From positions 2,912,001-2,976,000 of the forward strand of contig OZ244744.1 of the NCBI GenBank assembly GCA_965219455.1: a DNA stretch of 64,000 nt. Reading direction: 5' to 3'. Every line of letters starts with the position of its first letter. Position 1 is the first letter of the stretch. The stretch comes from Candidatus Latescibacterota bacterium. Lineage in GTDB: Bacteria; Latescibacterota; UBA2968; GCA-2709665. The notes beneath the pieces are model-generated. The model was given only the letters and a program-made list of their open reading frames with translations, was not told the origin of the DNA and made no database searches. The position numbers were made by a program, and so were the translations under genes. Shown one piece after another: positions 1 to 64,000 of this stretch.

Positions 1-2
1 GG

Positions 3-59
3 GACGTGCATAACGATCAGGTTGTTTCACGCCACGCGTTGTTCCGCGTGATCGAGTGA
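3..59 (+). CDS. 3' end of a probable further GWxTD-family paralog (partial)
   Basis: Frame 3 reads DVHNDQVVSRHALFRVIE*, resembling the C-termini of the two downstream GWxTD proteins (DMKSGEMAQKKGSFILAQ, DVNSGDTAEKDVTFVIAP). Confidence 0.5.
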   Translation, partial: DVHNDQVVSRHALFRVIE

Positions 60-148
60 ACAGGGAGGCACCAGCGGGAAGCGCCACAAGCGGTTGTTGA
101 AAGAAGATCGATAGATTACACGGTTCGGAATAAGCCGGAGAACATACC

Positions 149-1237
149 ATGCCAGCCAAATCTGTGACTATGCTTTTTCTTGCCATAAGCTTCTGGGCCT
201 GCGGCGGAATTCCGCCTACACCCTCGGAACCGCCCGCCGACCTGAACGGTTTTGAATTTGCCGGAACCATGACCACGACCCGCTTTTTTCACACGTCTAC
301 GTTGCTGAAAGACGGGCGGGTGCTGATCACGGGCGGATATGAAACGGACCGCCCTGGGCATTCATCCGCGGAGTTCAGCCACGCTACGGCGGAGTTGTTC
401 GATCCGGCAATCGGAAACTCGACAGCCACGGGAAGCATGTCGCAAGGCCGCACACAGGACACGGCAGTCCTGCTGCAGGATGGTCGCGTCCTGGTAAAGG
501 GTACCCAACTCTATCCCCCGGAGATCTACGACCCACAATCCGAAAGGTTCGCAGTCCTGGCGGACGCGCCCGAATTGAGGAGGGGTGTGGCGCTCACGAT
601 TCTTTCGACAGGAGACATTTTTACGACCGATGCGCAGGGCAACACGGGCATTATCGATCCCGAAACCTGGAGATTCACGTCCACAGGCAAGATGATCACG
701 CCTCGATCCGCCCATACGGCCACCCTTCTTCGAGATGGCCGCGTTCTCATCGCTGGAGGATTCAATGAAGGCGGCCTGGTCAAAGGATCTGAAATCTACG
801 ACCCCTCGTCCAATTCCTTTACCGAAACCGGCGAATTAAACGACAAACGGTGGCAGCACGAGGCAATGCGTCTCCAGAACGGAAGGGTGTTAATCATCGG
901 CGGGCGCAAGGGCGATATCAACACGGAAGACGCACAGTACGTGGCGACGGCCGAAATGTTCGATCCCGCAACAGGCATGTTCTCGCCGACGGGCGACACG
1001 GGACTGACATCCATCCATACCGCTTTTCTGTTGTCCAGCGGAAAGGTGTTTCTTCTGTCTGGCCGAGACGTGGCGATTTACGATCCGGCCACAGGCGCCG
1101 CCGCACGAACGGGACACAGCATCGGTCAGAATCGACTTGCATATACCATTACGCCACTGAATGACGGCCGGATTATGTTTTTCGGCGGTCTAAAGGACCT
1201 GGTATCGACAGATGAAGTCTTGATCTATTCGCCTTAG
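149..1237 (+). CDS. Kelch-repeat beta-propeller lipoprotein
   Basis: Lipobox FWACGG, Pro-rich linker, repeated R..HTATLL.DGRVLI.GG...E.(Y/F)DP motifs. Confidence 0.9.
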   Translation: MPAKSVTMLFLAISFWACGGIPPTPSEPPADLNGFEFAGTMTTTRFFHTSTLLKDGRVLITGGYETDRPGHSSAEFSHATAELFDPAIGNSTATGSMSQGRTQDTAVLLQDGRVLVKGTQLYPPEIYDPQSERFAVLADAPELRRGVALTILSTGDIFTTDAQGNTGIIDPETWRFTSTGKMITPRSAHTATLLRDGRVLIAGGFNEGGLVKGSEIYDPSSNSFTETGELNDKRWQHEAMRLQNGRVLIIGGRKGDINTEDAQYVATAEMFDPATGMFSPTGDTGLTSIHTAFLLSSGKVFLLSGRDVAIYDPATGAAARTGHSIGQNRLAYTITPLNDGRIMFFGGLKDLVSTDEVLIYSP

Positions 1238-1276
1238 GATCGTTCGCCCCACGCGGTCGTTCGGAGGAAGCGGCAA

Positions 1277-1790
1277 GGCTGAGGATGTCTCCGCGCAAAA
1301 GTGTTACCGTGGGTTTCCGGCTTAAGGACAACCGAACAGACGGGAGATTCTTCGACTCCGCTCAGAATGACATGCTTTGCAATGACCATTGGCGAAATCT
1401 GTCTGCCAGGTATCGGCACAAACTGTCATCCTGAGGAGGCCGCCAGGCCGACGAAGGATCTACTGCGGCATTGGACCATCCCCGCGCGATTTGCGCGTGC
1501 GGATACCTGAGAGGCAGCACGTCCGCCCCTGCGTAGAACACAAGCGACGGGAGATTCTTCGGTTGCGCTCAGAATGACATGTTTTGCAATAGCCATAAGC
1601 GAAATGTTTCGGTCATACCTGCGCCAATACTGTCATCCTGAGGAGGCCGCCAGGCCGACGAAGGATCTACTGCGGCATCGGTTCACAATAGCGTGATCTG
1701 CACGTGACCCGAGCCGGACAGGCGGCACGTCTGCCTCCTGCACAACACAAGCCGCGAGAGATTCCTCGACCGCGCTCAGAATGACAGATT
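1277..1790. repeat. BIME/REP-like mosaic, family A (GGGAGATTCTTCGACTCCGCTCAGAATGACA alternating with TGTCATCCTGAGGAGGCC...GAAGGATCT)
   Basis: Five alternating-orientation units near 1342, 1424, 1549, 1631, 1757; same family at ~20798, 20881, 22381, 25125. Confidence 0.8.
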
Positions 1791-1954
1791 GGCCGAACAC
1801 GATCCGCAAAGCCATTGCACCGTCGCACAAAATCGCATATCTTGCTCAATCCGAAGGAGGTACGGTGAGACGACGGAATACGAGGGTACACGTCTTCCCG
1901 GCCTGGAACAACAATCGGCGTTCAATCGCTATTTGCCGGAAGAGGATTGACGAC

Positions 1955-4900
1955 ATGAGACCAGGTGGCGAATTTGCGCGTGTGAAACAACGGGCATTGA
2001 TTCTGTTTTTGGCCGCGACTATTTCCGCATTCTATCCACTCAAGGATCTCAATGCGGAAGTTCGTCAAACCACGATATCTAATTCCAGCGACGGCCATAC
2101 CGCGTGGGCTATCGGGTTGGAAACGGGTTCCTCTGCCATTACTGAAATCTGGGTCGAGACCGGGGGAAGCCCGCCTCGCCATCTCGGAACCTTTCCAGGG
2201 CGCCCCGGGCGGCTGGCGTGGGTTGCGCGCGGGGAACGACTTCGCTATCGGGATACCCCATTGAGAGTCCCGGTGCATTGTCTTACCATGGTGCCGAAGC
2301 GATCCGTACCGCTGGTTCTATCCACTGTCTGGGAAGTCTCGATCCGCGACGGATCCATCACACGATTGTCCGAAACCATCGACGTCGAACCGGGAACGCC
2401 GTCGGATACGGCGACCGGAGGCGCGCCGCGCCCGAGTCCGCCGGCCAAGGCGTTGCTGTGGAGCGTCGCGACCGCGTACAACGCATCGGCCCTGGCTTAC
2501 AACACCGTACACCGCTGGGAATTTCGATCGGCAGTGGACCGCTACCGTAAAGCCGCCCGGGCATGGGCGGCCCTGCCCGTGCGATTCAAAAAGCACGGGC
2601 TCTACGAGCAGCCGGTCCTGTCCTACGCAAGGTCCCTGGCCGCAACGGCCAGGAAAGCCGCAGCAACATCCGGCGCCCGCTGGGTCTGCCGGGACCATCT
2701 GACCGTTATCGGTGACGTCCTTCACGCCTATGAACGGGCCCATGAAAACCAGCGGCCGTCCGACCTGGATACACTCAAAAACTGGATTGAAACCCATACG
2801 CTGACGCCGGCGGACTCGATTGTCATGAAAACGTTGTTTCGCTCAGCGGTGGATCCTGAAAAAGGCCGCCGGTTCAGCTACGCGCACGGATACCGTCCGG
2901 AAGCCGAGGGCGGCGAAGCCGTTGTCACCAGCTATTTCCACGACGGTCACCTGGTTGAATCCGTCCGCAGCGGCGCGGGCTACCGTACCGTCGACCGGCG
3001 CGTGGGTAAGACGCAGATCGACTCCCTCCTCACCCTCGGTATTGAACTCACCCCGCTCGAGCCGCTCCGGGCAATCTCGACACTGGAAATCCTGGCCGGT
3101 GTCGCGCCGGATTACGCCCGCGGGCACAGCAGGCTGGGGTTCGCCTACCTGGAGGTCGGGAGGCTCGTCCGCGCCATTAAAGCCCTGGAACGCGCGATCG
3201 AATGCGACCACACACTGGCCGAGGCCTACTACGGCCTGGGTCTCACCTTCCGCAAATGGCCCAGAGGGTCGTACGACGCCATCCGCTACTTCCAGAAAGC
3301 CCTCCGGTACGACCGGAACCACGTGGAAGCCCGGTTCAATATTGCCGACATACGGTACAAACTGGATGAACACGACGTACGGCGGGAAATCAAAAAAGTG
3401 CTGGCAATAGACCCCCGCTACGCCCCCGCCTATCTGCTGATGGGGAAATGGGTCGAGGAATTCGAGAAAGACTACGAAAAAGCCGCGCTCTACTATGCTC
3501 AATATATGGGCTTGCGACCGGGAGATCCGGAAGGGCGGAAGCGGCTGGGATCGATTTACCTCAGAACGAAGGACTACGGCCGTATCCTGGAAGTATTGGA
3601 GGATTACGCCGTGCAGAATCCGGATGACGACCAAGTCTTGCCGATCCTCGCACAGGCCTGCATGAAACTGGAGGCTTACGACAGGGCGGCCGCCTTTTTC
3701 AGAGACTACCTCGAAGGGGCCGACAATGCCGAGAAGGCGCACTACCTCGATATCCGGCTGGTGGCGCCTCGGGAGACCCTGGCGGCCTTTGAACAGACCC
3801 CGCCGGAAGAGAGACTCGCGTTTGTGGAGAAGTTCTGGGCGGACCAGGACCCGGACCTGACCACCGCCGCCAACGAACGCCTTTTGGAGCATTATCGGCG
3901 CGTGTCGTACGCCACGCAGAATTTCTCGGAAGGCAGGCAGCCCTGGGACCAGCGGGGCGAAGTCTATATCCGGTTCGGCGAACCCGACCACCGGTCCACC
4001 TCGAAAGAGTTGAACTTTCAGCAGTCCCTCGCGGTTCAGCGGGTCAAGGAACGCCTTTCAAGGGCGCTCTACGGGGCCGCCCGCCCGCCGCGCCGCGGTA
4101 TCGGCCTGCGCGGCGCCAGCGCAACGTTCGTAGGTCCGGTCTACCCCGTGCGCAGCCTGCGCGGCAGGGGAAGAGGTGGGTCCTACAGACCGGTCACCGC
4201 GACGTACGACGGCTCGATGGTCCCGTGGGAGACGTGGACTTACGTCGACGTAGGCAGCGGCATCGAGATGACCTTCACGGATGAATTTCACAACGGCACG
4301 TTCAACTATGCGCCTGCGCCGCTGGATGCCCGTATTCCCGCCCGCCGGCTGGCTATGTTTACCCGCTACATGCCCGAAAACGTCTACGGCATGGCCGTGG
4401 CGGCGCAGCCGAACTACTATGTGCCGCCCAAAAACACGTTGCCAATGGAATTCTATTTCAACTCGGCCGATTTCAGGAGCGAAAGGGATTACGCAACGGC
4501 GCTGGAAGTCTACGTGGGGATACCGCGTCACCAGGGACACTATCTGAACGACGACGACCGGACGGAGATAAAGGTCGACAGGACCGTGGCACTGCGGAAT
4601 CCGACAACCGGAGCGGTCTACCGGAGCGAGGATAAGGTATATTTCGAGGCGAAAGGGGACGTGACCGGGGAACGGAGCGCGTTCGTGCCGGACCTCGCCC
4701 GCATGGACGTGCCCCCGGGGCTCTATCGGATGGAAGTTAAAATAAAGGATCATCTATCCGTACAGCAAGGGCGGTATCGGCAGGACGTTGAGATCGAGTC
4801 CTATGACCGGAAGAGCCTGCAGGTGAGCGACCTGGAACTGGCATGGCGAATTTCCAGGAGCAGGAACGAGGATAAGTTCAACAAAGGCAAGCTGTGGGTC

Positions 4901-5260
4901 ATACCGATGCCTACGCGCACCTACAGGGTAGGCCAGAATGTATTCGTCTATTACGAAATCTACAACCTGACACAGGACGAATTCGGGCATACGAACTACC
5001 AGGTATCCTATACCGTCACGTCAGATGACAAACCCGGCCCACTCGGTATCATCTCCAGCCTGATCCGGTGGAGGAGAGGGAAACAGGAAGAACTGGAAGT
5101 TACCTACGAACTGAAGGGCGTGGACACCCAGGAAGTGGAATACGTGGAACTCAAACTGGCGAACCGCCCTGCAGGCAAGTACGCCCTGAACGTAACCGTT
5201 ATCGATATGAAGAGCGGTGAAATGGCCCAGAAAAAGGGCAGTTTTATCCTCGCGCAGTAG
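1955..5260 (+). CDS. Secreted TPR + GWxTD-domain protein
   Basis: Signal-like N-terminus, TPR run (ARGHSRLGFAYL, AEAYYGLG), GWxTD core FW..DPD..T..NE...EHYRR...WDQRGEVYIRFGEPD, WETWTY; ATG 1955 after AGAGGA. Confidence 0.85.
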   Translation: MRPGGEFARVKQRALILFLAATISAFYPLKDLNAEVRQTTISNSSDGHTAWAIGLETGSSAITEIWVETGGSPPRHLGTFPGRPGRLAWVARGERLRYRDTPLRVPVHCLTMVPKRSVPLVLSTVWEVSIRDGSITRLSETIDVEPGTPSDTATGGAPRPSPPAKALLWSVATAYNASALAYNTVHRWEFRSAVDRYRKAARAWAALPVRFKKHGLYEQPVLSYARSLAATARKAAATSGARWVCRDHLTVIGDVLHAYERAHENQRPSDLDTLKNWIETHTLTPADSIVMKTLFRSAVDPEKGRRFSYAHGYRPEAEGGEAVVTSYFHDGHLVESVRSGAGYRTVDRRVGKTQIDSLLTLGIELTPLEPLRAISTLEILAGVAPDYARGHSRLGFAYLEVGRLVRAIKALERAIECDHTLAEAYYGLGLTFRKWPRGSYDAIRYFQKALRYDRNHVEARFNIADIRYKLDEHDVRREIKKVLAIDPRYAPAYLLMGKWVEEFEKDYEKAALYYAQYMGLRPGDPEGRKRLGSIYLRTKDYGRILEVLEDYAVQNPDDDQVLPILAQACMKLEAYDRAAAFFRDYLEGADNAEKAHYLDIRLVAPRETLAAFEQTPPEERLAFVEKFWADQDPDLTTAANERLLEHYRRVSYATQNFSEGRQPWDQRGEVYIRFGEPDHRSTSKELNFQQSLAVQRVKERLSRALYGAARPPRRGIGLRGASATFVGPVYPVRSLRGRGRGGSYRPVTATYDGSMVPWETWTYVDVGSGIEMTFTDEFHNGTFNYAPAPLDARIPARRLAMFTRYMPENVYGMAVAAQPNYYVPPKNTLPMEFYFNSADFRSERDYATALEVYVGIPRHQGHYLNDDDRTEIKVDRTVALRNPTTGAVYRSEDKVYFEAKGDVTGERSAFVPDLARMDVPPGLYRMEVKIKDHLSVQQGRYRQDVEIESYDRKSLQVSDLELAWRISRSRNEDKFNKGKLWVIPMPTRTYRVGQNVFVYYEIYNLTQDEFGHTNYQVSYTVTSDDKPGPLGIISSLIRWRRGKQEELEVTYELKGVDTQEVEYVELKLANRPAGKYALNVTVIDMKSGEMAQKKGSFILAQ

Positions 5261-5419
5261 GGTCTTGCCCTGAAGTCTTCCCGATGCCATCCTGGGTGCG
5301 GAGATCCGTCAATAAACGGATGACCCCGCGGCAAGAGATGGCGGCGATCCGGCTGGTGTCTGAGGGGAAATCCCGCTAACTGTCTGAACAACCAACAACT
5401 CTTTGCCGGACGAGAAGAT

Positions 5420-7390
5420 TTGGAACACAAAATTTACGCCTTTGGCATGGACGGCTTTATCGTCCCGATGATGAAGCGATTCGCCGCGGAAGGAGCCTTG
5501 CCTCACTTCGAGCGCCTGCTGCGCGAGGGTGCGGTCAACCAGACCCTGCCCTCTTTCCCGGTGTGGACCCCGACGAACTGGGCCACCCTTTCAACGGGGG
5601 CGCACACGGGCACGCACGGGGTGACGCGCTGGAGGGTGGAAGTCGCGCCGGGCCAGCGGATCGACAGTTTCGACGGGCGGGCCAACAATGCCGAGCGCAT
5701 ATGGAATGCGCTGGAGCGGGCGGGCATGCAGAGCGTAGCCGTACACTATCCGGCCGCCCATCCTTCCGGGGTGGAGACGGGCTTTGTCGTGGACGGCTTT
5801 GGCCACCCCGGACACCGCAGCACGGATTTTGAAGTGGCTACCTGCCAGGCCTATACCACGGACGCTGCGCTGGAGGAAGCCATCGAGATGGACCACGATG
5901 GCACGGCGGTGCGGCAAGCCCAGCGCAGCGTCGAGCCGATTCCGCCGCTGACACCGGCTCAGGATTGGCGGCACTTGCCCGGGAGCATGGCCCCGCCGCT
6001 GGAGAGTTGCCTTGAGGTGGTCGCCCGGTTGGGAGGGGATGTCTCCGCGTTCTACTTGCTGGTCGTGGACAGTGCCGGAAGAGGCTACGACCGGGTGCTG
6101 GTGTGCCGGGACCGGGACGGGGCCAGTTGCATCGCTGTTGCCGGCGTGGGGGAATGGAGCGAGTGGGCGGTGGAGGACTTTGCCATCGACGGGAACAAAC
6201 GCCCGGCATCGCTGCGTTTCAAGCTGATGGACCTGGCCGCGGACGGCAGCCGGCTCAAGCTCTACCGCACCCAGGTGACTTATACCGATGGCTTCACTCT
6301 GCCCGACGAGTTGGCCGGGGAACTGGTGGACCGCTTTGGTCCGTATCAGGAACACGCTTCCATGTTGCCGTATACCACAGGGATGGCCGATTTTGACACG
6401 GCCCTGGAAGAATGCGAGTACCAGGGGACGTGGTTTGCCGAGGTCGCCCGCTACATGCTGCGCGAGCGGGGCTGTTCCTTTTTTATCTGCCATTGGCATC
6501 TATACGATTACCTCAACCACATCCACTTCGGGGACGTGGATCCTGTATGCCCGGGGTACGACGCTGAGCGCGCCGAGCAGTACGTGGACTACTTTCGGCG
6601 GGCTTATCAGGTGGGGGACCGCATTTTGGGACGGCTGTGGGAGGACGCGGATGAGCATACGTACGTGGGCGTGGTGTCCGACCACGGGTGCTCGCCCGAC
6701 GTGCGGGTGGCCAATATCCGGCAATTTTTGCACGAGCAGGGCTTTCTGGCGCTCAAAGGCGGCGGGGAAGAGGCCTTGTTGCGAGATCAGGTGCGCGAGG
6801 AGGATATCGACTGGGAACGCACCCGGGCCTATCTCAAGGACGACAAGGGGTTCGACATTTTCATCAACGCCGAACCGGGACCGGAATTCGACCGGATTGA
6901 GGCCGAGTTGCTGTTGGCCCTGCGCACGTGGGTTGACCGGGAAGTGGGTCGCAATCCAGTGGCCGTAGCCCTGCCTCGGCGGGACGCGTACATCCTCGGA
7001 CAGTGGGGAGACCAATGCGGCGACGTGGTCTTTGCCTGGGACCACGGGTACGTGAGCGGGTACTACGGACAGTGGCGGGGCATTGCGGGCGGGGGTTGCG
7101 TTGGAGCGCCCAATGTGTTCGGGGCGCACCACGGGGGTTTTCTGCCGACCCAAAGTGAGGCCTCATCCAGCTTTGGTTCGTGGTTGCTGGCCGGGCCGGG
7201 CGTGAAGCGAGGCTACGAACGGCGGGTGGACAAACTGGGATACATCCACGCCGTCGACGTCGTGCCGACCTTCTGCCGGATCCTGGGGGCCGAGCCGCCT
7301 CGCCAGGCGCAGGGAACGGTGGCGCGGGATCTGTTTGAAGGGTACGAAATGGTGCGGGAGCGGACGTCCGTCCGTGGTGTTCGTTCGTAA
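5420..7390 (+). CDS. Alkaline phosphatase superfamily (nucleotide pyrophosphatase/phosphodiesterase-like) protein
   Basis: GMDG, P.WTPTNWATLSTGA..HG, VVSDHG, GAHHG, DVVPT motifs. Confidence 0.85.
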   Translation: MEHKIYAFGMDGFIVPMMKRFAAEGALPHFERLLREGAVNQTLPSFPVWTPTNWATLSTGAHTGTHGVTRWRVEVAPGQRIDSFDGRANNAERIWNALERAGMQSVAVHYPAAHPSGVETGFVVDGFGHPGHRSTDFEVATCQAYTTDAALEEAIEMDHDGTAVRQAQRSVEPIPPLTPAQDWRHLPGSMAPPLESCLEVVARLGGDVSAFYLLVVDSAGRGYDRVLVCRDRDGASCIAVAGVGEWSEWAVEDFAIDGNKRPASLRFKLMDLAADGSRLKLYRTQVTYTDGFTLPDELAGELVDRFGPYQEHASMLPYTTGMADFDTALEECEYQGTWFAEVARYMLRERGCSFFICHWHLYDYLNHIHFGDVDPVCPGYDAERAEQYVDYFRRAYQVGDRILGRLWEDADEHTYVGVVSDHGCSPDVRVANIRQFLHEQGFLALKGGGEEALLRDQVREEDIDWERTRAYLKDDKGFDIFINAEPGPEFDRIEAELLLALRTWVDREVGRNPVAVALPRRDAYILGQWGDQCGDVVFAWDHGYVSGYYGQWRGIAGGGCVGAPNVFGAHHGGFLPTQSEASSSFGSWLLAGPGVKRGYERRVDKLGYIHAVDVVPTFCRILGAEPPRQAQGTVARDLFEGYEMVRERTSVRGVRS

Positions 7391-7419
7391 TTCGAGTCAT
7401 TGACGACTCGGGAGATACT

Positions 7420-10400
7420 GTGATGCAGTGGATGAAAAACCTGCTCATAGGCGCATTCTGCTTGCTGACATTGCTGAGCATTGTCGTATCCGCGCGCGGG
7501 GAGTCGCTCACCGTGAGGTCGGCGAATGACGGGCATCCGGCCTATGTCGTCCGGCGTGGTGAAGGGGCGATTTCGTTGTCTGAGATATGGCTCGTCTCCG
7601 CGAAAGACGATAAACCCAGAAAGCTAAGGGCATATCCGGGCGCCCCGGGAACCCTCCATTTTGCGCCTGACGGGGAAGATTTAGTCTATCTCGAACGAAG
7701 CCTGCGACGGGAAGCGTGGGGGTCGTATTTCTACGGCGGACATTCCCTGCCGATTACGAACAACAAAATCTGGAAGTTGAGCCTGGACGGCGGCAGCGAG
7801 GAACAGTGGCCGCTTCCCGGGGATTTTCAGCCTCTCGAAATGTCACCCTCTCCGGATGGAAAGTCATTGGCGATTGTCGGGTACCGGGGAAGCGCTTTCG
7901 CCAAATCAGACCACGGTCTCTGGGTCGCGGGTGAGCGGGGCGGTATCAGGCTTCTTTTTGCCGGCAACGTCAACGGGCCGGTGGACTGGTCTGCTGATGG
8001 AAAGGTCGTTTTATACCGTATTGAGGATGGGCAGAGATCGATCCGAATTCACTCGGACACGGGGAAGACCGTCCAAACAGATCTGAAGCAAGACATGGCC
8101 ACGCACGGGAATCGAGATCGGCAGGCCACGTCGAAAGCCCTTTTCATGGCCGCGCTGCGGAACGCCGACGATGCAGATACAGCCCTGGGCCTGATCGGTA
8201 CCGGTCTGGACCTGTACATACGCGGCAGGAATGCGCTTCACAGAGGGAACGAAGCGAACGCGGATAAACTGTTTGAACAGGCCAGGCGCGCATTCAATAG
8301 ACTTTGTGATCAGGCCGCAAAGCATGGACTTTCAAGGAAGAGTTGCGCACGATATATCGAAGTTTGCGAAGACTGGATCGATGCAGACACCAGGATGACC
8401 GACAGACACAACTGCCGGGAGCGCTTGACCGGGATGCTCCGTTTGATACAGGAATTCAAGCGCGTCCGGAACGACGGCGAACCCGCGGATCTTCCCGATC
8501 TATATCAATGGACGGCAAAGAGAATCATTGAAGATACTCGAGATGGAAACGAACAAAAGGGCAGGATCGCAATCCTGGACGTACTTTTCTCCTGCCCGGC
8601 AAACTTGGATTACACGTTCCTCAGCGATTATCTGTACAGGCATGAAGGGTTGTCCGGCGCGCCGGCCCTGGTCTGTTTCTGGCACCGTGGAGAGCAGATA
8701 TATGGAGTCGCCGGTCGCGACGGCGATCACGCGGAAGTATCAAGCATACGCGCGGCGCAGGTAGACAGCCTGGCATCCAGTGGCCGCCGGGCGATGGAGG
8801 CTGATGAATTGGAACGGGCGCGCCTGATCTTCCGGAACGTTGCGCGTCAACGACCGAAGGAGCCCGATGCATATATCCACCTGGGTCACATTCTCCTGAA
8901 ATTGAAACGGTTCGAGGAATCGAAAGACGCGTTTCATCGAGCGCTGACCCTGGGCAGCAAGGCTTTGGCCCACCATGGCCTGGGCATGCTTTACACGACG
9001 TGGCCCATGCAGCGCCATTTCGCGATTCACCATTTCACGGAGGCGTTAGTCAAGGACCGGGACTTTGTGGATGCGCGATTTCAGATGGCCAGAGTGCGTT
9101 ATGCGATGAAACAGCGGGACGCGGAACTGGAACTGAAAAGGGTCCTGAAAATGGACCCGGGCCACGCGGGCGCCTATCTGCTGATTGCGGACTACTATCT
9201 GAATCTTTCGTGGGAATTCGAGAAGGCCGTCGTGTGGTATACGAGGTATCTCGCGCTTCGCCCGGAAGACGCGGAAGCTCAGCGGCGGCTGGGCGTTGCG
9301 TACCTGAAAGTGAGAGACTATTCGAAAATTATGGGCCACCTGTTGGACTTTGTCAAAAAGCACCCCGAAGCCATCGAATTGATGCCCATCGTCGCCATTT
9401 CCGCCATGGAACAGGACAATCCGGATATGGCGATGGCGTTCTTCGAGGATTACATCTCCAAACTCGCGCCCGATGTACGACGTTTGTACGTAGATATAAC
9501 GCTGGTCGCTTCCAGCGAGGAACTCAGGACCTATGGAGATGCCATGGGCCCGGATCGCGCGGCCGATCTGAAACGTTTCTGGAATCGGAAGGACCCGGAC
9601 CTGTCCACGCCCGTTAACGAGCGCCTGCTGGAACACTACAGGAGGGTCTGGCACGCGCTCACGGGGTTCTCGGAGGGCAGACAGCCGTGGGACGTGAGAG
9701 GAGACGTCTATATTCGATTCGGGGAACCCGATCACCGGTCCAGGTCGGACGAACCCAACTTCAAACAGAGCCTGAAAGTCCAGCGGGTCAAGGAACGCCT
9801 CGCGTACAGCATCTACAAGGGCGACGTCCGCGCGCACACGTTTATGGGGCCCGTGTATCCCGTACGCAGCCTCAAACAACTCGACGGCGCGTGGTACGAA
9901 CTGAAAGACATCGAAATTGGAAACGCCAACGCAACCGGGCCTGAAACTGGGGAGGCCGCAGGAGACGACCACGAGCATACAGGCGAGAGCTGTACTCAGT
10001 GTACGGATACTGCGCCGCCAGCGCGGATGGATACTGCGCGGATAGGGATTTTACCCCTGGACGAAAGCCTCGGATTCGGCGACTATCACCCGGTTACGTC
10101 AGGCGAAGATCTGAGTACCGTGCCCTGGGAGACGTGGATCTATGCCGATGCGGCTGGCGGGATCGAAATCACCTTTACGGACGAAATCGGTTCCGGCGCG
10201 TACGATTACGCCCCCATACCGCCGAACCAGGGCGACATTTCCATAGGCGAGACAGCCGCCTTAAGCCGGCACGCGCCCCATTCGGTCTACCGGCGAGCGG
10301 CGCGGGTTTCGCCGGATTTCTATACGCCGAGACATGAGGCGCCGCCTCTTGATTTCCACTATTCTCTGGCCGACTTCAGGGGCGAGGGCGACCGCAGCCT

Positions 10401-11157
10401 CCTGGAAATCTACTACGGCGTCCCCATCCTCCCGGCCCACTATCTGCCGGAAGAGGACGTCACGCGGCAGGTTCTGACGCACCATGCGGCGCTCATTTCA
10501 TCCACGCTGGACACGGTCTATCGGCAAACGGACGAAATGACTTACGAAGCCAGGGGAAACCAGGCCGGAGAAGGCCTGATGGCGCCGGATGTCCTGAAGT
10601 TGGACCTGCCGCCCGGCGCCTACCGGCTGGAGGTGAAATCGCACGACCGCCTGAGAGGACGAATGGGCATCTATCAACAGCAGGTCGTCGTGGAGCCCTA
10701 TGGCGAAGATCGACTGCAGATCAGCGACCTGGAACTGGCCTGGCGGGTTGGCGCGGAAAAGACGGACGGCAAGTTTACCAAGGGAGACCTGAACGTCGTC
10801 CCGATGCCTTCGCGAACGTACATAAAGGGCCAGAGCGTGTTCGTCTATTACGAAATCTACAACCTGGGGAAGGACGAATTCGGGCAGACGAACTACAGCG
10901 TATCCTATACGATTACGTCAAAAGACACACCCGGGCGGGCGGGGAACATCTCTCGCCTTTTCCGGTGGGGAACCGGCAGACGCGAGGAACTGGCCGTTAC
11001 GTACGAACAGCAGGGCGCGGCCGTACAGGAGGTCGAATACGTGGAACTCGCGCTGGATGAACAGATTCCGGGTCGATATTCACTAAGGGTTTCCATCAAC
11101 GACGTAAACAGCGGCGACACGGCCGAAAAAGACGTGACATTCGTTATTGCGCCATAG
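7420..11157 (+). CDS. Secreted TolB-like/TPR + GWxTD-domain protein (paralog of 1955..5260)
   Basis: Signal peptide, FAPDG/SPDG/WSADG propeller motifs, TPRs, FWNRKDPDLSTPVNERLLEHYRR, WDVRGDVYIRFGEPD. Confidence 0.85.
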   Translation: MMQWMKNLLIGAFCLLTLLSIVVSARGESLTVRSANDGHPAYVVRRGEGAISLSEIWLVSAKDDKPRKLRAYPGAPGTLHFAPDGEDLVYLERSLRREAWGSYFYGGHSLPITNNKIWKLSLDGGSEEQWPLPGDFQPLEMSPSPDGKSLAIVGYRGSAFAKSDHGLWVAGERGGIRLLFAGNVNGPVDWSADGKVVLYRIEDGQRSIRIHSDTGKTVQTDLKQDMATHGNRDRQATSKALFMAALRNADDADTALGLIGTGLDLYIRGRNALHRGNEANADKLFEQARRAFNRLCDQAAKHGLSRKSCARYIEVCEDWIDADTRMTDRHNCRERLTGMLRLIQEFKRVRNDGEPADLPDLYQWTAKRIIEDTRDGNEQKGRIAILDVLFSCPANLDYTFLSDYLYRHEGLSGAPALVCFWHRGEQIYGVAGRDGDHAEVSSIRAAQVDSLASSGRRAMEADELERARLIFRNVARQRPKEPDAYIHLGHILLKLKRFEESKDAFHRALTLGSKALAHHGLGMLYTTWPMQRHFAIHHFTEALVKDRDFVDARFQMARVRYAMKQRDAELELKRVLKMDPGHAGAYLLIADYYLNLSWEFEKAVVWYTRYLALRPEDAEAQRRLGVAYLKVRDYSKIMGHLLDFVKKHPEAIELMPIVAISAMEQDNPDMAMAFFEDYISKLAPDVRRLYVDITLVASSEELRTYGDAMGPDRAADLKRFWNRKDPDLSTPVNERLLEHYRRVWHALTGFSEGRQPWDVRGDVYIRFGEPDHRSRSDEPNFKQSLKVQRVKERLAYSIYKGDVRAHTFMGPVYPVRSLKQLDGAWYELKDIEIGNANATGPETGEAAGDDHEHTGESCTQCTDTAPPARMDTARIGILPLDESLGFGDYHPVTSGEDLSTVPWETWIYADAAGGIEITFTDEIGSGAYDYAPIPPNQGDISIGETAALSRHAPHSVYRRAARVSPDFYTPRHEAPPLDFHYSLADFRGEGDRSLLEIYYGVPILPAHYLPEEDVTRQVLTHHAALISSTLDTVYRQTDEMTYEARGNQAGEGLMAPDVLKLDLPPGAYRLEVKSHDRLRGRMGIYQQQVVVEPYGEDRLQISDLELAWRVGAEKTDGKFTKGDLNVVPMPSRTYIKGQSVFVYYEIYNLGKDEFGQTNYSVSYTITSKDTPGRAGNISRLFRWGTGRREELAVTYEQQGAAVQEVEYVELALDEQIPGRYSLRVSINDVNSGDTAEKDVTFVIAP

Positions 11158-11215
11158 GGCTGTGGACATCCGCGAGCCCCAATCTTCACCACCCCTACAA
11201 CGTCCCCTATTCCCT

Positions 11216-11408
11216 TGCCCTTTTTCTTGCTTCGCCCAAGAAAAAGGGCGAAAAAGAAGGGCGCCGCTCGGCGCGGGGCCGGTTTTTCCGTGAATCACCT
11301 CACGGGCACGAATGGGAATTGGGTGGCCTTCGAGCCCCTCGATATGCCCAAAGCAACGTTGCTGGACGGATTAACACGGAAAAACCCCCCACGCCGCCAC
11401 CGGGCGGG
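11216..11408. repeat. Family D ~190-bp dispersed hairpin element
   Basis: GGCGCCG.TCGGC.CGGGGCCGGTTTTTCC ... GGAAAAACCCCCCAC frame; also at 32213-32395 (rev), 50200-50302 (rev, truncated), 56061-56249. Confidence 0.75.
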
Positions 11409-11620
11409 CGTGAGGTAGACCGGAAAGGACTACAGTGCGTTCTGGCGTGATTCCGCTATATGGTACTTGCGTGGTTCTGCTCCCCCTCTTCCGGGGGAGA
11501 GGTTCCACCGTTCGCGGGCGTCCATATAATGGCGCTGACGTCAACTGATTCGGTTTTTGATTCAAGCTGACAGCTTACCACTGATAGCTCTGTCTGAGGG
11601 GGCCGGGGGGAGAGGTCGCG

Positions 11621-11775
11621 GACCTACCCCCTAACCCCCTTCCTGAAGGAAGGGGGAACTGTCATCGGTTGAAGACATTTCGATGGATGAAAATATCCAC
11701 GTGCAATATCTCGACGGGCCATTGCCCGGTTTTCCTCCCCCTTTCCTTTAGGAGAGGGGGCCGGGGGGAGAGGTC
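11621..11775. repeat. Family C ~150-bp REPIN/MITE-like element
   Basis: GACCTACCCCCTA.CCCCCTTCCTGAAGGAAGGGGG ... CTCCCCCTTTCCTTTAGGAGAGGGGGCCGGGGGGAGAGGTC; copies at 47777-47927 (rev), 56283-56432, 57867-58017. Confidence 0.8.
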
Positions 11776-11911
11776 CCGCCTTTAGCGGTCGTCCACATAA
11801 TAGCGCTGACGTCAACTGATTCGGTTTTTGATTCAAGCTGATGGCTAATTGCTGATAGCTCTGTCTGAGGGGGCCGGGGGGAGAGGTTACGACGCCCAGG
11901 AAGGATACGAA

Positions 11912-12994
11912 ATGTCCGGTCGAATGGTATCCGCGTTGTTAATCGTCTCGAGCCTTATGGGTTGCGGTGGAAGCGTGCCGACGTCCCCTGAGGTTTCGAG
12001 CGATATGACGGGTTTTGAAGTCGCCGGAAAATTGACGGAAAGGCGGTTCTGGCACGCGTCGGTATTGTTGCAGGACGGCAAGGTTCTGATCACGGGCGGC
12101 GCCGCAACGGAGAGGCCGGGTTATGCGCCTTCGTCCATGTTTCGTGCCAGCACGGAAATATTCGATCCGGCAACGGGGACCTCGAGCAGAGGGGGCAACA
12201 TGTCCTCTGCTCGAACCCGCGACGTGGGAATACGGCTACCGGACGGCCGGGTGCTATTTGGAGGCGCTCAGCAGGCCCCGCCGGAATTTTTCGATCCGAA
12301 TACCGGACGATTCACGCCTGCGCCTTATGACCCCGCATTCGCGAGAATTTCCACGATGACGTTACTGCCCAATGGGAAGATCCTCACCTATTACTCATTG
12401 GGCGTCGCCATCTTCGACCCGAACACGGGGAACTTCACCTTACTTCCGGGGACGGTCGTTATTCGAGGAGGCAATACGGCGACCCGGCTGCGGGATGGGC
12501 GTGTACTCATCGTTGGCGGCGGCAATGCAGAGGGCATGGTTAAGGAATCCGAAATCTACGATCCATCCTCCAATACCCTTACCCGGACAGGCGACCTGAA
12601 ATACGAACGGCGAGGACACAGAGCGATTCTACTTCCGGACGGCAGCGTGTTGATCATTGGCGGGAGCACAGGCGAAGGGGAGTCTGAAGCGTCGGTAACG
12701 GCCGCCGAGCGATATGACCCCGCGACGGGGACGTTCTCATCAGAAGGTGATCCCGGAATCGAACCGGTTTACGCGGCCACGCTGCTGCCATCGGGCAATG
12801 TGTTTATCATCGGACATAGCGGCGAGGTCGTTCTCTACGATCCGGCCACTGGCGCGTTTGGCCCTACCGGAGACAGCATAGGTGAAAACCGCGCCTTATA
12901 TACGACAACGCTCCTTCGCGACGGCCGTGTGCTGATTGTTGGTGGCCTGAAGGACCTCGAGGCAACGGATCATATCCTCATATACAGCCCGTAG
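11912..12994 (+). CDS. Kelch-repeat beta-propeller lipoprotein
   Basis: Lipobox LMGCGG, Kelch motifs, closest to 149..1237 (shared GGLKDL..TD..LIYSP end); ATG 11912 after AGGAAGGA. Confidence 0.9.
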   Translation: MSGRMVSALLIVSSLMGCGGSVPTSPEVSSDMTGFEVAGKLTERRFWHASVLLQDGKVLITGGAATERPGYAPSSMFRASTEIFDPATGTSSRGGNMSSARTRDVGIRLPDGRVLFGGAQQAPPEFFDPNTGRFTPAPYDPAFARISTMTLLPNGKILTYYSLGVAIFDPNTGNFTLLPGTVVIRGGNTATRLRDGRVLIVGGGNAEGMVKESEIYDPSSNTLTRTGDLKYERRGHRAILLPDGSVLIIGGSTGEGESEASVTAAERYDPATGTFSSEGDPGIEPVYAATLLPSGNVFIIGHSGEVVLYDPATGAFGPTGDSIGENRALYTTTLLRDGRVLIVGGLKDLEATDHILIYSP

Positions 12995-13128
12995 CCGTCG
13001 GGGCGGTCGTCGCGAAACTGACGTTAAGCGGGCAGTGTCATTATTCACGATGTACAGGCTTTATCCATCCGGGCGGGTCATCTTATGAAGGACGACCGAC
13101 CGATGTACATTGCGCGAGGTATCGTCCG

Positions 13129-14697
13129 ATGGTAAACATCGGACATACCCCGATTGTCTTTCCGCTACGTCTCTGTCTCTGCGCGTTTTTACCCGTTGTG
13201 TTCGTGTGGAAAGACGTCCCCGTCGCGTCTGAAAGGAAACCGCCGGCCGTACCATTCGAAGGACCCACGAGTACCGACTGGTACGCGGTTTTTTTAACGT
13301 GGGATCAAACATCCGGGGACAATTATCTGGACGGCCGCGATGGAGGGTCGTTCGCCTGGGGTCCTTCGGCCTACGTGCAGAGGATGTACCTGAACCTCTA
13401 CGGGACATTCAAAGAAACCGTCTGGCTGGACAAACTGGTAAGACACATCGATCGCATTCTGATCGCCCGCACTGACGTGCCGCCCTATGAAGTCTACGAT
13501 CCCCGATACGTGGACGGATACAGGGGCTGGGGGCAGAACCGGTACCGCCAGTACAGTCCCGAATACACCGAATGGTTTTCCGACGATGGGTTGATTGTCA
13601 GCCCGATCCTGGCATTTGTGGAGCTGGTCTGGGAGGATCCGTCCTTACACGCAGCCTACAGGGCCAAAGCGGATGATTTCCTGCGCGTTGTGGAAGAGGA
13701 CGTGATTGCCAAGTGGTACGCCAACTGGGCGCCGGACCCGGGGTGGACGGTAGAGGACAACAGCCGCTACGGCGAGGACGCAGGATACCACGTGTACGAA
13801 TGGTCCGGGTGGAAGCACCAACCGCTGAATATGTTTCTGTCGTTTACGGATGCGCTGGTAACGCTCCGTCGCCTGACCAGGTCGCCGTACTACAAGCCGT
13901 ACAAAAAAGGGTTTGTACCGTTTTACGCTGAACAGAGCGAGCAGATGATGCGGTTCTTCCACGATCAACTGCTGTACGATCCGGAAGCGGACGCTTACAC
14001 CTGGAAATACGGTCCCAAGAGCCATTGGCCCGAACTGATGGAGGACGTCGGGCATGCCTTTATCGATATTCAAGTGGCGTTGCAGGGCGTGAAAAGCGGA
14101 CTGGGTTTCGCCCCGAAGGACCTCGAGAGGATGGCCAACACGTTTGTCCACCATGTCTGGAACGGGAGCCTGGAGAAGCCGGAGTTCAGGTACTACTTAG
14201 GCGGCCCTCCAGGTAAGCACGACGCGGAACGGGGCTGGAGGGGGTGGGGTTTTCTCTATCTGGCCGGGTACAACTACCAGATCTGGGAATCGATGGCCGC
14301 GTACTTCGAAAAGGAGGTTTCAGTTCACGACGCACCGGCCCATATTGCCGCAACGGCCGCGATGCTGGGCATATCCATGCAGGCGTACGACAGGTGGGCG
14401 CCTGGCGCACCGCTGCACCTCGAAGTCGTTTGCAGTGGACCGGACGCGCGGATTTCGTGGCGCCGTCCGGAAACCGATGCCGACGGCACGGCGCTTACAG
14501 GGCTTAAAGGGTACATTGTGTACCGGGCCACCGGGCCGGAAGGGCCGTTCGCGCCGCTGAACGAGGCCCCTCTGGACACCACGCGGTATGTGGATCGGGG
14601 TACGGCATCCGGATCTTTTTTCTATCGGATCACCGCCGTGGACTACAGGCGACCTCAGAATGAGGGTCCCCCGTCTGCGACGGTTTCTACGCTATAG
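13129..14697 (+). CDS. Hypothetical exported protein, aromatic-rich helical domain plus C-terminal FN3-like domain
   Basis: N-terminal hydrophobic segment; C-terminal PGAPLHL..ISW..GYIVYRA..YVD..YRITAVD..NEG.PS. Confidence 0.65.
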   Translation: MVNIGHTPIVFPLRLCLCAFLPVVFVWKDVPVASERKPPAVPFEGPTSTDWYAVFLTWDQTSGDNYLDGRDGGSFAWGPSAYVQRMYLNLYGTFKETVWLDKLVRHIDRILIARTDVPPYEVYDPRYVDGYRGWGQNRYRQYSPEYTEWFSDDGLIVSPILAFVELVWEDPSLHAAYRAKADDFLRVVEEDVIAKWYANWAPDPGWTVEDNSRYGEDAGYHVYEWSGWKHQPLNMFLSFTDALVTLRRLTRSPYYKPYKKGFVPFYAEQSEQMMRFFHDQLLYDPEADAYTWKYGPKSHWPELMEDVGHAFIDIQVALQGVKSGLGFAPKDLERMANTFVHHVWNGSLEKPEFRYYLGGPPGKHDAERGWRGWGFLYLAGYNYQIWESMAAYFEKEVSVHDAPAHIAATAAMLGISMQAYDRWAPGAPLHLEVVCSGPDARISWRRPETDADGTALTGLKGYIVYRATGPEGPFAPLNEAPLDTTRYVDRGTASGSFFYRITAVDYRRPQNEGPPSATVSTL

Positions 14698-14733
14698 GGT
14701 GGGCGGCAGTGGTCCACTCCTTTCACGGGAACT

Positions 14734-15072
14734 TTAAGACTTTGTCGGAAGGTCTTCCTTGTCCAGGGCCGCGATGCCAGTCAGCGCAATGGGCGGTCGG
14801 TCCGGGAATTCCGCCACCAGGCGCAATGTACCTCCCATCGCTTCCACGTAGCCACTGAGCGTGGAAAGCAGCAGATCGCTACGCTTTTCGATACGGGATA
14901 CATTCTCCTGGTTGATCCCGAGTTCCTTCGCGACGCGTACTTGCGTCCACTTTCGAGCCCTTCGCAGATCCTGCAGCGACATCTCTTCGGCAATCAGCGC
15001 CCTGGCTCGTTCTTCCACTTTCTTCCTGCGTGCCTCAGGCAGCTTGCCGATTCTCTCGGTGAGTGTCTTCAT
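14734..15072 (-). CDS. XRE-HTH antitoxin (HigA-like)
   Basis: LQDLRRARKWTQVRVAKELGINQENVSRIEKRSDLLLSTL..YVEAMGG; overlaps toxin stop. Confidence 0.9.
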   Translation of the reverse strand: MKTLTERIGKLPEARRKKVEERARALIAEEMSLQDLRRARKWTQVRVAKELGINQENVSRIEKRSDLLLSTLSGYVEAMGGTLRLVAEFPDRPPIALTGIAALDKEDLPTKS

Positions 15073-15437
15073 CTTGACCTCCTGTTAATCTTCAGCTGTT
15101 CCATTTCCATATTGAATCGTCTGTCCGCTTTCCTGATCAGCTGCTTGTAGAAACGGCGTTCGTCTATACCCGACTTGTCACCGGCAGCGAGCAAGACAGC
15201 TTTTCGCTCGGTGTCAAAGGCAAATGCTACCCGCCAAACTCCGCCGCCAGCCGTAAATCGAAGCTCCTTCTTATTGGCGTGTTGCGAACCGTTCAACGTG
15301 TCCGCTCTCGGGCGCCCCAGAAAAGGCCCGAATGTCTCAATAAGCGCGGCTTGTGCAAGCAACTCGTCCTGCACGTCGTTGGACAAGGCGTCGAATTCGC
15401 GGTCGAACGCCGGATGGAACCTTACTTCCCAGTCCAT
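15069..15437 (-). CDS. RelE/ParE-superfamily (Gp49/HigB-like) toxin
   Basis: W.V.F...F..EF..L...GP.LGRP.ADTL.GS.H.N.KELR...WRVAFAFD..RKAVLL.AGDKSG. Confidence 0.9.
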   Translation of the reverse strand: MDWEVRFHPAFDREFDALSNDVQDELLAQAALIETFGPFLGRPRADTLNGSQHANKKELRFTAGGGVWRVAFAFDTERKAVLLAAGDKSGIDERRFYKQLIRKADRRFNMEMEQLKINRRSR

Positions 15438-15640
15438 GTCTCAAAAATATGACTTAAAGATCATATATTGTCAAGTTAATTTCTATTTTGCTGCATTTCA
15501 TGAGCAAATGGCAGGCCATATAGCCAAGTCCGTCAATGTTGCCCCCCAAAGTCCGATTGCGTCATCGTGAAATTATCCTATATTTGCATAAATTATCCCC
15601 ATACAGGCATATATTATCGTGATTATGCATAAAATGGTAC

Positions 15641-15842
15641 CACGGACCGACAGTTTGCGATACGGCTGGCACCTGTCCGCATACTGACAGTCTGTGGTAC
15701 GTCTACCTGAAATACGCGAACCGACGGTTTGTGTTACGAGAGGCTGTTGATCGGGCGTGGCAACGGATGGTTTCGCGGACGTTAGTTCGCAGACTGCAGT
15801 TGGACATGGGGCGTGAGTCCACAAACTAACAGTTTGTGTTAC
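15641..15842. promoter_or_regulatory. Array of imperfect 19-bp palindromes (CRCRAACY-NAC-RGTTTGYG), putative operators
   Basis: Copies starting near 15641, 15678, 15715 (37-bp period) and 15820, upstream of the XRE gene. Confidence 0.5.
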
Positions 15843-15928
15843 AGCATCTTGCGGTTTCTCGGTAAATCAGAAAAAGGATCTCGGTATCTGCCGAGCGTTT
15901 GTCGGCAGCCTTCGGAGGGAGCGTCGTA

Positions 15929-16618
15929 ATGGAAAAACATGATGCATCGGTGTCTGAAATGGTACGCGACGCCGCGCCAGATAAAACCTTCCACGACGAA
16001 TTGGACGGTCATCTTGCAGATTACAATGTGTCCCGGACGCTATGCGCCCTGCGGTGTTCCCAGAATATGACACAGGAGGGACTGGCGAAACGGGCAGGTT
16101 GCACGCAGAGCAAAATCTCGAGAATCGAGAACAGCAGGAACGATCGGCTCAAACTGGACGACCTGGCCATTTACGCGCGGGCATTCAATATGCAAGTTTC
16201 GATTGATTTCGCGCAGGAGTCGTCTACCGCAGACGCCATTGGACGCCTGGCGCGCCAGATCACGAGCGGTCTCGACGAAGTGGCTGAAAGGGTGAAGCAA
16301 GAAGGGGCCGCCGACGAAAGCGCGAAGAAGCCTTACGAAGAATTCCTCTTCAATATGCTGGATCTATTCATGGATAACCTGGAGGGGCTTCGGGCGCGCC
16401 GCAACGGCTCGCCGGATTCGGGAGAGACGACGAGGGCGGGTAACGGCAGACCAGTGGATCCGATGGGTCGGAGCGAAACGTTGGACCGTAGGAGACGAGA
16501 TAACGGCTCTACAGGATTCAGAATATACACGCCAATCGACGTCAATGAAGAGAACGGCAGGTCCGAATCCAGCCCGACCCGTGCGGAAATGGCTTGCCGA
16601 AATTCGGCCGCCGAGTGA
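15929..16618 (+). CDS. XRE-family HTH protein with C-terminal extension
   Basis: LR...NMTQEGLAKRAGCTQSKISRIEN; ATG 15929 after GGAGGGAG. Confidence 0.8.
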   Translation: MEKHDASVSEMVRDAAPDKTFHDELDGHLADYNVSRTLCALRCSQNMTQEGLAKRAGCTQSKISRIENSRNDRLKLDDLAIYARAFNMQVSIDFAQESSTADAIGRLARQITSGLDEVAERVKQEGAADESAKKPYEEFLFNMLDLFMDNLEGLRARRNGSPDSGETTRAGNGRPVDPMGRSETLDRRRRDNGSTGFRIYTPIDVNEENGRSESSPTRAEMACRNSAAE

Positions 16619-16891
16619 AGGCACGTCGACAAGGTCAGCACAGGCAATGACCACGCCCCTATTCGTATTGGGCTGAAAGGGAATCATATACCCGACAAAA
16701 CGCAATTGAAACCTTGAAATATTTCAACGATCCAACCGTCATTAACCTTTTGGAATCAATTAGCCGAAACGATACCTTTACCCTAAAGGTTGTTTTCCAG
16801 TTCGAGCGTGAGCATTGAGTGCCCTGGAATTAATCCAGAATCGAAGAGCATTGTCTCAGTAAACTTCCTTCTACAATCTCGCCATCACCAC

Positions 16892-16929
16892 AAGCCCAGG
16901 CGAGTTGTCCGCCTGGGTTTTAGTTTTAG
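16892..16929 (+). terminator. Intrinsic terminator
   Basis: AAGCCCAGGCG-loop-CGCCTGGGTTT followed by T-rich tail. Confidence 0.6.
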
Positions 16930-17050
16930 CTTCTGAGATCGGATAGTCTTACTCTGGCCCCGGTTTTAACGGCGTTAGTGGCTGTTCGGCCGGCAGGGGG
17001 CGGCTGGCGACGTTTGAGGGTCGGTAGGTAAACAATGAGGGCGGTTCTAA

Positions 17051-18731
17051 CCTGACTAATTCATGAAACTGAACGGAACAGTGTTTTTGGAAATAGAAAG
17101 TGATCTGTAGAAGGGAAAATATCCGAATGACGTGTTGGTGACGCGATGATGAGTAATTTTGGATGTGCCGTCAGCATTGAGGGGTGTCGAGTTCTTTGAT
17201 TTGTGGTTGGAAAGGACAGACGGATGCCTTGGTCTTACTTTGTGGCGATGAGAAAGGGATGGATCGGCCGGCGTGAAACGGCGTTATGGATATGCCTTTG
17301 CCAAATTACAGAGGATGGTGTCATAAAGGTGTTTCAAGGGAAATGATGTTGGCAAATGGAGTTTGATTTTGGTCTTGAGTTCGGACACTCGCCCGGCGAC
17401 TTTGAGAATGCGATTCTGAATGGTATTAAACTGGGCGTGCGTCCACTGGGTAGCCCGGAGTCCTTTTTCGGTAAGGGTATGCATCAAGACATAAGCGGCA
17501 CTATGCAGGAAGAGACGGAAGTGATTGGCTTCGAAGGTGTGGCAGGAGGTACGATCGGAATGGAGGAAGGTTTTGTGATTCTTGATGAAGTTTTCCATCC
17601 TGCCGCGCGCGCTATAGACGGTTTTGTAGATGAATGAGGGCTGGCTACTTTTCAGGTTGGTCACGACAAAGCGTGTATTGGCTTGTCCGGAAGCGGTGAT
17701 TTCAGCTTTGTAGATGATGCGTCTTGGCACGGCCCAGGTATGTGCCTGGTAAGCGAAACAGGTAAATAACTGCACGGGCTGTCCGGTTTCCCGATACTGG
17801 GCCTTTGCCTGCTCGATCAACGCGTGTCCCCGTTGTGCAAGCCTGGCATTGCCCGTCTGTCCCAGCACAAAATACACGTCTTGCTCGTCGCAAAAGTCGT
17901 GGACCTCAGGACAGGAAAAATGGCCATCGCCACGCAAAAAGAGTCGCACGTCCGGCCACGCCTCACGAAGGATTTTCACCAGTCGCTTAAGAATGCTGAC
18001 AATCTGTTTGCCGGTAGGACGGGCGCCCGGACGCAGCAGCGTCGTGATCAGTCTTCCTGTCCGGCCTTCATAAATGTGCAAGGGCATGTAACAGCGTTCA
18101 TCGTAATAGCCATTGAACAACGACAACTGTTGCTTGCCGTGAACCTCGTCATCGGTGTCATCGATATCCAGAACGACCGCGTCGGGAGGCCTATCGTAGG
18201 ACGCGATAAATCCGTCCACAAGGGCCTCGGCAATACGATATAAGTCCCTGCGACGAATCCCGTTTTCCAATCGACTCATCGTGGGTTGGCTGGCCAACGG
18301 CGCCCCTGATATCGGCAACCGATCACAGGCCGCCTTGAACGCAGGGTCCTCGCGCAACGCATTGCAATCGTTCGCATCTTCATACGCGCACGCGATCTGA
18401 AAGACACGCTGGCTGATCAGGTCCATCATCGTGTGATCCACATAACTTGGATGCCGACGGTCCGTTAACGCCTCGACGATCCGAGACAGGATGCCGATTT
18501 TGGACGCCACCTCTCGGAGCAGCATCAACCCGATATCGCTGGTGAGCACACCGCCATCGAAGACGGCTTCTACCGGTTTGCCCGAAACACTTGCGAAAGG
18601 AAGTGCGAGTTGACTATCTTGAACTTCCACGGTAGTTTCCTCCCAGTTCATTGTTGTATGGTTATTCGCCTAACCATAATATAATACAATGACTTGGGTA
18701 AGGAAACTACCTTTTTTGTGAATAATTGGGG
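17051..18731 (-). mobile_element. IS1380-family insertion sequence, 1681 bp
   Basis: Imperfect terminal IRs (CCTGACTAATTCA / CCCCAATTATTCA), 4-bp direct repeat CTAA at 17047-17050 and 18732-18735. Confidence 0.85.
17284..18651 (-). CDS. IS1380-family DDE transposase
   Basis: FDGG.LTSD.G, ASQPT.SRLEN, LDID.TDD..HG.QQ, RGD..F, Y..RG.MEN.IK. Confidence 0.95.
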   Translation of the reverse strand: MNWEETTVEVQDSQLALPFASVSGKPVEAVFDGGVLTSDIGLMLLREVASKIGILSRIVEALTDRRHPSYVDHTMMDLISQRVFQIACAYEDANDCNALREDPAFKAACDRLPISGAPLASQPTMSRLENGIRRRDLYRIAEALVDGFIASYDRPPDAVVLDIDDTDDEVHGKQQLSLFNGYYDERCYMPLHIYEGRTGRLITTLLRPGARPTGKQIVSILKRLVKILREAWPDVRLFLRGDGHFSCPEVHDFCDEQDVYFVLGQTGNARLAQRGHALIEQAKAQYRETGQPVQLFTCFAYQAHTWAVPRRIIYKAEITASGQANTRFVVTNLKSSQPSFIYKTVYSARGRMENFIKNHKTFLHSDRTSCHTFEANHFRLFLHSAAYVLMHTLTEKGLRATQWTHAQFNTIQNRILKVAGRVSELKTKIKLHLPTSFPLKHLYDTILCNLAKAYP

Positions 18732-18762
18732 CTAAAACGGCTTAAAATGACAGGGCCCTTTT

Positions 18763-19329
18763 ATGTATAGCTTTTGGATATTTTGTCTGTTGGCGTTCTT
18801 GCCGGCATTAGCTGAGGCACAACAAAAAGGATGGAGGATCGAGAAATCGGTTGATCCAATGACTGATTCTATAACTGTTAAACTTTCAAACACAGGAACT
18901 AATATTTATGAGGATAGTGATGATCGTATCGTTCTTACACTAACCTGTCGCGGCAGGGATGGAAACACCAGAACTTTCCTTGGCTTACATATTATAACAA
19001 GATCCGTAGTTAATCCGGACAAAAATCAATTACACCATATAGCTATGCGCTTTGGTAGAGAAACTAAAAATATCGTTTTTCCAAACTGGAAAAGTAAGGT
19101 AACGTCATTAAGAAAAGAATCATCTGTCGAACACACAATTAAAATGGAAGCACGACTTGTTGAAAAACGCACTAAATTCATAATCCATAAACTAAAGTCC
19201 GGAGTTTATGCTCAACTATTAATTAAAGCAATAGTTCCACCGTTGGTTGATATAATGACTTTTAGACTGAACATTGCAGGATCAAGATATCAGGTACGAA
19301 AGTTCTTTAGGCAATGCGAAAAGAAGTGA
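18763..19329 (+). CDS. Low-GC hypothetical secreted protein
   Basis: Signal peptide (ALAEA), W.I....DPMTD...L.L.C; visibly AT-rich relative to flanks. Confidence 0.65.
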   Translation: MYSFWIFCLLAFLPALAEAQQKGWRIEKSVDPMTDSITVKLSNTGTNIYEDSDDRIVLTLTCRGRDGNTRTFLGLHIITRSVVNPDKNQLHHIAMRFGRETKNIVFPNWKSKVTSLRKESSVEHTIKMEARLVEKRTKFIIHKLKSGVYAQLLIKAIVPPLVDIMTFRLNIAGSRYQVRKFFRQCEKK

Positions 19330-19405
19330 ACTGCCTTTACTTATCATAAGGAAGGCCTTGGACGCAACGCGTAAATCGTTCCGACCATGATTTAGAGGAC
19401 AGAAG

Positions 19406-20524
19406 ATGACTTCCAGAATCGCGATAGTGCTGTTGATCGTCTCGAGCTTCTGGGCTTGCGGAGGAGATTCGGTGACGACGTCGGAGCCGCCCGCCCTTGA
19501 AAGGGGTCTCCAGGAGGTCGGAAATCTGACTCGACCCCGGTATCAGCACGTCGCGACGTTATTGCCGGATGGCAAAGTACTGATCGCCGGTGGCTACAAG
19601 GAGGGGATCCCGAACTTCACCGACGTATCGAATCGTCACATCAGCGCGGAGATATTCGATCCGGTAACCGGGACCTCTTCGCAAACGGGAAACATGACCG
19701 TCGGTCGATCCACGGACCACGGAATATTGCTTCCCGACGGTCTCGTTCTGATTATACCCAGATATCATGATTTCCCCATTGAAATATACGATCCTCACGC
19801 CGCTCGATTCAACGCAGTGGCGAAAATACCCTGGTATCCGCCCATTACCACCGTAAATCTGCTTCAAAGCGGCAAGATATTCGTGACGACCCAGCAGCAC
19901 ACTGCTGTCTTCGACCCTGTTGCGAGCGCCTTCTCCCCAATAGTCGCGTTGGAGAAAACACGAAAAAACCATTCGGCGACTTTGCTGAAGGACGGCCGCG
20001 TGCTGATCGTTGGAGGAACACGCGGGGGAATTGACAACGAGTTGACCGGACGGAATCTGATTTACGAACCCTCGTCAAATGCCTTTGCGGAAGCTGGTGA
20101 TCTGCAGGTCGACCGATGGGGCCATACTACGGTGCTTCTTCCGGACGGCAGGGTTCTGATCGTTGGCGGCCATACCGGTTCAGAGCATGCAAACCTTGCC
20201 GAGATGTACGACCCCGATACAAACACGTTCTGGCCGGCCGGAACTTCTGCCATTTGGCCTGCCGCCGCCCTGCTGCTGCCGTCCGGCAGAGTGTTTTTCA
20301 TCCACGGGCCTACAGGCAATATCGTACTGTACAATCCCGCTACACATGTATTTTCACCCACAGGGCACAACATAGGACCATGGCGGGACGAGGCTTCGGT
20401 CACGCTGCTTGAAGACGGCCTGGTAATGATTGCGGGAGGCTGGAAGTACAGGGACAGCTCGACACAAAGTGGCGATGGACAAGAGCGGGAGATCACGGAT
20501 CAGGTCCATATATTCACGCCTTGA
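19406..20524 (+). CDS. Kelch-repeat lipoprotein, tandem copy 1
   Basis: FWACGG lipobox, TTSEPPALERGL linker, Kelch motifs. Confidence 0.9.
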   Translation: MTSRIAIVLLIVSSFWACGGDSVTTSEPPALERGLQEVGNLTRPRYQHVATLLPDGKVLIAGGYKEGIPNFTDVSNRHISAEIFDPVTGTSSQTGNMTVGRSTDHGILLPDGLVLIIPRYHDFPIEIYDPHAARFNAVAKIPWYPPITTVNLLQSGKIFVTTQQHTAVFDPVASAFSPIVALEKTRKNHSATLLKDGRVLIVGGTRGGIDNELTGRNLIYEPSSNAFAEAGDLQVDRWGHTTVLLPDGRVLIVGGHTGSEHANLAEMYDPDTNTFWPAGTSAIWPAAALLLPSGRVFFIHGPTGNIVLYNPATHVFSPTGHNIGPWRDEASVTLLEDGLVMIAGGWKYRDSSTQSGDGQEREITDQVHIFTP

Positions 20525-20661
20525 GTGTGAAATTAAAAAATGGACCTCTCCCCCCAGCCCTCTCTCCTGCGAGGAGAGGGGGAGCCGAATGAAGTGTTGC
20601 GTAAACAACGTTTTATACGCGCCGTGAATGCTCGGACAACGCCATCTCGGCACCCTCACTC

Positions 20662-20960
20662 TGAGGAAGCCGGTGTGAAGGTGGGGCAGACATTCCTGTC
20701 TGCCCGCTTCGCCAGCGTTCTGAGCTTGCCTTGAGGCTTGCGATGTCTCCGCGCAAATTTGTTTACTGTGCTATTGCGTCAGGACAATCGATCAGACGGG
20801 AGATTCTTCGACTACGCTCAGAATGACATGCTTTGCAATAACCATCAGCGAATTCTGTCTGTCAGGTATCGGCAAATGATTGTCATCCTGAGGAGGCCCT
20901 GTCTGCCGTGCTCGGCACAGGCAGGCGTCAGGCCGACGAAGGATCTACTGCGGCATCGGA
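20662..20960. repeat. Family B unit (TGAGGAAGCCG..GTGAAGGTGGGGCAGACATTCCTGTCTGCCCGC) plus family A units
   Basis: Family B cores at 20681, 22491, 23733, 25008, one after each tandem Kelch gene. Confidence 0.8.
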
Positions 20961-21133
20961 TCATGCCCAAGCGTCTTGCATTCGGTCCGACCGGACAGGC
21001 GGCACAACCGCTCCCCTCTCCGTGCCGGGGAGGGGCCGGGGGAGGGGTCGCGTTCCAGGACGCGGTAAATAGGCCGCAGACGCGACGTCCAACTCTTGGC
21101 AGCCGGCTCTTTTCTTGTCGCGGAGGACACATA

Positions 21134-22279
21134 ATGACAGCCAGAATCTTGTTTGCGCTGTTCGTCGTCTCCAGCTTATGGGGCTGTGGAAGCGAATCGG
21201 TGACGACGTCGGAGCCGCCGGCGCTGGAACGGGGTCTCCACGAGGTCGGAATAATGACCCAACCCCGTTATCAACATGCCGCGACGTTATTGCTGAATGG
21301 CAGGGTACTGATCGCCGGAGGCTACGCGGAATTGCTTCCCACATTCACAGAGCCCCCTCCGCCCAATACCGTCTTTCCCCAACCGAAGCGTCATATCAGC
21401 GCGGAAATATTCGATCCTGAAACCGGGACGTCTTCGCCAACGGTAGACATGACCGTCGGTCGTGACTCTGATAACGGCATCCTGCTTCCGGACGGTCGCG
21501 TCCTGATTGTGCCCGGATATGGTCATCTCCCCATTGAGATGTACGATCCACATTCCGGCAGATTCGATGTCGTGGCGCACGTACCCTCAAATGCAATGAT
21601 TTCGACCGCGACCCTGCTGCCCAGTGGAAAGGTCTTTGTCACTGCCATGGAACACACGGGTGTCTTCGACCCGGATGCGCGCGCATTTACCTCCATATTC
21701 GCGATGGACCATCGACGTAGACTGCATACGGCGAGTCTGATGAAGGACGGCCGAGTGCTGATCGTTGGAGGAATACGCGGCGGAATCAAGGACGGGATGG
21801 TCGGACGGAATCTGATTTACGATCCCTCGTCCAAGGCCTTTGCGGAAGCCGGGAATCTACAGTTCGACCGCTTATTCCATAAGGCGGTGCTCCTTCAGGA
21901 CGGCAGGGTCCTGATCATCGGCGGTATTGCCGGTGAAGGGCCTTTCGTACCTACAGCCGAGATGTACGATCCCGAAACAAACGCGTTTTCGCCGGCCGGC
22001 GTTTCTGCAATCGATCCGAGCGCCGCCCTGCTGTTGCCGTCCGGCAAAGTGCTCCTTATCCGCTCGATTAACGGCGACATCGTACTTTACGATCCGGCCG
22101 CACATGAATTTTCTCCTACAGGGCACAGCATAGGGTGGCGGTCGCAGCCTACGGTAACTCTGCTTACAGACGGCCGCGTGATGGTTGCCGGTGGATCGAA
22201 GGACAAGGAGAGTTCCACAGCCGGCGGACATGTGTTCGAAGAGGAGATCACGGATCAGGTACTGATATTCACGCCTTGA
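21134..22279 (+). CDS. Kelch-repeat lipoprotein, tandem copy 2
   Basis: ATG 21134 after GGAGGA; LWGCGS lipobox; Kelch motifs. Confidence 0.9.
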   Translation: MTARILFALFVVSSLWGCGSESVTTSEPPALERGLHEVGIMTQPRYQHAATLLLNGRVLIAGGYAELLPTFTEPPPPNTVFPQPKRHISAEIFDPETGTSSPTVDMTVGRDSDNGILLPDGRVLIVPGYGHLPIEMYDPHSGRFDVVAHVPSNAMISTATLLPSGKVFVTAMEHTGVFDPDARAFTSIFAMDHRRRLHTASLMKDGRVLIVGGIRGGIKDGMVGRNLIYDPSSKAFAEAGNLQFDRLFHKAVLLQDGRVLIIGGIAGEGPFVPTAEMYDPETNAFSPAGVSAIDPSAALLLPSGKVLLIRSINGDIVLYDPAAHEFSPTGHSIGWRSQPTVTLLTDGRVMVAGGSKDKESSTAGGHVFEEEITDQVLIFTP

Positions 22280-22550
22280 ATGCGCACGTGCGCCCACACG
22301 CTGAAGGAAGGCGTGAGGCTGAGGATGTCTCCGAGCAGATGTGTTACCGTGGGTTTCCGGCTTACGGACACCCGAACAGACGGGAGATTCTTCGACTCCG
22401 CTCAGAATGCCATGCCTTCCAATAACCATCAGCGAAATGTGTCGGTCACACGTCGGCACAAGTTGTCGTGTTGAGGAAGCCGATGCGAAGGTGGGGCAGA
22501 CATTCCTGTCTGCCCGCCTCGCGATCGTTCTGGCAAAAAGGAGACACAAG

Positions 22551-23684
22551 ATGACCACCAGAATTGGACTCGCGCTATTGGTTGTCACGAGCTTCTGCGC
22601 TTGCGGAAGCGACTCGGTGACGACGTCGGAGCCCCCGGCGCTTGAAAGGGGTCTCCACGAGGTCGGAAACCTGACTCGACCCCGGTATTGGCATGCCGCG
22701 ACATTATTGCAGAATGGCAAGGTCTTGATCGCCGGCGGCTATGCGGAGTTGATTAAGAGGCATCAGGGACGACCTCCCCCGAATACAATTACGCCCCAGA
22801 CAGAGCGTCATATCAGCGCCGAAATATTCGATCCTGAAACCGGGACCACCAGGCCTACGGGAGACATGACCGTCAATCGCAGAGAGGACCACGGAATATT
22901 GCTTCCCGACGGCCGAGTTCTGATCATACCCGGATTTCGTTATTTCCCCATTGAGATGTACGATCCTGATTCCGGCAGATTCGACGCAGTGGCATTCATG
23001 CAGGAGGCGGGGATCGAGACGGCCACCCTGCTGCCAAACGGAGAGGTCTTTTTGACCAGCACGGTACACGCCGGTGTCTTCGACACCATTACGGGGACAT
23101 TTCCCGCCACGTTCGCGAATTATCGTCCCCGATGGCGCCACACGGCGACTTTGCTGAAGGACGGCAGGGTGTTGATCGTTGGAGGGGTGCATTTCGGAAG
23201 GGAAACGCACCTGGCCGGGAGGAATCTGATTTACGACCCCTCGTCCAAAGCCTTTTCGGAAGCCGCGAAGCTTCAGTTCGACCGCAGGAATCATAAAGCG
23301 GTGCTTCTCCAGGACGGAAGGGTCCTGATCATAGGCGGTGGCGATGCCGATTTGCGGACGTTTCGACAGACAGCGGAGATATACGACCCTGAAACAGACT
23401 CGTTTTCGCCGGCCGGCGTTTCCAACATCGACCCGAGCGCCGCCGTGCTATTGCCGTCCGGCGATGTGCTCCTCATCCAATCATGGAAAGGTGATATCAC
23501 ACTGTATAATCCAGCCACACACGCATTTTCTCCAACAGGACACAGCATAGGGTGGAGGGATACGCCTACGGTAACGCTGCTTGCCGACGGCCGCGTGATG
23601 ATTGCCGGCGGATCGAAGAATACAGGCAGTGGACACACGTTCAAGGAGGAGATTACGGACCAGATCCTGATCTTCACGCCTTAG
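22551..23684 (+). CDS. Kelch-repeat lipoprotein, tandem copy 3
   Basis: ATG 22551 after AAGGAG; FCACGS lipobox; Kelch motifs. Confidence 0.9.
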   Translation: MTTRIGLALLVVTSFCACGSDSVTTSEPPALERGLHEVGNLTRPRYWHAATLLQNGKVLIAGGYAELIKRHQGRPPPNTITPQTERHISAEIFDPETGTTRPTGDMTVNRREDHGILLPDGRVLIIPGFRYFPIEMYDPDSGRFDAVAFMQEAGIETATLLPNGEVFLTSTVHAGVFDTITGTFPATFANYRPRWRHTATLLKDGRVLIVGGVHFGRETHLAGRNLIYDPSSKAFSEAAKLQFDRRNHKAVLLQDGRVLIIGGGDADLRTFRQTAEIYDPETDSFSPAGVSNIDPSAAVLLPSGDVLLIQSWKGDITLYNPATHAFSPTGHSIGWRDTPTVTLLADGRVMIAGGSKNTGSGHTFKEEITDQILIFTP

Positions 23685-23817
23685 GGGGGATACAGGTGGC
23701 AAAACTATCAATTTGAGGAAGCCGACGTGAACGTGGGGTGGGCATTCCTGTTTGCCCGCCCGGCCGGTCCTGTCGTGTAGCTGTCGCGTTCACAGACCCT
23801 TGACGCGGGAGAAAAAG

Positions 23818-24960
23818 ATGAATGCCAAAATCGCAATGGCGCTGTTTATCGTCTCGAGCTTATGGGCATGCGGAGGCGATACGGTGACGACGCCGGAACC
23901 ACCCGCACTCGAACGGGGTCTTCACGAGGTCGGTAATTTGAGCAAGCCCCGGTATTGGCATGCCGCGACATTATTGCGGAATGGCAAGATCCTGATCGCC
24001 GGCGGCACCGCGGAACTACCTACAGGACGCGAGCACCCCGCTCCCGGCGTTCCCGTCATCCTTGGCCAGCGCCCAGGTCGACTTGCCAGCGCGGAGATAT
24101 TCGACCCCGAAACCGGAATATCTTCGCCAACGGGTAGCATGACCGTCAGTCGTTACGCAGACCACGGAATATTGCTTCCCGACGGCCGAGTCCTTTTCGT
24201 ACCCACATTTGGTCATTTCCCCTTTGAGATGTACGATTTTCACTCCGCCAGATTCGATTTTGTGACAATACTGTACCCGGGCATTTCGATCCGGACTACC
24301 TCGCTGCTGGCCAACGGAAAGGTCTTTTTGACCACCACGGAACTCGCCGGTGTCCTGGACCCCGCTACAGGCACAATTTCCGCGATTATCTGGATGGATC
24401 ATCCGCGATTTGGCCATACGGCGACTGTGATGAAGGACGGCAGGGTGCTGATCGTTGGAGGGAAGCTTGTAAAAGGGGACGGCGGATTGGTTGGCCGGAA
24501 CCTGATTTACGATCCCTCGACCGGAGCTTTTTCAGAGGCAGGCGATCTGCAGTTCGACCGACTAAATCACACAGCGGTGCTCCTTCAGGACGGCGGAGTC
24601 CTGATCATGGGCGGTAGCGATGCCGATTTTCGGTCGTCCGTACAGACGGCGGAAATGTACGACCCTGAATCAGACTCGTTTTCGCCAGTCGGCGTTTCGA
24701 CAATTGAACCACTGGCAGCGCGTTTGCTGCCGACCGGCGACGTGCTCCTCATCCGCCAGGATAACGGTGATATCGTACTATTCAATCCCGCAACACATGC
24801 GTTCTCTCCCACGGGACACAGCATAGGGTGGCGGACACGGCCTACGGTAACGCTGCTTGCAGACGGTCGCGTGATGATTGCCGGCGGATCGAAGGATACA
24901 GGCAGTGGACACACGTTGAAGGAGGAGATTACGGATCAGGTCCATATATTCACGCCTTAG
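23818..24960 (+). CDS. Kelch-repeat lipoprotein, tandem copy 4
   Basis: ATG 23818 after GGGAG; LWACGG lipobox; Kelch motifs. Confidence 0.9.
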   Translation: MNAKIAMALFIVSSLWACGGDTVTTPEPPALERGLHEVGNLSKPRYWHAATLLRNGKILIAGGTAELPTGREHPAPGVPVILGQRPGRLASAEIFDPETGISSPTGSMTVSRYADHGILLPDGRVLFVPTFGHFPFEMYDFHSARFDFVTILYPGISIRTTSLLANGKVFLTTTELAGVLDPATGTISAIIWMDHPRFGHTATVMKDGRVLIVGGKLVKGDGGLVGRNLIYDPSTGAFSEAGDLQFDRLNHTAVLLQDGGVLIMGGSDADFRSSVQTAEMYDPESDSFSPVGVSTIEPLAARLLPTGDVLLIRQDNGDIVLFNPATHAFSPTGHSIGWRTRPTVTLLADGRVMIAGGSKDTGSGHTLKEEITDQVHIFTP

Positions 24961-25226
24961 AGAGACACAGGAGCCGTCACTGAAAATCTGAGGGAGCCGG
25001 TGTGAAGGTGGGGCGGACATTCCTGTCTGCCCGCCTCGCGTATCCTTCTGAGGAGGCCGAATTGGCGGCGATGTCTCCGCGCAAATTTGTTTACTGTGCT
25101 ATTGCGTCAGGACAATCGATTAGACGGGAGATTCTTCGACTTCGCTCAGAATGACATGGGGGTCGATTGTCAGATCGAAGGAATGGCGCGCGAGAACCTG
25201 TCTGCAAAACGGAAAAGGATAACGAT

Positions 25227-25763
25227 ATGCAACTGAAGTTTGGATGGAAGTCCTGGGTGTTGATGGCGGTCGCGGTGGTCCTGGCGGGCGTCGCGTTGGG
25301 TCAGATTCTCGTGGAGACGCCGGAGCCGGAGAACGCGCTGCCCATGGGCCCGGCCGCACCCGACTTTGCACTTGAAAGTCCGGACGGTTCGGTCATCCGG
25401 CTGTCCGACAATAAGGGCCGTGTTGTCCTGATCAACTTCTGGGCCACCTGGTGCGTGCCGTGCCTGTACGAATTACCCCACGTTCAGAAATTATACGAAC
25501 GATACCGCAATAAAGGCCTGACCGTACTTGCCATCAGCACGGACTTCGATCGGGCGCGCGTGAAACCGTTTGTAAGGAAAAACGGTTACACCTTTCCGGT
25601 ACTGTTCGCCGATCCGGGCGTTCAATCCGACTACGAAGTCCGGAGCATTCCAACCACCTACCTGATTGACGGGAAGGGCCGTCTCAGGTTCATGCAAATG
25701 GGCTACGGCCCGGACACCGGAACGGAGTTGGAATGGGCCCTCGAACAACTGTTGGGGCGGTAG
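25227..25763 (+). CDS. TlpA/ResA-like thiol-disulfide oxidoreductase
   Basis: APDF.L, GRVVLINFWATWCVPC..ELP, IPTTYLID. Confidence 0.9.
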   Translation: MQLKFGWKSWVLMAVAVVLAGVALGQILVETPEPENALPMGPAAPDFALESPDGSVIRLSDNKGRVVLINFWATWCVPCLYELPHVQKLYERYRNKGLTVLAISTDFDRARVKPFVRKNGYTFPVLFADPGVQSDYEVRSIPTTYLIDGKGRLRFMQMGYGPDTGTELEWALEQLLGR

Positions 25764-25958
25764 ATGGACGGTGGGAGAAATGATTCGAGGAATGGAATTC
25801 GGAATGGCGGGGGCTGCTTAAGCAAACCGGCGGCCGCGCCATGCAGGAGCGCTGAGCCGCCGGTGATCGTACAATTGCCGGATCGGATCGCGGGGATGCA
25901 GTGACCAGAGTCGCATCGGGTGTGCCGATAAATCGACCGACAGGCATCCGCAACGCGT

Positions 25959-26663
25959 CTACGGCGCCGGCGTGGACGGCGGAAGGATAACCGCCACGGC
26001 GTCCGCGGTCTGCTCGACGCGATCGAACAGGTCAACCGCCTGTCGCCTGTTCATCTGAAAGTCGACCGTGACCGCTGCCGTGGGAAGGAATGCGCCCTGC
26101 GCAAACACGGTCAGGCGCTTATCGTTCATGGGATTCCAGATCTCAACGACCCTGCCGTCGAACTCACTCCCGAAGGCGACGTAGGCCACGTTACTTCGAG
26201 GTCTGTTTCCGCTGGGAACGCCCACGCGGACCTCTTTGCCAATATACTGAAAGGGAGGTTGCAGTTCACGCACCCGGCCGCGAAGATCGGCAATCAGAGG
26301 ATTTTCCGCAATCGCGCCCTCCAGGCGGGTTTTCCGCTCATCCAGTGTTTCGCCGTTTCCATGTGTTGTCGCGTCCGGCATCGCATCGCCGAGGCGACCG
26401 GCCAATCTGCTGTCCCGGTAGTGAAAGACGTCCTTCTCTTTCAACCATCCGAGCGTCGCTTCTCTGGCGAAATCCTTGCTCCAGATCGAATCAAGGACCG
26501 CGTCGTGCGCCACCATTTTGTCCTCGATCCGCATCTGAATGGAATTCTCGGCATCGTAGTTGATGGCGACATTAATAGGCGCGATGTACGCGATGTACGC
26601 CAGGTACGCGCACGCCGCCGCCAACAGGACCTCGACTACGGTACGTATGTTCGAACTTGCCAT
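25959..26663 (-). CDS. Hypothetical protein with N-terminal TM helix
   Basis: 234-aa ORF with RBS GAGGAGGG, hydrophobic N-terminus. Confidence 0.6.
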   Translation of the reverse strand: MASSNIRTVVEVLLAAACAYLAYIAYIAPINVAINYDAENSIQMRIEDKMVAHDAVLDSIWSKDFAREATLGWLKEKDVFHYRDSRLAGRLGDAMPDATTHGNGETLDERKTRLEGAIAENPLIADLRGRVRELQPPFQYIGKEVRVGVPSGNRPRSNVAYVAFGSEFDGRVVEIWNPMNDKRLTVFAQGAFLPTAAVTVDFQMNRRQAVDLFDRVEQTADAVAVILPPSTPAP

Positions 26664-26739
26664 CTCTTCCCTCCTCGTATCGACGGTTCACTGCCGATTC
26701 AGACGACCGTGGTTTCGTCGCTTGCAAACCAGTGCCCCG

Positions 26740-26850
26740 TCCCGTAAATATCTCACCATTCTGCCGCCTGCCTCGCATGCTTCAGCAGGCAGGCCGATTC
26801 ATCCCGTCTCGTCGACCGAATTTAGGCAACCTATTTCCGGGACAGAACAC
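26740..26850 (-). repeat. Family E dispersed element (GCGAGACGGGATGAA...GAATGGTGA.A.ATTT)
   Basis: Related copies at 43527-43613 (-), 45661-45720 (+), 48050-48102 (+), 50371-50437 (+). Confidence 0.65.
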
Positions 26851-26974
26851 CAGATCCTGCGGGCAGCGCCAGGAGCAACCGTATTCGTTCGTGTTTCCGC
26901 ACCTTTCTCCGACGGACATCCGCCAGTCGATATATTAAATCCGATGGTTCGCCAGCGTTCGACCTGAGGTACGT

Positions 26975-27835
26975 TTATTTTCTGCCTGTATACGCCCGCC
27001 CCACCTTCGCCACAGCCTCCCCGCCTCCGGAGCAGATCATCACGCCCTCGTCAATCATCTCCGTGACGTTTCCCGTATTCGCACCGTTCAGAAAGAACAG
27101 ACCGGCGTCCTTGCAGGCAGCCATCACGCGGGCGCGGGCAGCCCCCATTTCAGGCGGATAGGGCGGGTCGTGCCGGTCGGCGTGTCCCAGCGACATCCCC
27201 ATATCCCCGGGTCCCCACTCGCCGAAGACGAGCCCCTGCACCTGCGCCGTCGCCTCCGCGTTGGCCAGCGCGCGTTTGTTCTCGATTTTCACGCCGAGCA
27301 TCAACTCCCCGGCCGGATTCAGCGGCCACGGATCGGCTTTCTCCAGGTACTCGTTCACTGGTAAGCCCCATAACTGCGCGGCCCAGCCCTGCCCCCCGGC
27401 GCCGCGCCGGCCATCACCATGCCCCGCCGCCGGCTTCCGGAACGGATACCTGCAACTCTCCACAAAGGCCCGGACGCCCTCCGGGTCATCGGCATGGCAC
27501 AGGAGAATCCCGTGCACGCCTCGGGCCAGCGCCTGCTTGAACATCCAGGCATTCGCGCGAACCGCGGCTTCACTCGACCCCTCCACCGGCAGATCCACGA
27601 TGACGGCCGGCGTCCGGTGCCCGCTGGCCGCGGGACCGCCGTCGACCAGTCCGCGCATGAACTCGGCGAGCCCGCGCATATCGAACGCCCCGTGCTCCAT
27701 ACTGACGTTGATATAGTCGGCCCAGGTCCCGGCCATCTCCCGGCCCACGTCGTACGACACTTCGGAGACGCCGACATAGTAAATCGGCTGTCCCTGTTCC
27801 AGCAGCTCGATCGCTTTGTTGATCCGTTTCGGCAT
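26975..27835 (-). CDS. HpcH/HpaI aldolase/citrate lyase family protein
   Basis: MEHG.FD, KQALARGV.GI, KIEN..AL.N.E, GPGDM.MSLG. Confidence 0.8.
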   Translation of the reverse strand: MPKRINKAIELLEQGQPIYYVGVSEVSYDVGREMAGTWADYINVSMEHGAFDMRGLAEFMRGLVDGGPAASGHRTPAVIVDLPVEGSSEAAVRANAWMFKQALARGVHGILLCHADDPEGVRAFVESCRYPFRKPAAGHGDGRRGAGGQGWAAQLWGLPVNEYLEKADPWPLNPAGELMLGVKIENKRALANAEATAQVQGLVFGEWGPGDMGMSLGHADRHDPPYPPEMGAARARVMAACKDAGLFFLNGANTGNVTEMIDEGVMICSGGGEAVAKVGRAYTGRK

Positions 27836-28141
27836 GTTGCACCCCGCATATGAGGAGATAGACTCAACGTACCGCGCCAAAATAAAGCGGGTTCCCTGAA
27901 AAATCAACGGTTCACCGGGCCGCCTTCCGTGGTCTCCGACCATGTACAGGCGACCGTCAGGTTTCACGTCGGCCCTGAACGATGACTCCAAAGGACGTAC
28001 GGGATCCATCTTGACGGCGTCACGACGCGCTCGTATCTTTACGTTCGACGTGCGGCGGATCAGGGACAGGCCTTCTCAGGTCGTCCTCCATAAGCCTTGA
28101 ACCTTATGCCGCAGGAACCTCTACATCTACAGGGAGAAGCC

Positions 28142-29155
28142 ATGCTTGGCGTTGCAATCCAGGGCGCGGGAAACGTCTCCACCGAACACATAAGAGCCTA
28201 CCTGAACAACCCTGACACCCGGGTGGTCGCCGTCGGAAGCCGGACACTGGAAAGCGCCCAAAAAAAAGCGGTTGAACTGGGCCTTGAATGCGACCTGTAC
28301 GATAACTACGACAGGCTTCTCGAACATCCGGAAGTCGACGTCGTTTCCATCTGTACCCCGCCGGACCGCCACGCCGGGGAAGCCATTGCCGCCGCCCGTG
28401 CCGGCAAACACCTGCTGATCGAGAAACCGGTGGCCACCAACCCCGACGAACTGGATGCGATGCACCGGGCCGTCAAAAGTGCAGGCGTGAAAACGGTCGT
28501 CGGCTTCGTGCTTCGGTGGAACCCCCTCATCATTTCCGTCAAACGGGCTATCGAGAAGGGCTGGGTCGGCGTCCCTCTGTATATTCAGGCGGACTACTGG
28601 CACGGACCCACCAACGCGCGTCCCGAAAAATTCAGCCGCGCCGGCTGGGCCCCGTTCGTCAACGGCGCCATTGTGCACGGCGGCTGCCATGCCCTGGACG
28701 CCGCCCGTTACATCCTGAACAACGACATGGTCACCCGGGTAACGGGCGTTTCTCCGCGCCATCGCACCCATTCGGAGGACTACCGCTCCACAACCGTCGC
28801 AACGGTGGAATTCGCGGGGGGCGCCGCCGGAAAAATCTCGGGTTCCACGGCCTTTTTCATGCCCTATGTCTTCAACCTGGAGGTCTTTGGCACGGAGGGC
28901 GTGATCCGAAACAATCAGTTCTACACCCGGCAGCTATCCGGCCAGGACGCCTTCGGTAGTTTTCCCGCGGTAATGCCCGACAGCGGCGCCGTTGCCCACC
29001 ATCCTTTCCAGGAAATGATCGACCACCTTGTTGAATGTATCCTCGACGACGTCGAATCCCACAACAGTCTCGCCGTAGCCGTCAACACCCACGCCGCATG
29101 TTTTGCCGCTGAAGAATCGGCCGAAAACGGCTCCATAACGATCCAGTTGCAATGA
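28142..29155 (+). CDS. Gfo/Idh/MocA oxidoreductase
   Basis: GAGNVS..H, DVVSICTP...H, KHLLIEKP, GCHALD. Confidence 0.9.
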   Translation: MLGVAIQGAGNVSTEHIRAYLNNPDTRVVAVGSRTLESAQKKAVELGLECDLYDNYDRLLEHPEVDVVSICTPPDRHAGEAIAAARAGKHLLIEKPVATNPDELDAMHRAVKSAGVKTVVGFVLRWNPLIISVKRAIEKGWVGVPLYIQADYWHGPTNARPEKFSRAGWAPFVNGAIVHGGCHALDAARYILNNDMVTRVTGVSPRHRTHSEDYRSTTVATVEFAGGAAGKISGSTAFFMPYVFNLEVFGTEGVIRNNQFYTRQLSGQDAFGSFPAVMPDSGAVAHHPFQEMIDHLVECILDDVESHNSLAVAVNTHAACFAAEESAENGSITIQLQ

Positions 29156-29213
29156 GAAACCGCCGCGGCGGCGAACGGAAAATGAACCTTTCGGTTACAA
29201 TGAAGGGGCCAAA

Positions 29214-30212
29214 ATGGCGGAAGAACCTCTAAAAGTCGCGCTCGCGGGATGCGGCGGGTTGGGCCGCGCCCACGCCAGAAACCTAGAGGCAATGGAGGGT
29301 GCGCGGCTTGTCGCCGTCTGCGACGTGGTATCGGAATCGGCCGCGCAGCTTGCCGCGCAAATGGATTCCAGCCCGAAGCCCTACGCGGATCATCGGGCTA
29401 TGCTGGAGGCGGAGAAACCGGACGCCGTGCTGGTTGTCACGCCCAATCACACCCACAGCCGCATCAGTACAGACGCGGCGCTGGCGGGCGCCCATGTGTT
29501 CTGCGAAAAACCAATGGCGCTGACCGTTGAAGACTGCGATTCGATGATCCTCGCCGCAAAACAGTCGGACGTTTTCCTGATGATAGGCTATGTGCGCCGG
29601 TTTCAGGCCGCTTACCGGGAACTCAAACGCCGGGTGGACCGGGGAGACGTGGGTGAAATTACCCTCGCGCACGCCGTACGCCTTGGCACTGGCGCGCCGG
29701 GCGGCGTCGGCGGATGGCAGACGCGGAAGGAACACTACGGCGGTATGTTTTCCATGTACAGCCACGAACTGGACCAACTCGCCTGGCTTGCCGGTGAAAT
29801 CCGCGCCGTCAATGCGGTTATGAAATATGGAGAGGACCCGCGAAACGAAATTGAAGAAAGCATCTTCATCGGCATCGAATTCGCCTCGGGCGCCATCGGC
29901 TCTTTAAGCAGCAGCCGCGTCTACCCGGTTAACAGCTACGAACTCGGCGTTGCCGGAACGGGGGGTGCGCTCAAGCTCAACGTCTCGGACGGCCCCATCC
30001 TATTCGCCCGGCACGGCGAGAAGTCCATCGCCATAGAGGTATCCCGGAACAACGGCCTGACGGACGAGATCGCTCACTTCATCGGTTGTATTCAGAGGGG
30101 CGAAGCGCCGAAATCCGACGGGAGGGACGGACGGCGTGTTGTCGCCGCGGCCGCGGCCGCGCACGAATCCGCCCGGACCGGGAAGCGAGTCGAAGTTTCG
30201 ATTATGACGTGA
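29214..30212 (+). CDS. Gfo/Idh/MocA oxidoreductase
   Basis: GCGGLG..H, TPNHTH, HVFCEKP, SHELD. Confidence 0.9.
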   Translation: MAEEPLKVALAGCGGLGRAHARNLEAMEGARLVAVCDVVSESAAQLAAQMDSSPKPYADHRAMLEAEKPDAVLVVTPNHTHSRISTDAALAGAHVFCEKPMALTVEDCDSMILAAKQSDVFLMIGYVRRFQAAYRELKRRVDRGDVGEITLAHAVRLGTGAPGGVGGWQTRKEHYGGMFSMYSHELDQLAWLAGEIRAVNAVMKYGEDPRNEIEESIFIGIEFASGAIGSLSSSRVYPVNSYELGVAGTGGALKLNVSDGPILFARHGEKSIAIEVSRNNGLTDEIAHFIGCIQRGEAPKSDGRDGRRVVAAAAAAHESARTGKRVEVSIMT

Positions 30213-30253
30213 TAAACGACCCTTGGAACGGGTTCCCTTTCGAGGAATCCCTC

Positions 30254-31990
30254 TTATCGCTCCGTGGGGCGCATATCCTGCAGAACAAGCTGCACCTGCG
30301 TCCGTCCGTTCCAGGTGTTGGCCTCCAGAGCGCAGGCAACGTCCATGCGATCGCCCCGGCGGAGCCGACCGGCCAATTCGCCCTGTCCCCACCAGACCGC
30401 GTCACATATCCGCGGGCTCGACGGCGTTGAGTCGCCCGCCCGGGCGGCGGACGACCCCGTGTCCAAATTCATTTTAAGGTGCGCCCCTTTCCCAACCGCA
30501 ATGGCGCGTTCAATCGTACAGTCTTGCACCATAAACAGCGGCGCCTCGTTTCCGGGACCGAACGGCGACAGTGCAGACAGCGCCGAGACCATATCCAGTG
30601 AAATTTCCACTGGCCGAAGCGCGGCATCCAGTTCCAGCCGGGTTTTCATATCCCCATCCGAAATCCGCTCCGCCGCATCGGCCTCCAACCGGACCCTGAA
30701 CGCTTCATAATGCCCGAGGGGACCGGTAAAGCCGGCCGCATCGGCGTGCCCGCCGTACTCGGTCAGCAGGTCAGCACAGCGAAAGATAGCCTCCGCTATA
30801 TTGTAGCCTGCCGCGGAACGCGCCGACCCCGTAAAACTTCCATCCCCGCGAACCTCTGTACAGGCGATGCCAGGCCTGCCGTACTGCTCCGCCAGGCGAC
30901 CCGCGATCAACCCCACCACGCCCAGGTGCCAGCTTTCGCCTTTAGCAACCAGAATCCGGTTTTGGCCCAGCCCCATCGATTCCACCTGCTCCACCGCCTG
31001 TTTTACGCCTGCAAGCTGGAGCTGTCGCCGCTGTCGGTTGAGCGCGTTCAACCGCTCCGCCAGGCGGGCCGCCTCGTTCGCCTCCGCGGTGCGCAGCAGG
31101 TCCAGCGCCAGGTCCGCGGAGGCCAGCCGCCCGGCGCTGTTGATGCGCGGCCCCAGGAAGTATCCGATCGCCGTTGTATCCACGGGCCGGGTATCGGCGC
31201 CGGCTACCGCTTTCAGGGCCTGGAGCCCCGGACGCTGCGTCCGATCCAGAATCTGCAGTCCCCTGCGGGTGAGCAACCGGTTCTCACCCAGCATGGGCGC
31301 GACGTCCGCCACCGTTCCCAGAGCAACCAGATCCAGCAGCGAATTCAGATAAGCCCTGCGTTCCGATGCCTCGACCAGTGTATCCGAAAGGGCCTGCACC
31401 GCCTTGAACGCCACACCCACGGCCGCAAGTCCCTTAAACGCATAGCCGCAATCCGGGCGGTTGGGATTGACGACGGCCAGCGCGTCGGGCAGCCGACCCT
31501 GAGGCTCGTGATGATCGGTGACCAACACGTCGATGCCGGCCGCATTCGCCGCCTCAACCGCCTCAAACGAGGAAATGCCGTTGTCCGCCGTCACGATCAG
31601 CCCCGCGCCCGCGTCGATCGCTCGCTGGACGCCAGGTGGTTTCATCCCGTATCCGTCCCGGTAACGGTCCGGCAGGATGGCCACGGCATCCGCTCCCACC
31701 CTGTCCAGAAAATCCATCAATACGGCCGTACTCGTCACCCCGTCCACGTCATAGTCGCCAAATACGACGATGCGCTCGCCCGAGCGAACCGCCTTCACAA
31801 TCCGCTCCGTGAGGCAGTCCATGTCCTTCATGGAAAACGGGTCCTGAAGGTTTTCGGGAGAATCCGCGATATCGTCGGCCGTCAAACTGCGGTTTGCCAT
31901 CACCACGTCCACGAGCGGCTCGGCCGAACCGTCCGCGCTGGAATCTGAATCCCTCGTATGCCTGAGCGTCCAGATTGGGTATTTTTGCAT
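30254..31990 (-). CDS. recJ: Single-stranded-DNA-specific exonuclease RecJ
   Basis: FGDYDVDG, TADNG, TDHH, LGTVAD, GPRINSAGRL, GSARS, GGH..AAG, PFG.GN. Confidence 0.95.
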   Translation of the reverse strand: MQKYPIWTLRHTRDSDSSADGSAEPLVDVVMANRSLTADDIADSPENLQDPFSMKDMDCLTERIVKAVRSGERIVVFGDYDVDGVTSTAVLMDFLDRVGADAVAILPDRYRDGYGMKPPGVQRAIDAGAGLIVTADNGISSFEAVEAANAAGIDVLVTDHHEPQGRLPDALAVVNPNRPDCGYAFKGLAAVGVAFKAVQALSDTLVEASERRAYLNSLLDLVALGTVADVAPMLGENRLLTRRGLQILDRTQRPGLQALKAVAGADTRPVDTTAIGYFLGPRINSAGRLASADLALDLLRTAEANEAARLAERLNALNRQRRQLQLAGVKQAVEQVESMGLGQNRILVAKGESWHLGVVGLIAGRLAEQYGRPGIACTEVRGDGSFTGSARSAAGYNIAEAIFRCADLLTEYGGHADAAGFTGPLGHYEAFRVRLEADAAERISDGDMKTRLELDAALRPVEISLDMVSALSALSPFGPGNEAPLFMVQDCTIERAIAVGKGAHLKMNLDTGSSAARAGDSTPSSPRICDAVWWGQGELAGRLRRGDRMDVACALEANTWNGRTQVQLVLQDMRPTER

Positions 31991-32079
31991 CGATGCCTCA
32001 TCGTGTATGCGATTGGCTCTCAAATGGGAACGGCGACTGAAATATAATGACTCTACACGGCAAACAAAACACAACTATG

Positions 32080-32200
32080 AGTCAGCGATCAGCTATCAGC
32101 TGTCAGCGTTCAGCCAAAACCGGTTGGCGATAAGGCCCGGTGATGGCAATTTGCAATTTCCGCGCCATTAGGGGGCAACCACAAGGGTTGCCCCTACAAG
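32080..32200. repeat. 7-bp tandem (TCAGCNN) repeat plus GTAG-type REP palindrome
   Basis: GTCAGCGATCAGCTATCAGCTGTCAGCGTTCAGCCAAAACCGGTT; AGGGGCAACCACAAGGGTTGCCCCTAC; related copies ~35630, 56520, 58037, 58503, 58565. Confidence 0.65.
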
Positions 32201-32577
32201 ACCAATGACGGCGCACGGTGGTGGCGTTGGGGGTTTTTCCGCGCTAGTCCGTTCAGCAATGTGGTACGGGATCGCTCCAATGGGCCACAGGGCAACGACG
32301 CTGGCAATCTCCTGTGAAGCGATTCGTGGAAAAACCGGCCCCGTGCCGAACGGCGCCGTTCTTTTTGGTCCTTTTTCTTGCGTACAAGAAAAAGGACGTA
32401 AAAAAAGAAAAAACAAGATGATGCGAGAAAAATGCCCCACGGGCCCGGAGCATAAGCATTTTTCGCCGTTTGCATTGTTGCCCCGCCTCCGGCGGGTGCG
32501 GCCGGATGACAATGCCTTTCAGAAAAAGAAAATGGTTGGCGCATCAAGCGAATTCCGTATATTTGTCACCCGGATGT

Positions 32578-32988
32578 ATGACCCGGAGTCAACCCGAATT
32601 AAAGACGGTCCCTGGTTTGCCCAGAATTTTGCTCGCGGAAGATGGTCCGACAGCCATGACCCTCGCCGTTGGTCTGTTCGATCATCGAAACGTCGAACTG
32701 GACGTGGTCACCGACGGTCGCAGCGCCCTGGAAACCCTCGCCGAAAATCCCAGGGCGTACGCCCTTGTCATTCTCGCATACGATCTACCGGAAATCAGCG
32801 GGCTTGATTGCATTCGTTTCATTCGGAAAATGCTCGCCCGTCTTCCAATGCTGGTTCTCATAGAAACCCCAGGTCCGGATCGCCTGGAGGAACTTGCCGG
32901 TCTCGGTATCTCACACGGGCACATCCTGGAAAAGCCCGCAACGCCCGAGTCCCTCGCCGCCCGCGTGGGGAAGATGCTGAATATCTGA
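32578..32988 (+). CDS. Stand-alone receiver-like protein (atypical)
   Basis: RILLAED, DG..AL, LVILAYDLPEISG, LEKP; Ala at the phosphoacceptor position. Confidence 0.75.
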   Translation: MTRSQPELKTVPGLPRILLAEDGPTAMTLAVGLFDHRNVELDVVTDGRSALETLAENPRAYALVILAYDLPEISGLDCIRFIRKMLARLPMLVLIETPGPDRLEELAGLGISHGHILEKPATPESLAARVGKMLNI

Positions 32989-33080
32989 GAAGCTTTTTTT
33001 GAAACAAAATACACTCTTGAGAATCATATATTTACGAACGAGCGGTCAGTTCTTGTCAGCGCAATTTCAAAGGAGTTTTC

Positions 33081-33473
33081 ATGTCGCGGCACTTTGATAC
33101 CGTAAAGGCTTATCTTCAGGACCTCGAGCTGGTCATTGAAGAAGAAGATTCCGGCGAGGAACTGGTGGTCGTCACCGACGAAGACCGGGGGATCCACCGG
33201 CTTATTGTCGATTGTGAAGATCCCATTCTCATCCTGGAACAGGCCATCATGCCTATCCCGAAAATCCCCGGCGACCTCTACAAGCGTCTGCTGGAATTAA
33301 ACCGGACACTCATCCACGGCGCCTTCGCCCTCGACGAGGAAACCGGAACCGTTCTGTTCCGTGATACACTTCGCCTCGATACGCTGGACCGGGCGGAAAT
33401 CGAAGGCACGATCAGCGCGCTGGGCCTGGCCCTGGGCGAGAACGCCGAAGAACTCTTGAGTTACAGCAAATAA
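33081..33473 (+). CDS. YbjN/CesT-like chaperone-fold protein
   Basis: LYKRLLELNRTLIHGAFALD...FRDTL.L..LD..E; directly upstream of pspA. Confidence 0.75.
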   Translation: MSRHFDTVKAYLQDLELVIEEEDSGEELVVVTDEDRGIHRLIVDCEDPILILEQAIMPIPKIPGDLYKRLLELNRTLIHGAFALDEETGTVLFRDTLRLDTLDRAEIEGTISALGLALGENAEELLSYSK

Positions 33474-33564
33474 TAGTGAGAGCGGGGATCGAACTCACGG
33501 AGATGCAATCCATTACGTTTTCCGATCCCCGGCCTCTGAATTTCATTTCAGACAGGAGCACGAC

Positions 33565-34266
33565 ATGGGCGTCTTTCAGCGCATCTTTCGCGTGGGCAAG
33601 GCCGAAGTACACTCAGCCATCGACAAACTCGAAGATCCGATTCGCCTGACGGAACAGGGCATCCGGGATCTCAAGAACGATCTCAGTAACGCGATGACCA
33701 GTCTTGCCGAAGTCAAGGGGCAGGGCATCCGTCTGCGTAAACAGGCATCGGACGGCAAGAAAGCCGCGGCGGACTATGAACGCAAAGCCATGGCGCTGCT
33801 CCAGAAAGCCCAGAACAGCGATATCGACTCCGCGGAAGCCGACCGCCTGGCCGCCGAAGCGCTCGCTCGTAAAGAGGAAAACGTGAACCGGGCGGCCACG
33901 CTGAGCCAGAACGCCAAACAGCAGGAGGAAATGGCCGCTCAGCTACAGACCCAGGTGGACAAACTCAAGTCCTCCATCGCCGGGTACGAAAACGAGCTGG
34001 TTACACTGCGCGCCCGTGCCCGGACGGCGGCGGCAACAAAGAAAATCAACAAGCAACTCGCGAAAGTGGACTCTAACGGCACGCTTGCCATGCTCGAACG
34101 CATGAAGGAGCGGGTGGAAGAAGACGAGTCCCTTTCGCAGGCCTACGGCGAGGTGGCCGACGCTTCCAAGAGCGTGGACGAAGAGATTGACGCCGCGTTA
34201 CAGGAAAAGAACCCCGGCTCCGACAAACTGGCCGAACTTAAAAGTAAAATGGGAATTCAAGCGTAA
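33565..34266 (+). CDS. pspA: PspA/IM30 family protein
   Basis: MGVF.R...KAE....DKLEDP..L.EQ.IRD, coiled coil, LERM.ERV...E. Confidence 0.92.
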   Translation: MGVFQRIFRVGKAEVHSAIDKLEDPIRLTEQGIRDLKNDLSNAMTSLAEVKGQGIRLRKQASDGKKAAADYERKAMALLQKAQNSDIDSAEADRLAAEALARKEENVNRAATLSQNAKQQEEMAAQLQTQVDKLKSSIAGYENELVTLRARARTAAATKKINKQLAKVDSNGTLAMLERMKERVEEDESLSQAYGEVADASKSVDEEIDAALQEKNPGSDKLAELKSKMGIQA

Positions 34267-34323
34267 ATCCGGCACGTCGTCGTCGCCGGGAATTCAGGTA
34301 CCTGGTGCGGGGGTGGTGATCCC

Positions 34324-34857
34324 ATGAACTGGAATCCCTTCAAGAAAAAAAGGGACGAATCCGACCCTGTGGTCGACTTCACACTGTCCGACCTCAAGCC
34401 CGGCTACGTGGTCGATTATGACCTCAAGACCTGGAAGGTCACCGCACAGAATTATTACGATTACGACGGAGACCGCGTGGACGAATGGGAATTGACCTGC
34501 GCCGATGATGTCGTGTACCTGGAACGGGAGGAGGACGACGGCCTTTGCTGGACCCTTTCACGCAAGGTGCCTGTCTCCCGGCTTGACGGCGACCCGCAGT
34601 CCCACGTCGTCGAACACGAAGACCCGCCTGAAGAGGTAACCTGCAACGGTACCACCTATTTCGCGGAATCCTCCGACGCCGGTGAGTTTTACAAAGACGG
34701 CGCAGAGACCCCGCGGGAATTGATCGTATGGGAGTACCTGGACGATTCCGAACGAAAGACCCTGTCCATCGAACAGTGGGGCGAGGACGACTTTGAAGCC
34801 TCGATCGGCGAAATCGTAGAGGAATACCAATTCAGCGATATCCTGCCAATCGAATAG
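34324..34857 (+). CDS. DUF4178-family protein
   Basis: L.PG..V.YD...W.V, EW.L, L..E.DD, LSIEQWG...E...G; acidic; psp context. Confidence 0.75.
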   Translation: MNWNPFKKKRDESDPVVDFTLSDLKPGYVVDYDLKTWKVTAQNYYDYDGDRVDEWELTCADDVVYLEREEDDGLCWTLSRKVPVSRLDGDPQSHVVEHEDPPEEVTCNGTTYFAESSDAGEFYKDGAETPRELIVWEYLDDSERKTLSIEQWGEDDFEASIGEIVEEYQFSDILPIE

Positions 34858-34871
34858 ACGTTTTTGGATAA

Positions 34872-34914
34872 GCAAAACAGGGCAGACGACATCCCGTCGT
34901 CTGCCCTGTTTTGC
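34872..34914. terminator. Bidirectional intrinsic terminator
   Basis: Perfect 19-bp stem GCAAAACAGGGCAGACGAC/GTCGTCTGCCCTGTTTTGC between convergent genes. Confidence 0.75.
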
Positions 34915-34929
34915 CGTCACACGTTCCGG

Positions 34930-35601
34930 TCAAACCAGGAACCGCAATCTGCTCTCCCGGCCGGCGCGTATTTTTGCGCAGTGATCGTCGAGGTTCAGCA
35001 TCTCGACCAGACTCACGCCTCTCTCCATTTCCGCAATCATGTGCGCCTCTTTCCTCTGCACCTCTTCCGCAATGGGTATTACCTCGGCTATCTCCTCGTC
35101 AGCCGCCACGATCAGTCCGTCGTCGTCTCCGAATACGATTTCGCCCGGATGGACGCGAACGCCGCCGCATAAAACGGGGATCTGCGTCTCAAAGACTCGA
35201 TCCGTTGTGCCGGAAACCGGGCTGACCGACCGTGCGAAATAGGGAAATCCCAACTGACGAATTACGGCCGTATCCCTGCACGGTCCGTCGTTGACAATCC
35301 CCGCCAGCCCCTTGCGCCTCGCCTCGGTTGGAAACAATCCCCCGGTCAGCGCCTTCCGGCTCCCCTGGGAATCGATCACCAGGACCTCCCCGGGCAAGGC
35401 ATCGCGCAGGGCCAGGATCACGGTCAGAAAGTCCTCGCGGCAGGTCACCGTATGCGCGCGTCCGATCAGCCGGAGGCCGGGTGTGATGGACCGGACAGCG
35501 GGGTCGACGGCCCTGACGGGTCGACCGAGCGCCTTGTATCCATCGCAGACACACGCGGCGTCCAGGCGGGAGAGGCGTTGCCTGATTTCGTCGAAATTCA
35601 T
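34930..35601 (-). CDS. RraA-like / HMG aldolase family protein
   Basis: G.A.TV, PGEVLVID, G.V.DG.CRD, GGV.V.PG..V.GD.DG. Confidence 0.85.
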   Translation of the reverse strand: MNFDEIRQRLSRLDAACVCDGYKALGRPVRAVDPAVRSITPGLRLIGRAHTVTCREDFLTVILALRDALPGEVLVIDSQGSRKALTGGLFPTEARRKGLAGIVNDGPCRDTAVIRQLGFPYFARSVSPVSGTTDRVFETQIPVLCGGVRVHPGEIVFGDDDGLIVAADEEIAEVIPIAEEVQRKEAHMIAEMERGVSLVEMLNLDDHCAKIRAGRESRLRFLV

Positions 35602-35722
35602 CCTGTGTCCCCTTCCTGGTCTTACAAACAGCTATCAGCGGTCAGCCAAAACCGGTTAGCGATATGGCCTGGCGAAAACAATTAACAGATGACCTCGTCT
35701 TCCCTCTCACCGAAATTCGCGT

Positions 35723-37327
35723 TTACCAACCCCACTCTCCCTCCCGGTAATACCGATCCACAACCGGCGCCAATTCCGTATTCACGTCCACGTCCGCAAC
35801 GCCATCGAACATCCCCTTCCAGAAATGCAACATGCCCGCCATTGCCTCGCGGTTCAGGAAGACCGTTTCGACGTCCGAAAAACGCAGCGCCAGCGCCCGG
35901 CGTTTCAGATCCGGTTCCGAAATTACCTCTGCCTTCATGCTCAGATGCCATCCCCAATCTCCCATGGTCGGAATCGCGTTGTGATAGGGCACGACGTGGA
36001 ACCCTGCCGCCTTCAGGGTCCGGTACACGCACAGAAAAGCCCGTCTGGCGTGGAGGGGGCTCGAACTCTGCGTCACGAAAATTCCGTACCGGGAGAGATG
36101 CCGCTTGCAGGCCGTATAGAACTCCTTTGAATATAACCGGGCGAGGTCCGGCCCCTTGGGGTCCGGCAAATCAACCAGAATGACATCGTAAATTTCCTCG
36201 GCATCTGCCAGAAACCGTCCCGCGTCCCGGTTCACGACTTCGACGCGTTCATCGTCCAATGCCCCTGCATTGGCATCCATGAACACAGGATGGGTTCGCG
36301 CCAGCCGGATCACTTCAGGGTCCAGGTCCACCAGCGTCACCCGTTTTACGTCGCCGTATTTCAATACTTCCCGGAGTGCCAGTCCATCGCCCCCACCCAG
36401 AATCAGCACCCGCTCCCTGGATGCCGCCAATCCCATTGCCGGATGCACGAGTGGTTCGTGGTATCGTTCTTCGTCGTACGTGCTGAATTGCATACCGCCG
36501 TTCAGGTACAGCCAGTGATACCCCTTCCACTCCGTCATCACAATCCGCTGATAGGGGGTTTGCGTCTCAAATATCACGCGGTCTCGATGTCGGCTCTGCT
36601 CGCCGAACCGCACAATCGGCTTCATGTATGCGCCCAGGGTGACCAGTCCGGCCGCGGTGACCCAGAACGCGGCGATCAGCGCCCGGCGCCGCGCCAGCAG
36701 GCCTCGATAACGCCACAACAGCGCTGACGCAACGGCGAAATTCACCGTTCCCAGCGCAATGGGCGTATAGGTCAGTCCCAGCTTCGGCAACGCGAAAAAC
36801 GCAAATAGCAACCCACCCGCCAGCGCGCCGTAATAGTCCTTCTCCATGACGGACGCGATATTGGTTCGCAGCACCTCATAGGCGTTGTTCATGCGCGTTA
36901 CCAGTGGAATCTCAAGTCCAATCAGAAATCCTATGGCTCCCGCGTAACCATAAATAATGGCGCTCGTCTCCCCGACGAACGCCGTACCCCAATAGGCCGC
37001 TGCGGCGGGCGTTGCACACAGCGCCGAAAGAATGAACTCTATTGCAATAAACCGGTCCAGCAACCGCTCCGACAGATGCCGGCTCAGCCGGCTTCCGAGC
37101 CCCATCGTAAAAAACATCAACGACATCACCAGCGTCCACTGCAACGTCGTGTTTCCGAGCAGGTAACTGGCCAGCGTGGACAACACAAATTCCGCGACGA
37201 TACCCGCCAGCCCGGTCGCGAACAGGCACGCCTTCAACAGCCGGCCTCTTCCCGAACCGCCCGACGTTACCGCATGGGTCGCTTCGATGGCTCCACGGTC
37301 TTCGGGGACGCTGTTTTTTGCCGCCAT
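35723..37327 (-). CDS. speE: Membrane-anchored polyamine aminopropyltransferase
   Basis: N-terminal TM region, TPYQ.I, QFS..DE.RYHE.LVHP, LILGGGDG, DLD, DLPDP. Confidence 0.9.
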   Translation of the reverse strand: MAAKNSVPEDRGAIEATHAVTSGGSGRGRLLKACLFATGLAGIVAEFVLSTLASYLLGNTTLQWTLVMSLMFFTMGLGSRLSRHLSERLLDRFIAIEFILSALCATPAAAAYWGTAFVGETSAIIYGYAGAIGFLIGLEIPLVTRMNNAYEVLRTNIASVMEKDYYGALAGGLLFAFFALPKLGLTYTPIALGTVNFAVASALLWRYRGLLARRRALIAAFWVTAAGLVTLGAYMKPIVRFGEQSRHRDRVIFETQTPYQRIVMTEWKGYHWLYLNGGMQFSTYDEERYHEPLVHPAMGLAASRERVLILGGGDGLALREVLKYGDVKRVTLVDLDPEVIRLARTHPVFMDANAGALDDERVEVVNRDAGRFLADAEEIYDVILVDLPDPKGPDLARLYSKEFYTACKRHLSRYGIFVTQSSSPLHARRAFLCVYRTLKAAGFHVVPYHNAIPTMGDWGWHLSMKAEVISEPDLKRRALALRFSDVETVFLNREAMAGMLHFWKGMFDGVADVDVNTELAPVVDRYYREGEWGW

Positions 37328-37348
37328 ACCCTCTTCTTCTGTCCCTCG

Positions 37349-38158
37349 CTATACCGCCTTACACGTCAACCCGCCGTCCACGACGAGTTCGGCGCCGGTG
37401 ACGTATTTCGCCTCGTCCGAAGCCAGATACAAGGCGGCGTAAGCCACGTCCCAGGCATCGCCCATCCGGCCCATGGGACACTGACTGTCGCGGATTTCAA
37501 TCATCTTCTCCGCGTCGCCCTTCGCGTAGAATTCGGCCAGCGATTTCGCCACCATGGGCGTATTCATGAATCCGGGCAATATGGAGTTGGCGCGGATATT
37601 CTTCCTTGCATACTGCATGGCAATACTCTGGGTGAGTTGATTCACTCCACCCTTGGTTGCGCTGTAGGAAACATAGGGCACGCCCAGCCAGCGGATCGAG
37701 GTGATTGAAGAAATATTCACAATCGCCCCTCCGCCCTGGCGTTCCATCTGGGGAAGCACGTGCTTACAGGTCAGAAACATACTCTTGAGATTCACGTCAA
37801 CCACGCGATCCCAGGTTTCCTCGCTGAGTTCAACGCAACCGCCCACCTGCAGGATGCCGACGTTGTTGTGCAGAATGTCAATTCGGTCGTACGTGTGAAG
37901 GCACCGCGCGACCATTGCTTCCACGTCTTCCGACCGCGACACATCCGCCGTGTGGGCCACACATTCCCCTCCCTCACGCGCGGTCATGTCACGGGTCTCC
38001 TCCGCCGCCTCGGAATTGATGTCGACGGCGAATACACGGGCGCCTTCTCGCGCAAAGAGAACGGACGTCGCCTTGCCGTTACCCCATCCGGGCCCGACCG
38101 AACCGGCCCCCGTTACGATCGCGACCTTGTCCTTCAGCCGATTTCCCATTGTACCCAT
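37349..38158 (-). CDS. SDR family oxidoreductase
   Basis: TGAG....G.G, NNVG, YSATK, VDGG. Confidence 0.92.
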   Translation of the reverse strand: MGTMGNRLKDKVAIVTGAGSVGPGWGNGKATSVLFAREGARVFAVDINSEAAEETRDMTAREGGECVAHTADVSRSEDVEAMVARCLHTYDRIDILHNNVGILQVGGCVELSEETWDRVVDVNLKSMFLTCKHVLPQMERQGGGAIVNISSITSIRWLGVPYVSYSATKGGVNQLTQSIAMQYARKNIRANSILPGFMNTPMVAKSLAEFYAKGDAEKMIEIRDSQCPMGRMGDAWDVAYAALYLASDEAKYVTGAELVVDGGLTCKAV

Positions 38159-38161
38159 TTT

Positions 38162-39007
38162 CTACAAGGCCCACACGATCAGCAGCGACGCACCCACGTA
38201 TGAAAACGCTTCAATACATCCGGCGCCCAGGTGCGGTTTCTCGGGATCCGAAATTTCCGCCGACAGATTCAAACCCGGCAACAGGATCTTGTCCGTGGCA
38301 AGACGCACTACGAGAAGCAGGACGATCCCGATGACCACCTCAAGCGCGAAGTCCTGCAGGCTCGTCGTCCAGGAAATAAAGTCTCCGGCAACCGCGTGCC
38401 GCACCACAATGCCGACACCCACCAGCGCGCCCGCAAAAGCCACGCCCGCCGCCACGTTGTCCCGTTCGATTTCCGTATGCAGATCGTAAGGCGTCACCCA
38501 GTTGTAGGCGATGCCCGCCAGCACCAGCGCCGCCTGTCCCAACACCCAGAACACGACCGTTGTGCCCACGCCGCCCAGTTCGCCCGACACGGCTCCGAAA
38601 ATCACCAGACCGGTGGCGATGTAGGAGGCGCATACAACGGCTCCAGTGCCGGCATTCTGATCCCGGATGATTTCATCCCGAATCGAGAACTGGTGCAGGA
38701 TCAGCCGGTCGTTGATGATCCGTGACAGATTCATCAGCACAATCGACAAGGGGCCGTAAATGAGCACGTCGATCAGGTCAAGCTCCAGCCCATGCGACGG
38801 CCCGGAAATCACCCCTCCTATGGCCATCACCAGTCCGAAAAAGTACCCCACCATTGCCACGGACAGGGCGGTGTTGTCCTTCTCCACAAGCTCTTCCTTC
38901 ACGCGGTAGCTCGGCGTGGTCCAGTCGTATACCAGCTTGCCAATCCAGAACAAGACATACGCGCAGACCAGATAAATCCCCGATTCCAGCAAACTGTCCC
39001 ACATCAT
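38162..39007 (-). CDS. DUF350-family membrane protein (tandem domains)
   Basis: Repeated E....DN.A.(G/S) motifs between TM helices; start overlaps upstream stop. Confidence 0.8.
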   Translation of the reverse strand: MMWDSLLESGIYLVCAYVLFWIGKLVYDWTTPSYRVKEELVEKDNTALSVAMVGYFFGLVMAIGGVISGPSHGLELDLIDVLIYGPLSIVLMNLSRIINDRLILHQFSIRDEIIRDQNAGTGAVVCASYIATGLVIFGAVSGELGGVGTTVVFWVLGQAALVLAGIAYNWVTPYDLHTEIERDNVAAGVAFAGALVGVGIVVRHAVAGDFISWTTSLQDFALEVVIGIVLLLVVRLATDKILLPGLNLSAEISDPEKPHLGAGCIEAFSYVGASLLIVWAL

Positions 39008-39690
39008 TTTCCAAACCTCCCTCTGCTGCGGCTGCCAAAGCCCGACCTGTTGCGACCGGACCGGTCCCGGACTCTCTGGGAGAAGGACCGCTGCCTGTTT
39101 GCCATCGCCTGTTTCCGGCGCTGGTAGAACGCCGGCCTTTGCTTCTTGGTGACTGACCCTTCGGTACCGTACTCGCGGTTGCGCCCATAATACGGACGCC
39201 GCCGATCGCGGTTGTTGCGATAGTCGGCGTAGTCGTTCCGGTATATTTGCTGCCCGTAGCCCCCACCCATTAAACTCCGCATCATCGCGTATTGACCGTA
39301 GAACGCCCAGAAACTCCCTCCGCTTCCGTGACTCCACTGCCCGTAATGCGGGTTTCCGACATAGTGGTATCCGGGCGGATGGGGCGTATTGTTCACCCCT
39401 TTGTCGGATTTGGCCACAATGGCCATACCAAGAAACGCCTGGTGCCGGCGATAAACCTTGTAGGGTACCTCGATCCAATCCGTCGTGCGCCGCCGCTCTC
39501 CCTGCACCACCGTATACTTATGGTAATAGTCCGTGGAGAATGTACCCGCTTCTCTCATATCTTCCAGAATGATCATATACTCGGGCGCGTTTGCCAGGCT
39601 TTTCTGCATTTCCTTAACGGGATCCCGCGCGCTGCACCCCCCAATCCAGAGTACAGTGAATACGATTACCGGCCATCGAAACTGTTTCAT
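39004..39690 (-). CDS. Hypothetical lipoprotein with Arg/Gly/Ser-rich tail
   Basis: Lipobox IGGC; PPGY.YVGN..YG.W....SFW.FYGQY; R/S/G-rich C-terminus. Confidence 0.75.
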   Translation of the reverse strand: MKQFRWPVIVFTVLWIGGCSARDPVKEMQKSLANAPEYMIILEDMREAGTFSTDYYHKYTVVQGERRRTTDWIEVPYKVYRRHQAFLGMAIVAKSDKGVNNTPHPPGYHYVGNPHYGQWSHGSGGSFWAFYGQYAMMRSLMGGGYGQQIYRNDYADYRNNRDRRRPYYGRNREYGTEGSVTKKQRPAFYQRRKQAMANRQRSFSQRVRDRSGRNRSGFGSRSRGRFGK

Positions 39691-40092
39691 AAGCATCTCC
39701 TCAAACGCAAGTCTGGGGAAACGTGTCTTGCACCAAGACACGGATATTCAAAGATATCAGAAGTCCGTTGATGGGGTCGGGACACCACCGGCGTGATGAG
39801 CGCATATCGCGTTTTCGTCTCTCTTGCAAAGATACCCCTGTGCCGTCGGCATGTCAAGGCGCTTGCCCGCAGCACACGGGGGATGCTATATTGTGCCCAG
39901 CACATCGTCAGTACGGGACGATTTCACCTTCTTTCGGCCGCGCATCATTGCGTTTTACAGTTTTGGTTGCGGCTGAGCAGAGCGAATCCGCGCCAGGCGC
40001 GGATGCATCTGTTGATCGTCGCCGGGGCCGATGCGTACTGCCTGAGCAGGTCCCGAACCCTTTTACGTCGATCTTACATTGGAAACCAGCGC

Positions 40093-43000
40093 ATGGCTTT
40101 TGCCGTCGATACGTCGCCGCCGCCGGACCGCCACCCGCCGATTACACCCGCCGACGGCGCCGTCGTGGTCCAGAATCCCCCTTCCCTGATCTGGCGCGCA
40201 GATGACAGGGCCACCACGTACATCGTGGAGTTCTGCAGGAATCCCGGCTTCCGGAAGGAGGTCATCCGCTGCACGGGAATCGACATGCCATTTTACAATC
40301 CGTCGATCGAACTGGCCTACGGAACGTGGTACTGGCGATACTTCGCGGTCACCTCCGAAGGCGAGGAATCCCGATCCGGACCGGTCCGCAGCTTTCGCGT
40401 CACAACCGAATCGGTCCCGCTTCCCGTACCCCCGACAGAACACATTCTCGACACAATGCCGGACCACCCGCGCATCTTTGTCACCCCTGAGACCCTGGAT
40501 GGGTTTCGCGCGCGCAGGCATGGTCCCGGCCGCGAGGCATGGCGCCACCTCAAGCACCGGGCGGACGCCCTGGTCCGGAGCGAACCACCCGGCTTCAACC
40601 TGCAATCCGTGCCCGCCAACCTGGGCGAACAGCGCGGTCTGGTCTTTCATTTGAAGAACGACTGCCTTGCGTTCCCGGCCGAATACCAGATCGCCGAACT
40701 CAAGCGAGGCGCCGATAACGTCAATGCGCTCTCGTTCGCGTATCAAATCTCGGGCGACGAAGAATACGCCGAGGCCGCGCGACGCTGGATGGCGTTCCTC
40801 TCCAATCTCCGCGTCGACATCCACCTCGATGACCGTGGGCAGCACGATACCGTTGTCTACTGCTACGAATTCGGGCTGAAGGGGATGGCCCTCGCTTACG
40901 ATCGGCTTTACGCCCTCCTGAATCCCGAAGAACGCGCAAGTGCGCTGGCCCACATCGAATTCCACTGCGAAGCCGCCTACGGGTGGCTCAGAGATGGACT
41001 TCAGATTCACCTGAACTATCAGAATTCCCACGGTCAACAGTGCATGCATGCGCTGCTCACCACGGTCCTGGCGGTTGCCACCGAGACCGTCCGGACCCGG
41101 AAGTGGGCCGACTACCTCATCCGCCAGTACGCCAATCGGGTCGCGTGGGGAAGCAGCGACGGTGGATACACCGAAGGCCAGAAATACGGCCACAAAGTGC
41201 AGTTCATTCTGGAAGCCCTGGCCGCCCTCAGGACCGCAACGGGTCTGGATGTCTTCCGCGAACCCCGGTGGCAGAATACCGGCGCGTTCTGGTCGTACTG
41301 CATGTCCCTCAATTACTGGTGGAACCACTGGGGGGACTGCTATTCCCTGATCGACCCCAACTTCGGCAGCGATGCCGACACCTACGTTTCCGCGTTCCTG
41401 GCCGCGATGACCGGGGATCCCGCGGTCAAGTGGTGGAGCGATACGCGGGTATGCAACCCGGTCCATCTCCCGCTCCAGTACCTCTCCGACGGCGGTGTCT
41501 CATCCAGACCGCCCGTGGATATCGCGCAGGCCCGCCTGTTTCCCGACGTCGGCCAACTCGCCGCGTACGACCGGTTCTACGACCACGGAAGCAGCCGCAT
41601 TTTCTTCCGAAGCAGCCCGTGGGGCGATCACAGCCACGCCCACCAGGACCAGAACGGATTCGTCATCCACGCGGGCGGTGAGATCCTCTGTTGCGATGCG
41701 GGTTATTACACCTATTCAGGTGATACCTACCATTCCCAGTGGAGCCGAACCACGCAGGCGCACAATTCCGTCCTCGTCGATGGCGAAGGCCAGTGCCGGG
41801 GCATTGCCCACAAGGGAAAGATAACGGCTTTTTTCAATACACCCGACGCCTGTTACTTCACCGGAGACGCGTCAGGCGCGTACGGGGAACGGCTCGATAA
41901 GTTCCGCCGCCACGTCCTCTTCATTCGACCGGACGTCTTCGTGATCTGTGACGATCTGAAGGCGCCCGAACCTCGGGAATACACCTGGACGCTCAACACG
42001 TTCGAACGCGCAGACATAGATGAAAGCAGTCAATCCATAACCGTCCGGCAACGGGACCAGCGCCTTCTGGTTCGGCATCTGACGGACGGGCCCCTGAAAT
42101 ACGCCCAGAACAACGACCGGCCGTTTCCGTTGAAAACGCGTGACTGGTGCCGCTTCACCGAAGCCTTCCCCCAGCAATGGAACATCCGCGCCACCACAGA
42201 AAAAAGGGCCAGTGCGCAAATCCTGTCCGTTATGAATACTTTCGGAAAAACGGCGGGGGCGGGTGTCTATGACATCAGCCGGGTCGATGCGGACGGCGCC
42301 GAAGGCGTCTGTTTTCAGTCCGGGAACGGGTCCGAATGCGTGCTTTTCCGGACCCGACGGGGCGGCACCATTGAAGGCGCGGGTATTCAGACCGACGCCC
42401 GGATGGTCAATGTCAACCGCAGCGGGGATCGACTTCAACGCTGGCTGCTGCACGGGGGCACGCGGCTCAGGCTGGAAGGCGAGATTCTGTTGATCGCCGA
42501 TGCGGAATGCGACGCTGCCGCGAACTACAACCCGCGCAGCGCAGGTGCGCGGATCCACGTCCGGCACCAGGCATCCGTACGTCTCGCCATCCGCCTTCCC
42601 CGTGCGCCAGAATCCGTGCATATTTCGCCGCCGGAGCGTCCTCGGAACGCGAAACCGCTCGATTTCAAATGGAATGACGGGAAGGTCGAAATCAAGTTGA
42701 GCGGGGAAGGCGAGGCCGTCCTTTGGATTGACCCTGTCGCAGATTTTTCGACAGCCCCGGAACGGCTTCAACTGGCGCTTACGGACGGCGGAGGGCGCCA
42801 GTCCGTGGGTCTGCAGACAGCCATAGCGGATAACGGGGACGTCATTGCCTTTGCCGAGATTGCGCCGCGTGAGCCGGGCATCTATGAACTCTCCGCCGGT
42901 GACGCGGAATTGCTCGTGCAGGACCGGTGGGACCCGGACATGAGCGCGCACGGGACAGGCCGCGCCACTGCTTGTCTGAGGGAGGGCGCGGAAGTCTTCG

Positions 43001-43515
43001 TCCGATATCCTCGTGCGGGACGACCGCGTCTCCGGGCAACCCTTGTTGAGAGCCACAAGGGCAGACTCGTCAACCTGCTTTGCAATGGCGGCTTTGAAGC
43101 CGGTATCGTGGATTATCCGCCGCGTTACTGGAACGTACAGCATCCCCGTACCCACGACCCCGGCTGGCCGGCATGGAGCACTGAGGACGCCGCGGGCGGC
43201 GGCGCCTGCCTCAAGTTTACGAGGCCCCGGGACCCCATTTCACTCAAAAGCCGCCCGATGCGTCTTCGCACCGCCGGACGCTACCACCTGCGGTTCAAAG
43301 CCAGGGGCTCCGCCACCCATGCGCACGTTTCCGTGTCCGGCCAGCAGGACACCCATCTTGTCGTCCCGATCCAACCCAGCGAGGCGTGGACCGGGTACCG
43401 GGCGGAACTGGATGTCCGACCGGGCTACACAACCGTCTCCATCGCGTTCGATCGAGGAGGAGAGCCCGATCAGGTCCTGTGGATGGACGATATGGAATTC
43501 GGGTATATCGCGTAG
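40093..43515 (+). CDS. DUF4962/heparinase II/III-like polysaccharide lyase with C-terminal CBM-like domain
   Basis: QNPP...W, HPRIF, DGGY.EG..Y, SHAHQDQN.F, DAGYY, T.AHNS.LVDG, NLL.NGGFE. Confidence 0.82.
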   Translation: MAFAVDTSPPPDRHPPITPADGAVVVQNPPSLIWRADDRATTYIVEFCRNPGFRKEVIRCTGIDMPFYNPSIELAYGTWYWRYFAVTSEGEESRSGPVRSFRVTTESVPLPVPPTEHILDTMPDHPRIFVTPETLDGFRARRHGPGREAWRHLKHRADALVRSEPPGFNLQSVPANLGEQRGLVFHLKNDCLAFPAEYQIAELKRGADNVNALSFAYQISGDEEYAEAARRWMAFLSNLRVDIHLDDRGQHDTVVYCYEFGLKGMALAYDRLYALLNPEERASALAHIEFHCEAAYGWLRDGLQIHLNYQNSHGQQCMHALLTTVLAVATETVRTRKWADYLIRQYANRVAWGSSDGGYTEGQKYGHKVQFILEALAALRTATGLDVFREPRWQNTGAFWSYCMSLNYWWNHWGDCYSLIDPNFGSDADTYVSAFLAAMTGDPAVKWWSDTRVCNPVHLPLQYLSDGGVSSRPPVDIAQARLFPDVGQLAAYDRFYDHGSSRIFFRSSPWGDHSHAHQDQNGFVIHAGGEILCCDAGYYTYSGDTYHSQWSRTTQAHNSVLVDGEGQCRGIAHKGKITAFFNTPDACYFTGDASGAYGERLDKFRRHVLFIRPDVFVICDDLKAPEPREYTWTLNTFERADIDESSQSITVRQRDQRLLVRHLTDGPLKYAQNNDRPFPLKTRDWCRFTEAFPQQWNIRATTEKRASAQILSVMNTFGKTAGAGVYDISRVDADGAEGVCFQSGNGSECVLFRTRRGGTIEGAGIQTDARMVNVNRSGDRLQRWLLHGGTRLRLEGEILLIADAECDAAANYNPRSAGARIHVRHQASVRLAIRLPRAPESVHISPPERPRNAKPLDFKWNDGKVEIKLSGEGEAVLWIDPVADFSTAPERLQLALTDGGGRQSVGLQTAIADNGDVIAFAEIAPREPGIYELSAGDAELLVQDRWDPDMSAHGTGRATACLREGAEVFVRYPRAGRPRLRATLVESHKGRLVNLLCNGGFEAGIVDYPPRYWNVQHPRTHDPGWPAWSTEDAAGGGACLKFTRPRDPISLKSRPMRLRTAGRYHLRFKARGSATHAHVSVSGQQDTHLVVPIQPSEAWTGYRAELDVRPGYTTVSIAFDRGGEPDQVLWMDDMEFGYIA

Positions 43516-43690
43516 GACCTTGTGTCCTGTCCCGGAAATATTTCACCATTCTCCCGCCGATTCATCCCGTCTCGTCGGCCGAATTCAGGCAACCTATTTC
43601 CGGGACAGAACACTAGCCGCTGCCGGCCCCGGCGAACGGGCTTCAGTCCGGATTGCAGCGGATCGACGACGACACGGACGGAGGTATAAC

Positions 43691-44440
43691 TTGAATACGC
43701 CAGTACTGTTTGAAATCTGCGTCGGATCCGCGCAGGGCGCCATTTCCGCGCAGGAGGCCGGCGCAAATCGCGTGGAGTTGTGCGACAACCTGATCGAGGG
43801 CGGCACCACGCCCAGCGGGGGCGCCGTTCAGGTTGCCCGAAAGCATATCGACATCGGACTCAACGTCATCGTTCGGCCGCGCGGGGGAGACTTCTGCTAT
43901 TCCGGGGTGGAGTTCGAAACGATGTTAAGGGACGTCGAACTGGCCGCCGGATGGGGTGCGGACGGGATCGTGATCGGCCTCCTGAATCCGGACGGTTCGA
44001 TAGACGCCGAGCGCACTGGTGTTCTCATCGAACGCATCCGTCCGCTTCCGGTCACGTTTCACCGCGCCTTCGATATGGCCGCCGACCCTCACCGGGCGCT
44101 GGAAGATCTGATTGCGCTTGGCGTTGACAGGGTGTTGACGTCGGGCCGGGAGAATTCCGCGCTCGAAGGCGTCGACCTCATTTCGGATCTGATTAGGAGG
44201 GCCGACGGCCGCATCGCGGTCATGCCCGGCGGCGGGATTACGGAGCGCAACGTCGCGAAAGTCGTGGCCGGTACCGGCGCCAGCGAAATCCACGTCGCCG
44301 CCCGGAGCAGCGTCGCCAGCCGTATGACCTACCGTAATCCGAACGCCTTTATGGGCGGCGAGTTTCGTCCCCCGGAATTCTCGCATGAACTCACCGATGT
44401 CAACCGCATCAAATCCTTCATACAGGCCGCCGGCCGATGA
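43691..44440 (+). CDS. cutC: Copper homeostasis protein CutC family
   Basis: EIC..S, GA.RVELC..L.EGGTTPS, RPRGGDF.YS, TFHRAFD, RVLTSG. Confidence 0.93.
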   Translation: MNTPVLFEICVGSAQGAISAQEAGANRVELCDNLIEGGTTPSGGAVQVARKHIDIGLNVIVRPRGGDFCYSGVEFETMLRDVELAAGWGADGIVIGLLNPDGSIDAERTGVLIERIRPLPVTFHRAFDMAADPHRALEDLIALGVDRVLTSGRENSALEGVDLISDLIRRADGRIAVMPGGGITERNVAKVVAGTGASEIHVAARSSVASRMTYRNPNAFMGGEFRPPEFSHELTDVNRIKSFIQAAGR

Positions 44441-44528
44441 TACGGTTCGTCCTTCCCGGCATGTTTTGTTTATCCGGTTTCCGTCCGTAGTCGAACGCGA
44501 ATATTCACTTCATTGAGGAGATTTCACC

Positions 44529-45155
44529 ATGCGCATCATCGCCATTGGCTGTGAATACACCGGAAAAACGACCCTTTTCGACGGTCTCATGCAGTGGGGG
44601 CGTGACCGGGGCATCGTCCACCACCTGGACGACCACTTCAGCATTCCCGACTGCCAGATGCTCAAAACGGAAGGCGACCAGCGAATCATGCTGGGTCTGC
44701 CCGAAGCCATTAAGGAACGTTACCAGCGCTTTCAGCTTGCCTACCACGTTCGGCTGATCAACAAATACGAACACATTCTGCTGGGCGGGTTTCACATCGA
44801 GGAATACATCTACGGCCCCCGGTACTATTACCCCGCCGTCGGCCGTCTTTCCGAAACGCCCAGAGCCTGGGAAGCCGAAATGCCGCGGGACACCATCCTG
44901 GTCCATCTCAAAGCCCGCGCCGATGTCATTGAAAGACGCATGGAGGAAGACCGACATACCTATCACATTGTCCCCAGGGAGGACATCCAGGAGATCCAGG
45001 ATGAATTCCAGGCGGAGTACGGCGCCTGCTGGTTCATGCGCAAATTTGAAATCGATACGTCCGACCTGCCACCGGAAGACCTCCTCCAGGCCTTTCTGGA
45101 TGCATCCGTCCCCTATCTCAACGACCGGGATATGCTCACCCGGATGAACACGTAA
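44529..45155 (+). CDS. P-loop NMP-kinase-like protein
   Basis: N-terminal Walker A GCEYTGKTT; LVHL.A.....R; IDTS. Confidence 0.65.
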   Translation: MRIIAIGCEYTGKTTLFDGLMQWGRDRGIVHHLDDHFSIPDCQMLKTEGDQRIMLGLPEAIKERYQRFQLAYHVRLINKYEHILLGGFHIEEYIYGPRYYYPAVGRLSETPRAWEAEMPRDTILVHLKARADVIERRMEEDRHTYHIVPREDIQEIQDEFQAEYGACWFMRKFEIDTSDLPPEDLLQAFLDASVPYLNDRDMLTRMNT

Positions 45156-45373
45156 CTGGTAGATCCCCATAATACGACTTTCCGGACTCCTTGACACTGC
45201 ATGGGGGTTTGCGTACTTTTGTCAGATCATCCAAACAGGTATAGCGGTCTTGCGGTGTAATTTCTACGCAAAATGGGTTCATGTTTGTTCATACTACCTA
45301 CCCCGCCAAGACATCACGCATTACGCCCCCATTGAGGAGGGTTGACATCCCCCCACCGCATCAGCCGTCGCCG

Positions 45374-45600
45374 GCCCTTCGACAGGCTCAGGGGACGGGC
45401 TCGGCTTCTGCGACTCCACCTCAAGGGGGGAGTGATTAAACCGTCGAACGGGCTCCGCCGGTCCGGCTGGCAGGGGGCCTGCGACCTGAGCCGCTCCCTG
45501 AGCTTGTCGAAGGGTCGGCGAAGGGCGTTGAAGAGCGACAAACAGGTTACGAAACGCGGACATTTCGACAAGCCGTTTCGACAGGCTCAACGCAAGCAGC
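45374..45600. repeat. Family F palindromes (CCCTTCGACAGGCTCAGGG / CCCTGAGCTTGTCGAAGGG)
   Basis: Inverted copies here; another at 62674-62728. Confidence 0.7.
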
Positions 45601-45766
45601 ACAGGCATTGACCACGTTTCGTTCGGCTCGCCTCGACAAGCTTAGCGCTAGCAGCGCATGTAACGCGGCGAGACGGGATGAACAGCCCGCAGAATGGTGA
45701 CAAATTTCCGGGCCGGGAAAACAGGGCGAATATCGTACATTTCTTGGAAGTGGAGGAGGCCCTATA

Positions 45767-46006
45767 ATGAATGATCGCATTGTTATTGATCCGTCAATTC
45801 GTCATGGCAAACCGGTGATCAGGGGAACGAGAGTACCTGTACATAGAGTAATCGGGAGTCTCGCGAGTGGATCTGATCCGTTCCAGGTCTGTAAGGAATA
45901 TGCTATCACAGACGAAGATCTCAGAGCGGCGCTCGCTTATGCCGAAGAGTTGGTAGAGCACGAAGAAGCACATCCTCTGCCACGGTCCGGTTGTTTTGTC
46001 TGTTGA
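45767..46006 (+). CDS. DUF433 family antitoxin-like protein
   Basis: RI.IDP.I.HGKP.IRGTRVPV...EY.IT.ED..AALAYA. Confidence 0.85.
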   Translation: MNDRIVIDPSIRHGKPVIRGTRVPVHRVIGSLASGSDPFQVCKEYAITDEDLRAALAYAEELVEHEEAHPLPRSGCFVC

Positions 46007-46116
46007 GGGATCGGACCGGATGTGTCAGGGCTGTTTACTCAAAGCCGAGGAATCCTGAAGACCATGCCAGAGTAATCCGCCGGTCCGTTGAACGGTGCCC
46101 GCACCACGCGATATAG
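45988..46116 (+). pseudogene. C-terminal remnant of a small HicA-like toxin
   Basis: RLFC..RDRTGC....YSKPRNPEDHAR.IRRSVERCPH*, no start codon in context. Confidence 0.55.
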
Positions 46117-46142
46117 GCGGCAGCTTCGAAAGGATGTACACC

Positions 46143-46397
46143 ATGGCAAAGTACGAGTTTGCCTTGATATTGAAGGTTCAATTCGAACTGACCGAAGAGA
46201 TCGCGGACGAATTGTACAAGGCCGGTTGCGACGATGGATCGCCAGGATTGTGCAACGGGGTTTTCTCAATTGATTTTTTCCGTGAGGGAGATTCTCTTGA
46301 AGCTGCCATTCTCTCGGCAATCGCAGATGTGAAGTCGGCAGGTTACGACGTAGACCGTGCGGAGATCGAAGCAGAAGCCATTGCGCATAGTGTGTAA
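46143..46397 (+). CDS. Small HicB-like/antitoxin-type protein
   Basis: YEF.L.....LY.AGCDD.......IDF.RE..SLE.AI.SAI.DV..AG. Confidence 0.6.
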   Translation: MAKYEFALILKVQFELTEEIADELYKAGCDDGSPGLCNGVFSIDFFREGDSLEAAILSAIADVKSAGYDVDRAEIEAEAIAHSV

Positions 46398-46454
46398 CGA
46401 TTTATCCAAGACGATATTTTAAAGAAATCCTGTCTTGAATAGAAAGGAAGTTCT

Positions 46455-47750
46455 GTGGATCTGACTTGCCAACCTCCTCGCCGTCCGTCCAATGTTTCCA
46501 TCGCCGGCATCGTCAACCTCGCGCGCATGGCGGACAAAGCCCGCGCATACAACACGCGGACGCTGGGTGAATTCTTGTACGGCGACGACTCGGGCCTGGA
46601 CAAGATCCTGCTGGATTTTCTGGGCGTCTCACACGACGGCTTTGCCGACGCCGCCGGACGCTATGGCGATTCGGACCTCGGGCGCTGGGTACGGGAGGCT
46701 TCCGATCGGACGGACGAGGAGATCGACGCATTCAATCAGCATCATCTCAAGCGCGAGCCGGACGACGAAGCCGGCAAACAGCGTCTCAAGGATCGCCTTG
46801 AAAAATACGCCCCGGGGCGAACGGATATCGTCACCGTATTCCAGTCCATCGAACTGGACGACTGGGCGGGCTTCAGAGACGCCGACCTCACGCAGCGAGC
46901 TCCGCGGTCGCCGTACCGCCGGGACGTCGCCGGGATCTTCGGCCTCGCGCGGATGGCGGACAAAGCCCGCGCGGACAGGGCCGGGCTGCTGGGCGAATAT
47001 ATCTACAACTGCCCCATCGACCAGGCGATTACCGACTTTCTCGGTTTTGCAGCGGAGGACTACCGGGAAACGGCCTACCTCAATCCGAACGATCTGGAAC
47101 TCGGGGATTGGGTACGGGAACACACCGGCGCAACGTCCGGTGAGATCTCCGAATTCAACTATCGGATCTCCAGGAAGCGTCCGGAGAACGAAAAGGAACG
47201 CACGATCTTCCAATCGGCGCTGAATGACGCCGCGCGGGACCGTACCGACGTTTACACCTGGTTCGACCTGCTCGACCTGGACGACGAAGCATCCTTCGAC
47301 GTCGTGGATCTGTCGCGCCACGCGCCAAGAAGCCCATTCGACGCTTCCGCGGTAGGTATCTACGGCCTCGCCCGGATGATCGACAAAGGCAGGGCGGCGA
47401 TTCACCGGACGCTGGGCGACTACTGGTATGGCGAGGATTCCGGCGTGGACCGTAAGATTGCGGAATTCCTGGGGGTGTCCGCAGGAGACTTTAGCCACGC
47501 ACTCGCAGCCCATCGCACCGATGAAGAGGTCCTTTCCTGGCTCGATACACAGAATAGTAAATCCGAGGCTGAGATCAGCAATTTCAACCGTCAAATCAGC
47601 ACGATTGGACCGAAAGATGGGAAGCGTCAGGCCTGGTACCGCCGGGTAATCGCCGAACTGGATCCGTCCCGCACCGACGTCACGACGTACTTCGCCCTCA
47701 TTGAACTGGACGACACCATCAGTTTTGCCCGCCGTAAGACAGGCGTTTGA
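46455..47750 (+). CDS. Protein with three tandem DUF5069-like domains
   Basis: Three repeats of DL....PR.P.....GI..LARM.DK.RA...LG(E/D)..Y....D.....FLG. Confidence 0.78.
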   Translation: MDLTCQPPRRPSNVSIAGIVNLARMADKARAYNTRTLGEFLYGDDSGLDKILLDFLGVSHDGFADAAGRYGDSDLGRWVREASDRTDEEIDAFNQHHLKREPDDEAGKQRLKDRLEKYAPGRTDIVTVFQSIELDDWAGFRDADLTQRAPRSPYRRDVAGIFGLARMADKARADRAGLLGEYIYNCPIDQAITDFLGFAAEDYRETAYLNPNDLELGDWVREHTGATSGEISEFNYRISRKRPENEKERTIFQSALNDAARDRTDVYTWFDLLDLDDEASFDVVDLSRHAPRSPFDASAVGIYGLARMIDKGRAAIHRTLGDYWYGEDSGVDRKIAEFLGVSAGDFSHALAAHRTDEEVLSWLDTQNSKSEAEISNFNRQISTIGPKDGKRQAWYRRVIAELDPSRTDVTTYFALIELDDTISFARRKTGV

Positions 47751-48137
47751 ACCCAATCCGTTGACGTCAGCGCCGTGACCTCTCCCCCCGGCCCCCTCTC
47801 CTAAAGGAAAGGGGGAGACAAGCATTGACCCTGCACAATATGACGCCTGGATTTTTTCATCGATCAATCTGTCTTCAACCGACGACAGTTTCCCCCTTCC
47901 TTCAGGAAGGGGGTTAGGGGGTAGGTCTCGCGCTCCGCTACGCAATCCACTTCCCGTTTCGCACAACGAGTGCCCATTTGCGGGCGAGTGATAAGGAAAA
48001 GTAACTAACACGGCTTACCTGTTCCTTCTTTCGTCTCCCCGCCTTATTACAACGCAGCGAGAAGGGATGGACCGCCGAAGAATGGTGACATATTTCTTGG
48101 ACAACAGACTAGCCAGGTCCAAAAAAGGAGAACAAAC

Positions 48138-48890
48138 ATGTCCAACCAGGAAGTCACGCTGGCCAAATTCACCCGCAAGGAGTTCCGGGAAGCCCTGGAA
48201 GCCGGTCGGTTCGGAACCGCAATTATTCCAACGGGGAGCAATGAACAGCACCTTGAGCACCTGGCCATGGAATACGATATCCGGGCGGCCACCCACGTGG
48301 CCACCGCGGCCGCCAAAAGGCTCTACCCCCAGGTTGTCGTGAACGTGCCCATGGCGGTCGGCATCTCGGAACATCACATGGTCCATAAGGGTACGGTCAC
48401 CGCCAAACCCGGCAGTTGGCTGTCGGTGCTGTTCGATGCCGTGGAGAGCCTGGTGCGCCACGGCGTCAACAATGTTCTCATCCTGAACGGACACGGTGGC
48501 AACGAAGCCCCCATGATGGGCATCCTCCGGCAGTGGCAACTCTTCTTTCAGATGACGGCGCCGGAGGCCAACGTGCAGTTCCACTCCTACTGGAACCTGA
48601 GTCGCGAAATTGCCGAGCAACACTGCACGAGCAGGGTGCCCGGTCACGCCGGCGAGTACGAAACCGCCATGGCCATGGTCATCTGTCCCGAGAACATCCG
48701 CCACGATGCAATGCAGGAACAGGAAGCCCAGGAGCCTCTGAAAGCGAATGAAGAACTGGGCAAGATTCTGGTTGAAGCCGCGATTCAGAAAACCGTCGAA
48801 TACCTCGAGGGGATGATTGAAGCCGCAAACCGTGAAATGCAGCCCCATGTCTTTTCGAAGGAAATGTACGCCGCGAAGGGGAAGAAATAG
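48138..48890 (+). CDS. Creatininase family amidohydrolase
   Basis: P.GS.EQH..HL...D, G.SEHH, NGHGGN, HAGEYET. Confidence 0.9.
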   Translation: MSNQEVTLAKFTRKEFREALEAGRFGTAIIPTGSNEQHLEHLAMEYDIRAATHVATAAAKRLYPQVVVNVPMAVGISEHHMVHKGTVTAKPGSWLSVLFDAVESLVRHGVNNVLILNGHGGNEAPMMGILRQWQLFFQMTAPEANVQFHSYWNLSREIAEQHCTSRVPGHAGEYETAMAMVICPENIRHDAMQEQEAQEPLKANEELGKILVEAAIQKTVEYLEGMIEAANREMQPHVFSKEMYAAKGKK

Positions 48891-48925
48891 CCTCCGGGAA
48901 GCGTAACTGCCAGAAAGGATGAACC

Positions 48926-50167
48926 ATGACCGTAGAACGGGCCAGATACGGCGCGGATGCGGCCGCCGGGCTTGCGGGCACGCTGCCCCAACCCTTTCCC
49001 CGCACCATCGGACCCAACGCGATGACCTATCTCCGGGAGGTGGTCGACTCCGGTCTGACGTGCAACATGATCGGGCGATTTGAAGACACATTCGCGGAAG
49101 AGATGGGCGTAAAACACTGCATTGCCACGCCCGGTTGTACGCCCGCCCTGGCCGTTCTGGCCTGCGCGCTGGACTTCGATCCGGGGGATGAGATCATCGT
49201 GAGTTCGGTGACAGACTACGGCACCGTGCAGGGTCTCATAAGAGAGAACTATATCCCCGTTTTCGCGGATACGGACGCGGGTACCCTGGCCATCAGCGCG
49301 GAAACCATCGCACCCTGCATCACGGACCGCACGCGCGCCATTCTCGCCGTGCATATGACCGGGACAATCTGCGATATGGATCCCATCGTGGAACTCGCGG
49401 ACGAACACGGTCTCATCGTTTACGAAGACGCCTGCCAGGCCGTCTTCGGGGAATACAAGGGTCGTCTGGCCGGGTCTCTATCCACAGCGGGCGCGTTCTC
49501 CTTCGACTCCGAGAAAACCATGGGTTCGGACATTGGCGGCTGTGTGGTGACAGACGACGACGACCTGGCTGAGCGCATGCGCTTCATCGGCCACAGCCGC
49601 GGCGGGCAGGTGCTCGCAGGGTTCGGGAGGCAGCACGTTGTCCCCGGATTCGCCCACCGCATGCCCCAATGCACCGCTGCCGTCTCCCTGGCGCAGCTCG
49701 AGATCATCCGTCCCAACGTGCAACAGCGCGACGGGATGATCCGCCTGCTCACGGAGAGACTCGAGGAAATCCCCGGCATCACTCCACTTCCCATCCCGGA
49801 CTACATGAACGTCTATTCCTGCTGGATGGCCGGTTTCAGCATCGACCCCGACGCGTTCGTCTGCACGCCGGACGCGTTTGCGCAACAGGTCGCGGATGGG
49901 GGTATCCCGGGCGCGGGCACGGGTCGCTATTACTTGTTACCCGCGGCCTTGCCCTTTCTTACCGAAAAGGCGGAAAAGAAGCTGCATCCCTATTCAACGC
50001 CCCCCGCTTCCAGGGAATATTCGTACAACGGGGATACCTGCCCCAATGCACAGACCTTCCTGGAATCCTTCGTTCGCTGGTCGTCGTTCTGCGAACGCTA
50101 TGAACCCGAACACTGCGAACTCGCCGAGCAGATCGTCCGGGAAGTGGCCGATCACAATCGCGCGTAG
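48926..50167 (+). CDS. DegT/DnrJ/EryC1/StrS PLP aminotransferase
   Basis: PGDEII, VH..G..CDM, EDACQA, FSFDSEK. Confidence 0.9.
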   Translation: MTVERARYGADAAAGLAGTLPQPFPRTIGPNAMTYLREVVDSGLTCNMIGRFEDTFAEEMGVKHCIATPGCTPALAVLACALDFDPGDEIIVSSVTDYGTVQGLIRENYIPVFADTDAGTLAISAETIAPCITDRTRAILAVHMTGTICDMDPIVELADEHGLIVYEDACQAVFGEYKGRLAGSLSTAGAFSFDSEKTMGSDIGGCVVTDDDDLAERMRFIGHSRGGQVLAGFGRQHVVPGFAHRMPQCTAAVSLAQLEIIRPNVQQRDGMIRLLTERLEEIPGITPLPIPDYMNVYSCWMAGFSIDPDAFVCTPDAFAQQVADGGIPGAGTGRYYLLPAALPFLTEKAEKKLHPYSTPPASREYSYNGDTCPNAQTFLESFVRWSSFCERYEPEHCELAEQIVREVADHNRA

Positions 50168-50453
50168 AGGCGTTGCCCGTCGCACAAAGGCGCCCGTCGA
50201 CGCCACTGAGGTGGTTCGTGGAAAAACCGGCCCCGCGCCGAGCGGCGCCCTTCTTTTTCGCCCTTTTTCTTGGCGAAGCAAGAAAAAGGGCAAGGGAATA
50301 GGGAAGTTTAGGGGGAGGGAGTTATTTTCTCGGCGATAGCTAAACACAGTCACTTCGACAGGGTCAGCACAAGCAACGCAGCGAGATGGGATGAATCGGT
50401 GCGAGGATGGTGTGGTAAATTTATTACGAGACATCAGGTCCGAGGAGGTTCAG

Positions 50454-51509
50454 ATGTCAGACACACGATACCGTGAGATCGAAGTCGCCGGATCGCCGTT
50501 TGAGATGGGGCGCCAGATCGGCGAGGCCGCCCGTGAAGAAATCCGCGGCTTTGCGCATATCGCCCTCGAACGGGTGAACAAGAGCGTTACGGTCCCCGTT
50601 GAAAGGGCAATGGCCGTCGCCCGGGACTGCATTCCGTACGTGGAGGGATACGCGCCCCACATGCTCGACGAGATGCGAGGCATGGCCGAGTCCTCCGGCG
50701 TCCCTATGGACGATCTCATGATGCTCCAGGTCCGAAATCAGCTTCAGGCGAAGGCCGACGCCGGATGCACGTCCTTTTCAGTCACCGCGCCGGCCGGAGG
50801 GGCCAACATTGTGGGTCAGAACTGGGATAACGACCCGGCACTCAACCCCTTTACCATTGTCCTCAAGCGCCGCCCGACGGGAAAGCCAGCCATCCTGAAC
50901 ATTACCCAGGCCGGGATCATCGCCTACATCGGCGTGAACAGCGAGGGTATCGGGCTATGTCTGAATACCCTTCCGTCGCCCAGCCGGGCCGTGGGCGTGC
51001 CGCACTACTTCACGGTCCGGGGCATTTATGAAACAGGCACCCTGGAAGATGCCGTGCAGGCGGTGCGCCGGGCGAGGCGCGCCATCCCGGCCAACATCAT
51101 CCTTGCGACGCCCCAGGGGCCGGCGGACCTGGAGGTCACCCTGGACACCGTGCATGTGATCCGGGACGACGGCGTGGGCCTGGTAACACATACCAACCAC
51201 TGCGAGCATCCCGAACTGGTGCATAACAACAGCGTCTTCCCCGAACTCATCCAGTCCGGCGGGCGGAAAATCCGAATCCGGAAACTCTTCGATGAAATGG
51301 AACGTCCCTTTGCGATCGAGAGCATGAAGGCCGCGCTGAGCGATCATGAAAACCACCCCACCTCCATCTGTCGCCATCCCAACGATGACCCCACGACAGG
51401 GTACTGGGCGACCGCGTTCTCCGTCATCATCGAAACCGATGCCGGCCGCATGCACGTGAGCCGAAACAACCCCTGCCAGAACCCGTATGAGACCTATGCG
51501 CTGAACTGA
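50454..51509 (+). CDS. Peptidase C45 (Ntn-hydrolase, isopenicillin N acyltransferase-like)
   Basis: G...E.G.Q.G, GCTSF, GQNWD, G.N..G, HTNH. Confidence 0.88.
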   Translation: MSDTRYREIEVAGSPFEMGRQIGEAAREEIRGFAHIALERVNKSVTVPVERAMAVARDCIPYVEGYAPHMLDEMRGMAESSGVPMDDLMMLQVRNQLQAKADAGCTSFSVTAPAGGANIVGQNWDNDPALNPFTIVLKRRPTGKPAILNITQAGIIAYIGVNSEGIGLCLNTLPSPSRAVGVPHYFTVRGIYETGTLEDAVQAVRRARRAIPANIILATPQGPADLEVTLDTVHVIRDDGVGLVTHTNHCEHPELVHNNSVFPELIQSGGRKIRIRKLFDEMERPFAIESMKAALSDHENHPTSICRHPNDDPTTGYWATAFSVIIETDAGRMHVSRNNPCQNPYETYALN

Positions 51510-51560
51510 TCGGCACGCGCGCCGCATCGCTTTCCACCCGGTCTTTCAGGAATCATCTCC

Positions 51561-53432
51561 ATGTCTCTCACGTCCAACCAGATCGCGTACGCGCTATCGC
51601 GCAAACTCCTGCGCAACCGGCATACCCGTATCATGATGGATTACTATACGGAAAAACTGCCGCGTCTCGAAACGCCTGGATCTCCTGCGCAATGGAAGAG
51701 GCTGACCGCCAGGGTCCGTCGGGACCTCCTGAAGAAGGTCTACCTGACCGGACTCGATCCGAGCGTCAACGATCGCCCGCCGGATGTCCGCTGGCGTGGC
51801 GTCCTGGAGGGCAACGGCTACCGAATCCGGAAGCTCCACTACGAAGGGTATCCGGGCATGAGGATCCCGGCGCTGCTTTACGAGCCTGAGAATCTGAGGG
51901 ACAAGGCGCCGGTCGTGCTCAACCCCAATGGCCACCATCGCGGCGGCAAGGCCATGGACTATAAGCAGGCGCGGTGCATCAACCTGGCCAAACGCGGCAT
52001 GCTCGCCCTCAACTTCGAATTCATCGGCATGGGTGAACTTCAAGGCTCGGCCAACCACATGCACCAGGCCCACATCGACCTGTGCGGTGTAGCCGGCGTC
52101 AGCGCCATGTATCTGGCCATGAAACGCGGTCTGGACGTCCTGCTCGCCCACGAACATGCCGATCCCGACCGGGTGGCCATGACCGGTCTCTCGGGCGGCG
52201 GATGGCAAACCGCCGTGCTCACCGCAATGGATGAACGCATCGGCGTCTCTGTGCCCGTTTCCGGACACTCCCCGATCTGGCACCGGGCGACCAAACGATG
52301 GCAGGACCACGGCGACCTGGAGCAGACACCCGTCGATCAATGCACCGTGGCCGACTACGACACCCTCACCGCGATGTTCGCGCCCCGTCCGGCGCTGCTT
52401 GTACACAGCGTCAACGACGGTATTTTCCGACCGGAATTCATGCGGCCGGCCCTGTATACACCCGCCCGGAGGGTATACGAACGGCTCGGCGTACCCGGCC
52501 GCATCGGTTTTTACGCCAACAAGGATCCAGGCACTCACAACTACGAGAAAGATATCCGCGAGCAACTCTACCAATTCCTCAAGACTGCCTGGGACCTTGA
52601 CATCTCCACCCGGGATATCCCGTGCGACGACGAAATACGCTCCGAGTGGGAACTCAACGTGGGGCTGCCGCCGGACAACCCCACGTTCCTCTCGATCGCC
52701 TCCGAACTCGCCGGGCGGCTGCCCGAGAAACGATCGACCACAGATACAAAACAACAGGATCGAAGACGCCTTACCAGAGTGTTGCGGCTGCCGTCTGCGT
52801 ACACCGTCGACGCGCGATCCGTGCGTAAGACACGAACGCTGGACGGAGTACAAATCTCGCACCATCTCCTGGAGATGGACCGCTGGAATATTCCCGTCAC
52901 GGAACTCCGCCCGAACGGTTCGAACGATGTCCTGCTTATCCTCCCGGAAAACGGCCGGGCCGGCGCAGCGAGGGCGGTAGACAGCGCCCTCCAGTCCGGT
53001 AAGCGCGTTTTTGTGGCCGACCTGTTGGCGTTTGGCGAACAGATCATCGCGGACGGCGCCTACCACTACCTGTTTATGGAATGCATCTCCGCGGCCGGGG
53101 ACCGCCCCCTGGGCATCTGCACGGCCCAGTTGCTCGCCCTCCGGCGCTGGATAGAGTCGACAACCGGCATGCATTCCCTGAACATAACCACCCAGGGTCT
53201 CTCCACCGGGCTGATTGCCATCTGTGCGGCGGCCTTGCGCCCCCGGGGCGTCGACGCACTGAGCGCCAACCTGCCCGACACCCTCCGCCGGCTCATCGAC
53301 TGGAGCGTCGACTTCGCGAAAGAGCCCGTTCCGTTTTGTTTCGGCCTGCTCGAGCAGTTTGACATCGAAGACCTGATCCTGCTTTCCCACCCCGTAGACA
53401 TTCTTATGGACGGCCGCGGGCCGATGCGTTGA
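51561..53432 (+). CDS. Alpha/beta hydrolase (acetylxylan-esterase-like)
   Basis: P.VL...GH...GK, TGLSGGG nucleophile elbow, APRP.L, HNY. Confidence 0.8.
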   Translation: MSLTSNQIAYALSRKLLRNRHTRIMMDYYTEKLPRLETPGSPAQWKRLTARVRRDLLKKVYLTGLDPSVNDRPPDVRWRGVLEGNGYRIRKLHYEGYPGMRIPALLYEPENLRDKAPVVLNPNGHHRGGKAMDYKQARCINLAKRGMLALNFEFIGMGELQGSANHMHQAHIDLCGVAGVSAMYLAMKRGLDVLLAHEHADPDRVAMTGLSGGGWQTAVLTAMDERIGVSVPVSGHSPIWHRATKRWQDHGDLEQTPVDQCTVADYDTLTAMFAPRPALLVHSVNDGIFRPEFMRPALYTPARRVYERLGVPGRIGFYANKDPGTHNYEKDIREQLYQFLKTAWDLDISTRDIPCDDEIRSEWELNVGLPPDNPTFLSIASELAGRLPEKRSTTDTKQQDRRRLTRVLRLPSAYTVDARSVRKTRTLDGVQISHHLLEMDRWNIPVTELRPNGSNDVLLILPENGRAGAARAVDSALQSGKRVFVADLLAFGEQIIADGAYHYLFMECISAAGDRPLGICTAQLLALRRWIESTTGMHSLNITTQGLSTGLIAICAAALRPRGVDALSANLPDTLRRLIDWSVDFAKEPVPFCFGLLEQFDIEDLILLSHPVDILMDGRGPMR

Positions 53433-53501
53433 GATCCGGAACACACGGCGCAGCCCGGTCCGATCCTTTCGTTTCGTCGTCGTTCCCGAGAGGCGTATGC
53501 A

Positions 53502-54272
53502 ATGTCCGACTCCGCAACCATCCATTTGAACGCGCGTTATTACCGCGCCCTGCCCATCGACAGTCCCGGGTACGAATCGGTCACGTTCGAACTCCCCATC
53601 GCACGGACGGCCCTCGTCGGCATGCACTGCTGGAATATCGGCTGTCCCGGTGGCCCTCCCCTGAACATGGACTACTGCGTGGACCTGGGTTGGCCTGAGG
53701 CCACGGCTGAAGGCTACCGCATCATGTGCGAGGTGATGCGGCCGGCCATGGACGCGGCACGGACGATCGGTCTCCCCGTAGTACACGTGGAGGCCGACTG
53801 GATGGACGAACAATACCCGCACATTCCTTCCAGACGGGACAGAACAAACGTCTGGAAACCCACCGGCCGCCAGAAGGAAATGCTGGACCGCGCCCACGGC
53901 CCCGATTACATGACAAACTCCCCGCTTGCAAAGATGCGCCGGGCCGAAGTCGTGTCTCCCATTGGCGATGAGCCCATGGTCTTTTACACCGACACCATGG
54001 ACGCATACCTGAAAGCCAACAACATCGACACCCTCATCTACACCGGATTCGCGGCCGATATGTGCGTTCTGGGCTCCGAAGGCGGCGGACAGGCGATGCT
54101 CTCCCGCGGGTACCGCTGTATACTGATGCGAAACGGTACGGTAGGCGTGGAACGTCCGGATACCTTTGACGAACGCCTGGCCACGCGCTACGGCATCCAC
54201 ATTTTCGAATGGAAGATCGGGTACACCACCACGTTCGAGGCGTTCATGGAAGCGGCGGGGACCGGTCAATAG
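53502..54272 (+). CDS. Isochorismatase/cysteine hydrolase family (atypical)
   Basis: RTALV, AAR..G.PVVH, L....I.TLIY.GFAADMCV. Confidence 0.75.
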   Translation: MSDSATIHLNARYYRALPIDSPGYESVTFELPIARTALVGMHCWNIGCPGGPPLNMDYCVDLGWPEATAEGYRIMCEVMRPAMDAARTIGLPVVHVEADWMDEQYPHIPSRRDRTNVWKPTGRQKEMLDRAHGPDYMTNSPLAKMRRAEVVSPIGDEPMVFYTDTMDAYLKANNIDTLIYTGFAADMCVLGSEGGGQAMLSRGYRCILMRNGTVGVERPDTFDERLATRYGIHIFEWKIGYTTTFEAFMEAAGTGQ

Positions 54273-54314
54273 GCCTGAAAGTCATCCGACGAAGCGTCAA
54301 AGAAAGGAAAATCA

Positions 54315-55307
54315 ATGGCCATCGGAATTTGTGACTGGAAACACGGCAAGAAATGGGTCTATTCCATCACGTACGACGAAGCGCTCATCGAATTGCACGA
54401 ACGCGCCGTGCCGATCCATGAAGCGTTCAATATACCTGGACATATGGAAGCGGTGGCCGGCCACATCGGCGAAATACGGCGTCTCGGCAACTCCAGTTAC
54501 AACGGCTTCCGGCACATGACCGGGGAGGAAATGAAGGAGATGGTCGACCGCGGCTGGGGTGTGGGAAACCATTCATGGAGCCACGAAGTGATACAGCCGG
54601 ATATGCTGGACCGGGAGTTGCGAGAGGCCAAGGAGGTAATGGAAGAGGCCATCGACGGTCCGGTGGATCTCTACTGCTCGCCCGGCAACAATACCAATAT
54701 GGCGGACCACGTACTGGAAGCCTGCCGGGAATACGGCTATCTCGGAGCGATGAGCCTGACGGACGCGCTCAACCGGCCCGGTGACGAACTCTTCTGGCTG
54801 AACCGCACGGCACTGCACGACCAGTTCTACGAACCCTTCTACAGCGAATTCGATCCGTACAGGAACATACGCCATGCGCAAGTCGACAACGGGTGGATAA
54901 TCGACTACTGCCACTGCCCGCTGGATGAAGTGGTCCATCGTAACAAAGACTGTACCGCCGACCAGCTTCGGCGGCGTTTTGAAGCGGTCCTCAGCGAAGG
55001 CGGGGAAGATGTATGGTGCGCCGTGCCCGAGGAAGCCATTTTCTACCATCTCACCCGGCGCCATACCGAGGTTACAACCCTCGACGATACCGCCGACGAA
55101 AGGCGCTACCGCCTGAACCTTGACGGGTTGTCCGACCGGGTCACGTGTCGTGCTCTAACCCTGGACGCCGACGTGCCCGCGGCCTGGTGCCGGTATCCCC
55201 GGGTTCGCGTCGGCAATCAACCCATGCCCGCTTCCCTCGTCCGCCCCGGCGTTCTGCGCATTACCGTGGACGTTGAAGACGGGATGGAACTGGCGTATTC
55301 GGCTTAG
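54315..55307 (+). CDS. Polysaccharide deacetylase (NodB-like)
   Basis: SITYDE, GNHSWSH. Confidence 0.75.
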   Translation: MAIGICDWKHGKKWVYSITYDEALIELHERAVPIHEAFNIPGHMEAVAGHIGEIRRLGNSSYNGFRHMTGEEMKEMVDRGWGVGNHSWSHEVIQPDMLDRELREAKEVMEEAIDGPVDLYCSPGNNTNMADHVLEACREYGYLGAMSLTDALNRPGDELFWLNRTALHDQFYEPFYSEFDPYRNIRHAQVDNGWIIDYCHCPLDEVVHRNKDCTADQLRRRFEAVLSEGGEDVWCAVPEEAIFYHLTRRHTEVTTLDDTADERRYRLNLDGLSDRVTCRALTLDADVPAAWCRYPRVRVGNQPMPASLVRPGVLRITVDVEDGMELAYSA

Positions 55308-55357
55308 AGCTGAGACCCGATACAGACCGCGACACAGAGAAAGAAGAAATCCGGAGA

Positions 55358-55915
55358 ATGGGCAACTTCGCGGGTCACAACGTTCACCTGGAGACGGCGC
55401 GCCTGAGTCTGCGGCCATTTGAGGAGGTGGATTTCGATCTGGCCGTTCCCTTTTACAGGGATCCCGATTTTCTCGCCGCGATGGAGGGCGAACCGCCTGA
55501 CGCACCTGTGACTTCCGACTATCTCAAAGGCGCGGGCAGGGCCATGGCCGAACAGGGTTTCCTGTTCGCGGTCGTTGAAAAGGCCAGCGGCCGCACCATC
55601 GGTGAAGTGTGTCTTCAGTGGATGAATTTGGAGCGCGGTAAGATTATGGGCGAGAAGGTGATGCGCCTGCCCATTGGAATCTGGGACAAGTCTTTGTGGG
55701 GAAGGGGTTACGGAAAAGAAGTGGTGCGGTGCCTGATGGCGTATGCGTTTGAGGACTTGGGAATCGATCGGTTCTGTCCGATGGACGTTTCCGCCGACAA
55801 TGTCCGGTCAGTGGGGTTGTGGCGGTCGCTCGGCCTGGTCGTCGCGAGGGACGTGGACGGTGGAAAGGTGCTGGATTTTGAGATTACGAGGGAGGTCTAT
55901 GAGCGGTTGAGGTAA
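55358..55915 (+). CDS. GNAT (RimJ/RimL-like) N-acetyltransferase
   Basis: LET.RL.LRPF...D, WGRGYG.E, N..S..L...LG. Confidence 0.85.
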   Translation: MGNFAGHNVHLETARLSLRPFEEVDFDLAVPFYRDPDFLAAMEGEPPDAPVTSDYLKGAGRAMAEQGFLFAVVEKASGRTIGEVCLQWMNLERGKIMGEKVMRLPIGIWDKSLWGRGYGKEVVRCLMAYAFEDLGIDRFCPMDVSADNVRSVGLWRSLGLVVARDVDGGKVLDFEITREVYERLR

Positions 55916-56581
55916 GGAAACCACCGGCCGCAGTAATTGAAGAACCCGTTCTCACACAAAGACACGAAGACACCAGGAATAACCTGGGAAGATGGGCGAT
56001 GGGTCTTGCTATAAGCACGCCCATATATTTCTTGTAAGTTTTTTATTTTTATATTTTTACGCCCTTTTTCTTTCTCGCCAAAGAAAAAGGGCCAAAAAGA
56101 ACGGCGCCGTTCGGCACGGGGCCGGTTTTTCCACGAATCTCGTCAGTGGCGAAACCTGACGGTTGTGCCCTACGTACGCATCCGGACCCCTGGCGCTTCG
56201 GTGCTGAACGGAATAGCGTGGAAAAACCCCCCACTCCACCACCGTGCGGATGAGGGGCTAAAGCGAAATGCCGCGCGGGCGAGACCTACCCCCTATCCCC
56301 CTTCCTGAAGGAAGGGGGAAACTGTCATCGGTTGATCACGCCTCTATCGATGATATAATCCACCTGACATATTGTGACGGGACAACGCTTGTCTCCCCCT
56401 TTCCTTTAGGAGAGGGGGCCGGGGGAGAGGTCCTGGGAGCGAGGGCATCTTGCCCTCGTTGCGCCACTTCTGGTTCTGCCTATTCATCGGGCTGATGTCA
56501 ACGGATCGCATTTCTGGTTCAAGCTGACAGCTGTTGTTCCTGACCGCTGATTGCTGATTTTACCCTTTGTGTGAGATGATT

Positions 56582-56797
56582 TCAGGTTCCTTCCCCCATC
56601 CCAGCGATTGCGGGTGCGACGTATTCGTCGTCGGGATTGACGAGGTACGTGTAGCCGCTGGGGAGACCGGCGCCCTTCATAAGCCCCTTGACAATCGTAA
56701 TGTCGCCCGTTGAGACGCCCCGGGTTGTGACGGCCGCGATCCTGTAACTCGTGTCCATCGGCAAATCGTTCATGAAATGGATGGTTCGACCGGCGAG
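56582..56797 (-). pseudogene. Orphan copy of the last ~71 codons of the 58650..61628 lyase
   Basis: Aligns without gaps to 58650-58865, also sharing ~35 bp downstream. Confidence 0.85.
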
Positions 56798-57778
56798 GCG
56801 ACCCCGGAGCTTTCTGCCTTGAAAGACAAACAGACAGCTAAACAAGGCTTCTGGGCTTATTATCTGGGCGGTCTGTTTGTCAGGATGAGCGACAACCACC
56901 TCTTCCTGTTCGCCGCCGGCCTTGCCTTTGCAACCCTCCTATGTCTTGTGCCCTCGGTCTTCCTCATTTTCTTTGTGCTCGGAGCAGTCCAGGACGCGGC
57001 CTCCATAGCCGACCAGGTCAATAGGACAGTGGAGGTGTTCATCCCTTATGAAGAACATGCCGCGTACCTGAAGGATGCTTTATCCTCGCGCATCCCCGAC
57101 GTCGTCGAATTTAAAGAGGCGTACGGCGTTTCCGGCCTGTCAATCCTGCTGCTGAGTGTCAGCAGCCTGTTCAGCAGCATGAGAACCCTCCTCAACACGG
57201 TCTTCCGAGCCTCCGGGGACGAGCATAACCTGGTGGCGAGACTGTTCAAGCAGTGGCCGGAAGCGGTGGACAAACTCAAGAATATGAGTACTTCAGGTCT
57301 CCGGTTGAATTTCTTGCGCATGACCCTGCCGGTAGCGGTGGGCAAATTGAAAGACCTCGCTATGGTACTCCTGGTAATGTACGCTTTTTTGCTGTTGATC
57401 CTCTCTCTGCCCATTTTGGCCGCGGTCCTCAACGCCGTCCTGTCGCCGCTGCACTCCTATGTGACCTACTTCTACGACCTCGCCTCCTTTGCGGTGATCT
57501 TTGCCGTATTCCTTGGCCTGTACTGGCTGGTGCCTTATGAGGCACCCCGGATAAACGTGCTGGCTATGGGCGCTTTTTGGGCCGCCCTGCTGTTGAAACT
57601 GGCCGAATGGCTCTTCGGCTATTACCTGGGCCATTTCGCCTCCATCTGGTATTTGTACGGGGCTTATACGCTGCCGTTGGCCGTGGCCCTGTGGATCTAC
57701 TTTTCAGCCATCGTCTTCATCGCAGGTGCCGAGGTCGCCCAACTCTGCCATGAAAAACGCGCTGCCGTTCGAGGCTGA
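56777..57778 (+). CDS. YihY/virulence factor BrkB family membrane protein
   Basis: AA.LAF..L..L.P, LY...P, GA..A..L, YGA.......LWIY.S......GAE; start uncertain. Confidence 0.85.
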   Translation: MDGSTGEATPELSALKDKQTAKQGFWAYYLGGLFVRMSDNHLFLFAAGLAFATLLCLVPSVFLIFFVLGAVQDAASIADQVNRTVEVFIPYEEHAAYLKDALSSRIPDVVEFKEAYGVSGLSILLLSVSSLFSSMRTLLNTVFRASGDEHNLVARLFKQWPEAVDKLKNMSTSGLRLNFLRMTLPVAVGKLKDLAMVLLVMYAFLLLILSLPILAAVLNAVLSPLHSYVTYFYDLASFAVIFAVFLGLYWLVPYEAPRINVLAMGAFWAALLLKLAEWLFGYYLGHFASIWYLYGAYTLPLAVALWIYFSAIVFIAGAEVAQLCHEKRAAVRG

Positions 57779-58649
57779 TGGTGAGCGGCACGTTTCTAGC
57801 CGCGAACAAACTCCCCACTCCACCACCGTGAGGGCGAGGGGCGAAAGCGAAAGGCCGCGCGGGCGAGACCTACCCCCTATCCCCCTTCCTGAAGGAAGGG
57901 GGTAACTGTCATCGGTTGATCACGCCTCTATCGATGATATAATCCACCTGACATATTGTGACGGGACAACGCTTGTCTCCCCCTTTCCTTTAGGAGAGGG
58001 GGCCGGGGGGAGAGGTCCCGCGCCGTCATTGGTCTTGTAGGGGCAACCCTTGTGGTTGCCCTCTTCGTGGCGGGCATATCGCTGGTTGGAATCGTCAGGC
58101 CGTATCGCTAACCGCTGTTGGCTGATCGCTGATTGCTTCTCGCCGAGTGGAAGCCAATGAATATTCGGTCGAAGGGCCTTTCGTGAGGGCAACCAGAGCA
58201 GAGCGCGTGGTTCCGTTCAGCACAGAACACCGATTTCCAAAATTACTTGCAGGGCAGTAGACCTTGTGGATGCGCCGTGGAGATTCGCGCTGTGCATATC
58301 GCAGGCCCCGCGCCTAGCGGCGACTTTTGGTTCCTTTTGGTCGCTTCAAAAGGAACCCGCCGGAGGCAGGGAATTTGGGGAGGTCTGGATTTGGAGTATG
58401 TTTTCTTTCGTAATTTTAATCTACGCCGGTTTTCTTACGCGAATTGATATCGTGAGTCCGTATCGTTAACCGCTGTTGGCTGACTGCTGTTTTTCCAGCA
58501 ACGAGGGCGACCGGCCGGTCGCCCCTACGAAAACCAGGCGTTCGTGAATTGATATCACAATGCCGAATCGCTAACCGGTTTTGGCTGATAGCTGACCGCT
58601 GATCGCTGGTTTTCCTGATTGCTGAATTTACCCTTTGTGTGAGATGATT

Positions 58650-61628
58650 TCAGGTTCCTTCCCCCGTCCCGGTAATCGTCGGTACGACGTATTCGTCGCC
58701 GGGATTGACGAGGTAGGTGTAGCCGCTGGCGAGATCGGTACCTTCCCTGAGACCCCTGACGATCGTAATGTCGCCCGTTGAGACGCCTCCGGTTGTGACG
58801 GCCGCGATCCGGTAGCTCGTGTCCATCGGCAAATCGTTCATGAAATGGATGGTTCGACCGGCGAGGTCGCGATTCCGTGGCAGGGGTGGATCGAGGTCGA
58901 TCAGATTGTTCGCCGGGTCGGAAGCGTCGATCCGCGCCACCTTCCCGCGCCAGGCGGCGCGTTCCGCCGTCAGTTCAACGGTGCCGAAGGCGAGTAACGT
59001 GCCGCCGACCATTCGCATCAGCTTTACTTCATCCCCGACCAGGCGGATCATTCCGAATGTGCCATTGAACGTGATCCCGCCTTCCACCGTGACTTCCATC
59101 GCCTCCTCGCAGCTGATCAGTATATCCGTCCTCCCTCCGGCCATCTCCACGGCCACGGCGGCAGCCTCGACCGCATCCCCATCGGGTCTCACCTCCAATT
59201 CGCGCACCCCAACGATGAACGGCCTGGTATCGTAGGGCTCAAGCACGTTGACAAACTGGCTTTGCAACGCCTCGCCCAGCCTGCTTTGGATGAGATACCT
59301 GGGCCGCTGCAGCCTTCGGGGCGAGTCCCCGGTGGCCAGCGCGACTTCGTCACAGGGCGTTAGCGCGTGCAGCCGAAGATGGGGTTCGCGGCCTTCCGGA
59401 ATTCGGCCGCGGATATCTTCGATCTTCCAGTCGACGGTGTAAGGCTGCTGAACCGGCCCGGCGGAGCGCGTCACGTCGTACAGGTAGGTGAAACCGCTCT
59501 CCTTGTAGAATTCAGCGTTCTCGCCCTCCAACGTCGCGAACGGAACATCCGGGCCCGCGAAGGTGCCGCCTTCCTGCCCGACAAGTTCAATGCCGGTAAC
59601 CTGCGCCGTTTCCGCCGCTCCGTGCCAGGAAAGACGGTGGTTCCTCCCGCCCCGCGCGCGGAACACATCCAGAACGTAGCTGTTGTTTTCGTCCACGTCC
59701 ACGAGCGCAACGGTGCGCCGGTAGGTTTGCAGGCCCACATAAGCGTCGTGCGCATCCACCTGTATGGCGCGCAACGGGGGTTCCACGGCGAAGAATTCGA
59801 TCTGCCCGCCCGGACTGTACTCCGACCCCGTATCGCCCACCACCAGCGTATTGTGGCTGATCGTGTTGGCCGTCCATGCATGTCGCTTCGGCCAGGATCC
59901 GGTATATTCGGGATAGCCCAGATCCGGAAAAATCGCGACGTTTTCCGCCAGCAATCCCAGGTTGAGACAATCGTGGTGCGAGTGCCCCTTGCCCTGTCCG
60001 TAGTGGATGAACACGGCCCGGCCATTCTCCGCTCTTTCGGTCTGGAGGTGCGCCTGTCCGTACCTGCCGAAGTGCTCGCTTTCCAGGCTGGCCGGACCCG
60101 TATGTCCGATCTTTCGTATTTCCCGGGTCAACGCGTCCGGATCCTTACGGTAAATGTCGCCTTCGAGGCGCAGGGATGACCCATGAGCCCCGTGCTCGTG
60201 CCACGCCAGGGCCGCGAAACGCGGGTCTCCGTACAGTCTGTACGCCAGGACATAGGTCTCGGCCGCGCCTTGCCGGCCCCACGCGCCCACGGCGCCGCTG
60301 TCTCCCGTGTTGGGCATCATCCCGTCCAGCACGTTTATCCGGGATTCAACGAGATAAGCCTGTTTGAGCTTCGGGTAATCCGCAACCAGGTTGTGTCTGG
60401 TATATTTGGGATAGTGCGACAGAATCTGTACGAGTTCCCGCATATGGCGGGTCCAGATGAGACCGTAACCGCCGCATTCTCCGCCCATGCCGTCCCGGTC
60501 GAGACCCTCGGTCAACACCCACGGTACGGGATCCTTCTGATTCGTGTGGTCTCCGGGAAACCCGGGATGGAACAGCCAGTCCAGCCACTCCGGCGTCAAT
60601 TCCGGGTCGTCCAATGCAATTGCAGCGGTGGCGAGGGAGGAGTGGTTCATGCCCGTGTTGCCGCTGATCCGGCCGTCCTTCACAGACTTGAGCGCTTCCA
60701 GCAACAGGTGATCGTGAATATGCCCGCAGATCGCGGCGGTGCTGTTCTTGTCCCCCAAGTTGTATTGTTTGGCATGTTCCGAGCAGAAGGACACCAGGTC
60801 GTCGTCGCCCTGGAGTCCGTCGAAGACGATATCGTAGCTCCGGGCAAGGCCCTGCGCGACGAACGTCTCCCAGATGCAACCTTCGATGCGGCCCCTTCCC
60901 GAACCGCCCTGGCTGTGCTGAAAACCGAGTTCGTGGAGTGGAAGGTAGTCCATCTCGGGATAGACGTCTGCGATCCGGTCCAGCAGCACGCCCGCCTTGT
61001 GGGCGTAGCGCCTGTCGTCCGTGAGGGCATAGGCATCCGCCAGCGCGGCAACGCCTCGCTGGATCCGGCGCCACACCGCCTCGAAATTGTAGTATGCGAT
61101 AATGTCGTGCCTGTTTCCCTGGTCGTCGAACATGCCATATCCGTCGTCTACATAGAGTTCGTGCATCGGATCGGCCGGATCGGGATGATCTGCATTGAAA
61201 AGCAGCGACCGGTCCCCCAACTCGCGCCGGAACATCCCCTGCGCGTCGAGGGCCGTCCCGTAGAACGCCCCGAAGTCGTTTTTCGGATAGACCTCCCTGC
61301 AGTGTTCGCACCAGATCTTCCACGGCCTGGCGTCGTCGAATTCCCACCATTCGCGCCCCGATTTCGCAGGCGCCTCCTCCCCGCAGCCGGGACAGTAGGG
61401 CTTCTGGCCCTTGTATGTCACGCCTTCGTTGGTGTAGATTGTCCGCGGTAACTCCTGTGCGGTTACCATATCCCACAACGCATCGTCCGTGCGGCCCACC
61501 CACTCCTCGGCAGCCGCAACCGCGCGTTCCTGCTGTTCCCGCGCCCAATCGTGCTTCGCTGCATTTGCCTGCGCGTTCGACCGCATCGCTGCACTGACGA
61601 ATCGGCTTCGCTTTTTCCCGTTTGACAT
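58650..61628 (-). CDS. Heparinase II/III-like protein
   Basis: VDDGYG, GH.H.D.L.L.L......PDLGYP, T.SHNT.VV, YRRT.ALVD, YV.D.FR..GG. Confidence 0.75.
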   Translation of the reverse strand: MSNGKKRSRFVSAAMRSNAQANAAKHDWAREQQERAVAAAEEWVGRTDDALWDMVTAQELPRTIYTNEGVTYKGQKPYCPGCGEEAPAKSGREWWEFDDARPWKIWCEHCREVYPKNDFGAFYGTALDAQGMFRRELGDRSLLFNADHPDPADPMHELYVDDGYGMFDDQGNRHDIIAYYNFEAVWRRIQRGVAALADAYALTDDRRYAHKAGVLLDRIADVYPEMDYLPLHELGFQHSQGGSGRGRIEGCIWETFVAQGLARSYDIVFDGLQGDDDLVSFCSEHAKQYNLGDKNSTAAICGHIHDHLLLEALKSVKDGRISGNTGMNHSSLATAAIALDDPELTPEWLDWLFHPGFPGDHTNQKDPVPWVLTEGLDRDGMGGECGGYGLIWTRHMRELVQILSHYPKYTRHNLVADYPKLKQAYLVESRINVLDGMMPNTGDSGAVGAWGRQGAAETYVLAYRLYGDPRFAALAWHEHGAHGSSLRLEGDIYRKDPDALTREIRKIGHTGPASLESEHFGRYGQAHLQTERAENGRAVFIHYGQGKGHSHHDCLNLGLLAENVAIFPDLGYPEYTGSWPKRHAWTANTISHNTLVVGDTGSEYSPGGQIEFFAVEPPLRAIQVDAHDAYVGLQTYRRTVALVDVDENNSYVLDVFRARGGRNHRLSWHGAAETAQVTGIELVGQEGGTFAGPDVPFATLEGENAEFYKESGFTYLYDVTRSAGPVQQPYTVDWKIEDIRGRIPEGREPHLRLHALTPCDEVALATGDSPRRLQRPRYLIQSRLGEALQSQFVNVLEPYDTRPFIVGVRELEVRPDGDAVEAAAVAVEMAGGRTDILISCEEAMEVTVEGGITFNGTFGMIRLVGDEVKLMRMVGGTLLAFGTVELTAERAAWRGKVARIDASDPANNLIDLDPPLPRNRDLAGRTIHFMNDLPMDTSYRIAAVTTGGVSTGDITIVRGLREGTDLASGYTYLVNPGDEYVVPTITGTGEGT

Positions 61629-61871
61629 GCCGTTGACCCCTTTCAGTTCGCAAGAATAAGTCGAATTTCAGGCCGCGTCCACGCCTAACCTGTTTTTAGA
61701 GAGGCCCGGAGCGCCTTTACCCGCGCACTTTGACGGACCGCTCGACGTGTATCGGGTCGCGGTATACGGGTTGAAATATACCCTGTGGAGGTTATATTAG
61801 GCGGGATTTCTGCGTTGCCAGCCGCCAGGACATGCCTTTATTCACGACGCACACAATCGGAGGAGAGCACG

Positions 61872-62609
61872 ATGAGCGAATCCACAGACCCAGGGAACGT
61901 TGAAAGCGGTCAAGAAATGGGGATTGGCGGGCGCATGGTCGGTGCCTTGTTTTCGCCCGGGCGGACGTTTGCCGCCGTTAATGCGCATGTCGAACACAGG
62001 GACTGGTATCTCCCCATGATCTTTATTGCAGTCGTCGGCATGTTTTCCGCTTACCTGCTGATGCCTACCGCACAGACGGCCGGGATGGAGGCCGTGCAGG
62101 AGCAACTCGCGAAAGATGAATCCCTTACGGAAGAACAGCGGGCGATGGCCCTGGAAAGCGCACAAAGGGTGATGGGCTTAGGCGCCGTTATCCTTCCGTC
62201 CATCGGTACGGCCGTGGCGATTGTTGTCCAGGCGGCAATTTTTCTCGCACTTTCGAATTTCGTATTCGGTGGCGACGGTACCTATAAAAAGACAATGGCC
62301 GTCGTGAGCTACAGCTCACTGGTGGCCATTCCCGCCGCGGTTATTACGGTGCTGCTTACCATGGCCACGGGCTCGACGACGTTCCAGGTCGGCCTGGGTC
62401 TGCTTGTGCCGGGATCCATGGAAGGGAGTTACATAAACCACTTCCTGTCCATGATCACCGTCTTCGCTGTCTGGAAGTACTTATTGATTGCGGTCGGTCT
62501 GGGGGCCGTTGCGGGTATTCGGACAAAGCTTGCGGGGATCGGCATTTTCGGACTCTGGATTCTCTATGTTCTTGCCGCCGCCGCCGCGCGGACCGCTGCG
62601 ACCATGTGA
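61872..62609 (+). CDS. Yip1 family membrane protein
   Basis: LFSP..TF, GG.G.Y.....V..Y, F..W...L...G; ATG after GGAGGAG. Confidence 0.8.
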   Translation: MSESTDPGNVESGQEMGIGGRMVGALFSPGRTFAAVNAHVEHRDWYLPMIFIAVVGMFSAYLLMPTAQTAGMEAVQEQLAKDESLTEEQRAMALESAQRVMGLGAVILPSIGTAVAIVVQAAIFLALSNFVFGGDGTYKKTMAVVSYSSLVAIPAAVITVLLTMATGSTTFQVGLGLLVPGSMEGSYINHFLSMITVFAVWKYLLIAVGLGAVAGIRTKLAGIGIFGLWILYVLAAAAARTAATM

Positions 62610-62816
62610 CGGCAGGGTACCTATATCACATAGAGCACCGACAGTTTACGTTATTACACATCATTGAAACGGCGCCCTGAGCCGCTCCCTGAGCTTGTCG
62701 AAGGGTGTCGAAGGGTCGGCGAAGGGTCAAAAACCCACCGAAACGCGGCCAGATCGTTGAGGTCTCGGATATACCGGGCACATTCAACCATCTGGCCGCG
62801 ATGTTTTTCTAAGCAA

Positions 62817-64000
62817 CTACGTCAATTGGTTTTCGATTATTTTTTCTATGTAGTCATATTGCTTGTTTCTTTCCTGAAACAAAATATGTGCCTTTGAGAA
62901 AAAGCGCTCGCGGTCCCAGGTACCATCGTCGTAAATCTTGAAAAGGTCGTCATAGGCAGTTGCCGAAACAATGTACGAATCCAGCGTAACGTCTTTCCGC
63001 TGGCTTCTCTCGCCAATCTCTTGGGCCAATTTCGGCAGTCTTGTGTGAAGCGTAGCTTTGTCGTCGTGTCGGTACGCGCTTGCGTGGCGCATACCGTGCG
63101 GCTCGACAAAGACGATGTGTTGTTTCTTTCCTTCTTTGATCCATAGGATGAAGTCCGGATAGAAGCCGCTCGACTCGAAAAAGCCGACGCCGGTACCCCG
63201 GCTCTGATTTCGCAGTAGAAATACCTCCTGTCCAGACAGTGTGCCGTCGTTCTCCTCCATCCAGTAGTCCTTCAAATCCTTCACAAACCGTTTCTCGCTA
63301 TGATTCAATGCGGGAGGAGTCGTCTTGAGATTTTCATCCTCTGCCTCAAGGAGTAGCGGCTGATAGAGATGCCGGTCAAAGTGGAGGCGCGGCAACTCAT
63401 CTGTTTCCTTTTCGTAGAGGCGCTCGCAGTCGGAAATCAACTCTTCGATCTTCTCCATTAATTCGCGCTTGGAGCGCTTGATACTGACAACGTACTGGCC
63501 CTTGTCCTCCGACTCACGGCCAAAGCTCAGATTCGGATCGCGCTCGTCGAGGGTCTTGTACACCATCTGTTTCGACTCCCAGCGATCCCGGTGTACGCGG
63601 TAGAATGCATCAACGTATTTTTGCAGAATTGAAGTTACGGCTTTCTGAAGACGTTCCACGTCCGTAAATGACTGAGGTCGTACGACCGCCTCATCGGCAA
63701 TCAGGCTGTAGCGCTCGCCGTCCACCATAATCCGTTGCGGTGCGTCAGGCAATATGCACAAATTGCTTAGGCCCTTCTGTTCCTTATATTCGATCAGGTC
63801 GAGATAGGCCTGTTGCCAATCTACTAGGTCCAGGCTCTCATGGGGCAGCACCCGCTCGTCTCCAAAGTGTGCGTCGGAGGTCAATACTCCGTCTTCGCTG
63901 CTTTCCAGCGACTGAACCTTTAGCGACAAGTCGACCCTTACTTTCCTTAATTCGGAATCCGGCTCCAGGAGACGACTTTGAGTCTTGACGAATTCGCCAC
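62817..64000 (-). CDS. Type III restriction Res-subunit-like protein, C-terminal part (runs off window)
   Basis: HLYQPLL, LN.SE..FV.DL, LLRN..G.G.GFF....FYPDFILW......FVEPHG; frame open to window edge. Confidence 0.75.
   Translation of the reverse strand, partial: GEFVKTQSRLLEPDSELRKVRVDLSLKVQSLESSEDGVLTSDAHFGDERVLPHESLDLVDWQQAYLDLIEYKEQKGLSNLCILPDAPQRIMVDGERYSLIADEAVVRPQSFTDVERLQKAVTSILQKYVDAFYRVHRDRWESKQMVYKTLDERDPNLSFGRESEDKGQYVVSIKRSKRELMEKIEELISDCERLYEKETDELPRLHFDRHLYQPLLLEAEDENLKTTPPALNHSEKRFVKDLKDYWMEENDGTLSGQEVFLLRNQSRGTGVGFFESSGFYPDFILWIKEGKKQHIVFVEPHGMRHASAYRHDDKATLHTRLPKLAQEIGERSQRKDVTLDSYIVSATAYDDLFKIYDDGTWDRERFFSKAHILFQERNKQYDYIEKIIENQLT

Follow-up and report, generated by a model that had tools for sequence, protein, structure and literature searches.

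A tandem array of Kelch lipoprotein genes in a Latescibacterota genome probably evolved by duplication and loss among generic REP/BIME-like repeats

A 64,000-nt stretch of a Candidatus Latescibacterota genome (hereafter, the window) contains four co-oriented tandem genes for Kelch lipoproteins (19406-24960) whose spacers are built from short repeats, among them a hairpin element, u1. We conclude, with a probability of roughly 80%, that this is an old array of Kelch paralogs evolving by duplication, loss and occasional rearrangement, and that its spacers are generic REP/BIME-like repeats. The layout needs no cassette machinery, since ordinary tandem duplication with loss explains it.

The features of the array and its surroundings are listed in Table 1. 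All four array genes match the Pfam families Kelch_6, Kelch_1 and Kelch_4, with Kelch_2 also over the cut-off, and Kelch propellers in the PDB match the array proteins with E-values down to 7e-29. K1-K4 open with a signal peptide ending ..S[FL][WC][AG]CG.. (motif at residues 13-19), and similar N-terminal motifs with a conserved Cys occur across the 49 genes of the genus arrays; on the basis of signal peptide and lipobox Cys, the array Kelch proteins are predicted to be lipidated. The gene copies are 60-80% identical to one another (K1 and K4, ~66-72%). In the list of open reading frames K3 begins at GTG 22341 and reads through repeats, and its start was set by paralog alignment. The frame of the right-hand neighbour, whose match to the ResA subfamily (NCBIfam) is below cut-off, opens at TTG 25167; the probable start is the conserved ATG at 25227. 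About 12 Kelch_6 genes are present in the genome, and only the four array genes carry u1.

Table 1. Coordinates of genes and repeat modules in and around the Kelch array (positions in the window).
Feature	Position	Strand	Evidence or remark
K0, more distant Kelch lipoprotein paralog	149..1237	+	has u2 (1284-1374) and a box-repeat run (1361-1775) behind it
u2 copy beside K0	1284..1374		
Partial u2 copy	1542..1581		
Further Kelch paralog	11849..12994	+	no u1 or u2 beside it
IS1380-family DDE transposase	17284..18651	-	Pfam DDE_Tnp_1_4, 513 bits; NF033539, 385 bits (cut-off 180)
K1, Kelch beta-propeller lipoprotein gene, 372 aa, orthogroup A	19406..20524	+	Pfam; signal peptide and Cys
GC-rich hairpin module (CCCCAGCCCTCTCTCCTGCGAGGAGAGGGG...), third dispersed repeat	20535..20657	+	
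u1 copy 1 (core hairpin 20684-20705)	20660..20719	+	core match; RNA fold
u2 copy	20740..20830	+	ends in box CTCAGAATGACA
Box element (TGTCATCCTGAGG...GACGAAGGATCT)	20874..20950	+	counterpart of the u2 3' arm in inverted orientation
K2, Kelch lipoprotein gene, 381 aa, B-like orthogroup	21134..22279	+	Pfam; signal peptide; orthogroup tree
u2 copy	22324..22414	+	
u1 copy 2 (core 22494-22515)	22470..22529	+	36 nt upstream of K3 ATG
K3, Kelch lipoprotein gene, 377 aa	22551..23684	+	Pfam; signal peptide; start by paralog alignment
u1 copy 3 (core 23736-23757, diverged)	23712..23771	+	61 nt upstream of K4 ATG
K4, Kelch lipoprotein gene, 380 aa	23818..24960	+	Pfam; signal peptide
u1 copy 4 (core 25011-25032)	24987..25046	+	
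u2 copy	25068..25158	+	upstream of the ResA/TlpA-like gene
ResA/TlpA-like thiol-disulfide oxidoreductase, conserved right-hand array neighbour	25227..25763	+	Pfam AhpC-TSA/Redoxin

The palindrome of u1 spans 22 nt, is near-perfect and encloses a 4-nt loop. RNA folding of copy 1 gives a 9-bp stem and a UUCC loop, and an Rfam search returned no match to u1. The 26-nt core (up to 3 mismatches) was found three times in the window against 0 expected, and a fourth, more diverged core was recovered by nhmmer; all four changed stem pairs in this copy are G.T wobbles. A preliminary description of the window, made from sequence alone, had placed one such palindrome behind each of the four tandem Kelch genes, and the four copies bear this out. 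The longer module u2 (~91 nt) has five matches in the window against 0 expected and adjoins four Kelch genes; inside the window, both elements were indeed seen beside Kelch genes only. The layout is not uniform, as the four spacers differ in module content and order: GC-rich hairpin module, u1, u2, box element and a hairpin between K1 and K2, u2 and u1 between K2 and K3, u1 alone between K3 and K4, and u1 followed by u2 after K4. Every spacer base in the array falls in repeats with ~5-65 other copies. The GC-rich hairpin module has ~46 other copies in the genome and 89-94% identical copies in other genera, and is nested within u1 tails at four other loci, while 28-35 other copies of the box element were found. 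Positions 20800-20949, which combine the u2 3' arm with the box element, fold as a single long hairpin (-62.6 kcal/mol, z = -4.7).

At the scale of the genome, the idea that the two units are dedicated to Kelch genes and occur nowhere else fails. Searches with nhmmer identified 63 u1 copies in the 5.84-Mb genome and 54 u2 copies, all of them intergenic, and 59/63 and 49/54, respectively, lie outside the Kelch region. The units are thus scattered genome-wide with no Kelch bias, which is the first half of what the preliminary description had said would refute its idea. Their neighbours include six MacB/FtsX permease paralogs, five kinase-FGE paralogs, four LRR proteins and two WD40 proteins, as well as XerD, Sua5 and group II intron reverse transcriptases; the MacB/FtsX permease array repeats the gene-plus-u1/u2 layout of the Kelch array. 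Orientation follows no rule, with 34 of the 63 u1 copies co-oriented with the upstream gene and 29 opposite. No u2 lies within 120 nt of 50/63 u1 copies, the orders u1>u2 and u2>u1 occur seven times each, and u2 is present in some and absent from other orthologous spacers. Beyond this genome, the u1 core (up to 2 mismatches) has 19-64 copies in each of 14/14 other genomes of the genus, and 17, 14 and 4 copies in three genomes of other genera; there were 0 copies in 68 genomes of two other families, and the reversed core, used as a control, gave 0 matches. The core sequence was not found in the literature searched.

Comparison across the genus points to an old array at a fixed site. In all 11 genus genomes examined, the same gene borders it on the left and the ResA-like gene, syntenic throughout, on the right. 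Its paralogs fall into orthogroups common to several species (SH-aLRT 95-100); K1, for example, is 90% identical to its ortholog in G013, the genome closest to the present one (G000). The second half of the refuting condition in the preliminary description, array order and number fixed across strains, does not hold here, since both differ among species of the genus. Copy numbers in the 11 genomes are 1, 3, 4, 4, 4, 5, 5, 5, 6, 6 and 6, and paralog order in the two closest genomes is A,B',C',C'' in G000 and B',A,D,B in G013. Simple gain and loss would not predict so much rearrangement, which counts against our explanation. So does the conservation of some repeat copies, far better than that of neutral filler: 189 nt from the u1 loop through u2 are identical between G000 and G013, with flanks ~88% identical. 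The u2 copy at 25068 matches its positional ortholog in G013 at 91/91 nt.

The position of u1 relative to the genes suggests how the array grew. All 44 u1 matches in the genus arrays are on the gene strand. By a strict pattern, 24/49 array genes have the core 36 or 61-63 nt ahead of their ATG, and four further genes show visible variants of this spacing. The 36-nt leader shares homology with the tail of generic u1 copies, and in K3 the tail of u1 copy 2 supplies the AGGAG Shine-Dalgarno sequence. In six genomes u1 precedes the first array gene, and in three genomes there is none behind the last. Because u1 stands at a fixed distance upstream of start codons, the duplicated unit was u1, a 36- or 61-nt leader with its ribosome-binding site, and the gene, which in turn accounts for a single, always gene-co-oriented u1 per spacer. 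We propose that u1 came to lie upstream of an ancestral array gene and from then on was duplicated together with it. Duplication, loss and occasional rearrangement would most likely have come about as the gene copies, 60-80% identical, and their spacers underwent unequal homologous recombination, with u2 and other modules added, lost or exchanged spacer by spacer. The spacers are mosaics of generic, family-wide intergenic modules, namely u1, u2, the TGTCATNCTGAG box element and the GC-rich hairpin module.

The preliminary description had gone further, suggesting that gene plus palindrome may be amplified, shuffled or excised as a unit. One version of this idea, a cassette system in which an unrecognised hairpin-specific recombinase (integron-like or RAYT/HUH-like) mobilises such units and generates variable surface binders, would fit the co-oriented hairpin of each gene, the species differences in copy number and order, a strand-asymmetric pattern of G.T pairs compatible with a single-stranded intermediate (see below) and the presence of a RAYT in the genome. 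We nevertheless regard it as scarcely credible, given that nearly all hairpin copies lie elsewhere, beside unrelated genes. The enzymes also point away from it. No match to the integron integrase model TIGR02249 in the whole genome exceeds the 265-bit cut-off (best, 88.9 bits). None of eight scanned ORFs flanking the array is a tyrosine recombinase; of the five Phage_integrase matches in the genome, the nearest is >500 kb from the array, and the tyrosine recombinase adjoining u2 copies is XerD. The genome encodes one intact RAYT (NF047646, 97.7 bits, cut-off 80; for a further Y1_Tnp match, no clear ORF is present). A RAYT/HUH or tyrosine recombinase flanked by the same palindrome had been named as something to look for; the RAYT is flanked instead by a different palindrome, TCGAGGGCAGGATGCCCTCGGTCC, with only ~16 copies, and no u1 match was found near it (1.91-1.92 Mb). 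The earlier statement that the window holds no recombinase was mistaken, as an IS1380-family transposase lies ~750 nt upstream of K1. This IS, whose end has 10-12 copies in the genome, and a 188-aa ORF (18763-19329) form a G000-specific insertion at the left array edge, absent there in G013, G011, G010 and G014. Integron cassettes do share with the array co-oriented genes with a palindromic element behind each. However, cassettes are mostly unrelated genes, whereas the array genes are old paralogs in orthogroups common to 11 genomes. The attC sites of integrons are imperfect palindromes that measure ~57-141 nt and contain extrahelical bases and paired core sites; u1, a generic genome-wide repeat, would differ from them in its short near-perfect stem. 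What survives of the proposal is that the repeat travelled with the gene during amplification and that number and order vary; excision as cassettes is unsupported, and nothing points to site-specific excision or to capture of cassettes. Similarly improbable, if slightly less so, is that u1 is the recombination site of an unrecognised single-strand system (HUH-like or other) that reshuffles u1-leader-gene modules, yields species-specific Kelch sets and orders, and also acts on other paralog arrays with this hairpin, such as the MacB/FtsX permeases; this reading would build on the strand-specific, wobble-only substitutions of u1 and on its fixed position ahead of each gene.

Two other readings concern what the repeats do. 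Repeats could drive array plasticity, with the nearly identical u1/u2 blocks of different spacers (identity up to 98%, versus ~70% in the genes) as preferred substrates of homologous recombination that would bring about duplications, deletions and changes of order here and in other paralog arrays. Consistent with this, identity between the u2 copies at 20740 and 25068 is 98%, well above that of K1 and K4, and the K1-K2 spacer block of G000 matches a block behind a different paralog in G013. Moreover, u1 and u2 are ~8-fold enriched in spacers between adjacent paralogs (12/109 versus 59/3767 other spacers), a figure that is overstated, since copies within one array are not independent events; it speaks against our main explanation in that the repeats could be promoting duplication and not just be carried along by it. 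Co-duplication of repeats and genes would, however, produce such an enrichment in any case, no breakpoint could be placed in a repeat, many genus spacers hold a 60-nt u1 alone, and the paralog bodies themselves offer >1 kb of homology, and we therefore consider this reading unlikely. Alternatively, u1 might be a double-stranded operator for a dimeric transcription factor with a regulon of ~60 sites including the Kelch array, as its perfect 9-4-9 palindrome, strictly intergenic location and fixed distance to array start codons would allow. This is distinctly improbable: the conserved unit spans 45-60 nt and lacks symmetry, its subfamilies have long flanks in common and nested insertions, as dispersed repeats typically do, u1 outside the array has no fixed position relative to genes, and changes in the stem are wobble-compatible or compensatory, pointing to a folded single strand.

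Among the non-Watson-Crick pairs of the stem, G.T outnumbers A.C by 26 to 1 across the 63 copies of the genome and by 40 to 4 across 43 array copies, and a compensatory variant, GAGC...GCTC, occurs in eight copies. REP hairpins between co-oriented genes can stabilise or end transcripts, and by analogy u1 would most likely act in the transcript as a stem-loop between cistrons, setting or protecting the ends of mRNAs. In the permease array, however, u1 is antisense to the genes, and mRNA with the common GGGCGG variant would contain C.A mismatches. This counts against our reading, as the G.T asymmetry may for this reason reflect descent from a founder copy or a single-stranded DNA stage, not mRNA function.

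Among known systems, the spacer modules resemble REP/BIME or MITE elements. REP/BIME of Enterobacteria and Pseudomonas are short extragenic palindromes present in tens of copies, mosaic with other short modules in variable order and orientation and often between co-oriented genes (PMC2817692, PMC3733652); in the latter source, one end of the REP stem is tagged by the tetranucleotide GTAG or CGTC. Like these, u1 is a short extragenic palindrome with many copies, and the array spacers are mosaics of at least four modules in variable order. Unlike them, u1 has a modest copy number (63) and carries no GTAG or CGTC tag beside its stem in any of the 63 copies (the core is preceded by GGTG and followed by GC or TT); in a REPtron a RAYT gene is flanked by the same REP, whereas the RAYT of this genome carries another palindrome, and the present lineage is uncultured. 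The modules may also be akin to MITE-like repeats (for example Correia, ERIC, RUP), given their length of 60-180 nt, the inverted ends of some, the joint folding of the u2 3' arm and box element, nested module insertion and presence or absence at orthologous sites, whereas neither a target-site duplication nor an autonomous partner IS was identified for the array modules. With birth-and-death tandem paralog arrays, the Kelch array shares old cross-species orthogroups, differential gain and loss (1-6 copies) and conserved flanks; nothing essential differs, and its only special feature is a dispersed-repeat hairpin in the duplicated leader.

These results remove the idea of an integrase-free cassette system and put a documented ordinary case in its place, illustrating how repeats that are spread over a whole genome, once duplicated along with a gene family, can produce an "only here" pattern at the level of a window. 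They also provide a first description of several dispersed repeat families in an uncultured lineage. In this genus, the conserved leader of a multigene family has come to include a hairpin from a dispersed repeat, and the Kelch array, with one to six copies, is a usable marker of surface-protein diversification.

Each of the four tandem genes K1 to K4 encodes a protein that exceeds the curated cut-offs of Kelch_6, Kelch_1, Kelch_4 and Kelch_2, and K1 matches solved Kelch propellers with a best E of 7e-29. Because a signal peptide ending in ..S[FL][WC][AG]CG.. is found at the N-terminus of all four, 'Kelch lipoprotein' is a fair label, the lipidation being predicted from this motif. Database relatives are named 'hypothetical' or 'kelch repeat-containing protein' and nothing else. 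Each gene is followed by a spacer with one hairpin unit of about 60 nt (u1), whose core GGGCAGACA-TTCC-TGTCTGCCC lies inside a conserved 45-60 nt, while a unit of about 91 nt (u2) accompanies Kelch genes. For both patterns the chance expectation in the window is 0. The preliminary description was thus accurate in placing one u1 behind each of K1 to K4 and u2 beside Kelch genes, and inside the window both units do occur only there. Behind K0, a distant Kelch paralog, we also observed a BIME-like run (1284-1790) made of u2 followed by box motifs at 1361, 1424, 1568, 1631 and 1775; these motifs form alternating pairs that recur about every 207 nt.

Features of the Kelch array and its surroundings (window coordinates)
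Feature	Position	Orientation	Remarks
K0	149-1237		distant Kelch paralog
IS1380-family transposase	17284-18651	(-)	385 bits, cut-off 180
188-aa ORF	18763-19329		no family match
K1	19406-20524	co-oriented with K2-K4	Kelch family matches
K2	21134-22279	co-oriented with K1, K3, K4	Kelch family matches
K3	22551-23684	co-oriented with K1, K2, K4	Kelch family matches
K4	23818-24960	co-oriented with K1-K3	Kelch family matches
u1 behind K1	20660
u1 behind K2	22470
u1 behind K3	23712
u1 behind K4	24987
u2	1284
u2	20740
u2	22324
u2	25068
u2, partial	1542
GC-rich hairpin module	20535-20657		~120 nt
Box element	20874-20950		dispersed repeat of array spacers
Identical block	25016-25204		189 nt

The window corresponds to bases 2,912,001-2,976,000 of a genome available as a single 5.84-Mb contig, and profile searches of this genome returned 63 copies of u1 and 54 of u2, all of them intergenic. 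The units had been regarded as dedicated to Kelch genes; this did not hold, since 59 of the 63 u1 copies and 49 of the 54 u2 copies lie outside the Kelch region. Among about 12 genes with Kelch_6 matches in the genome, only the four array genes bear u1, and therefore there is no Kelch bias. The repeats are generic. A per-base BLAST count against the genome showed the array spacers to be repetitive over essentially their whole length, the repeats having about 5-65 further copies and including the box element and the GC-rich hairpin module (about 46 other copies). The latter also recurs several times in genomes of other genera (two genomes) at 89-94% identity, a degree of conservation that is unusual in an intergenic repeat. 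Every u2 copy (54/54) ends in the 12-nt box TGTCATNCTGAG, a sequence with 106 occurrences in the genome (reversed control, 0).

These repeats behave as independent, once-mobile pieces. Relative to the upstream gene, u1 is co-oriented in 34 cases and opposite in 29, so that no orientation rule emerges; u1 precedes u2 seven times and u2 precedes u1 seven times. At four loci the GC-hairpin module sits inside the u1 tail, which is uninterrupted in other u1 copies, and in the orthologous spacers behind one type of array gene (orthogroup A) u2 and other modules are variably present or absent. The 3' arm of u2 and the box element that follows it form one long hairpin (-62.6 kcal/mol, z = -4.7). We considered u1 and u2 as a single element with inverted TGTCATNCTGAG ends and rejected it, as u2 is lacking within 120 nt of 50/63 u1 copies and the box lies upstream of only 11/63. 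An intrinsic-terminator-like role for u1 was discarded because there is no T-tract, and a scan for promoters and terminators found no canonical site in any array spacer. An Rfam scan of 18600-25800 with E up to 1 gave nothing on u1 or u2, only chance miRNA-model matches within the IS end. In a limited literature search the u1 core was not found, the three matches being fish primers to a 13-mer. We conclude that u1 and u2 represent new families within a known kind of repeat, from an uncultured lineage.

To describe the neighbours of the repeats, 53 flanking ORFs from 12 repeat-rich regions were annotated with Pfam. They include six tandem MacB/FtsX permease paralogs, five Ser/Thr-kinase-FGE paralogs, four LRR proteins and two WD40 proteins, together with group II intron reverse transcriptases, PP2C phosphatases, Sua5, a Clp protease, a tyrosine recombinase and others. 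Spacers that bear u1 or u2 occur, among others, in paralog arrays of LRR, WD40, kinase-FGE and permease genes. The six permease paralogs stand in tandem on the minus strand (genome 2,607,551-2,624,629) with u1 and/or u2 in most spacers, four u1 copies lying 1-5 nt past stop codons, antisense to the genes. The 'one hairpin per gene' look of the Kelch array therefore recurs there, with u1 in the opposite orientation. Between adjacent paralogs u1 and u2 are about 8-fold enriched (12/109 spacers vs 59/3767, Fisher p = 4e-7), the events being non-independent. Two group II intron reverse-transcriptase/maturase genes that adjoin repeat clusters (locus L043, 9289-10659, and locus L050, 3505-4875) have identical scores, so the intron is multi-copy.

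Across the arrays of 11 genomes, u1 is on the gene strand in 44/44 matches, and by a strict pattern its core stands 36 or 61-63 nt before the ATG in 24 of 49 array genes; four further genes have a visibly diverged core at the corresponding place. The sequence from u1 to the ATG is conserved across paralogs and species. In six genomes the first array gene is preceded by u1, and in three (G012, G001 and G011) no u1 follows the last or only array gene; therefore the duplicated unit is u1 + leader + gene, and u1 belongs to the duplicated leader. 'Gene then palindrome' describes the identical array with the register shifted one step on. Homology links the 36-nt leader (...CGCCTCGC.A.C.TTCTG.C..AAAGGAGACACAA-ATG) with the u1 tail in its generic form found elsewhere (...CGTCTCGCTATCCTTCTGCCGGAAAGGAGACAGAAG), and from this by-eye alignment we infer that the dispersed element supplies the AGGAG ribosome-binding site of the array genes.

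With up to two mismatches, the u1 core occurs 19-64 times per genome in all 14 other genomes of the genus (reversed control, 0). Three genomes of other genera have 17, 14 and 4 occurrences, and 68 genomes from two other families of the class have 0. The site of the Kelch array is constant in 11/11 genomes, running from the left-flank gene through the array to a ResA/TlpA-like thiol-disulfide oxidoreductase gene. The number of copies is one in G011, three in G001, four in G013, G009 and the genome holding the window (G000), five in G002, G012 and G014, and six in G008, G010 and G006. A maximum-likelihood tree of 49 array proteins and two outgroups, with a partial upstream copy of a different paralog in G014 left out, resolved orthogroups common to several species, and most duplications therefore predate the species. 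Order is mostly collinear, not fixed: G000 has A,B',C',C'', its closest relative G013 has B',A,D,B (K1 being 90% identical between the two), and G011 has B' alone. The array is old and variable, and these differences in copy number and order mean that it is dynamic on the species scale, the compared genomes being species, not strains. One block is 100% identical between G000 and G013, with surroundings at about 88% and coding sequence at about 90%. Starting in the u1 loop, this block takes in u2 and stops some 22 nt short of the ATG (25227) of the ResA/TlpA-like gene; it could represent a conserved regulatory leader composed of repeats, or else a recent conversion. Identity between the u2 copies at 20740 and 25068 is 98%, as against about 70% between their associated genes.

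At nine stem pairs, the 63 genome copies of u1 have 525 Watson-Crick, 26 G.T, 1 A.C and 15 other combinations, and the 43 array copies from 11 genomes have 329, 40, 4 and 14, respectively. A doubly changed stem, GAGC...GCTC, is present in 8/63 genome copies; this variant was also considered as a coding 3' end and rejected, the frames at the 8 loci being short and inconsistent (42-104 codons). In the u1 copy ahead of K4 four stem pairs are changed, G.T in 4/4. The pattern favours a folded single strand with the polarity as written for u1. In a transcript u1 would act as a REP-like intercistronic hairpin that protects or defines mRNA ends. By our own reading of the variant lists, distinct changes amount to about six G.T-type vs two to three A.C-type events, many copies being alike by descent. 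The asymmetry could equally come from founder copies or from a single-stranded DNA stage, because changes are shared by descent and the mRNA of the permease array would hold the opposite u1 strand.

The preliminary description had proposed gene plus palindrome as a cassette, with no recombinase in the window. The latter point was mistaken, as an IS1380-family transposase is present; together with the 188-aa ORF it forms a G000-specific insertion of about 2.8 kb (16640-19400) between the left-flank gene and K1. The IS1380 end has 10-12 copies in the genome. No integron integrase exceeds the cut-off genome-wide (best match 88.9 vs 265 bits). The check suggested there, for a RAYT or tyrosine recombinase gene with the u1 palindrome on its flanks, came out negative. 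One of two Y1_Tnp matches in the genome is an intact RAYT of 244 aa (NF047646, 97.7 bits, cut-off 80). The arrays on either side of it are made of a different palindrome, TCGAGGGCAGGATGCCCTCGGTCC, of which only some 16 copies exist in the genome, one at window 56441; the genome-wide u1 profile search found no u1 near the RAYT. This RAYT and its own palindrome form a classical REPtron (locus L002, 1417-2151; genome ~1,922,864-1,923,598, minus strand). Two u2 copies follow a tyrosine recombinase gene, which was identified as XerD (366 bits, cut-off 329.6); we therefore take the adjacency as chance. Elsewhere (genome 4,547,491-4,592,383), three short tyrosine-recombinase fragments most similar to integron-integrase C-termini score 80.6, 46.7 and 30.9 bits, all under the cut-off, one with an in-frame TAG; two duplicated distant Kelch genes (4,579,331-4,580,203 and 4,591,511-4,592,383) lie within about 45 kb of them, and the region is possibly a decayed mobile one.

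Part of the stretch is present in 21 entries for sequencing runs, with no RNA run among those listed. Contigs from four public runs were short and broke at repeats; the joints listed for them lie in repeats and have short sides (20-55 nt), extra letters or an undefined interval, and therefore cannot show deletion or circles. One run had no cover over K3-K4, which proves nothing, and depth was 10-100x higher over repeats but summed over all organisms. The cassette interpretation is not supported, and every integron feature that could be checked fails here. By features and mosaic layout the closest likeness is to REP/BIME elements, with some MITE-like traits, although the GTAG/CGTC tag and the cognate RAYT of REPs are absent. 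Unequal homologous recombination, with paralogs and spacers as substrates, would account for gain, loss and reordering. The roughly 8-fold enrichment, the 98% identity of two u2 copies and the 189-nt block are compatible with recombination mediated by the repeats or with their exaptation for regulation; these points against purely passive repeats do not call for cassette machinery. The Kelch array and its repeats are largely ordinary, with minor points of interest.
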